Shown here one piece after another: positions 1-32,000 of a DNA stretch of 32,000 nt (the stretch's first letter is position 1; each line of letters starts with the position of its first letter). Below the pieces are notes generated by a model, which worked only from the letters and a program-made list of their open reading frames with translations, was not told the origin of the DNA and did not search any database. A program made the position numbers and the translations under genes. Source of the DNA: Candidatus Electronema halotolerans (GTDB lineage: Bacteria; Desulfobacterota; Desulfobulbia; Desulfobulbales; Desulfobulbaceae); assembly GCA_942493095.1 (NCBI GenBank), contig OW818675.1, positions 3,167,951 to 3,199,950 of the forward strand, written 5' to 3'.

Positions 1-2
1 AC

Positions 3-215
3 ACAATCAACGAGCTTCCCTCCGGTTCGTATAAAATTCTCTTTTACGACCAAAATGGCGATGCTGGCCAATGGTACAACCGCAAGGCTGAGGCTGTCTG
101 CGCCGATGCAGTTTCAGAAACAGCATCTGGCATTGATGCCGCCTTCCCGGTTTCGCTTCGGCAGTGCGGCGACAGACCGACGATTCTGCCTGCAATCAAG
201 CTGCTGCTGAACTGA
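3..215 (+). CDS. 3' end of a secreted/surface repeat-domain protein (partial, start lies outside the window)
   Basis: Frame 3 is open from the window edge to TGA at 213-215. The translation ...SGSYKILFYDQNGDAGQWYNRKAEAVCADAVSETASGIDAAFPVSL... looks like the G-x-Y-x-[IV]-x-F...WYN...A..V.V....T.GI-D-A unit of carboxypeptidase-regulatory-like/Ig-like surface domains. It is absent from the ORF track because there is no start codon in the window. Confidence 0.4.
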   Translation, partial: TINELPSGSYKILFYDQNGDAGQWYNRKAEAVCADAVSETASGIDAAFPVSLRQCGDRPTILPAIKLLLN

Positions 216-282
216 AGGTCTCGCTTCCTGAGCGAAGCCGAAGAGGTGTCGGCTCCGCTCAACCACCTGACTCAGTGTCAGC

Positions 283-981
283 TCACTCCTCGTAAATGGC
301 CAGATTGGTGTTGAATTCCAGCCGCTCCAGCTCCCCGTCCTGGGTCACAGCTCTGGCGATTATTTCCCCAAAGCGGCGGGCCTCATTGAGTTGCTGGCGG
401 GTGTGGCCATATTTCGGATAATGCTCTTTCATCCACGACATCCGCTCTGGCGTTTCTCCGGCCAGCTTGAGAAATACACCGATAGTCCGCCACGGCTCCT
501 TGCTGGTGTGGGTGAAAATGATGCCGTTTGGCACCCGTGCGCCCAGATTTTTCAGCAGTGACTTGATGCCCCACCAGTGCAGGCGCCAGAAGCCCCGGCA
601 GGAGATGACCGGAATCACGTTCTGCTGGGCGAAAAGCCGCTGGCCGTCCCGATCCAGCAGGGAAAGCACCGGGCCGCTGGGATTGTAGGACCACGTCGGC
701 CCGGCGAGAATGATCAGATCATACGGCTCAAAGCAGTGTTCCGGCAGCGGCTCAATTGGGATGCGCTGCCGGAACAGGGTGACGATCATCTTTTTGAACG
801 TCTTGGGAATGGTGCCAATGGGAAAATGCTGGGGAATGGCCGGAACCAAGTACTCGCAGACCACCTCAGCCTCATACTCGGCCATGCCGTCCAGCAGGGC
901 GTGGACAAGATTTTTGGTCTGGGAGCTGAAGGAATAATAGAGAACAAGAATACGCTTCTGCTGCGCCGTGCTGCCGCTCAT
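283..981 (-). CDS. flavodoxin-like fold protein, function unknown
   Basis: 232-aa ORF. The N-terminus KRILVLYYSFSSQTKNLV is a flavodoxin-type beta1-loop. Later segments are PYDLIILAGPTW and VISCRGFW. AAAGG lies 6 nt upstream of the ATG. It is separated from dsrJ by a strong terminator, so it is its own transcription unit. Confidence 0.7.
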   Translation of the reverse strand: MSGSTAQQKRILVLYYSFSSQTKNLVHALLDGMAEYEAEVVCEYLVPAIPQHFPIGTIPKTFKKMIVTLFRQRIPIEPLPEHCFEPYDLIILAGPTWSYNPSGPVLSLLDRDGQRLFAQQNVIPVISCRGFWRLHWWGIKSLLKNLGARVPNGIIFTHTSKEPWRTIGVFLKLAGETPERMSWMKEHYPKYGHTRQQLNEARRFGEIIARAVTQDGELERLEFNTNLAIYEE

Positions 982-1068
982 GGGATACCTTTGCTTGATT
1001 AAAGCAGATGAAATTGATCATTTTTATTGATAAGCAAAGGAAAGATATTTTACCACAGAATTGGAAAG

Positions 1069-1102
1069 AAAAAAAGCCTCCTGATCAAAATGATCAGGAG
1101 GC
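1069..1102 (-). terminator. rho-independent terminator downstream of dsrJ
   Basis: A perfect 11-bp stem (gcctcctgatc 1076-1086 / gatcaggaggc 1092-1102) encloses a 5-nt loop. On the minus strand the stem is followed by a run of 7 U (A-run 1069-1075 on the plus strand). It starts 37 nt after the dsrJ stop. Confidence 0.85.
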
Positions 1103-1138
1103 CGGGAAGATCATCGCTTCCTGCGGAAGACCGTCCCG

Positions 1139-1552
1139 CTACTTCTTGTGGTGACAAGTCCAGCAGTCCGGGATCGTCACTGCTGCATGAGCATGACAGC
1201 TATCGCAGAACTGCTCCTTAGTGCCGTGGCAAGTCAGACAGCTCATAGTCGGCTTCTGTCCGGCCTTGGCAGGATCGTAACCTTGGGCGGTAACATGAAT
1301 ATCCTTGATCATATCCATGTGTTTCGCACGCATTTCTTCAGTAGTAAGGGCATGTTGTGCTCCATTTGGAAAACTTTTCATACCCATGCTTTGAAGCATA
1401 TTATCAAAAGCCTTGTGGCTTTCGGCTATCTTATTGTTTGTAGCTGGCGGCACTGCACCAGCATCGCCAATAAGATTGTTGTACCAAAAGGGAAACGTGA
1501 TCAGCAGAACGAAGATCAACAGTCCCGGTATGATTTTGCCGCTGTCGTACAT
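1139..1552 (-). CDS. dsrJ: DsrJ, membrane-anchored periplasmic trihaem cytochrome c
   Basis: 137 aa. N-terminal anchor MYDSGKIIPGLLIFVLLITFPFWYN. Three CxxCH motifs are clustered at the C-terminus (CLTCH, CDSCH, CWTCH). It begins 18 nt downstream of dsrK. Confidence 0.85.
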   Translation of the reverse strand: MYDSGKIIPGLLIFVLLITFPFWYNNLIGDAGAVPPATNNKIAESHKAFDNMLQSMGMKSFPNGAQHALTTEEMRAKHMDMIKDIHVTAQGYDPAKAGQKPTMSCLTCHGTKEQFCDSCHAHAAVTIPDCWTCHHKK

Positions 1553-1570
1553 ATTATCCTCCGTTCTTGC

Positions 1571-3202
1571 TTAGACCAGCGTCCGCAGACCCTCGGTCAG
1601 TTCCTGTCTGTTTTCGCCTTCAATAACCAGCGCATTGCCAACCAGCTCGCTCACGCCTGCCACCTGCACTTGCGGGACCCAGTATTCCATCAGAGTGGTC
1701 AGGGTGGCCCGGTCAATGGCGCAGACGCAGGCCAAGGTGTTGATGGCATGCTGGTCATAGACATGCTTGACCGCATTGGCGCGGGGCAGGCCGGAGCGCA
1801 TCCGCAGCTCCATGATCTCCTCGGTGTTCAGGGCCGTGCCGGAACCGCAGCAGAAGGTTTTCTCGCGGATGGTGTTTTCCGGCATCTCGTGCCATTCGTC
1901 GAGCACGTTGTCCAAGATGTAGCGCGGCTCCTCCAGCAGGCCCATCGCTCTGGCCGGGTTGCAGGAGTCATGGAAGGTGGCCTTGACATGCGCATTGCGG
2001 CTCTTGTCCAGCTTGATCTTGCCGTGCTTGATCAGGTCGGCAGTGAACTCGCTGATATGGACCATCTTGGTTGAGGCGGCATTGTCAAAGACGGTGCCGG
2101 TCAGCGGCGACTTGGGCACTTCAAGGAAGTCTGCCGGGCCGTTCATGGTGTCCATATACTGATGAATGACGCGCCACATGTGGCCGCACTCGCCGCCAAG
2201 AATCCACTTCACGCCCAGCCGCTTGGCCTCAGCATACATCTTGGCGTTCAGCTTCTTCATCATCTCGTTGGAGGTGAAGAGGCCAAAGTTGCCGCCCTCA
2301 GAGGCGTAGGTTGACCATGTGTAATCCAAGCCGATGGCTTCAAAAAGCAGGAGATAGCCCATGCAGGTGAAAATGCCCGGCTCGGCAAACACATCTGCGG
2401 ACGGGGTGATGAACAGCACTTCCGCGCCCTTGCGGTTGAAGCTGGGATTGACCTTGACTCCGGTCAGATTCTCGATGTCCTCGCAGAGAAATTCAACATT
2501 GCCCTTGAAGGCCTGCGGGGTCAGTCCCATGTGGTTGCCAGTCCGGTTCGAGTTGGCAACCGGCTCCATAGCCCAGTTGATGCCGCAGCCGACCAAATGG
2601 AGCAGCTCGCGCAGCATCATGGTGATCTCGGCAGTGTCAATGCCGTAAGGGCAGAAAACTGAGCAACGGCGGCACTCTGTGCATTGATAGGCGTACATGA
2701 ACCACTCTTTCAGCACGCCAACGGTCATCTCGCGCCCGCCCGCCATTTTGCCGAGCAGCTTGCCTGCCAAGGTGAATTCTTGGCGATAGACCGAGCGCAG
2801 CAGCTCGGCCCGCAGCACCGGCATGTTCTTGGGGTCGCCCGTGCCAAGAAAGAAATGGCATTTGTCCGCGCAGGCGCCGCAGCGGACGCAGCAGTCCATG
2901 AAAATCTTCAGAGAACGGAAGCGGTCAAGGCGGTCTGCCAGCCCCTTGATGATAATCTCCTTCCAGTTCTCCGGCAGCTTCCAGTCTTCATCTTCTGGAT
3001 TCCAAGCGCGGGCGTTGGGAAAGCTCACACCCTGCTGGCTGTTGAGATATTCCAGTTTTTCCGGCTTGGTTGGATAGGCATAGTTGCCCGGCTTGAACAC
3101 TGCCGGGATGTCCATCCACTCTTTTTCCGGCATTGAGCCGGTCATCAGCGTCGGCTCTTCGACCACGCTCTTTGCCAGCTCATCCTTTTTTATGACGGCC
3201 AT
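1571..3202 (-). CDS. dsrK: DsrK, HdrD-like Fe-S/CCG-domain catalytic subunit of the Dsr membrane complex
   Basis: 543 aa. Two ferredoxin-type CX2CX2CX3C motifs (CVRCGACADKC, CTECRRCSVFC) are followed by a CCG-type cysteine motif (FCCGSG). It sits between the NarI-like dsrM and the trihaem dsrJ. Confidence 0.9.
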   Translation of the reverse strand: MAVIKKDELAKSVVEEPTLMTGSMPEKEWMDIPAVFKPGNYAYPTKPEKLEYLNSQQGVSFPNARAWNPEDEDWKLPENWKEIIIKGLADRLDRFRSLKIFMDCCVRCGACADKCHFFLGTGDPKNMPVLRAELLRSVYRQEFTLAGKLLGKMAGGREMTVGVLKEWFMYAYQCTECRRCSVFCPYGIDTAEITMMLRELLHLVGCGINWAMEPVANSNRTGNHMGLTPQAFKGNVEFLCEDIENLTGVKVNPSFNRKGAEVLFITPSADVFAEPGIFTCMGYLLLFEAIGLDYTWSTYASEGGNFGLFTSNEMMKKLNAKMYAEAKRLGVKWILGGECGHMWRVIHQYMDTMNGPADFLEVPKSPLTGTVFDNAASTKMVHISEFTADLIKHGKIKLDKSRNAHVKATFHDSCNPARAMGLLEEPRYILDNVLDEWHEMPENTIREKTFCCGSGTALNTEEIMELRMRSGLPRANAVKHVYDQHAINTLACVCAIDRATLTTLMEYWVPQVQVAGVSELVGNALVIEGENRQELTEGLRTLV

Positions 3203-3225
3203 TGTGATTATTCCTTATGCACCTG

Positions 3226-4251
3226 TTATTCGTCAGCCTTTTCAGGCAGTTCCTTTTCCACCGGGATGCCCTGCTCAACCATGTCCGCCCGGAATTCGTC
3301 CTCGTAACCAGCATAAGAATGGGGCTTGATGTCCGGGTTCCACGGATTGATGTGCCGCCGCATCCTGCTGTCATTGGCCAAGTTGCGGGTCGGACTGAGA
3401 AAAACCCCGCCCATGTGCATCAACTTGGAAAAGGGGAAGTAGGCCAGCAGGCAGGAAACTAAGAAGAGATGTATGTAGAATATCGAGGCAATCTCAGCAG
3501 GGACAACCGGCTTGAAGGTGGTCAGGCCGACCGCCAAGTTCTTAATGGCAATGATATCAACACCGCTACGCAGGAAGTAGCGCATCAGGATGCCGGTAAG
3601 GGCAATGCCGATCAGGAGGAAAAGCGGGAAATAGTCGTTGGCCAAGGAGATGTAATTCACCGGTTTGATCAGGAAACGGCGGAGCAGCAGAGCCAGCAGG
3701 CCGATGAGGATCAGCGCGTCCGTGACATAAATGGACAGCTCCGGGGTCAGATGGAGGGAAAATCCGTCCAAGGCATCCAGCCCGCTGATCAGGAAGGGCA
3801 CCGGCTCCACAAAGAGGCGCAGATGACGGAGCAGGATGATCAACATGCTGTAATGGAAGAGAATGCCGAAAAGCCAGAGCCATCTGGTCGCCTTGTAGCT
3901 CAGAACCGGGCCAGGCTTGATGCTGGCCTTGGTGTTGCGCCAGAGGGAGCGGAAGAGGAAAATCTCCATGAACATCCGGCCCAGCACTTCACCGGTGCTC
4001 AACGGCGCTTCCAGCTTGTCCCGCTTCACCCACGGCATGGAATAGCCCTGCCCGCAGGTGGTCGGGATTCTGAACGGCACTGGCGATCTGGCCCAATAGA
4101 GGACCCGCCAGCAGAAGCCGCCGATAAAGAGAAGCAGGGCCGCGTAGGGCACCACAACACCGAACAGGTATTGCAGGCCGGGGATCACGGACCCTATCCA
4201 TGCAATCACCGCCAAGACGATGACCGCAGCCAAGGGGAAGATGTACTTCAT
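3226..4251 (-). CDS. dsrM: DsrM, NarI/HdrE-like dihaem b membrane subunit
   Basis: 341 aa, polytopic and hydrophobic throughout. The N-terminus MKYIFPLAAVIVLAVIAW...WRVLYWARSPVPFRIPTTCGQ is typical of DsrM/NarI-like proteins. There is a 23-nt gap to dsrK. Confidence 0.9.
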   Translation of the reverse strand: MKYIFPLAAVIVLAVIAWIGSVIPGLQYLFGVVVPYAALLLFIGGFCWRVLYWARSPVPFRIPTTCGQGYSMPWVKRDKLEAPLSTGEVLGRMFMEIFLFRSLWRNTKASIKPGPVLSYKATRWLWLFGILFHYSMLIILLRHLRLFVEPVPFLISGLDALDGFSLHLTPELSIYVTDALILIGLLALLLRRFLIKPVNYISLANDYFPLFLLIGIALTGILMRYFLRSGVDIIAIKNLAVGLTTFKPVVPAEIASIFYIHLFLVSCLLAYFPFSKLMHMGGVFLSPTRNLANDSRMRRHINPWNPDIKPHSYAGYEDEFRADMVEQGIPVEKELPEKADE

Positions 4252-4301
4252 TGATCGCTCCCTTTTTTCAGATTGAAAAGGATAGAATATCTAAAGCATA
4301 T

Positions 4302-4865
4302 CTATGCTTTGTCCACTGGGCAATGCCTGTCTGGCGCGACCGTTTCCCGCAGGTTGTCCCGAATCAGGGCCGAGGCGCAGGATGCGTCTGTCAAAATATA
4401 GCTGCCGCTTTTCAGCTCCCGGATTCTCGCCTTATGGAGCCGATCCCGGCAATCCATGTAGATGTCAAAGGCTTGCAAAATCATCTTATCGACCGCGCAG
4501 GCAAAAGGCAGCAGCTCGGCCTCGGCAAGCAGTTCCCGGCAGTCTTCATCAGCGGAGAACACCTGCCGCACTGCTGTTTTCAGCTCCAGCAGCGGCCCGA
4601 CCGCCTGCGACGGCGTGAACTCCTGCACCGCCCGGATGCGGATGATTTGGTCGAGCGGTGCAGCAAAGGCCTGCGCATCGGCTCCGGCCACAAGCAGCTG
4701 GAACAGCTTGGTCAGCCCTTCCCGAATATTGCCGCCAACCGGATTGGCGAACCGGTCGAGCGACTTTTTGAAAAAGTCAGAGGAAATGTAGGTGTCCAGC
4801 ACCCGCTCTGTCCATAAGGCGAGGATTTTCGCCTCGTTATGCCGCAATGCCTCTGTTGTGTTCAT
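4302..4865 (-). CDS. RsbRD N-terminal domain protein (frequent companion of dsrMK loci)
   Basis: 187-aa soluble helical ORF 50 nt upstream of dsrM, same strand. The start NTTEALRHNEAKILALWTERVLDTY...FANPVGGNI resembles the RsbRD_N-type proteins that precede dsrMK(JOP) in sulfate reducers (from memory). Confidence 0.7.
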   Translation of the reverse strand: MNTTEALRHNEAKILALWTERVLDTYISSDFFKKSLDRFANPVGGNIREGLTKLFQLLVAGADAQAFAAPLDQIIRIRAVQEFTPSQAVGPLLELKTAVRQVFSADEDCRELLAEAELLPFACAVDKMILQAFDIYMDCRDRLHKARIRELKSGSYILTDASCASALIRDNLRETVAPDRHCPVDKA

Positions 4866-4917
4866 TATAGTGAAGTCCTTGCTCTATCATGATTGACCGC
4901 TGATTGCAAGCAAAATG

Positions 4918-7050
4918 TCATTTTTTGCTCCGAGCGGCTGCCTGCGCCACAGCAGCGGAACTGTCCATAAGATGGAGGGATAAATCGGCATACGGATCAT
5001 CAGCCAGCTCCTCGTCCAGACTTTTTTTCTCAATGCCTGGCTCATCATCCGCCTCCTCATCAACACCGCCGATTTTCTCAGCCTCTTTCAGCTCCTTCCG
5101 CTCCTGCAGCACCCCAGCCAAATACACCGGCACCATGCTGTCCTCTTTGCGCGCTTTGGCCCGCAGGCTTTCTGTCTGTATTTTTTGGAATTTTTTGCTG
5201 GCCGCCAAGTAGCTGGCACTTTTCAGCCGGGCTTCGTTCGAATCGAGCCTGGCTCCGTGCCAAGGCTTGTATTTGACCGGGGCCACCTGGTCCCAAGGCA
5301 GGGAGTTGTCCAAATACTGCTCGCCAGTCTCCAAATAATCCAGAATACTTGGCAGCACCACATCCGGGATGATGCCCTTGTACTGGGTGGAGCTGCCCGT
5401 GATTCGGTAAAATTTCTGAATCGTGATCTTGAGCGCGCCGAGATCGTCGTATTTCCTTCTGAAGAGCAGAGGCAGGTTGCGGTTCAGATCAACCAGCGTC
5501 TGCACCGTGCCCTTGCCGTGCGTGTGCGCTCCGCCGACAATCAGCGCTCTGCCATAGTCTTGCAGGGCGCCGGCCAGAATTTCTGAAGCTGAGGCGGCAA
5601 ACTGATTGACCAGCACCAGCATCGGGCCGTCATAGACAAGCCCGTTGTCCTCATCCTCCAGCACCAGCATCTGGCCTTCCGAATTTTTGATCTGCACCAC
5701 TGGTCCGCCAGGCAGGAACAGGCCGGAGACCTCGACCGCATCAGCCAAGGAGCCGCCGCCATTGTTGCGCAGGTCAAGGATCAGTCCGGCAATGCCCTTC
5801 TTTTTCAACTTGCGCAGCTCGCTGCGGGTGTCATCCGTGACATTGCGGGACGCATCACCGTGCTGTCCTCCTGAAAAATCCCGATAAAAGGTCGGAATCT
5901 TCAGATAGCCTATTTTGTGTCCCTTGTCGTCCTTCAATACTGTTGATTTGACGAAGGTTTCCTCCAGCTTGACCACATCCCGGATGATGGGGATCACCAA
6001 GCGGCTGCCGTCAGACTGAACAACCGTCAGGCGCACCTCAGTGCCTTTGGGGCCGCGAATATAGGCAACCGCCTCCCTGATGCTCATTGAGGAAATATCG
6101 ACTGGCTCGCCGTCCTTTTCCGCCACTGCCAAGATAATATCCTCAGCTTGGAGCTGGCCCTGCGCCGCTGCCGGACTGCCGGGAATAATGTTCACCACTT
6201 TGATATGGCCGTCATCCTCCCGCAGCAAGGCGCCAATGCCTTCGAGCGAGCCGCTCATGTGGATGTCAAAATCCTCTTTGGACTCAGGGGCCATGTAGTC
6301 GGTATGCGGATCAAAGGACTTGGCAATGGCCTCGAAATAGCGGTTGCAATGCTCCTGGCGGCTGATTTTCCGCAGTCTGCTCAGATACTGATCATTTTTT
6401 TTCCGCACCTTTTCCAGGGCTGCTTTCCACAGCTTCTGATCAACTGTGATGCGTTCTTCAGCAGGCGGAGTCAGCTTTTTTTCCGACTTTTTGGCAGCAT
6501 CTTTTTTCTGTTCGTTGTCACGCTCCTCAAGATAGGTTTCAATGGTCTCCAGCTTGAGGGAAAGCCGCCAGCGTTCACGCAGCTCTTCCTTGCTGGCCGC
6601 CCAAGTGATTTTATCAGGATCACTCTGGAGCGACTCCTCCCGATTGGGATCAAAACCAGCCGCCAGTATCTCCTTGATCATTTTGCCGACCTCCTTGGCC
6701 CGCCGGTTGAGCAGGCCCCGGCCCGCATCAGGCAGGAGAAGATGGCCCTCTTTAACTTCATCGTCGATTTTGTCGCCAAATTCATTGAGCTGCTGCACAT
6801 CGGAAGCAAGCAGGAACTGTTTGCGCGGATCAAGCTGTTTGAGGTACAGATCATAGGCCGCCCGTGACATCCGGTCATTGCAGGTCTTATGAGAGAAATG
6901 CTGGGCAGGCAGCTGATGGCAGAGCATGGAGGCGATCAGACGGTTCCGGTCCGCATCAAATTCTGGAGGCGGGGCCGTTTTGCTGTGCGCGAACGAGCTG
7001 ATGAGCAGGGAAAGCAGAAATCCGCTGATAAGGAAACGATGCAGCCGCAT
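4918..7050 (-). CDS. S41 carboxy-terminal processing (tail-specific, Prc-like) protease
   Basis: The ORF is open to 7140, but the signal peptide MRLHRFLISGFLLSLLISSFAHS begins at ATG 7050, with GGAG 9 nt upstream. PDZ-like segment GIGALLREDDGHIKVVNIIPGSPAAAQG. S41 catalytic segments LDLRNNGGGSL and SASASEILAGALQDYGRALIVG..THGKGTVQ. Confidence 0.85.
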   Translation of the reverse strand: MRLHRFLISGFLLSLLISSFAHSKTAPPPEFDADRNRLIASMLCHQLPAQHFSHKTCNDRMSRAAYDLYLKQLDPRKQFLLASDVQQLNEFGDKIDDEVKEGHLLLPDAGRGLLNRRAKEVGKMIKEILAAGFDPNREESLQSDPDKITWAASKEELRERWRLSLKLETIETYLEERDNEQKKDAAKKSEKKLTPPAEERITVDQKLWKAALEKVRKKNDQYLSRLRKISRQEHCNRYFEAIAKSFDPHTDYMAPESKEDFDIHMSGSLEGIGALLREDDGHIKVVNIIPGSPAAAQGQLQAEDIILAVAEKDGEPVDISSMSIREAVAYIRGPKGTEVRLTVVQSDGSRLVIPIIRDVVKLEETFVKSTVLKDDKGHKIGYLKIPTFYRDFSGGQHGDASRNVTDDTRSELRKLKKKGIAGLILDLRNNGGGSLADAVEVSGLFLPGGPVVQIKNSEGQMLVLEDEDNGLVYDGPMLVLVNQFAASASEILAGALQDYGRALIVGGAHTHGKGTVQTLVDLNRNLPLLFRRKYDDLGALKITIQKFYRITGSSTQYKGIIPDVVLPSILDYLETGEQYLDNSLPWDQVAPVKYKPWHGARLDSNEARLKSASYLAASKKFQKIQTESLRAKARKEDSMVPVYLAGVLQERKELKEAEKIGGVDEEADDEPGIEKKSLDEELADDPYADLSLHLMDSSAAVAQAAARSKK

Positions 7051-7351
7051 AAGACAGGACTCCAGAATAAATGCGGACAGACCGGGTAAAAATGGTCTGC
7101 CGGAACGGGATTGCAGGAAAAACAGGCCAGACTGAGTCATTCAATATGAATCGAGAAATAAGTTAAATACCATGCGTTGGCCCAAAAGTAAACAGGGAAA
7201 AGGGCAGAGATGCCTCAGCCGCGCTCTTCCGGCCTGACTGTGCTGTCAAGCGGCTTTTCTGCGCAGCAGGGCCGTTAGGTCAAAAAGCTGCTTGCGTCCC
7301 TTCCCGGCAAAATGGTAAACAAGACCGGAGCCTGCCTCAGTCTGTCGCCCC

Positions 7352-7367
7352 TGGCATTTTTTTGGCC
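7352..7367 (+). promoter_or_regulatory. candidate sigma-54 (-24/-12) promoter upstream of the DUF1015 gene
   Basis: tGGcatttttttgGCc, with GG at 7353-7354 and GC at 7365-7366. That is the canonical GG-N10-GC spacing, with TGGCA at -24. The -12 element is imperfect (TGGC rather than TTGC). It lies 37 nt upstream of ATG 7404. Confidence 0.3.
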
Positions 7368-7403
7368 AGACACGCACTTTTCATTTATCAGGAGAAACTT
7401 TTT

Positions 7404-8759
7404 ATGGCTGCTGTTGCCCCGTTCCGCGCCCTGCGCTACAACCCGGAAAAAATCACCCGGCTGGAAGATGTGATCACCCCGCCTTATGACATTATTTCTG
7501 CTGAGGACGGCGAAGAGCTGCGGCAGAAAAATCCCTATTCCATGATCAACCTTGACCTGCGCAACACCTCGCAGGATGAGACTGAGGATGATGGCCGCTA
7601 TCAGCAGGCCCGCGACCGCTTCATGTCGTGGGTGGAGGAGCAAGTTGTTGTCCGTGACCAACAGCCTGCCATTTACCTTTACGCCATTGATTATCAGCAT
7701 CCCAACGGCAAAATGCTGACCCGCAAGGGCATCGTCTGTCTGGTCGGGCTGGCTGAGTTCAGCGAGGGCATCGTCCGTCCGCACGAAAAAACCTTTGCCG
7801 GGGTGATCAGCGACCGGCTCAAGCTGCTGGAGACCTGCCAAGCTCAGTTCAGCAAGGTCTTTTCCATTTATGCCGATCCGCAGCAGGAGGTGATCCGCAC
7901 CTTGGAGCAGGCGCAGGAGAGCGCGCCCGTGCTGGAGGTCAAGGACAGCAACGCCAACAATCACAGCCTCTGGCGGGTCACGGACGCGGCGGCCATTGCC
8001 ACAGTGCGGCAGTTCTTTGCGAATAAGCCTGTTTATATTGCCGACGGCCATCACCGCTACACCACGGCCTTGGAGCTGCGCCGCCGCGCTTTGGCTGCTG
8101 ATCCTGATCTGCCTGCGGATGATCCGCGCAACTTCATGATGATGTATCTCTGCGGCTGCGAGGATCCGGGCCTGTCTGTCCTGCCCACCCACCGCCTTGT
8201 CCGCTGGCCCGGCACGATGAGCGCGGACCTGCTGGCTGACAAGCTGCGGACAGAGCTGACTGTCACCGAAGTCACGCAGAGCAGCCGGGAGAGCCTGATG
8301 GCTGAGACTTTCAACCGGATGGACGAGGCGGCAGCCAGCGGCCTGCCCGCCTTTGGGGTTTATCATGCCGGAGAGAACCGCGCCTTCCTGCTGACCTCGG
8401 CCAAGGAGACCCTTGCCAGCTTGGCCGACAAGCCGGAGGTGCTGCGCAGCTTGGATGTGGTGGTGCTGTCAGAGGTGCTGCTGGGCCGCTGTCTTGGCCT
8501 CAGCCATGAGCAGTGCGCCAAGGGCAGGCTGATCAGCTACTTGAGCGACCCGGATGAGGCCCTCGATGCGGCGGTCAAGGAGAGCGTCAATGACGGCCAT
8601 ACCCCACTGCTCTTCCTGCTCAATCCGACCAAAGTTGAGCAGGTGCTGCGGGTGGCGGACAGCGGCGAGATCATGCCCCACAAATCCACCTTCTTTTATC
8701 CAAAAATCCTCACTGGCCTGCTGATCAGGAAGCTGGATGAGGCCGTGCCGCTGCCATAG
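7404..8759 (+). CDS. DUF1015 family protein
   Basis: The start is set at ATG 7404 (AGGAGA 8 nt upstream) rather than the TTG at 7362. MAAVAPFRALRYNPEKI...TPPYDIIS...IADGHHRY are hallmark DUF1015 segments. Confidence 0.85.
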   Translation: MAAVAPFRALRYNPEKITRLEDVITPPYDIISAEDGEELRQKNPYSMINLDLRNTSQDETEDDGRYQQARDRFMSWVEEQVVVRDQQPAIYLYAIDYQHPNGKMLTRKGIVCLVGLAEFSEGIVRPHEKTFAGVISDRLKLLETCQAQFSKVFSIYADPQQEVIRTLEQAQESAPVLEVKDSNANNHSLWRVTDAAAIATVRQFFANKPVYIADGHHRYTTALELRRRALAADPDLPADDPRNFMMMYLCGCEDPGLSVLPTHRLVRWPGTMSADLLADKLRTELTVTEVTQSSRESLMAETFNRMDEAAASGLPAFGVYHAGENRAFLLTSAKETLASLADKPEVLRSLDVVVLSEVLLGRCLGLSHEQCAKGRLISYLSDPDEALDAAVKESVNDGHTPLLFLLNPTKVEQVLRVADSGEIMPHKSTFFYPKILTGLLIRKLDEAVPLP

Positions 8760-8781
8760 CAGCTTCCTGCTGCGGGGCTGA

Positions 8782-8982
8782 CACGGCAATCGCCGCCAGG
8801 GAACCTCCCCTGATCTCATTGACAACTGCCCGTACATCTACAACCCGCAGCAGGAGGACAGCGACAAGGATCATATCGGCGATGTCTGCGACAACTGCCC
8901 GCTCGTCGCCAACATAAATCAGAAGGACAGCGACCGGGACGGCGTGGGCGATGCCTGCTGCGAGCTGCTGCTGAAACATTAG
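8782..8982 (+). pseudogene. start-less remnant encoding two thrombospondin type-3-like Ca-binding repeats
   Basis: Frame 1 is open only from the TGA at 8779-8781 to the TAG at 8980-8982. It reads ...[53 protein letters not shown]. There is no ATG/GTG/TTG near the 5' end, and no SD. Confidence 0.5.
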
Positions 8983-9022
8983 CAGTTGAGGCCAGCAGCC
9001 CGCCGTTGTGTCGCAAGGAAAC

Positions 9023-9061
9023 AAAAAAGGCACCTCCTTTCCAAGAGATGCCTTCCTTTTT
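9023..9061. terminator. bidirectional rho-independent terminator between convergent units
   Basis: The stem is ggcacctc (9029-9036) / gagatgcc (9045-9052). That gives 8 bp on the minus-strand RNA (one G-U pair) and 7 of 8 on the plus strand, with an 8-nt loop. It is flanked by A6 (9023-9028, which is U6 for the minus-strand DUF4340 transcript) and by ttccttttt on the plus side. Confidence 0.65.
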
Positions 9062-9081
9062 GCAATGTCGTTTGACCGTCC

Positions 9082-10164
9082 TTATTCAACCGTATTGCTC
9101 TCCTCCTGCGGAACAGGCGGCGCAGCATCTGCCGGTTCTTGCGAAGGAGCAACGTTGCTTTCCTGTGCTGCCGGAACTGGAGAAGTCTGCTCTGCTTGCT
9201 CTGTCTGCCCTGAAGGAGCAGCGGCAGGAACTGATGCAGCCTCCGCCTTCTTCACCAGCAAACTCTCCCGCTTCACCTTGGTCAGCTCCTCAGCCTGCCA
9301 CTTGCCGACCTTGAAATACAGCTCGCTGTTCGACATCTTGAGGACATACTCATCCTTGTCCTTGGCTAAGTTATACGTCACTGTGCTGCCGTCATTCTTA
9401 GTAACGACAAACTGCACAGCCGGGGCCTGCTGGAAGAGCGGGGCCGCTTTCGCCGGATCAAGCACGGCCTCGACACTCAGGCCGGTGATCGTGTTGAGCA
9501 GCTTGTCCACCTCATCCTTGGAGGCTTCGCCCTCCGCCGCGCCGTCCAAGAGCCAGTCCTTGTCCTTGCGGGTCAGGGAAATATCCCCTGTCGTCACCTG
9601 CTTCAGCTCCTCCCGGTTCAGGCGGGCAACGGTCTTATCCAACCAGCCGTCTGCTGTCGCCTCTGCGTCAAAGTCGCTGACCGGAATGGTGAAGACCGCA
9701 GCCTGCCCATTGACGCGGGCGTAGCTCTGCCGCAGTCCTGCCGACTTGCCGAGATAGAAATCAGCAACGATCTTGTCGCCTTCCTTGAAGACGAGATGGC
9801 GGTTGAAGTCCTTGTCCGCTGTCTGGAAGCGTTTGGCCGCCCCCTCAGTCGAGGCCACAGCCAGCCCTTGCTTGGCTGCCGCGATTTTCTTCAGCAGACT
9901 TTCAACCTGGCTGCTGTTCGCAGGCGCGGAAAAAGCATCCGGCAGCAGCCAGCTCTTGTCCTTTTTGCGCAGAGTGACCTTCTTGCCGTCGCCCGCGCTG
10001 ATCTGCACCGTGCTGATCTTGTCAGGACTGAAGGCAAGGAAAAGGGCGTTCGGCTGGGCCGCATTCAGGCCGGAGCTGCTGCGCACTTGCAAGAAAAGAG
10101 CCGCGCCCAGTTGGAGAACAAGCAGGGCCGCTGCCGCATATATCAGACGTTGAATCATGGTCAT
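9082..10164 (-). CDS. DUF4340 domain protein (accessory component of the GldG-type ABC cluster)
   Basis: 360 aa with an N-terminal anchor MIQRLIYAAAALLVLQLGAALF. Its start overlaps the stop of the upstream permease gene (ATGA, 10161-10164). The C-terminus is a low-complexity Pro/Ala/Glu/Gln tail. Confidence 0.75.
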   Translation of the reverse strand: MTMIQRLIYAAAALLVLQLGAALFLQVRSSSGLNAAQPNALFLAFSPDKISTVQISAGDGKKVTLRKKDKSWLLPDAFSAPANSSQVESLLKKIAAAKQGLAVASTEGAAKRFQTADKDFNRHLVFKEGDKIVADFYLGKSAGLRQSYARVNGQAAVFTIPVSDFDAEATADGWLDKTVARLNREELKQVTTGDISLTRKDKDWLLDGAAEGEASKDEVDKLLNTITGLSVEAVLDPAKAAPLFQQAPAVQFVVTKNDGSTVTYNLAKDKDEYVLKMSNSELYFKVGKWQAEELTKVKRESLLVKKAEAASVPAAAPSGQTEQAEQTSPVPAAQESNVAPSQEPADAAPPVPQEESNTVE

Positions 10165-13070
10165 ACCCTCCCAGAAATCGGTTGCAGAAAGGCGAGTTGC
10201 GCCCGCTTGGTCCGCTGCTGGAGCTGCTGCCTGATCAGCCAGATCAGAGCCAGTCCGAGCAGGGCCAAGGCATAATTGAGATACTCAATGACCATCTGCT
10301 TCTGCTTGCTCATCGGCGCAAGGGTGCGGGAGAAATGGCCGCGTCCCCGGATGGCGAGCAGACCCCGGTCTTCGAGCGACCAGTCAACCGCATTGGCCGC
10401 AAGCTGCACCGGAGCTAAATAACTGCTGCGCATGACGCTGGAGCTGATGCCAAGAATCGGGTCGCTGAGGAAACTGCTGGAGGCAAAGAGAATGATCCGG
10501 GCTGTGTCTGGCGACTTGTCCAACTGGCGGATGATCACCTGTTCTTTTTTCTCCTTGTCATCCTTTTTATCACCATCTGATTTCGGCTTTTCCTCGGCCT
10601 TGTCATCCTGTTGCAGCAAGGGCGAGGGTTTGCCAGCAAAATAGGAAGCAAAGCTGCCTTCCACTGCCGCTGCCAGCAGATGCTTTTCCTGTTTGCCCTC
10701 AATCGCAAAGCCCAAGTCAGGGTAGCGGTCAAAATCCGGCTGAATCTCAGTGGAAGAGGAAAGCCAGCTCTTGTCCGAGCTTTCCAGGAGGCGGATGACC
10801 TTGCGGCCTTTGTTCTTGGCCTGATCAATGCTGATCGGCGAGGCCCAGTTCAGGGTGATTTGATTCAGGCCGACTGTGAGACCGCTGTCCTCGTTCATGC
10901 CATCCGGGCGGATGTCAGCAAAATACGGATACTTGACTAAATGCGTCTCGCGCACCGTGAAGCCGCCGATCTGCCGCTCCGCAGGCACTGGAAAGGGACT
11001 GTTCTGCAGATCAAGCACCAGCTTTTTATCCATACTGATGCCGTAATGGGCCAGCCAGTCTTCCAGCCCGGTTTTTTCCGGGGCAATGGACAAAGCACCG
11101 TCCAAATTGATCTTATAGGGCGAGGCGGCAATGATCACCGTGCCGCCCTGCATGAGGAACTGATCAACCGCAAAAAGCTGCTGCTCGTCCAGATTTTCCG
11201 GCGCAGCCAGAAGCAGCAGGTCAGCCTCGCTCGGCACCTGACCTTTGCGCAAATCCGTGTCTTTGACGACATGCTCCTGCGAGAGCACATCCTTCAACGC
11301 AGTAAAGGGGAGACCATGTCCCGGCATCCCGAACTGGGGCATGGGCGGACTGCTCTCCGGCACGTTCAGAGCCACGGTCTTGGCAAAACCGCTGGCAAAA
11401 CGCTTCAGCCCGGCTTGCAAGGACTGGCGCAGGCTTTCTTTGGCCAAATCGTCGGGCAGGGGAATTTCCAGCACCTGCTCGCCGCTGGCCAAGGTGATGT
11501 AGAACCAGAAGGTGTTCCGGTCAAAAAGACTGGCGGTCATGGGCTGGAAGCCGAATTCCTCCTTGATTTTCTGAGCTGTCTTGCCGTTGTCCGCATCCGG
11601 GTCAGCCACGCTGTAGCTGAAGCGGCCATTGCTTTCTGCTTTCAAATCCTTGGCCAGATCAAGCAGATCAGCCTTGAGCTTGCGCAGCTCCTCCGGCAGC
11701 AGCTCATCAGGTGAGAAATAGCCGGTCAGGGTCACGGGCTTGCTGATCGAGCTGAACAGGTCGCCGCCGCCTTGGTAACTGTAGAGTACCTTCTTGATGG
11801 CCCGCGTGATGTCATACTCAGGGTTGCGCAGGTCAACATCAAGATTGCGCTCGTCCTGGGCCTTGACTTCGATGAGGTCGCGGAAGCCGAGCGTCTCAAA
11901 CTGGTCGCCGTAACGAATCAAGATGTCAAAATAGGAGTTAGTGACCGAGGCCTGATACTTGCTCGCGGTCTGGAAGGGCACAGGCTGGATGCCGTACTTC
12001 TGGCCTGCTTCCTTTTCCAAGTCCGGGTGTTCTGCTGGATCAACAAATTCCACCCGCACCTTGTCGCCGCCTGCGACAGCGTATTCTGCCAGCAGGTCGC
12101 GCAGACGCGGCACCAAGGGAGCCAGCAAAGGATGGGTCTGGGCCGAGAAATAGCCTCGGATCAGCAGCGGCTCGCGGAGCTGGTGGAGATAGCTGCGCGT
12201 GGCCTCAGAAATGGAATAGATATGCCCCTTGGTTATGTCAGCGCGGATGCTGTTGAGCGGGGCCAGCCAGAAGTTGGCTGCCAAGAAGTTGGCAATCAGC
12301 AGGCCGATGGCGATTTGCCAGCTCTTATGATGGCTGCTGGTTGGATTGTCCGCCCAGCGGATTTTCTCCAAGCCGTAGATGTTGAGGCTGAGAAAAATTG
12401 CCGTGATGCAGATATAATAGTAAATATCGCGCAGGTCGATCACCCCGCGTGTGATGGATTTGAAGCGCGAGCCGGAGCCGAGCAGTTGCAGGAGTTCCGC
12501 GCCTTGGTTGCCAAAAAAGGCGGACAGGGTGTCAGAACCTATCATGTAAAGCAGGCCGCAGATCAGCGACGCAGCGATCAGGCTGACAATCTGGCTCTCT
12601 GACTTGATGCTGACAAAAAGACCGATGGCAATGTATGCCGCAGATAGGCAGAGCGCGGCCACATAACCGCCTATAACCGGCCCCCAGTCCAGCGGCCCCA
12701 AAAAACTCACTGTGATGGCGAGCGGCAGGGTCAGGAGCAGGGCCAAGGCAATCAGGCCGAGGCAGGCGAGAAATTTTCCCAAGACCAAAGAGAGAGGCCG
12801 CACCGGCGCGGTCAGGAGAAATTCCAAGGTTCCGGCCCGCCGTTCCTCCGCCCAGATCCGCATGGTGATGGCGGCGGAAAGAAAGATCAGCAGCACGGGC
12901 ATCCACTCGAACAGCGGGCGAATGTCAGCGATATTTCTGGAGAAGAAGGTCTCAACCCAGAAAAAGACGAACAGGGAGACTGCCAAAAATGCGCCCAGGA
13001 CAATAAAGGCTGCCGGACTGCTGAAAAATGCGCCAAACTCCTTTTTGGCGACACGTAAAATCGTGCTCAT
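10161..13070 (-). CDS. fusion of an ABC-2 type permease (GldF-like) and a GldG-like ABC transport auxiliary domain
   Basis: 969 aa. The first ~240 aa form a polytopic ABC-2 permease (VAKKEFGAFFSSPAAFIVLGAFL...EERRAGTLEFLLTAP). The rest is GldG-like (LLIRGYFSAQTHPLLAPLVPRLRDLLAEY...), ending in a C-terminal TM segment. Confidence 0.8.
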   Translation of the reverse strand: MSTILRVAKKEFGAFFSSPAAFIVLGAFLAVSLFVFFWVETFFSRNIADIRPLFEWMPVLLIFLSAAITMRIWAEERRAGTLEFLLTAPVRPLSLVLGKFLACLGLIALALLLTLPLAITVSFLGPLDWGPVIGGYVAALCLSAAYIAIGLFVSIKSESQIVSLIAASLICGLLYMIGSDTLSAFFGNQGAELLQLLGSGSRFKSITRGVIDLRDIYYYICITAIFLSLNIYGLEKIRWADNPTSSHHKSWQIAIGLLIANFLAANFWLAPLNSIRADITKGHIYSISEATRSYLHQLREPLLIRGYFSAQTHPLLAPLVPRLRDLLAEYAVAGGDKVRVEFVDPAEHPDLEKEAGQKYGIQPVPFQTASKYQASVTNSYFDILIRYGDQFETLGFRDLIEVKAQDERNLDVDLRNPEYDITRAIKKVLYSYQGGGDLFSSISKPVTLTGYFSPDELLPEELRKLKADLLDLAKDLKAESNGRFSYSVADPDADNGKTAQKIKEEFGFQPMTASLFDRNTFWFYITLASGEQVLEIPLPDDLAKESLRQSLQAGLKRFASGFAKTVALNVPESSPPMPQFGMPGHGLPFTALKDVLSQEHVVKDTDLRKGQVPSEADLLLLAAPENLDEQQLFAVDQFLMQGGTVIIAASPYKINLDGALSIAPEKTGLEDWLAHYGISMDKKLVLDLQNSPFPVPAERQIGGFTVRETHLVKYPYFADIRPDGMNEDSGLTVGLNQITLNWASPISIDQAKNKGRKVIRLLESSDKSWLSSSTEIQPDFDRYPDLGFAIEGKQEKHLLAAAVEGSFASYFAGKPSPLLQQDDKAEEKPKSDGDKKDDKEKKEQVIIRQLDKSPDTARIILFASSSFLSDPILGISSSVMRSSYLAPVQLAANAVDWSLEDRGLLAIRGRGHFSRTLAPMSKQKQMVIEYLNYALALLGLALIWLIRQQLQQRTKRAQLAFLQPISGRV

Positions 13071-13085
13071 TGCGTTTTCCTCCTT

Positions 13086-14003
13086 TCAGCCGCTGATCTC
13101 GGCGAACACTGTTTCCAAGGTTCTGGTCTCAAAATGCAGGGCATAAAGCGGCCAGTTCTGCTCCTGCACTGCCTTGGCAATGGCAGCGGCAGCCTCTTTG
13201 TTGTCGATGCCGTTGTGCAGCTCCAAGGCAAAAGCACTTTTCCCGGCAGCAGCTGCCTTGGCGACCTGCGGCAGAGAGCTGAACAGCCGCAGAGCCTGCT
13301 CCTGCTCTGCCTTGGTGCTGACCAGCAGCCTGCCGCTCTGGCGCAGTTCGTCAAGACGGGCATCCAGAGCGACGCAGCCGTTTTTAATGATGATCACCCT
13401 GCCGCAAATTGCCTGCACCTCTTGGAGAATATGGGTGGAAATGATCACGGTGGCGGTCTTGGCCAGCTCGGTGATCAGGCTGCGCATCTGAAGAATCTGG
13501 GTCGGATCAAGGCCGTTGGTCGGCTCGTCAAGGATGAGGATTTCCGGCTTGTGGAGGATGGCTTGAGCCACGCCGACCCGCTGCCGGTAGCCGCGTGACA
13601 GGGTGGCAATCGGTTCTGCCGCCTTTGCCGCCAAGGCAGTGCGCTCCACTGCCTCCCGCACCAGAGCGGGCCGTTCTTTCTCGGCGATGCCGTGCAGGGC
13701 GGCGCAGTAGTCAAGATAGCCGAGAATGCTCATCTCCGCGTAAGCTGGGCAGTTTTCCGGCAGGTAGCCAATCTTTTCCTGGATTTTCCGCCGGTCACTG
13801 CTGATGCTCAGGCTGTCAATGCGGATGCTGCCTGCGGTGGGTTCCAGATAGCCAGTCATCATCTTCATGACCGTGGTCTTGCCTGCGCCGTTGTGGCCGA
13901 GCAGACCGACAATTTCACCGGGGCTGATCTCGAACGAGACATTGTTGACCGCTGTGAAGTCCCCGTATTTTCTGGTCAGTTTTTCAACGTTGATCATGGG
14001 CAA
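13086..14003 (-). CDS. ABC transporter ATP-binding protein (GldA-like)
   Basis: 305 aa. Walker A GHNGAGKTT, signature LSRGYRQR, Walker B ILILDEP. It is the first gene of the minus-strand ABC operon. Confidence 0.9.
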   Translation of the reverse strand: MPMINVEKLTRKYGDFTAVNNVSFEISPGEIVGLLGHNGAGKTTVMKMMTGYLEPTAGSIRIDSLSISSDRRKIQEKIGYLPENCPAYAEMSILGYLDYCAALHGIAEKERPALVREAVERTALAAKAAEPIATLSRGYRQRVGVAQAILHKPEILILDEPTNGLDPTQILQMRSLITELAKTATVIISTHILQEVQAICGRVIIIKNGCVALDARLDELRQSGRLLVSTKAEQEQALRLFSSLPQVAKAAAAGKSAFALELHNGIDNKEAAAAIAKAVQEQNWPLYALHFETRTLETVFAEISG

Positions 14004-14383
14004 TCTCCTCAGATCGTTTTGTTGAACGAAAAAGATTCCCGCTGGAAAAACTGGGATGCAGCGATATCAGGGCAGGGGTTGCAGAAAGTCTCGCAGCAGT
14101 TTTCCGCAGGCGCGGAACGGGACCTGTGCAGCCGGAGCCGGGATGCTCTGGCAAGGCGCAGAGTTTCCAGCAAAGGAAGCAACCGGCGGAAATAATAAAA
14201 TCAGCAGCGGAAAAGTCAAGGGGCTGGAGTCCTTTTTCTGATGCTCGTTACGATTTCTGAACCATCCATCATGTCTCTTTCGTTTGCGCTCTCAAGGAGA
14301 ATATGGTAATGATGATGCGCCATGCTGAACGACAATGTCCTTTCCAAGGAATCTGACCGCAACTCTTCAACCTGATTGCAACA

Positions 14384-15781
14384 ATGTCCCGCTGTTCACG
14401 CAGTCTTCCTGCCGCTCTTGTCCTGCTGCTCTGCACGCCCACGCTGCTGTTCGCCTCAGAGGGCGGCGGCCACGGACTGGCCATTTCGCCTGTCTGGATT
14501 TTCCCCTTTGCCATGCTGCTGGGCTGCATTGCCGTCCTGCCGCTCGTGGTTCATCACTGGTGGGAGCACAACCGCAACCGGGCCATCATCAGCGGCTCGT
14601 TCGCGCTCATCTTTGCTGTCTATCTGCTGCTCAATTTTGGTCATGCGGGCTGGGTGGCCCTGTATCACGCCATCTTGTATGAATATCTGCCCTTCATCGT
14701 TCTGCTGGGCGCGCTGTTCATCATTTCCGGTGGAATCTATATCAAAGGCTCTTTGGCAGGCAGCCCGCTTTCCAACACGGTCATGCTGCTCATTGGGGCG
14801 GTCAGCTCCAGCTTTATCGGCACCACCGGCGCATCCATGGTCCTGATCCGTCCTTTTATCAGGGCTAACGAGAAGCGGGAGCAGAAGGTGCATCTTGTTG
14901 TCTTCTTTATCTTCATTGTTTCCAACTGCGGCGGCCTGCTCACCCCGCTCGGCGACCCGCCCCTGTTCCTCGGCTTTCTGAAAGGCGTTCATTTTAGCTG
15001 GACCCTGCGGCTTTGGAAGGAATGGCTGTTTGTCAACGGCGGCCTGCTTCTTACCGCCTATTGTCTCGATCATTTTGTCTTCAACCGCGAGAAGAAACGG
15101 CACAGCGTCGATGAGGCGATGCGGCACGAGCCGCTGCGCATTCTTGGCTGGCACAATTTCTTGTTCTTGGCCGGAATTGTGCTGGTCATTCTTGGCAAAG
15201 GCGAAGGCTGGGGCGGCGAATGGCCCTTTGGCATGCAGGAGGGTCTGATGGCCGGAATTGCGCTGGCTGCCTATTTCACCACCAGAAAGGGCATTCGCAG
15301 ATGCAACCGGTTTTCTTTTACTCCGATCATTGAGGTGGCCATCCTTTTTGCAGGCATTTTCATCACCATGATTGCCCCGCTCATGGTCCTCAACACGCAC
15401 GGCAAGGAACTGGGCCTGAACGAGCCGTGGCATTTTTTCTGGGCAACCGGCCTGCTGTCCAGCTTTCTTGACAACGCCCCGACCTATCTGACCTTTGCCG
15501 CCACTGCCTGCGGCCATCTTGGGGTCAGTGTGGAAGGACAGAAATATCTGGCTGAATTCCTTGCCGTTGGCGGTGCTGAAGCGGCCCGCCTGCTGGTGGC
15601 GATTTCCTGCGGCGCGGTCTTCATGGGAGCCAACACCTATATTGGCAATGGCCCCAATTTCATGGTCAAGGCCATTGCCGAGGAGAACGGAGTCAGGATG
15701 CCGAGCTTCTTTGGCTACATGGCTTGGTCAGGAGCGATTCTGATTCCCCTGTTTATTTTGGTGACAGTGGTATTTTTCTAA
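14384..15781 (+). CDS. ArsB/NhaD-superfamily permease (putative sodium:proton antiporter / anion permease)
   Basis: 465 aa and highly hydrophobic with many TM segments. The conserved segment LSSFLDNAPTYLTF is typical of this permease family. Confidence 0.75.
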   Translation: MSRCSRSLPAALVLLLCTPTLLFASEGGGHGLAISPVWIFPFAMLLGCIAVLPLVVHHWWEHNRNRAIISGSFALIFAVYLLLNFGHAGWVALYHAILYEYLPFIVLLGALFIISGGIYIKGSLAGSPLSNTVMLLIGAVSSSFIGTTGASMVLIRPFIRANEKREQKVHLVVFFIFIVSNCGGLLTPLGDPPLFLGFLKGVHFSWTLRLWKEWLFVNGGLLLTAYCLDHFVFNREKKRHSVDEAMRHEPLRILGWHNFLFLAGIVLVILGKGEGWGGEWPFGMQEGLMAGIALAAYFTTRKGIRRCNRFSFTPIIEVAILFAGIFITMIAPLMVLNTHGKELGLNEPWHFFWATGLLSSFLDNAPTYLTFAATACGHLGVSVEGQKYLAEFLAVGGAEAARLLVAISCGAVFMGANTYIGNGPNFMVKAIAEENGVRMPSFFGYMAWSGAILIPLFILVTVVFF

Positions 15782-15851
15782 GGTTGCTGCTACAATGCCC
15801 GGCGGACATGATGATGAACGGCATTCTGCAACCAGCAAACAAGGTGTGAAG

Positions 15852-16520
15852 ATGAAAAAAACGTTTTTCTGGCCAGCCGCGCTCGGTCTGGCCATTATCA
15901 GCAGCCCGGCGGCCAGCCACGGCCAGAACAGCAGCCCCTTGCTGCCGATTGAGGAATACAACCAGATCGCGTCCCAGCATCCCAATTTTGCTCCAGTCTA
16001 TTTTGAACGGGGCATGGCCCGCTTCAGTGCCAAAGACTATAGCAATGCCATCCCGGATCTGACCAAGGCGGCGCAGATGCGTCCCAATGATGCGGATGCG
16101 CATTACATGCGCGGGGCCGCCTATCTCGCCGCCGGTCAGCTTGATCAGGCGGTGACGGATTTGGACAAGGCTGCGGAACTGGAAAGAAACATGTTTGTCG
16201 AAACCTATAAAATGCGCGGCAATCTCTACTTGACCAGAGCCTATTTCAGCAAGACGGACAACAACCGCCTTGCCGATGCTGAGGCGGCAATCAAGAATTT
16301 TGATGAGATAGTCCGTCTCAATCCTGACTGCGCTGAAGCCCGCTACAACCGGGGGCGCGGCTATTTTGCCCAAGCCTATTTTTCCAATTCCAGTGCCGAG
16401 CAGGCTATTGCTGATTTTGACAAAGCCCTCAGCATCAATCCGAATTTTGAGGCGGCGCAGAAGGAACGGGAATCTGCGCTCAATTACGAGCAAACGCGTA
16501 ACGGGCAAAAGTTGCATTGA
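15852..16520 (+). CDS. secreted tetratricopeptide-repeat protein
   Basis: The start is set at ATG 15852, where the signal peptide MKKTFFWPAALGLAIISSPAASHG begins. It contains repeated TPR-like units (ANAIPDLTKAAQMRPNDADAHYMRG, AIKNFDEIVRLNPDCAEARYNRG, AIADFDKALSINPNFEAA). Confidence 0.8.
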   Translation: MKKTFFWPAALGLAIISSPAASHGQNSSPLLPIEEYNQIASQHPNFAPVYFERGMARFSAKDYSNAIPDLTKAAQMRPNDADAHYMRGAAYLAAGQLDQAVTDLDKAAELERNMFVETYKMRGNLYLTRAYFSKTDNNRLADAEAAIKNFDEIVRLNPDCAEARYNRGRGYFAQAYFSNSSAEQAIADFDKALSINPNFEAAQKERESALNYEQTRNGQKLH

Positions 16521-16526
16521 GCGCGA

Positions 16527-17057
16527 ATGGATGCCAGCCCCCTGATCTGCATTGGCCTTGGCTCCAATCTTGGCCAGTCCCGCAAGCTGCTCTTGGCTGC
16601 CTGGCAGGTCTTGGGTCAGCATCCAGAAATACGCCTGCAGCAGCTCTCCCAGCCCTGTAGGACCAAGCCGGTCGGCATGAGCAGTCCGCATTGGTTCATC
16701 AATGCCGCCGGTCTGCTGCGCAGCTCCCTCAGCCCGGCAGCCCTGCTGGAGGTGCTGCTGGCGATTGAGCAGCGTTTCGGCAGAGTCCGCTCGCCAGAAC
16801 AGCAGGGGCATCAGGACCGAACCCTTGATCTTGATCTGCTCCTGATTGATCAGCATGTTCTGCGGACAGCAGAGCTTGTCCTGCCCCATCCAAAAATGCA
16901 GGAACGCCTCTTTGTCCTCGCGCCGCTGGCCGAGATCGCCCCAAACCTGCGCCATCCGCTTCTGGGCAAAACCATTGCCGAGCTGCTGGCTGATCTGCTG
17001 CCGCAAACGGAAGCAGGTTCTGTGGAGCCAGTCGCGTGGGAGGATGAACCGCAATGA
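16527..17057 (+). CDS. folK: 2-amino-4-hydroxy-6-hydroxymethyldihydropteridine diphosphokinase (HPPK)
   Basis: 176 aa. Matching segments are [43 protein letters not shown]. Confidence 0.85.
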
Positions 17058-17187
17058 AAGCGAAAACGTTGCCCTGCCACTTCTCTATTGCCTGCCGCGC
17101 CGCTTTGTTATAAGGTTTGGCGCAGATTTCTTACAGGCCGCCTTCAGCGGCAGCACAACGCATTTTCATGAAAAAGGACACAAACAG

Positions 17188-17793
17188 ATGGGTTTATTAG
17201 CAGGCACAGCCTCGTTCACCCGCTTCACGGTGGAGGGCGAGCTGCCCGGCAATCCGTGGGATTTCATTGCCGAGCAGGTGGCAAAGCACAGTTTCAAGGA
17301 TATTGACGAGACCCTTGATGAATTTTCTCTGGGCTGGGTTTCGGTCGGCGACATGTTCGACTCCAACTTCGCTTACGGTTCCTATGCCGCAGGCGACTAT
17401 GTGGCTCTGTCCATGCGCGTGGATGAGCGGCGGGTTTCTGCGGCAGTGCTGAAGAAATTCGCGGCCAAGGAGGAGGCGCGGATTAAAGAGGAACAGGATC
17501 TGCGCCGCTTGAGCCGCAGCGTTCGGCTGGAGATCAAGGAGCGGCTCAAGGCCGAGCTGATGCGCAAATCGCCGCCGGTGCCCGCAGTCTATGATTTCTG
17601 CTGGAATGTGCCGCAGGGCCGGGCGATTTTCTTTTCCAACAGCCGCAAGCCGCTGGCTCTGCTCGAAGAGCTGTTCAAAGAAACCTTTGGCCTGTCCTTA
17701 GTCATGCAGGTGCCGTGGAACACGGCCTTGCAGCTTGTTGATGAGACCACTGCGGCCAAGTTGGACACCCTTCAGCCTTCCCTGCTTATCTGA
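17188..17793 (+). CDS. RdgC-like protein, equivalent to the N-terminal two thirds of RdgC
   Basis: The start is set at ATG 17188; the long ORF from 16846 overlaps folK. MGLLAGTASFTRFTV...FSLGWVSVGDMF...VALSMRVDERRVSAAVLKK...RLSRSVRLEIKERLKAELMRKSPP follows the RdgC pattern (F..yrl, GWV, r.eek.lp, k.ek..lk.e) as I remember E. coli RdgC. Confidence 0.65.
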   Translation: MGLLAGTASFTRFTVEGELPGNPWDFIAEQVAKHSFKDIDETLDEFSLGWVSVGDMFDSNFAYGSYAAGDYVALSMRVDERRVSAAVLKKFAAKEEARIKEEQDLRRLSRSVRLEIKERLKAELMRKSPPVPAVYDFCWNVPQGRAIFFSNSRKPLALLEELFKETFGLSLVMQVPWNTALQLVDETTAAKLDTLQPSLLI

Positions 17794-17808
17794 CCCGGAG
17801 AAAACACA

Positions 17809-18360
17809 ATGGACCTGCTTGATCTGATAGAAGAAAAACGTTTTCTCGGCCAGGAGTTCCTGATCTGGCTCTGGTGCAGTTCCGAGGAGCGCGGCGGCAG
17901 CGTCATGCTGCCGGACCGGAGCGAAGTGTCAGTGCTCTTTGAAAAACACATGCTGCTTGAATTCGGCGAAGGGGCGGAGTGCGAGAAGCTGGTCTGCCGG
18001 GGCCAGATGACTGAACTGCGCGAGGCTCGCGCTGGTCTGGCCTTGGGCAAGAGGCCTGAGCAGGCCCGGCTCAAAATCATCCGTGACGAGCGCGAATACG
18101 GCTTCACTTTGACCGCCGCCACAATGGAATTCCGCAGCATGAAACTGCCTGCCACAGCGGGCGCGGATGATGGCGGCGATGACCGGGCCGGACTGGAAGG
18201 GCAGATTCTCGAACGCATTTCCCTGATCGAAGAGGGCATTGATTTGGTCAACGCCCTTTTCCGCCGCTTCCTGCTGCTCCGGGCCTCTGATGAATGGGCC
18301 AAGGAACTGATCAAGCTGCGGCAGTGGATCAGCAGCGGCCCAGAGTTCGCAGCGGCCTGA
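17809..18360 (+). CDS. RdgC C-terminal-like protein
   Basis: 183 aa, starting 15 nt after the previous gene. FLGQEFLIWLWCSSE...ALGKRPEQARLKIIRDEREYGFTLTAATMEFRSMKLP resembles the C-terminal third of RdgC. Confidence 0.55.
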   Translation: MDLLDLIEEKRFLGQEFLIWLWCSSEERGGSVMLPDRSEVSVLFEKHMLLEFGEGAECEKLVCRGQMTELREARAGLALGKRPEQARLKIIRDEREYGFTLTAATMEFRSMKLPATAGADDGGDDRAGLEGQILERISLIEEGIDLVNALFRRFLLLRASDEWAKELIKLRQWISSGPEFAAA

Positions 18361-18474
18361 GCAAAAAGAAAAGTTGCCAAAGCAGACCACCCCCTCCTTT
18401 GGGGCAGGCGCAGCCTGACGGGGTGGTTGACAGGTTTCAAGAACGCAGAACCTCAACTACAACCATGCCCAGCC

Positions 18475-19473
18475 ATGCAGCTTTACACTGACTTGCAGGA
18501 AATCACCCGGCCCTTTCACCGCCCGGTTGTCACGATTGGCAACTTTGACGGTGTGCATATTGGCCATCAGCTTCTTTTCAGTGAAGTCGCGCTCCGGGCA
18601 CGGCGCATTGGCGGCACCTCGGTTGCCATCACCTTTGATCCTCATCCGCTGAAAGTGCTGCGGCCAGAAGGCATTCCCCTGATTTCCTGCATCAATCAGA
18701 AAATTGAGCTGATCCGCATGGCTGGCGTTGACGCGCTGATCATCATTCCCTTCAGCCGTCAGTTTGCCCGGACCACGGCCACTGATTTTGTCGAAACAGT
18801 GCTCTTCGGCCTGATCGGCGTGCATGAGCTGGTGGTTGGCTATGACTACGCCTTTGGCCGGGGCCGGGAGGGAAATATTGATTTTCTCCGGCAGCAGGGG
18901 GAGGAAAGGGGCTTTCCTGTCACTGTGGTTGAGGCCCATTATGAGGACGGGCTGCCGGTTTCCAGCACCCGCATCCGACAGTTGGTCATGGAAGGTCGGA
19001 TGGAGGAGGCTTGCAGGCTGCTGGGCCGCTGCTATCATATTCACGGCACAGTCCAGCGGGGCAGGCAGCGAGGCAGGCAGTTAGGTTTTCCCACTGCCAA
19101 TCTGCATCTTTCCGCCGAAGACCTCTGCCCGAAAAAAGGCGTTTATGTCACCCAGGTGCTCTGCGGCGGCAAGACCTATGGCAGCATTTCCAATATTGGC
19201 CACAATCCCACTTTCGGCGGCGGCGGGCTGGTGGCGGAAACTCATATTTTTGATTTTAACACTGATATTTACGACCAGCCGATTCAGCTCAATCTGCTCC
19301 GCCATCTGCGCGGAGAGATCAAGTTCGGCTCGGCAGACGAGCTGGCCGCGCAGATTTGCAAAGATGTGGCAACGGCCCGGCAAGTCCTCGCAGATACGGC
19401 CAAAGAGCGGCTGCTTTCCTGCGAGGAGCGGTTTACCCAGCAGATGCTGGTCTCTGAAGCTGAAGAAAGCTGA
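18475..19473 (+). CDS. ribF: bifunctional riboflavin kinase / FMN adenylyltransferase
   Basis: The start is set at ATG 18475 (the TTG at 18427 is less likely). Matching segments are VVTIGNFDGVHIGHQ, TFDPHP, SSTRIR, GRQLGFPTANL, VETHIFDF. Confidence 0.9.
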   Translation: MQLYTDLQEITRPFHRPVVTIGNFDGVHIGHQLLFSEVALRARRIGGTSVAITFDPHPLKVLRPEGIPLISCINQKIELIRMAGVDALIIIPFSRQFARTTATDFVETVLFGLIGVHELVVGYDYAFGRGREGNIDFLRQQGEERGFPVTVVEAHYEDGLPVSSTRIRQLVMEGRMEEACRLLGRCYHIHGTVQRGRQRGRQLGFPTANLHLSAEDLCPKKGVYVTQVLCGGKTYGSISNIGHNPTFGGGGLVAETHIFDFNTDIYDQPIQLNLLRHLRGEIKFGSADELAAQICKDVATARQVLADTAKERLLSCEERFTQQMLVSEAEES

Positions 19474-19501
19474 GAGGGCGAAGCGCGCAGGCTCCGCCCT
19501 C
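19474..19501. terminator. hairpin between convergent ribF and the porin gene
   Basis: In gagggcgaagcgcgcaggctccgccctc, 7 bp plus 3 bp pair around one mismatch. It follows the ribF stop directly and sits 17 nt from the porin stop. U-tracts are weak on both sides. Confidence 0.45.
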
Positions 19502-19518
19502 TGCCAGTTCTGCGGCTC

Positions 19519-20637
19519 TCAGAAGCTCAAGCGCACACCGGCCATGACCAAAGTAACATCCTCATAATCAGCCTTGGTGTCATCCTCCAGCGACAAGGTG
19601 CGGCAGCCCGCATAAAGCTGGGTGTTCCAGTCAGCCAGCTCTTGGACAAACTGCAGCCCATAGCCGCTGGCCTCCTGGCCAATGTCAAAGGCGGCGGCAT
19701 TTTCAAACACGCCGTAATCAATAGAAATGGATGTTGAGCCAATGGGCTGGGCAAATGTGTAGCCGAGCTTGCCGTAGAAGAAGGTCGGGTCATCGCCGTT
19801 CGCTGGCATGTCGCTCACATCAATGGTTGAAGCCGCGACCGTGAGGTTCAAGCCGGTGGAAAAGAGCACGGAAACGGAGCCGTTGATCTGGCTCCAGCCC
19901 TCGTCCGCATTGGACCAAGCGACTTCAGCTTCCAACTGGTTGCCGTTAAATTCACCGGCATACTCCAAGGCAACATCGCCGATCTCATCCTCGCCTATCG
20001 CTCCGCTGAGAGTGAAGCCGCCAAAGCTGGGCGTGTCGTAGCGAACCCGGTTGGCCTTGCCCAGACCTTCGGAAGAAATGCCGCCGTTGGTCACAGACTC
20101 CACGGTGAAATCCTCGCTGTACGCTTTCGCCGCCGCATCAAAGAAGCTCAAACCGCCGCCGACATCACCAAAACCGACATTGCCGACAATGTCAGTGCCG
20201 GACAGATCGTGCTCCGAGCTGACATCAGAGGCCATCTCGCCCTTGCCGAGCGAGACCTTGCCGAGCTGGCCTTCAAGATACAGCTCAACCAATTGTGCAT
20301 CGAATTCACCGGCAATGCTCTCCTCATCCATAGACACGGCATTGGATGGATTGCTCTGCCAGACATACTCAAGATTGCCGCCCACGTTCAGGCACTGGGT
20401 TGCCGCCACCTCCCCGGTCAGGCCGATAAGGGTCTCTGAGTTGGTGTTGTCAACATGAAAGAACTTTTCCTGATTGCCGTCATCAGCATACATGACAGCC
20501 CGGTTTATTGCACCGTAGAGCTGGAGCTGCACCTTGTCGCTGCCAGACTGGATTTCCAAAGCCGAAGCTGAGGAAGCGGCGGCAAGCAGCAGGGATGCGG
20601 CAAGCACGGTCAGTGTTCCCTTGGTCTGATTCTTCAT
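19519..20637 (-). CDS. outer-membrane porin (general Gram-negative porin type)
   Basis: 372 aa with signal peptide MKNQTKGTLTVLAASLLLAAASSASA. It shows the alternating beta-strand pattern, RVRYDTPSFGGFTLSGA, and a C-terminal ...GVRLSF ending in Phe. Confidence 0.75.
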   Translation of the reverse strand: MKNQTKGTLTVLAASLLLAAASSASALEIQSGSDKVQLQLYGAINRAVMYADDGNQEKFFHVDNTNSETLIGLTGEVAATQCLNVGGNLEYVWQSNPSNAVSMDEESIAGEFDAQLVELYLEGQLGKVSLGKGEMASDVSSEHDLSGTDIVGNVGFGDVGGGLSFFDAAAKAYSEDFTVESVTNGGISSEGLGKANRVRYDTPSFGGFTLSGAIGEDEIGDVALEYAGEFNGNQLEAEVAWSNADEGWSQINGSVSVLFSTGLNLTVAASTIDVSDMPANGDDPTFFYGKLGYTFAQPIGSTSISIDYGVFENAAAFDIGQEASGYGLQFVQELADWNTQLYAGCRTLSLEDDTKADYEDVTLVMAGVRLSF

Positions 20638-20688
20638 TTCTTCATTCTCCTTCTATTATTATACAGGTTGATTTGCAGCAGCCGCATT

Positions 20689-21066
20689 TCATTGCGCTGC
20701 TGTTTTTTTCTGACCCGCAGCAGCCTGCTCCTCAGCGGCGGCTGCGAGAAAATCCTCTTTAGTCAGGTCAAAATCCGCCTCATGCGATTCATCCACTTGC
20801 AGAATGATGGTCATGTCGCCTTGACAGGGCGGGACAAAGTCAAACTTGCCCTCCTTGTCAGTTCTGCCTGCAAGTTTTTTTTCTCCTTTGTCATTGACGA
20901 CAAAGATCGTGCCATTCTGCACTTTTTTGTTGCCGCCCATGAACGAGCCTTCGACATAAACCCGGCCTTTCTCCACATAGCACCAGAGAACAACGGCATG
21001 GGCATGAGCTGAGGCGGCAAAAGCCAACAGCAGCAGAAAACTGGCTGTCATCCTGAAAAATTTCAT
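20689..21066 (-). CDS. small periplasmic protein (beta-sandwich type, reminiscent of accessory periplasmic proteins of Ni/Co uptake loci)
   Basis: The start is set at ATG 21066, giving signal peptide MKFFRMTASFLLLLAFAASAHA. The alternative ATG at 21129 would overlap the two-CW gene. HAVVLWCYVEKGRVYVEGSFMGGNKKVQNGTIFVVNDKGEKKLAGRTDKEGKFDF matches, from memory, the HGV..w...g.v.ve..fs.G...g.i.v.d..G..l..G.TD..G.F.F pattern. Confidence 0.6.
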   Translation of the reverse strand: MKFFRMTASFLLLLAFAASAHAHAVVLWCYVEKGRVYVEGSFMGGNKKVQNGTIFVVNDKGEKKLAGRTDKEGKFDFVPPCQGDMTIILQVDESHEADFDLTKEDFLAAAAEEQAAAGQKKTAAQ

Positions 21067-21100
21067 CTTCCGAATTATCTTTTCTGTCGGCAGCGACAGG

Positions 21101-21418
21101 TTAATCAGCCGCCTTGCGGCGCATTTCATAGGTGATCACGGAAAAGACTTTGAAGCGGTGCTGCTCATCTTTGCGGACAGTTTTATAAAAATGGCATTCC
21201 TGACAAGCGGCGACTTTCTCGGCATAGCTGCCCTGCACCTCACCGCGACAGAGTGTGCCTGGAATGACCCAGCAGCAGCGGCCCGCGTTTTTGCCGTCGT
21301 GAATGCCGTCCGCCCGCTGCTCCGCCGCCGCAGGGCAGACCCCGCGCTCGGCAGTGTTGCTGCCGCCCGGCTCCAGACCGCACTGCTCAATCTCCCAGCA
21401 ATTCAGTTTCTGTTCCAT
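21101..21418 (-). CDS. stand-alone two-CW domain protein (cysteine-rich)
   Basis: 105 aa. NCWEIEQCGLEPGG...GVCPAA...GKNAGRCCWVIPGTLCRGEVQGSYAEKVAACQECHFYK has two CW motifs plus a CxxC, matching the two-CW domain known from N-termini of deltaproteobacterial signalling proteins. Confidence 0.75.
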   Translation of the reverse strand: MEQKLNCWEIEQCGLEPGGSNTAERGVCPAAAEQRADGIHDGKNAGRCCWVIPGTLCRGEVQGSYAEKVAACQECHFYKTVRKDEQHRFKVFSVITYEMRRKAAD

Positions 21419-21421
21419 GCT

Positions 21422-21595
21422 TCATCCGCCTTTGTCAATTAAAAAAGTGATGCTGCATTTTTCCCGCATCCGCCTGGCAGCACCTTGCAACTGCTGCTGC
21501 ACACTGGGCTGATTTTCTTCACCATCAAGAAGCGGAGCGGCCACAAAGAGAACGGTCAGTGCCGCTGCCAGGCAACTTGCTGTTTTTTCATGCAA
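21422..21595 (-). CDS. possible 57-codon ORF with signal-peptide-like N-terminus (TTG start), below the ORF-track cutoff
   Basis: My own translation of the minus strand gives (TTG)MHEKTASCLAAALTVLFVAAPLLDGEENQPSVQQQLQGAARRMREKCSITFLIDKGG*. Its TGA (21422-21424) lies 3 nt before the ATG of the two-CW gene. There is no convincing SD. Confidence 0.25.
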   Translation of the reverse strand: MHEKTASCLAAALTVLFVAAPLLDGEENQPSVQQQLQGAARRMREKCSITFLIDKGG

Positions 21596-21916
21596 TCACA
21601 CCATGCTGAGAAAGAAAGGAGGCTCTGCTCTGTCCGCAGGCTCAGTTGATGCCAATCCATTTCCAGCCGCGCTTGTCCAAGAGGGCTGCTCTTCTGCTGC
21701 CGTAACAATCGATGACGGCAAGGCGTAACAGCAGACAGATTGCGGCGGCCAGCCCCAAAACTTCATGGCCAGCTGCCAGCAAACGAGCAATCACTTGGTT
21801 TGCTGGGGAAACAGGGCGGTTCATAGTTTAATTATTTTGACAAAACGTGCTGCGTCACCCGAAGAGGTATCACTATTTTTACAATTAAGCAACTTTTTTT
21901 TCGGGTCATCGCCCTG

Positions 21917-22085
21917 TTGAGCGTTATTTTTTACGGCCAATATATGCGTCCCAAATATGGTCTGTCAGGCTTGCCGTCATTGCCGGTGTGCGCGGCAGGC
22001 AAGGGCATCGACCTTGTTGCCACTGGCGATTTCATCCCATCCAAGCTGGTTCCGCCTCAAGCAGCTCTGCGCAACTCTGCAATTT
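21917..22085 (+). pseudogene. decayed 5' fragment of an EndoQ-like PHP gene (paralogous to the 5' end of the gene at 25429)
   Basis: The left fragment reads ...QYMRPKYGLSGLPSLPVCAAGKGIDLVATGDF; the intact gene reads ...SQYSRATSKSSTLPGLAAWAAVKGIDLVATGDF. The nucleotide core matches at 33/35. An extra T near 22035 shifts the frame, after which it reads THPSWF against THPGWF. The DLHTHS histidines are missing. Confidence 0.6.
22000..22056 (+). repeat. left copy of the diverged direct repeat flanking the accessory islet
   Basis: 22000-22034 (caagggcatcgaccttgttgccactggcgatttca) matches 25524-25558 at 33 of 35 positions. The similarity continues with indels to 22056. Confidence 0.75.
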
Positions 22086-22252
22086 CTCTCTTGACAAGCA
22101 TGGCCAGCCGAAATAAATTCGGCAGTTGCGCTTCATAACTACTTCTTGCCGGGAGAGCACCATTCCCCCAACTGAACAGGTCGCTGCTGCTGGGAGTGAA
22201 TTCCTGCCCTCCTCTTGAACCCTCGAACAAAATACCATCCATATCCAACGAG

Positions 22253-22528
22253 ATGAATACGATTCACGTGGAAAAGAATCCTGCCGAGCACAGGTTGCAG
22301 CAGCTCGGAGTGCGGAGCTGGGCAATTTGGACAAAAGAGGCATCCAGCTTTCCGTGGCATTATGACGAGCAGGAGACCTGCTATTTCCTCGAAGGCAGCG
22401 TTGTTGTCACGCCTGCAAATGGCGAGCCGGTACAGATCAGCAAAGGCGATCTTGTCACTTTTCCTGAAGGAATGGATTGCGTCTGGGAGATTAAAGAACC
22501 TGTCCGCAAGCATTATCTTTTTGGATAA
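22253..22528 (+). CDS. small cupin-fold protein (DUF861/cupin_3-like)
   Basis: The start is set at ATG 22253. MNTIHVEKNP...LGVRSWAIWTKEASSFPWHYDEQETCYFLEGSVVVTPANGEPVQISKGDLVTFPEGMDCVWEI is the typical single-domain cupin pattern. Confidence 0.75.
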   Translation: MNTIHVEKNPAEHRLQQLGVRSWAIWTKEASSFPWHYDEQETCYFLEGSVVVTPANGEPVQISKGDLVTFPEGMDCVWEIKEPVRKHYLFG

Positions 22529-22548
22529 GGCAGCTAATAAGCATAACC

Positions 22549-22986
22549 ATGTCACGAAGAGATAGTTATCATGATGTTGTAAAATACTTGCTTATACAAG
22601 AAGGGTGGAGTGTCACGCACGATCCGTACATATTCGGAACTGATCCTAAATTGTTAGCAGATTTGGGAGCGGAGAGGGTGATAGCCGCTGAACGTAAGCA
22701 TGAAAAGATTGTTGTCGAAATCAAGAGCTTTCTGCGCACGTCTCAGGTTGCCGATTTTGAGGATGCTGTCGGCAAGTACAGTGTGTACAATATTTTTCTC
22801 CAACAGCAGGAACCGGACAGGAGATTGTGGCTGGCCGTCCCGCTTCATGCAGCCGAAAATATCCTCAGCCGAGAGGTGGGGCGGGTTACGCTTGAAGCGA
22901 TGAGGATTCCTGTTATTGTCTATTCATTAACCGGAGAGGAGCCTTTGATATGGAAAATTCCGAAGAATTCTACAGGCAGTGTGTGA
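22549..22986 (+). CDS. xisH: XisH family protein
   Basis: 145 aa. SYHDVVKYLLIQEGWSVTHDPY...LADLGAERVIAAERKHEKIVVEIKSFL...AVGKYSVY closely follows the XisH pattern (FHD.Vk.AL.k.GW.IT.DP...aDL.AE..iAAE....KIaVEIKSF). Confidence 0.85.
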   Translation: MSRRDSYHDVVKYLLIQEGWSVTHDPYIFGTDPKLLADLGAERVIAAERKHEKIVVEIKSFLRTSQVADFEDAVGKYSVYNIFLQQQEPDRRLWLAVPLHAAENILSREVGRVTLEAMRIPVIVYSLTGEEPLIWKIPKNSTGSV

Positions 22987-23303
22987 AAAAGTTTCTGGCA
23001 TCTTATGAATCTTTAAAAACGAACGATTCGCAGATAGAACTTATCTTTGATGATGTACGGATGCGGTACATGGCCGTTTGGGTAGGATGGCAGAAGCACA
23101 AACGAATTCATGAGTGCGCTGTTCATATTGATATATCTGACGGAGATGTGGTTATTCAGCGGAACGACACGGAAGATATGCTTGATGAAGAGCTGATAAA
23201 AATGGGAATTCCGAAATCGCGCATACGATCGGAGATTATTCCTCCTGAAGCTCGGTTTTATTTGGAAGAAGGGAGGCGCGGTGCAGAATCGCCGGGTGCG
23301 TGA
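22950..23303 (+). CDS. xisI: XisI family protein
   Basis: 117 aa, overlapping xisH by 37 nt, with GGAGAGGA about 10 nt upstream. YRQCVKKFLASY...ELIFDDVRMRYMAVWVGWQKHKRIHECAVHIDISDGDVVIQRNDTEDMLDEELIKMGIPKSRI matches the XisI pattern. Confidence 0.85.
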   Translation: MENSEEFYRQCVKKFLASYESLKTNDSQIELIFDDVRMRYMAVWVGWQKHKRIHECAVHIDISDGDVVIQRNDTEDMLDEELIKMGIPKSRIRSEIIPPEARFYLEEGRRGAESPGA

Positions 23304-23366
23304 GGTCTGTTTCTGTGAAACGAAAGCGGAGAGATTTTATTGTTTCTATGTAACGGAGTATTGTTT

Positions 23367-23576
23367 ATGATTGCCAAAGATATGCTTGCTCAGATTCAAC
23401 ATGCGCCGCTGGCAGAGCGCATACAGCTTATTGAGCTTATTTTGAGGTCATTGAAAGAGGATATACAGTCCAGCATCTCCAGCACGTCTCGACGGAAATC
23501 ATTTAAAGTACGCAAGTTTCATCTTGGGCAGGAAGTTGCTTGTGATCGTGATGAAATCTATGCTGAACGAGGGTAA
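23367..23576 (+). CDS. putative antitoxin (addiction-module component) paired with the PIN toxin
   Basis: 69 aa from ATG 23367, with GGAG 8 nt upstream. MIAKDMLAQIQHAPLAERIQLIELILRSLKE is the short helical N-terminus seen in antitoxins of PIN toxins. Its stop lies 8 nt before vapC. Confidence 0.65.
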   Translation: MIAKDMLAQIQHAPLAERIQLIELILRSLKEDIQSSISSTSRRKSFKVRKFHLGQEVACDRDEIYAERG

Positions 23577-23584
23577 GAAGACAC

Positions 23585-24055
23585 ATGCTCTTTGCAATTG
23601 ATACGAACCTGCTGGTTTATGCCCATAATTCAGATTCTGAATTTCATCAGCAAGCTGCCCAGTTCATCGAACGCATGTTCAATGAGTATGATGCGGACGG
23701 GCAGTTGTCTGTTTGTCTTTCAACGCAGGTGCTGACAGAGTTTATCAATGTCATGACACGACAGATGCTGCGGAGGCCTCTGTCAATTCAAGAAGCAGCA
23801 GATGTTGTGCAGGATTATCTTGACACTGGAGTTCTTGTTCTTTCCCATAAGGAAACGCAGATGCAAACGTTTCTGACGCTGTTGAAAACAGTCACAACAC
23901 GCAAAAAGATGTTTGATGTGGTGCTTGCCGCGACATTGAAAGATCATGAGATTGCCGGATTGTACACGGTGAATACCGTTGACTTTGAAGATTTTGAATG
24001 GCTGAAGGTGATCAATCCGCTCAAGACAGACGGTGAAGAGCAATCCTTCGCTTGA
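23585..24055 (+). CDS. vapC: PIN-domain ribonuclease toxin, VapC family
   Basis: 156 aa. The N-terminal MLFAIDTNLLVYA carries the first catalytic Asp. The size and the upstream small partner fit a type II TA module. Confidence 0.85.
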   Translation: MLFAIDTNLLVYAHNSDSEFHQQAAQFIERMFNEYDADGQLSVCLSTQVLTEFINVMTRQMLRRPLSIQEAADVVQDYLDTGVLVLSHKETQMQTFLTLLKTVTTRKKMFDVVLAATLKDHEIAGLYTVNTVDFEDFEWLKVINPLKTDGEEQSFA

Positions 24056-24177
24056 TGAGATGCAGCCAAGGGGTGGTGTTAGAGGTTTTGCAGGGGAAGA
24101 GAAATTTGGATATCAGGCAGATAAAAGCATTAAGCACCAGATTCAATGTGTCGCCTTTGGTATTCATTCAGGAATAG
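24055..24177 (+). pseudogene. truncated HigA/XRE-type HTH antitoxin remnant (C-terminal half only)
   Basis: My translation of frame 1 gives MRCSQGVVLEVLQGKRNLDIRQIKALSTRFNVSPLVFIQE* (40 aa). ..L.GKR.l....i..L...F.vSP..f is the recognition-helix/C-terminal part of XRE/HigA HTH domains, but helices 1-2 are absent. Its ATG overlaps the vapC TGA (TGATG). Confidence 0.3.
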
Positions 24178-24320
24178 TGTGCGGCAGGGCTGGAAATGGG
24201 TAAGCGGGCGAAAAAGAAATGATGCGAGAACGCATCCTACGAGACTTTGGCTCAAATTGTTTGATTTCGTTTCACTCAAGCAGGCCTGCTAAACTATTTA
24301 AATTACAAAATAATATACCA

Positions 24321-24830
24321 ATGAGCAATGTTCGTCCGAATCTGAAGGCATTCAAGGATCGAGAAGATTTAGTCTTTGTCGTAGATCGTTTCAATGCGCT
24401 TGAGGATAATCTTACAAGTATCCTGACGAGAGAGATTGGCGTACCTAAAGAACAAGAATCCTTTGTCCGGGATATTGTTTTCAACAATACAATTGTATCT
24501 TTTTCGGCAAAAGTGAAATTATTTTTACACTTGCGGTCAATACGGAATTGGCCGAAAATTGATCCCAAAGATTTTCACCGGCTGATGCACATCCGTAATC
24601 AGTTCGCTCATTGCAATCCAACGCAATATATTCATGTCACCATGAACAAAGGAGATAAGCCCGTTCAATCTGAAGTAAAAATCATGCTCGAATCGCTGAG
24701 TAATGCGGGGGAGATTGTTTCAGTCGAGTCTTCGATAGCACTCAAAGAATTCACAGAGATATATGATCGACTCAGGACGTACCTGTTTAAGGTGTCACAA
24801 GCAGATTCACCTGATGATAAGATGGTTTGA
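24321..24830 (+). CDS. small HEPN-superfamily protein (R-x4-H motif; MtlR/DUF4145/Abi-like)
   Basis: The start is set at ATG 24321, where the very AT-rich segment begins (the ORF is open from 24219). The 169-aa helical protein has SFSAKVKLFLHLRSI...DFHRLMHIRNQFAH, i.e. the h..hRNxxAH HEPN signature. No SD. Confidence 0.6.
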   Translation: MSNVRPNLKAFKDREDLVFVVDRFNALEDNLTSILTREIGVPKEQESFVRDIVFNNTIVSFSAKVKLFLHLRSIRNWPKIDPKDFHRLMHIRNQFAHCNPTQYIHVTMNKGDKPVQSEVKIMLESLSNAGEIVSVESSIALKEFTEIYDRLRTYLFKVSQADSPDDKMV

Positions 24831-24911
24831 AATATGGAGGATTCCGGTCAAGCATCCCTACGTAACTAATATTAAATATACACATATAAATCCAACTCCA
24901 TATCTGCAATT

Positions 24912-25304
24912 ATGAACGAGAACGAAAAGAAGCTATCATTTGAATTGCAAGTTGAAAGGAATAAAAATGGACAACTCGAAGAGAAAATCGAGCAACAGAA
25001 AAAAGAGATTCAAATTATAGCATCTATTTTAATAGTAACATTGATTATTTTATTTTTCTTTCTGTATGCTAATTATAAATATGAAATGGAGAAAATTTAC
25101 CAAAGTACCATTTTTATGGCAATTGCTGGGGCAATTTTTTTATTTTTTTACAAAATATATCCAAAAATATCATCCATGATTTTTTGTAGTTTTTTTGTAT
25201 TAGCTGCATATAAAAAGGGTGGTTTTATAGACTGGTCTTTTGGAATACTTTTCGCAATTTTATTCATATTTAATTTTTTCAAAAAAAATGATGCCTCCAT
25301 GTAG
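24912..25304 (+). CDS. coiled-coil / four-TM membrane protein, no recognisable family
   Basis: 130 aa, the most AT-rich stretch of the window. The N-terminus is charged (KKLSFELQVERNKNGQLEEKIEQQKKEIQ). Four hydrophobic segments follow (IIASILIVTLIILFFFLY, IFMAIAGAIFLFFY, MIFCSFFVLAAY, WSFGILFAILFIFNFF). Confidence 0.6.
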   Translation: MNENEKKLSFELQVERNKNGQLEEKIEQQKKEIQIIASILIVTLIILFFFLYANYKYEMEKIYQSTIFMAIAGAIFLFFYKIYPKISSMIFCSFFVLAAYKKGGFIDWSFGILFAILFIFNFFKKNDASM

Positions 25305-25428
25305 TTCTGCTTGAGTGCAACAAAAGCGGACAACGAAATTCAACGACCATCTCAGTCCATTTTGCCGCTTCCATCGCTTCAAAGTCCATTGGAATTGCCC
25401 CCTTTCCAACTTGCATCCACACTTTCCC

Positions 25429-28400
25429 ATGCCCTACATCGCCGACCTCCACACCCATTCGCAGTACTCCCGCGCCACCAGCAAGAGCAGCACCCTGCCC
25501 GGCTTGGCGGCTTGGGCGGCAGTCAAGGGCATTGACCTTGTCGCCACTGGCGATTTCACCCATCCGGGCTGGTTCGCCCATCTGTGCGAGCATCTCGAAC
25601 CAGCAGAGCCGGGCCTGTTCCGCCTCAAACAGCCGCCCTCTGCCGCTGAATTAACTGCGCTTCTGCCGCCCGGCCTGCAAGCAGACTGCTCGCGCATCCG
25701 CTTCCTTCTCAGCGCGGAAATCAGCTCAATCTACAAGCGCGGCGGCAAGGTGCGCAAAATCCACAGCATTCTTTATGCCCCGGATTTCGAGGCCGTGCGC
25801 CGGATCAACAGCGTGCTGGCCGGCATCGGCAATCTGGAGGCCGACGGCAGGCCCATCCTCGGCTTGGACGCGGAAAAGCTGCTCGCTGTCCTCCTTGAAC
25901 AGGCTCCAGAAGGATTCCTCGTTCCCGCCCATATCTGGACCCCGTGGTTCTCCCTCTTCGGCTCCAAATCCGGCTTTGACAGCATTGAGGAATGCTTCGG
26001 CGACCTGAGCAGCGAAATTTTCGCCTTGGAAACCGGGCTTTCCTCAGACCCGGAAATGAACCGCCACATCTCGGCCTTGGACCGCTTCTCGCTCATTTCC
26101 AATTCAGACTGCCACTCGCCGAGCAAACTGGGCCGGAACTGCAATATCTTTGACACAGAACTTGATTTTTTCGCTTTGCAGCAGGCACTGCGCCAGCCGC
26201 AGGACGCAGCAGGCAGGCAGCGTTTCCAAGCCACGATTGAATTTTATCCTGAAGAGGGCAAGTACCACTGCGACGGCCATCGCAAATGCGGGGTCTGTTT
26301 TGAACCTGCCCAGACCGTGGCCGCCAAAGGCATCTGCCCGGAATGCGGCAGACCGCTGACTGTCGGGGTGCTGTATCGGGTGATGGAGTTGGCTGACCGC
26401 GAGACTGCGCTTTGGCCGACCGGCTCGCCAGCAGTTCACAGCCTGATTCCCCTGCCAGAGCTGCTCGGCGAGCTGTTCAACTGCGGCCCGGCCACCAAAA
26501 AAGTGGAAACTGCTTATGCCAAGCTGATCAATACCTTCGGCTCGGAATTCCGTCTTCTGCTGGCAACGCCGCTGCCGGAGATTGCCGTCGTTTCGCCGCT
26601 CTTGGCTGAGGCAATCAAGCGGGTGCGCGAAAAGCAAGTCATCCGCAAGCCCGGCTTTGACGGCGAATTCGGCGTGATCCGCGTTTTTGCCGAAAATGAG
26701 CAGGCAGAACTGGGCGGGCAGATGAATCTTTTTGGCCTGCGTCCGGCCAAACCCCGCGCTAAGAAAGCAGCGCAGAAGACTGTTTTCCGTAAACGCGATA
26801 CGGCGACGGCTTTACAGTCAGAAGGAAAAAAGTTGCTCAACCCGGAGCAGCAGGCAGCGGTTGCAAGTCAGGCTGCCAAGATTCTCGTGCAGGCCGGGCC
26901 GGGTACTGGCAAGACGCACACCCTTGTCCAGCGGGCTGTGCGTCTGCTGGATAACGGCCAAGGGCCGCTGGCAGTCATCACTTTCACCAACAAGGCGGCT
27001 GAGGAAATCCGCCAGCGGTTGGCTGCGGCAACAGACAATGCGCCAGTTTGGGTGGACACCTTCCACGGTTTCTGCCTGCACTGGTTGCGGCAGCATCAGC
27101 CTGAGCTTGCTTTGGTCGGGCCAGCGATGCGGCAGCGGATTTTCCTCCGCCAATATCCGCAGCTCTCCGAGCGCGAACGGAACAAGCTCCAGCGGCAGGC
27201 AGGGCTGTTTTTGGCAGAGCAGCCGGTCTTGCCGGAAAACTATGCTGAAGATGACCCGTTGCGGCCTTATTTTGCCTATCTCCGCGCACACAATTTGCTT
27301 GATCTGGACGAGGCAGTTCCGGCCTGCACCGCCCTTTTGCACGGAGACAGCGAGTTTGCCGCCGAGCTGCGGGCGGCTGTCGCGCATTTGCTCGTGGATG
27401 AATTTCAAGACCTTAATGCCGCCCAATACGAATTAGTCCGCCTCTTGGCGGAAACTGCTTCAATCTTTGCCATCGGCGACCCAGATCAGGCCATTTACGG
27501 TTTCCGGGGCGCGAATCCGGCCTGGTTCCGCCGTTTCGCCGAAGAGGAGCAGCCGGAACGCCATCATCTGACTGCCAACTACCGCAGCGGCGCAGCGATT
27601 CTGGAAGCAGCGGTGGCAGTGATTGCCAACAATTATCCACCCGATACAAAACAGAGCTTTGGCAAGGCGGCCAGCAATAAACAGGCACTGCTCTATCGTC
27701 ATGCCGCTGCCACCGCTGCTGCTGAGGCCAGATTTGTTGCCGAGCAAATTCAGCAGCTCATCGGCGGCACCTCGCACCGGGAGATTGACCGGCTGGCCGG
27801 GGCTGAAGGCGGGCTTGCCCTATCCGAGATAGCCATTCTCTGCCGCACCGCCCGGCAAATGCCGCTTATTGCCCAAGCCTTGGCCGAGCGCACCATTCCC
27901 TGTCAGGCGGTTGATCTACAGCCTTTTTATCTGAGCGGTGAAACCAAGATTCTCTATTATTGGATATTGCTGGCTGCGGAACGGATTGATCAGGCGGAAC
28001 TGCTCGTTCTTTTGGAAAACGATGAGGTCAGCAAAGAATTGCTTGCTGCGGCTGAACAGGTCTTGGCAGAACAGGAGAACAGCCGTTCACCGCTGGCGGA
28101 CTTACTGGCTGTAGATTCTTTGCCGGAATTGTTGCGGAATTGTCTCGCCAAAACGGCGGAATTTGCTGCCCAGCTTGCTCAGGAAGCACCTGTTGCTGCG
28201 GTTGACCGCATCACAGCCAATTGCGGCCTGAACAAGGATGATTCCGATAGTATCCGTTTCCGTAACATGGCTGCATCCGCCGTATCCCTGCCAGCCTTTG
28301 CCGAACATCTTCGCCGCCACGAGAACAGCGTCATCTATGATGAGCGGGCCGAGGCTGTGCTGCTTGCCACTCTCCACGCAGCCAAGGGCTTGGAGTTCAA

Positions 28401-28704
28401 GGCGGTCTTTGTCACTGGCTGCGAAGAGGGGCTGCTGCCGCTGACTCCCCGCGCCGCCCTCGACTCAGCAGCAGAGCAGGAACATCTTGCTGAGGAGCGG
28501 CGGCTCTTCTTTGTCGGCCTGACCCGCGCTGCGGAAACCCTCTATCTGTGCAGCGCAGGCGAACGGCAGGGCTTTGCCGGTATCCAACGCCAGACACCTT
28601 CCCACTTTCTTGCCGAAATTCCGGCGGAACTGCTCAACAGTCCGCTCCTGTCGAAGAAAAAATCTAAGAAAAGAAGTGCGGGCAAGCAGTTGCTGTTGTT
28701 TTAA
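25429..28704 (+). CDS. fusion protein: EndoQ-like PHP-domain nuclease with Cys4 finger (N) plus UvrD/Rep-type SF1 DNA helicase (C)
   Basis: The start is set at ATG 25429 (MPYIADLHTHSQYS); the ORF is open from GTG 25315. The N-terminal half has DLHTHS, KGIDLVATGDF, PAHIWTPWFSLFGSKSGFDSIEECF, and HCDGHRKCG...CPECGRPLTVGVLYRV. A Lys/Ala-rich linker follows. From about 26836 the helicase motifs are AGPGTGKT, ITFTNKAAEE, LLVDEFQDLN, IGDPDQAIYGFRGA, LTANYRS, TLHAAKGLEFKAVFV, RRLFFVGLTRA. Confidence 0.85.
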   Translation: MPYIADLHTHSQYSRATSKSSTLPGLAAWAAVKGIDLVATGDFTHPGWFAHLCEHLEPAEPGLFRLKQPPSAAELTALLPPGLQADCSRIRFLLSAEISSIYKRGGKVRKIHSILYAPDFEAVRRINSVLAGIGNLEADGRPILGLDAEKLLAVLLEQAPEGFLVPAHIWTPWFSLFGSKSGFDSIEECFGDLSSEIFALETGLSSDPEMNRHISALDRFSLISNSDCHSPSKLGRNCNIFDTELDFFALQQALRQPQDAAGRQRFQATIEFYPEEGKYHCDGHRKCGVCFEPAQTVAAKGICPECGRPLTVGVLYRVMELADRETALWPTGSPAVHSLIPLPELLGELFNCGPATKKVETAYAKLINTFGSEFRLLLATPLPEIAVVSPLLAEAIKRVREKQVIRKPGFDGEFGVIRVFAENEQAELGGQMNLFGLRPAKPRAKKAAQKTVFRKRDTATALQSEGKKLLNPEQQAAVASQAAKILVQAGPGTGKTHTLVQRAVRLLDNGQGPLAVITFTNKAAEEIRQRLAAATDNAPVWVDTFHGFCLHWLRQHQPELALVGPAMRQRIFLRQYPQLSERERNKLQRQAGLFLAEQPVLPENYAEDDPLRPYFAYLRAHNLLDLDEAVPACTALLHGDSEFAAELRAAVAHLLVDEFQDLNAAQYELVRLLAETASIFAIGDPDQAIYGFRGANPAWFRRFAEEEQPERHHLTANYRSGAAILEAAVAVIANNYPPDTKQSFGKAASNKQALLYRHAAATAAAEARFVAEQIQQLIGGTSHREIDRLAGAEGGLALSEIAILCRTARQMPLIAQALAERTIPCQAVDLQPFYLSGETKILYYWILLAAERIDQAELLVLLENDEVSKELLAAAEQVLAEQENSRSPLADLLAVDSLPELLRNCLAKTAEFAAQLAQEAPVAAVDRITANCGLNKDDSDSIRFRNMAASAVSLPAFAEHLRRHENSVIYDERAEAVLLATLHAAKGLEFKAVFVTGCEEGLLPLTPRAALDSAAEQEHLAEERRLFFVGLTRAAETLYLCSAGERQGFAGIQRQTPSHFLAEIPAELLNSPLLSKKKSKKRSAGKQLLLF
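25524..25579 (+). repeat. right copy of the diverged direct repeat (inside the 5' end of the intact EndoQ-helicase gene)
   Basis: See the left copy at 22000-22056. 25524-25558 is caagggcattgaccttgtcgccactggcgatttca. Confidence 0.75.
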
Positions 28705-28748
28705 TGCAGCTGTCTGCCGTCGAAGTCAATAGCTGCTCCTGTGTTTTG

Positions 28749-28757
28749 GTGCTATAA
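28749..28757 (+). promoter_or_regulatory. candidate extended -10 promoter (TGcTATAAT) for the downstream Cys-cluster gene
   Basis: tgctataat at 28749-28757 is a perfect TGnTATAAT. No good -35 is present. It lies about 100 nt upstream of ATG 28861. Confidence 0.3.
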
Positions 28758-28860
28758 TTGCATGAAGTGACGGAAGCCCGGAGTGCCGCTCTGTGCTTGA
28801 TCCATAAAAATATCCTTCAGAATTAGTCAATTACCTTTTTTTATCAACAAAGGATGCACG

Positions 28861-29634
28861 ATGGCCAATCAAGACCCTTACCGCCCAATGAGCGGCAGCG
28901 AGACCTTCACCTTTTCCTGTCATGCCGAGGTGCCCTGCTTCAACGACTGCTGCCGTCAGATTGATGTGGTGCTCACCCCGTATGATGTGCTGCGCCTGAA
29001 AAAACGGCTCAAGCTGGATTCAGCAGCCTTTCTTGAACGCTACGTGATCGTGGAATGGGAGGAGGGCATGCGTTTTCCCCACTGCTTCCTGACTATGGTT
29101 GATGACGGCAGGGCGAGCTGCGTTTTTGTCAAGGATGACGGGTGCAGCGTTTATGAGGACCGGCCCACGGTCTGCCGGGCTTATCCTGCCGGACGCGGGG
29201 CCTCGCGCCGGGTTGACGGCACAGTGACTGAGCAGTTTGTCCTTGTCCGGGAGCCGCACTGCAAGGGCTTCACCTTTGGCCCCAAGCAGACTGTGCCGGA
29301 GTATCTGCAATCGCAAGGGCTGACTGAATACAACCGCTTCAACGATCAGCTCCTTCAGCTGCTCCAGCATCCCAAGGTCCGGGCCGGTTTCCGGCCAACG
29401 CGGGCGCAGATGCAGCAGTTCATCCTTGCTCTGTACAATGTCGATATGTTCCGCCGGGAGCTGCTCGCAGGCCGGGTCAAGATGAAGCAGCCGCTCTCAC
29501 CGCTGGAGTCGCGCTCTGTCATCTCCGGTGATGACAAATCCCTGCTGATTCTTGGGGTGCGCTGGCTGGTGGAGGAGTATTTCGGTGAATACTGGAGCGG
29601 AAGCGAATACCGCAAGACCGCCTATGCGCCCTGA
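28861..29634 (+). CDS. YkgJ-family cysteine-cluster (putative Zn/Fe-chelating) protein
   Basis: 257 aa. FTFSCHAEVPCFNDCCRQIDVVLTPYDVLRLKKRL and a second cluster CVFVKDDGCSVYEDRPTVCRAYP are typical of the family. AAGGA lies upstream of the ATG. Confidence 0.8.
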   Translation: MANQDPYRPMSGSETFTFSCHAEVPCFNDCCRQIDVVLTPYDVLRLKKRLKLDSAAFLERYVIVEWEEGMRFPHCFLTMVDDGRASCVFVKDDGCSVYEDRPTVCRAYPAGRGASRRVDGTVTEQFVLVREPHCKGFTFGPKQTVPEYLQSQGLTEYNRFNDQLLQLLQHPKVRAGFRPTRAQMQQFILALYNVDMFRRELLAGRVKMKQPLSPLESRSVISGDDKSLLILGVRWLVEEYFGEYWSGSEYRKTAYAP

Positions 29635-29699
29635 TAGTCATTCCAACAGCCCTTTGACAGGCTCAGGACACGGTTGCGCCTGTCAAAGGAATAACCTGC

Positions 29700-31541
29700 T
29701 CACTCTGGCCGCAAGCTCAGGTGCTCCATAATGTAACGGCGGCGGACAGGCGTGTTCTTGCCCATGTAGAATTCCATTATCGGACGCACTTCGGCCAAAC
29801 TGTCAAGCCGCACCGGTTGCAGGCGCATTTCCGGGCCAATGAACTGCTTGAACTCTGGCGGCGAAATCTCGCCCAAGCCCTTGAAACGGGTCACTTCAGC
29901 ATTGCTGCTGCCGCTCTTCAAGCTGCGCACAGCCTCATCCTTTTCCCGCTCCGAGTAGCAGTAAATCGTCTGCTTCCTGTTCCGCACCCGGAAGATCGGG
30001 GTCTCCAAAATATAGACATGGCCCTGCCTGATGAGCAGGTCAAAATAATGAAGGAAAAAAGTCAGGAGCAGATTGCGGATATGCAGGCCATCGACATCCG
30101 CATCTGTGGCAAGAATGACTTTGTCAAAGCGGAGACCAGCAACCGACTCCTCCACATTCAGGCTCCGCATCAGGGCGTACATTTCCTCATTTTTATAGAG
30201 TAAGTCCAGCCGCTGACCAAAGACATTCATTGGCTTGCCCTTGAGCGAGAACACGGCCTGAATAAGCGGATCGCGGGAGGAGACGATTGAGCCTGCCGCA
30301 GACTGCCCTTCGGTGATGAAGAGCATGTTTTCCTCGCCCGGCTTGGACGGCTTGCCCGGCTGCGGATGATATTTGCAGTCCTTGAGCTGCGGTATTTTGA
30401 AAGCAACCTTTTTAGCCTGCGCCTTGGCCTCCTTGCGCACAGTTTGCAATTCCTTGCGCACCCGCTCATTGCGCTGGGCCTTGGCAAGCAGCAGCTCCGC
30501 TGTTTCCGGGTGCTTGTAGAGATGGGTGGCCACGGCTTCCCGCACTGCATTGACAAGCCAAGGCCGGATGTCGGTGTTGCCGAGCTTGTTCTTGGTCTGC
30601 GACTCAAAGACCGGCTCCTGCACCTTGACCGCGAGGATGCCGACCAAGCCGTCGCGCACATCTTGGCCTGTGTATTTTTTGCCGGAAAACTCGTTCACCC
30701 CCTTGAGAATGCCCTCACGGAAAGCGGAAAGATGGGTGCCGCCCTCGGATGTGTAGGTGCCATTGACAAAGGAATAATAGGTTTCAGTGTATTCCTCAGT
30801 GTGGGTGAAGACAAATTCCAAGGCGGTCTGAGCAGATTCAATGGCCGGATAAATGCCGTTGTTGTCCAATTCTTTATCCAGCATGTCGGGCAGACCTTTT
30901 TTGGAAAAGTATTCCCTGCCCGGCTCATCCGCCCAGTTCAGGCGCAGGCGAAGCCCGGCATTGAGATAGGCATACCGCCAGAGTCGCTGCTCAATATAGC
31001 TGAGATCAAAAATGAACTCAGGAAACAGCTCCTTGTCCGGCAAAAATTCCACCAAGGTGCCGTTCGGCTCGCCGCTTTCCCCTTCCTCCTCCTGCGCCAG
31101 CACACCATGAGCAAAAATCGCCTTCTTGAAGCGGCCCTCCCGGTGCGAACAGACCATGAACTGCTCAGACAGGGCATTGACCGCCTTGGTGCCCACGCCG
31201 TTCAAGCCGACCGAAAACTGGAAAACCTCGGTGTTGTATTTCGCGCCAGTGTTGATCATGGACACGCATTCCACCACCTTGCCGAGCGGAATGCCCCGGC
31301 CATAGTCGCGCACACAGCAGCGGCCCGCCGCATCAACAGCAATCTCGACCCGCTTGCCGCAGCCCATGATGAACTCATCAACTGCGTTGTCGACCACCTC
31401 TTTGAGGAGGATATAGATGCCGTCGTCTGGGTCAGAACCATTGCCAAGGCGGCCAATGTACATGCCGGGCCGCTTGCGGATGTGCTCAAGCGAACTGAGG
31501 GTTTTGATCTTGGATTCGTCGTACTGATGCTGGGCTGCCAC
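29700..31541 (-). CDS. type IIA DNA topoisomerase subunit B (short, ParE-like form)
   Basis: The ORF is open to a TTG at 31727, with no ATG before the conserved core. I place the start at GTG 31541 (MAAQHQYDESKIKTLSSLEHIRKRPGMYIG), but this is uncertain. GHKL ATPase segments are LLKEVVDNAVDE, DYGRGIP, GLNGVGTKAVNALS. The Toprim segment is LFITEGQSAAGS, followed by ILATDADVDGLHI. It lacks the long insertion of proteobacterial GyrB. Confidence 0.85.
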   Translation of the reverse strand: MAAQHQYDESKIKTLSSLEHIRKRPGMYIGRLGNGSDPDDGIYILLKEVVDNAVDEFIMGCGKRVEIAVDAAGRCCVRDYGRGIPLGKVVECVSMINTGAKYNTEVFQFSVGLNGVGTKAVNALSEQFMVCSHREGRFKKAIFAHGVLAQEEEGESGEPNGTLVEFLPDKELFPEFIFDLSYIEQRLWRYAYLNAGLRLRLNWADEPGREYFSKKGLPDMLDKELDNNGIYPAIESAQTALEFVFTHTEEYTETYYSFVNGTYTSEGGTHLSAFREGILKGVNEFSGKKYTGQDVRDGLVGILAVKVQEPVFESQTKNKLGNTDIRPWLVNAVREAVATHLYKHPETAELLLAKAQRNERVRKELQTVRKEAKAQAKKVAFKIPQLKDCKYHPQPGKPSKPGEENMLFITEGQSAAGSIVSSRDPLIQAVFSLKGKPMNVFGQRLDLLYKNEEMYALMRSLNVEESVAGLRFDKVILATDADVDGLHIRNLLLTFFLHYFDLLIRQGHVYILETPIFRVRNRKQTIYCYSEREKDEAVRSLKSGSSNAEVTRFKGLGEISPPEFKQFIGPEMRLQPVRLDSLAEVRPIMEFYMGKNTPVRRRYIMEHLSLRPE

Positions 31542-31765
31542 GGTGTCAAACTGGGATGAAGTAAGGAATGATTCGGGAAAAACTGGCCCAGTGTACCCTT
31601 TGCCGCGTGGCAAGTCAAAAGGATATAGCGGCCCGCTGACAGAGCGGTTCCTGAAAAAGAGGGCTGGCAAAAAACGAACTGGCTGGTTATCATGGTCTGA
31701 TAACAGAAAAAAACACTGCCGCTGCAAGCTGCAATTACCGCAACCCGGAGATTTTGGGAGCTTTT

Positions 31766-32000
31766 ATGAAGATCAGAAGAACACTTGCTGGCATTCTGAC
31801 CAGCCGCTATGGTGCTTTGTTATTATTTCTCGGCACCTATCTTTGCGTTTCTTGGCTGACCCGCCTTGCGCTTCTTGTTCATTCCGCCGCCAACCTTGCC
31901 TGGAATTTTAGTCTGCTGGCCGCCGCAGGCTGGGGCCTGCTTTTTGATCTGGCCGCAGGCGCGTGGCTCTCGCTGCCGCTGCTTGTGGTGCTGCTGCTCC
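31766..32000 (+). CDS. membrane protein, N-terminal part only (runs off the window)
   Basis: ATG 31766 has GGGAG 5 nt upstream. My translation gives MKIRRTLAGILTSRYGALLLFLGTYLCVSWLTRLALLVHSAANLAWNFSLLAAAGWGLLFDLAAGAWLSLPLLVVLLL, with no stop before the window end. It is hydrophobic and multi-TM. It is absent from the ORF track because it is unterminated. Confidence 0.55.
   Translation, partial: MKIRRTLAGILTSRYGALLLFLGTYLCVSWLTRLALLVHSAANLAWNFSLLAAAGWGLLFDLAAGAWLSLPLLVVLLL

What the first reader, a model, noticed from the sequence alone, without database searches (positions are those of the whole stretch)
25429..28704. EndoQ-like PHP nuclease fused in one polypeptide to a UvrD/Rep helicase, at the edge of a TA/defence islet
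Seen in sequence:
- The N-terminal ~430 aa carry a PHP metal site (DLHTHS), KGIDLVATGDF and PAHIWTPWFSLFGSKSGFDSIEECF.
- They also carry a four-Cys finger (HCDGHRKCG...CPECGRPLTVGVLYRV). As far as I can recall, this combination characterises endonuclease Q / TIGR00375-type proteins rather than polymerase-associated PHP domains.
- After a Lys/Ala-rich linker comes a complete SF1A helicase: AGPGTGKT, VDEFQD, GDPDQAIYGFRGA, TANYRS, TLHAAKGLEFKAVFV, VGLTRA.

Established knowledge: EndoQ is a stand-alone enzyme that nicks 5' of dU, dI and abasic sites. UvrD-like helicases partnered with nucleases recur in repair (AddAB/RecBCD-type) and in anti-phage systems (Gabija GajB, Nhi-like nuclease-helicases).

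Inference: a covalent lesion/odd-base-specific nuclease plus translocase could be a dedicated repair machine. Alternatively, given its position next to a variable islet, it could act as a restriction-like factor against uracil-, hypoxanthine- or otherwise non-canonical-base DNA, or work downstream of deaminase attack.

I do not know of a characterised member of this fusion architecture.
Basis: partly seen in the sequence, partly recalled or inferred. Interest (0 to 1): 0.7.

Follow-up and report, generated by a model that had tools for sequence, protein, structure and literature searches.

The report
Clamp-tethered EndoQ nuclease–UvrD helicase fusion
This cable-bacterium gene joins a nuclease that nicks DNA next to deaminated bases to a UvrD-type unwinding motor and two sliding-clamp docking motifs; it is a widespread, uncharacterised chromosomal repair gene, not a defence-island gene.

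Summary
Window 25429-28704 (+) encodes a 1091-aa protein.

- **N-half (residues 1-426):** aligns end to end with Pyrococcus furiosus EndoQ (E 9e-55; model TM 0.85). Every metal, lesion-pocket and wedge residue is identical.
- **C-half (residues ~467-1075):** a complete UvrD/PcrA/Rep-type SF1A helicase (TM ~0.8).
- **Correction:** the conserved zinc site is His284/Cys287/Cys303/Cys306, not four cysteines.
- **New here:** two conserved beta-clamp-binding-type motifs, GQxxLF in the disordered linker and QLxLF at the extreme C-terminus. The C-terminal motif occurs in 57/64 fusions across phyla versus 1/898 background genes.

The fusion is not rare. It occurs in at least 598 species genomes across roughly ten phyla, and 126 of the 150 best cluster representatives are 950 aa or longer. 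It has native GC content and housekeeping neighbours elsewhere. It is absent from 50,697 phage records and 2.9 million viral contigs, and no defence family recurs next to it. The adjacent low-GC TA islet is a local insertion.

Shiraishi et al. (2016, Suppl. Fig. S1) already listed about 35 long "bacterial EndoQ homologs" with the C-terminal clamp motif. They did not mention the helicase.

Best reading: a clamp-recruited nick-and-unwind excision enzyme for dU/dI/AP lesions. The defence reading is not supported.

The parts
25429..28704 (+). Whole gene: EndoQ-like nuclease / UvrD-like helicase fusion, 1091 aa plus stop
   Evidence: The ORF is and the ATG at 25429. The protein is 100% identical to 'DNA 3'-5' helicase [Candidatus Electronema halotolerans]'. 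GC is 0.586, like the rest of the window.
25429..26223 (+). PHP-fold catalytic domain of the EndoQ module (residues ~1-265). Metal ligands are H8, H10, E97, H112, H168, D227 and H229. The lesion pocket is T171, E201, T202, G203, L204, S205 and N225. The wedge residue is W173. A family-specific 7-residue insertion (SSIYKxGG, residues 99-106) lies between ligands E97 and H112.
   Evidence: phmmer alignment to 5zb8/7k30. The residue map shows every Pfu functional residue identical except L168 to T, which contributes main chain only. These residues are invariant in A1 and A2. Residue roles are taken from PMC5961232 and PMC8307549.
26224..26448 (+). Zn-binding domain (residues ~266-340). The domain boundaries are approximate. 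The conserved ligands are H284, C287, C303 and C306 (nt 26278-26346), a His-Cys3 variant of the archaeal Cys4 site.
   Evidence: Residue map. Conservation: C287, C303 and C306 are invariant, H284 is at least 90% conserved, and C281 and C289 are not conserved.
26449..26706 (+). EndoQ C-terminal helical (DNA-binding) domain (residues ~341-426), including K357, the equivalent of Pfu K320
   Evidence: The alignment runs through Pfu residue 389. Precomputed PF27218 MJ0043_C hit. Foldseek 5zb8 TMt 0.85.
26716..26736 (+). Internal clamp-binding-type motif G430-Q431-M-N-L434-F435-G436, at the start of the disordered linker
   Evidence: G430, Q431, L434 and F435 are invariant in 60 homologues. The motif is present in 120/120 close homologues and 32/64 species-level fusions. 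In the split locus L078 it forms the C-terminus of the separate EndoQ protein (...GQGTLF*).
26737..26826 (+). Lys/Ala/Arg-rich flexible linker (residues 437-466)
   Evidence: pLDDT is below 50 for residues 440-466. Length and sequence vary in the alignments.
26827..28653 (+). SF1A UvrD/PcrA/Rep-type helicase core (residues 467-1075). Motifs: Q (Q474), I (G490-T496), Ia (T518-T520), Ib (T544, H546), II (D657-D661), III (G683-G694), IV (N717-R719), V (T981-F990), VI (V1029-R1033). There is no UvrD/PcrA C-terminal Tudor-like domain.
   Evidence: Pfam and NCBIfam. PDB sequence search: PcrA 6.5e-54, UvrD 1.4e-51, Rep 1.6e-45, and the alignment ends at PcrA residue 649 of 724. Foldseek UvrD 2is1_A TMt 0.79. 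Motif residues are invariant in A2.
28654..28701 (+). Disordered basic tail (residues 1076-1091) ending in the C-terminal clamp-binding-type motif Q1087-L-L-L-F1091 (nt 28687-28701)
   Evidence: Q1087, L1090 and F1091 are invariant in A2. pLDDT is below 50 with a short terminal helix. The motif is found in 57/64 fusions across phyla versus 1/898 background genes, and in 114/116 close homologues. The same motif was tabulated for long bacterial EndoQ homologues by Shiraishi et al. 2016, Suppl. Fig. S1.

Best explanation
The gene encodes a chromosomal, vertically inherited DNA-repair enzyme that combines three functions in one polypeptide.

**The three parts**
1. An EndoQ-type lesion-specific endonuclease.
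2. A UvrD/PcrA-type 3'-to-5' helicase.
3. Two beta-sliding-clamp docking motifs, one after each module.

**Proposed mechanism**
1. The clamp (DnaN), left on or loaded onto DNA at or behind replication or repair sites, recruits and probably stimulates the protein through the QLxLF-type motifs. This would mirror PCNA acting on archaeal EndoQ through its PIP box.
2. The N-terminal module flips a deaminated or missing base (dU, dI, dX or an AP site) into its conserved pocket. It cuts the phosphodiester bond immediately 5' of the lesion, leaving a 3'-OH and a 5'-phosphate that carries the lesion.
3. The helicase is tethered by a ~30-residue flexible linker. It loads at this nick on the undamaged strand, translocates 3'-to-5' and peels off the lesion-bearing strand as a 5' flap or single strand.
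4. A 5' nuclease (Pol I 5'-nuclease, a FEN-type enzyme or RecJ) removes the displaced strand. A clamp-bound polymerase extends the 3'-OH, and ligase seals the nick.

This would be a long-patch 'nick-and-unwind' form of nucleotide-incision / alternative-excision repair. It is analogous to the MutL nick plus UvrD step in mismatch repair.

**Shown versus inferred**
- Shown here (sequence and structure prediction only): domain identities, conservation of all catalytic, pocket and helicase-motif residues, the two conserved motifs in disordered segments, the wide chromosomal distribution, and the existence of a split two-gene version.
- Inferred: substrate range, clamp binding, which strand the helicase loads on, and the downstream enzymes.
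For: **EndoQ half**
- It aligns over its full length to PfuEndoQ at E 9e-55.
- All mutationally validated metal ligands, pocket residues and the wedge Trp are identical and invariant in the family. Residue roles come from PMC5961232 and PMC8307549.
- The model matches 5zb8 and 7k30 at TM 0.83-0.85.

**Helicase half**
- All SF1A motifs are invariant.
- Its closest solved relatives are PcrA, UvrD, UvrD1 and Rep, with TM 0.75-0.81 to DNA-bound UvrD.

**Functional coupling of the two halves**
- About 62 of 80 species loci carry a single fused ORF.
- In the Nitrospirae locus L078 the two halves are adjacent genes 10 nt apart.
- Stand-alone forms are each most similar to fused proteins of related lineages.

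**Clamp motifs**
- The C-terminal Q[LM]xL[FL] motif is present in 57/64 fusions from about ten phyla versus 1/898 background genes.
- Each half of the split L078 pair ends in its own motif.
- Both motifs lie in segments predicted to be disordered.
- Archaeal EndoQ binds PCNA and is stimulated by it through a C-terminal PIP box. The same authors listed beta-clamp consensus motifs at the C-termini of bacterial homologues (PMC4858679).
- The original EndoQ paper proposed a helicase-dependent removal step (PMC4357722).

**Housekeeping character**
- Native GC content.
- Orthologues at 52-84% identity through Electronema, Electrothrix and Desulfobulbaceae.
- Neighbours are proA-nadD or mreBCD-PBP2-rodA.
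- No phage or viral-contig copies and only one distant plasmid hit.
Against: - There is no biochemical or genetic evidence for any fused member in the searchable literature.
- TIGR00375 and the UvrD, PcrA and Rep equivalog cut-offs are not reached. Both halves are therefore diverged subfamilies and could have shifted specificity.
- Clamp binding is inferred from short linear motifs only. The internal motif is lineage-restricted: 32/64 species-level fusions have it and the Desulfovibrionia loci lack it.
- AlphaFold2 gives no confident inter-domain geometry (pTM 0.53), so nick hand-off is conjecture.
- A UvrD-type motor could instead move along the nicked strand away from the lesion.
- About 10 of 80 loci have lost the helicase with no adjacent replacement. 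The nuclease can evidently work without a covalent helicase.
- I could not check whether these genomes also carry canonical uvrD/pcrA, ung or nfi.
Confidence: 0.58

Rival explanations
1. Restriction-like defence. The fusion recognises uracil-, hypoxanthine- or otherwise non-canonical-base DNA of invading phages, or DNA attacked by deaminases. It nicks that DNA repeatedly, and the helicase promotes its degradation.
For: - In the window the gene abuts a low-GC islet with XisH/XisI, VapBC and orphan ORFs.
- In Electrothrix YB6 a PIN pair and an MmeI fragment lie upstream, and in Electronema VV IS elements do.
- The helicase half hits PADLOC GajB models at E 6e-77.
Against: - The GajB hits are the generic UvrD fold. 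PcrA and UvrD score far better than GajB in the PDB search (1e-54 versus 5e-16).
- The EndoQ half hits no defence model, and no GajA-like partner is present.
- No defence family recurs among 132 neighbours of 33 diverse loci. Neighbours are housekeeping or regulatory genes.
- The gene has native GC, unlike the islet.
- It shows a near-vertical identity gradient and a broad phyletic spread.
- There are no copies in 50,697 phage records or 2.9 million viral contigs, and only one distant hit in 72,556 plasmids.
- Clamp-binding motifs point to the host replisome and repair machinery.
Confidence: 0.1
2. Replication-fork accessory helicase with a built-in lesion nuclease. The UvrD/Rep/PcrA-like motor travels with the replisome through the clamp and clears protein roadblocks or reverses RecA filaments. 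The EndoQ module deals opportunistically with dU or dI in template or nascent DNA. The two activities would not be a sequential nick-then-unwind pair.
For: - Two clamp-binding-type motifs.
- Its closest solved relatives (PcrA, UvrD, UvrD1, Rep) include known accessory and anti-recombinase helicases.
- A flexible linker with no predicted fixed inter-domain interface.
- The helicase can be lost while the nuclease persists.
Against: - Equivalog scores are far below the Rep, PcrA and UvrD cut-offs.
- The fusion, and in L078 the tight operon, is strongly and widely conserved with this one nuclease family in particular. That argues for mechanistic coupling.
- In the split locus each module keeps its own clamp motif, as expected for two steps on one clamp-marked site.
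Confidence: 0.2
3. End-processing helicase-nuclease of the AddAB/AdnAB/RecBCD type. The PHP module would act as a 3'-phosphoesterase or exonuclease on DNA ends that the helicase unwinds, rather than as a base-specific endonuclease.
For: - PHP domains in PolX and DnaE act as 3'-5' exonucleases or phosphoesterases (established knowledge of those families).
- Helicase-nuclease fusions built on UvrD-like motors are typical of double-strand-break resection. The model has weak structural matches to AddA, RecB and AdnB (TM 0.3-0.5).
Against: - The base-flipping pocket, the wedge Trp and the steric-gate Ser and Gly residues specific to EndoQ are all invariant.
- The Zn-binding and C-terminal DNA-binding domains of EndoQ are retained.
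- There is no PD-(D/E)XK nuclease, no partner subunit gene, and AddA sequence similarity is only E 4e-19.
Confidence: 0.06

Closest known systems
Endonuclease Q (EndoQ; Pyrococcus furiosus PF1551 in PDB 5ZB8 and 7K30-7K33; Bacillus pumilus EndoQ; TIGR00375 / PF27218 MJ0043_C family)
   Same: - Full-length homology of residues 1-426 (E 9e-55; TM 0.85).
- Identical metal ligands, lesion pocket, wedge Trp and DNA-binding Lys.
[quoted passage not shown]
- A sliding-clamp motif directly after the C-terminal domain: a PIP box in archaea, GQxxLF here.
   Different: - Characterised EndoQs are stand-alone enzymes of ~390-430 aa. Here ~660 further residues (linker, UvrD-like helicase and a second clamp motif) follow.
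- One Zn ligand is His instead of Cys.
- There is a 7-residue invariant insertion (SSIYKxGG) between two metal ligands and a ~21-residue variable insertion.
- The score is below the TIGR00375 curated cut-off (171 versus 326.6 bits).
UvrD / PcrA / Rep (SF1A 3'-to-5' DNA helicases). In particular, UvrD acting at the nick in MutL-dependent mismatch repair and in UvrABC excision repair.
   Same: - All helicase motifs and the 1A/1B/2A/2B fold (TM 0.75-0.81).
- The proposed role, unwinding from a repair nick so that the damaged strand is removed, is the role of UvrD in mismatch repair and nucleotide excision repair.
   Different: - The nicking enzyme is covalently attached rather than a separate protein such as MutH, MutL or UvrC.
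- It lacks the C-terminal Tudor-like domain. The alignment stops at PcrA residue 649 of 724, and a basic tail with QLLLF-COOH follows instead.
- Scores are far below the UvrD, PcrA and Rep equivalog cut-offs (about 250-270 bits versus 911-1144).
Long 'bacterial EndoQ homologs' tabulated by Shiraishi et al., Sci Rep 2016 (PMC4858679, Suppl. Fig. S1), e.g. Desulfobulbus japonicus WP_028582461, Desulfovibrio vulgaris WP_012612878, Geobacter metallireducens WP_004512662
   Same: This is the same protein family and length class (945-1244 aa), with the same C-terminal QLxLF beta-clamp consensus. The window protein is simply another member.
   Different: That paper lists only the motif positions. It never mentions the helicase domain (zero occurrences of 'helicase') or the internal second motif, and it does not characterise any long form.
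Gabija (GajA OLD-family nuclease plus GajB UvrD-like helicase) and other defence nuclease-helicase systems
   Same: A UvrD-like helicase works together with a nuclease. PADLOC GajB HMMs match the helicase half.
   Different: - There is no GajA or TOPRIM/OLD partner.
- The nuclease is a lesion-specific PHP enzyme.
- The gene is not associated with defence islands or mobile elements.
- GajB structures are much more distant than PcrA and UvrD (5e-16 versus 1e-54).
AddAB / RecBCD / AdnAB helicase-nucleases
   Same: A UvrD-like SF1A motor and a nuclease share one polypeptide.
   Different: In those enzymes the nuclease is a C-terminal PD-(D/E)XK domain acting on unwound ends within a hetero-oligomer. 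Here it is an N-terminal PHP/EndoQ module that acts on base lesions within duplex DNA, and there is no partner gene.

Membership tests
Endonuclease Q (EndoQ / TIGR00375) | PHP-fold catalytic domain with metal ligands His8, His10, Glu76, His84, His139, Asp193 (and His195) | tested here: met
   These map to H8, H10, E97, H112, H168, D227 and H229, all identical. H10, E97, H112, H168, D227 and H229 are invariant in both A1 and A2. H8 is invariant in A1 and at least 90% conserved in A2.
Endonuclease Q (EndoQ / TIGR00375) | Deaminated-base pocket (Thr142, Glu167, Gly169, Leu170, Ser171, Asn191) and wedge Trp144 | tested here: met
   T171, E201, G203, L204, S205, N225 and W173 are identical. Only Pfu L168, a main-chain contributor, is replaced by T202. 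All except N225 are invariant in both A1 and A2. N225 is at least 90% conserved in A1 and invariant in A2.
Endonuclease Q (EndoQ / TIGR00375) | Zn-binding domain with a Cys4 site (Cys249, 252, 268, 271) | tested here: met
   The domain is present, and three Cys are invariant (C287, C303, C306). The first ligand is His284 (at least 90% conserved), giving a His-Cys3 variant.
Endonuclease Q (EndoQ / TIGR00375) | C-terminal helical DNA-binding domain | tested here: met
   The alignment runs through Pfu residue 389 and K320 corresponds to K357. Precomputed PF27218 MJ0043_C hit. TM 0.85 to 5zb8.
Endonuclease Q (EndoQ / TIGR00375) | Curated NCBIfam TIGR00375 score cut-off (326.6 bits) | tested here: not met
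   171 bits, E 5e-50. This is a diverged bacterial subfamily.
Endonuclease Q (EndoQ / TIGR00375) | Stand-alone enzyme of ~400 aa | tested here: not met
   The protein is a 1091-aa single ORF with a helicase attached.
Endonuclease Q (EndoQ / TIGR00375) | Cleaves the phosphodiester bond 5' of dU, dI, dX or AP sites | not testable with these tools
   This needs an oligonucleotide incision assay.
UvrD / PcrA / Rep SF1A helicases | Helicase motifs Q, I, Ia, Ib, II, III, IV, V and VI | tested here: met
   All are present in the window protein and invariant in 60 homologues. Pfam UvrD-helicase 2e-54 and UvrD_C 3e-35.
UvrD / PcrA / Rep SF1A helicases | Four-subdomain 1A/1B/2A/2B architecture | tested here: met
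   Foldseek gives TMt 0.73-0.81 to UvrD, PcrA and Rep over ~650 columns.
UvrD / PcrA / Rep SF1A helicases | Equivalog-level similarity (NCBIfam pcrA 911, uvrD 1144, rep 951 bits) | tested here: not met
   270, 253 and 236 bits respectively.
UvrD / PcrA / Rep SF1A helicases | C-terminal Tudor-like (RNAP/UvrB-interacting) domain | tested here: not met
   Homology ends at PcrA residue 649 of 724. Only a ~16-residue disordered basic tail follows.
Beta-sliding-clamp client proteins | QL[SD]LF-type pentapeptide in a disordered terminus or linker | tested here: met
   QMNLF (residues 431-435) and QLLLF-COOH (residues 1087-1091). The C-terminal motif occurs in 57/64 fusions versus 1/898 background genes. 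Both segments are predicted disordered. The consensus is as given in PMC4858679, Suppl. Fig. S1.
Beta-sliding-clamp client proteins | Physical binding to DnaN | not testable with these tools
   This needs SPR, ITC or pull-down experiments, or a multimer structure prediction, which is not available here.
Gabija (GajA/GajB) | Adjacent GajA (OLD-family ATPase-TOPRIM nuclease) partner gene | tested here: not met
   No neighbour matches such a protein. The GajB HMM hits reflect the generic UvrD fold.
AddAB / RecBCD / AdnAB | C-terminal PD-(D/E)XK (RecB-type) nuclease and a partner subunit | tested here: not met
   There is no such domain and no partner gene. addA and recB scores are ~130 bits against cut-offs of ~700.

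The most novel reading that the evidence does not exclude
The fused, doubly clamp-tethered protein is the ancestral and predominant bacterial form of EndoQ. It acts as a replication-coupled, mismatch-repair-like long-patch excision system for non-canonical bases. A single polypeptide on the beta clamp nicks 5' of misincorporated or deaminated dU or dI in newly replicated DNA and itself unwinds the damaged strand. This would supply the so-far unknown downstream step of EndoQ-initiated repair. A secondary consequence that the evidence does not exclude is restriction of uracil-DNA phages.
Probability: 0.3. Interest if true: 0.6.

Novelty: new variant of a known kind. Interest (0 to 1): 0.42.

Why it matters
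**An open step in EndoQ repair.** EndoQ-initiated repair has an unresolved downstream step: how is the lesion removed after the 5' nick? The discoverers proposed either strand displacement or helicase-dependent removal (PMC4357722). This protein bears on that question in three ways.
- A UvrD-type helicase is covalently attached.
- A tight two-gene version of the same pair exists.
- Each module carries its own clamp-binding motif.

Together these are a natural 'Rosetta-stone' argument that, in Bacteria, nick, unwinding and clamp recruitment form one pathway. The idea is directly testable with one recombinant protein.

**A correction to the textbook picture.** EndoQ is usually described as an essentially archaeal, stand-alone enzyme. 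Among its closest bacterial relatives the ~1,100-aa fused form dominates. It spans Thermodesulfobacteriota, Actinomycetota, Bacteroidota, Myxococcota, Chloroflexota, Planctomycetota and others.

**Relevance to cable bacteria.** For these organisms it is one more conserved genome-maintenance gene, not a defence gene.

**Annotation.** Public annotation as 'UvrD-helicase domain-containing protein' or 'DNA 3'-5' helicase' hides the nuclease half.

Tried and rejected
**Synteny and neighbourhood searches**
- I compared the window's flanks with 82 related loci. No flank gene is shared, even with Electrothrix, so position gives no functional clue.
- I looked for a universal neighbour by all-vs-all clustering. 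Only lineage-specific synteny and paralogue-rich histidine kinases and response regulators appeared.

**Defence and mobility tests**
- PADLOC on the fusion, the islet ORFs and 132 neighbours gave only generic GajB/UvrD hits and singletons. The Gabija/defence reading was rejected.
- tblastn of the EndoQ half against phages found nothing. Against plasmids it found one distant stand-alone hit on a 733-kb Brevibacillus replicon. Against IMG/VR viral contigs it found nothing.

**Islet boundaries**
- A tRNA scan and a repeat search for islet boundaries gave no tRNA and only weak repeats.

**Look-ups that failed**
- The look-up of encoding contigs has no record for the window protein itself.
- Three key papers are not held: PNAS 2021 (EndoQ-DNA complexes), J Bacteriol 2020, and Biosci Biotechnol Biochem 2017 on B. 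pumilus EndoQ. Any mention of the helicase domain in them could not be checked.
- Literature searches for EndoQ+UvrD, TIGR00375, MJ0043 and PHP-UvrD found no description of the fusion.

**Other**
- The AlphaFold2 full-length model gave no confident inter-domain orientation (pTM 0.53), so no structural argument about nick hand-off was made.
- AddAB-like end processing was considered and rejected because the base-flipping pocket is conserved and there is no RecB-type nuclease.

Full report
**1. The observation**

Window 25429-28704 (+) is a single ORF of 1091 codons. The ATG lies at 25429, and the N-termini of all homologues support it as the start. An upstream in-frame GTG at 25315 is not supported.

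By exact protein match, the window comes from Candidatus Electronema halotolerans, a cable bacterium of the Desulfobulbaceae.

**2. The N-terminal half is a genuine EndoQ-type nuclease**

Residues 5-426 align without major gaps to residues 5-389 of Pyrococcus furiosus EndoQ (PDB 5zb8, 7k30) at E 9e-55. NCBIfam TIGR00375 matches at E 5e-50, although below its curated cut-off (171 versus 326.6 bits). Homologues carry the newer Pfam family PF27218, MJ0043_C.

I mapped the residues defined by the crystal structure and mutagenesis (PMC5961232; PMC8307549) onto the window protein:
- Metal ligands H8, H10, E76, H84, H139, D193 and H195 correspond to H8, H10, E97, H112, H168, D227 and H229.
- Pocket residues T142, E167, G169, L170, S171 and N191 correspond to T171, E201, G203, L204, S205 and N225.
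- Wedge W144 corresponds to W173, and DNA-binding K320 to K357.

All are identical, and all are invariant or at least 90% conserved across 20 phylum-spanning and 60 closer homologues. The only change in the pocket is L168 to T202, a residue that contributes main chain only.

The conserved ligands are H284, C287, C303 and C306, where Pfu C249 is replaced by His. C281 and C289 of the window protein are not conserved.

The bacterial family also has an invariant 7-residue insertion (S99-S-I-Y-K-x-G-G106) between ligands E97 and H112.

**3. The C-terminal half is a complete UvrD/PcrA/Rep-type helicase**

Pfam UvrD-helicase matches at 2e-54 and UvrD_C at 3e-35. The best solved relatives are PcrA (6.5e-54), M. 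tuberculosis UvrD1, E. coli UvrD and Rep. AddA (4e-19) and GajB (5e-16) are far weaker. Motifs Q, I, Ia, Ib, II, III, IV, V and VI are invariant.

The equivalog cut-offs for UvrD, PcrA and Rep are not approached. Homology stops at PcrA residue 649 of 724, so the Tudor-like C-terminal domain is missing.

A full-length AlphaFold2 model has mean pLDDT 80.6 and pTM 0.53. It shows two well-folded modules. The linker (residues 440-466) and the tail (residues 1076-1091) are disordered. Foldseek gives TM 0.73-0.81 to DNA-bound UvrD, PcrA and Rep, and TM 0.83-0.85 to PfuEndoQ.

**4. Two sliding-clamp-type motifs**

Alignment A2 shows two invariant short motifs inside the disordered segments:
- G430-Q-x-x-L-F435 immediately after the EndoQ module (window: GGQMNLFG).
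- Q1087-x-x-L-F1091 at the very C-terminus (window: KQLLLF-stop; family consensus RQLSLF-stop), preceded by a basic stretch.

Both fit the bacterial beta-clamp-binding consensus QL[S/D]LF as given in PMC4858679.

The C-terminal motif is found within the last nine residues in 57 of 64 full-length fusions from about ten phyla. It appears in only 1 of 898 other predicted genes from the same loci, and in 114 of 116 close homologues. The internal motif is present in 120/120 close homologues and 32/64 species-level fusions.

In the Nitrospirae locus L078 the two halves are separate adjacent genes 10 nt apart. Each ends in its own motif: EndoQ ...GQGTLF* and helicase ...PQMGLF*.

This parallels archaeal EndoQ, whose C-terminal PIP box binds PCNA (KD 55 nM) and is required for PCNA stimulation of cleavage (PMC4858679).

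**5. Distribution and context**

*Distribution*
- An exhaustive phmmer search of the N-half against 1.84 billion cluster representatives finds 3600 hits, 1014 of them at E 1e-30 or better. Of the best 150, 126 are 950 aa or longer.
The best 80 span Thermodesulfobacteriota, Geobacter, Bacteroidota, Actinomycetota (Micromonospora, Streptomyces and others), Myxococcota, Chloroflexota, Binatia, Gastranaerophilales, Planctomycetota, Nitrospirota and Acidobacteriota.
- About 62 of those 80 loci are single fused ORFs of 1000-1230 aa. About 10 are stand-alone genes of 415-438 aa.
- Each stand-alone form is most similar to a fused protein of a related lineage. One example is 79% identical to the fused Geobacter argillaceus protein. 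This indicates repeated secondary loss or fission of the helicase.

*Genomic context*
- No flank gene of the window is syntenic in any other locus, and there is no universal neighbour.
- Where local synteny exists it is with housekeeping genes. proA-nadD overlaps the start in Desulfobulbus-type genomes, and mreB-mreC-mreD-PBP2-rodA lies directly downstream in two other Electronema genomes.
- A family census of 132 neighbours from 33 loci shows response regulators, radical-SAM enzymes, PAS/GGDEF proteins, sugar-nucleotide enzymes and the like. No defence family recurs.
- The EndoQ half has no match in 50,697 phage records or in 2.9 million IMG/VR contigs. It has one distant match in 72,556 plasmids, on a 733-kb Brevibacillus replicon.

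*Within the window*
- The gene's GC (0.586) equals that of the surrounding chromosome (0.55-0.58).
- The 3.3-kb stretch upstream drops to 0.41-0.49. It carries XisH/XisI, a VapBC pair and two orphan ORFs.
- The rest of the window is ordinary chromosomal content: DsrMK-like proteins, a tail-specific protease, an ABC transporter, ribF and a porin. Downstream are a YkgJ-type CxxCxxCC protein and a GyrB/ParE-like subunit.
- The islet is therefore an insertion next to a native gene. In other cable bacteria the same upstream flank holds different mobile or TA genes.

**6. Mechanism**

The best-supported model is a clamp-recruited nick-and-unwind excision enzyme. It would work in three steps:
1. The EndoQ module incises 5' of dU, dI or an AP site.
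2. The tethered 3'-to-5' helicase loads at the nick on the intact strand and displaces the lesion-bearing strand.
3. A 5' nuclease, a clamp-bound polymerase and ligase complete repair.

The domain identities, residue conservation, motif conservation and gene-fusion/fission pattern are shown here. Substrate range, clamp binding, the loading strand and the downstream enzymes are inferred from the characterised families. Those families are EndoQ (PMC4357722, PMC5961232, PMC4858679) and UvrD in mismatch and excision repair (established knowledge).

Three rivals are scored separately: a defence nuclease against non-canonical-base DNA, an accessory replisome helicase with an uncoupled nuclease, and an AddAB-like end processor. 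The defence reading is the least consistent with distribution, context and the clamp motifs, although it is not excluded as a side effect.

**7. Prior knowledge and novelty**

The searchable literature contains no description or characterisation of an EndoQ-helicase fusion.

However, Shiraishi et al. 2016 state that bacterial EndoQ homologues carry beta-clamp motifs at their C-termini. Their Supplementary Fig. S1 lists about 35 proteins of 945-1244 aa, including Desulfobulbus japonicus (QLSLF at 1092-1096), alongside about 10 short ones. The word 'helicase' does not occur in that paper.

Public annotation calls these proteins 'UvrD-helicase domain-containing protein', 'DNA helicase II/PcrA' or 'TIGR00375 family'. 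Three relevant papers could not be read.

The family is therefore catalogued but functionally undescribed. What this analysis adds:
- explicit recognition of the helicase partner;
- the second (internal) clamp motif;
- the split-gene version;
- the His-Cys3 zinc site;
- evidence that the fused form predominates in Bacteria and is chromosomal rather than defence-associated.

I rate it a new variant of a known kind, of moderate interest.

Noticed in passing
window 22549-25304: A low-GC islet (0.41-0.49 against ~0.57 elsewhere) sits directly upstream of the fusion gene. It contains XisH (22549-22986) and XisI (22950-23303), a small ORF (23340-23576) followed by a VapC-type PIN toxin (23585-24055), and two orphan ORFs (24219-24830 and 24912-25304) with no significant family hit. 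The first orphan contains 'IRNQFAH', an Rx4H string reminiscent of HEPN motifs. The second looks like a small membrane protein.
   Followed up: partly
window 24257-24283 and 25307-25333: A 27-nt imperfect inverted repeat (81% complementary) brackets the two orphan ORFs. Its right arm lies in the 125-nt gap before the fusion gene's start codon. It could be chance or the ends of a small inserted element.
   Followed up: no
window 29700-31727 (-): A type IIA topoisomerase B subunit scores well below the curated cut-offs of both GyrB (439 versus 740 bits) and ParE. Its first possible start, a TTG, would give a ~60-residue N-terminal extension. It is a divergent GyrB/ParE paralogue of unclear assignment.
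   Followed up: no
L001 7941-9855; L083 3813-9797; L082 171-722 (relatives of the window locus): In other cable-bacteria genomes the flank immediately upstream of the orthologous fusion gene holds different mobile or TA genes. These are a PIN pair plus an MmeI fragment in one, IS1 and DDE transposases in another, and small orphan ORFs in a third. Downstream, two Electronema genomes have mreBCD-PBP2-rodA. The upstream side looks like a recurrent insertion spot.
   Followed up: partly
L078 5583-8816 (Nitrospirae MAG); also L024: This is a split version of the fusion. A 423-aa EndoQ gene ending in GQGTLF* is followed 10 nt later by a 650-aa UvrD-like helicase gene ending in PQMGLF*. L024 (Oceanidesulfovibrio) also has an adjacent helicase ORF, possibly through a frameshift on a short contig.
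   Followed up: partly
window 25723-25746 (residues 99-106): A bacterial-family-specific insertion, SSIYKxGG, lies between the metal ligands E97 and H112. S99, S100, I101, Y102 and K103 are invariant, and the insertion is absent from P. furiosus EndoQ. It lies next to the active site and its role is unknown.
   Followed up: no
window 1571-4251 (-): A pair of genes encodes a 4Fe-4S/CCG-domain protein and a nitrate-reductase-gamma-like membrane protein. This is a DsrMK/HmeCD-type membrane redox module, typical of sulfur-metabolising Desulfobulbaceae.
   Followed up: no
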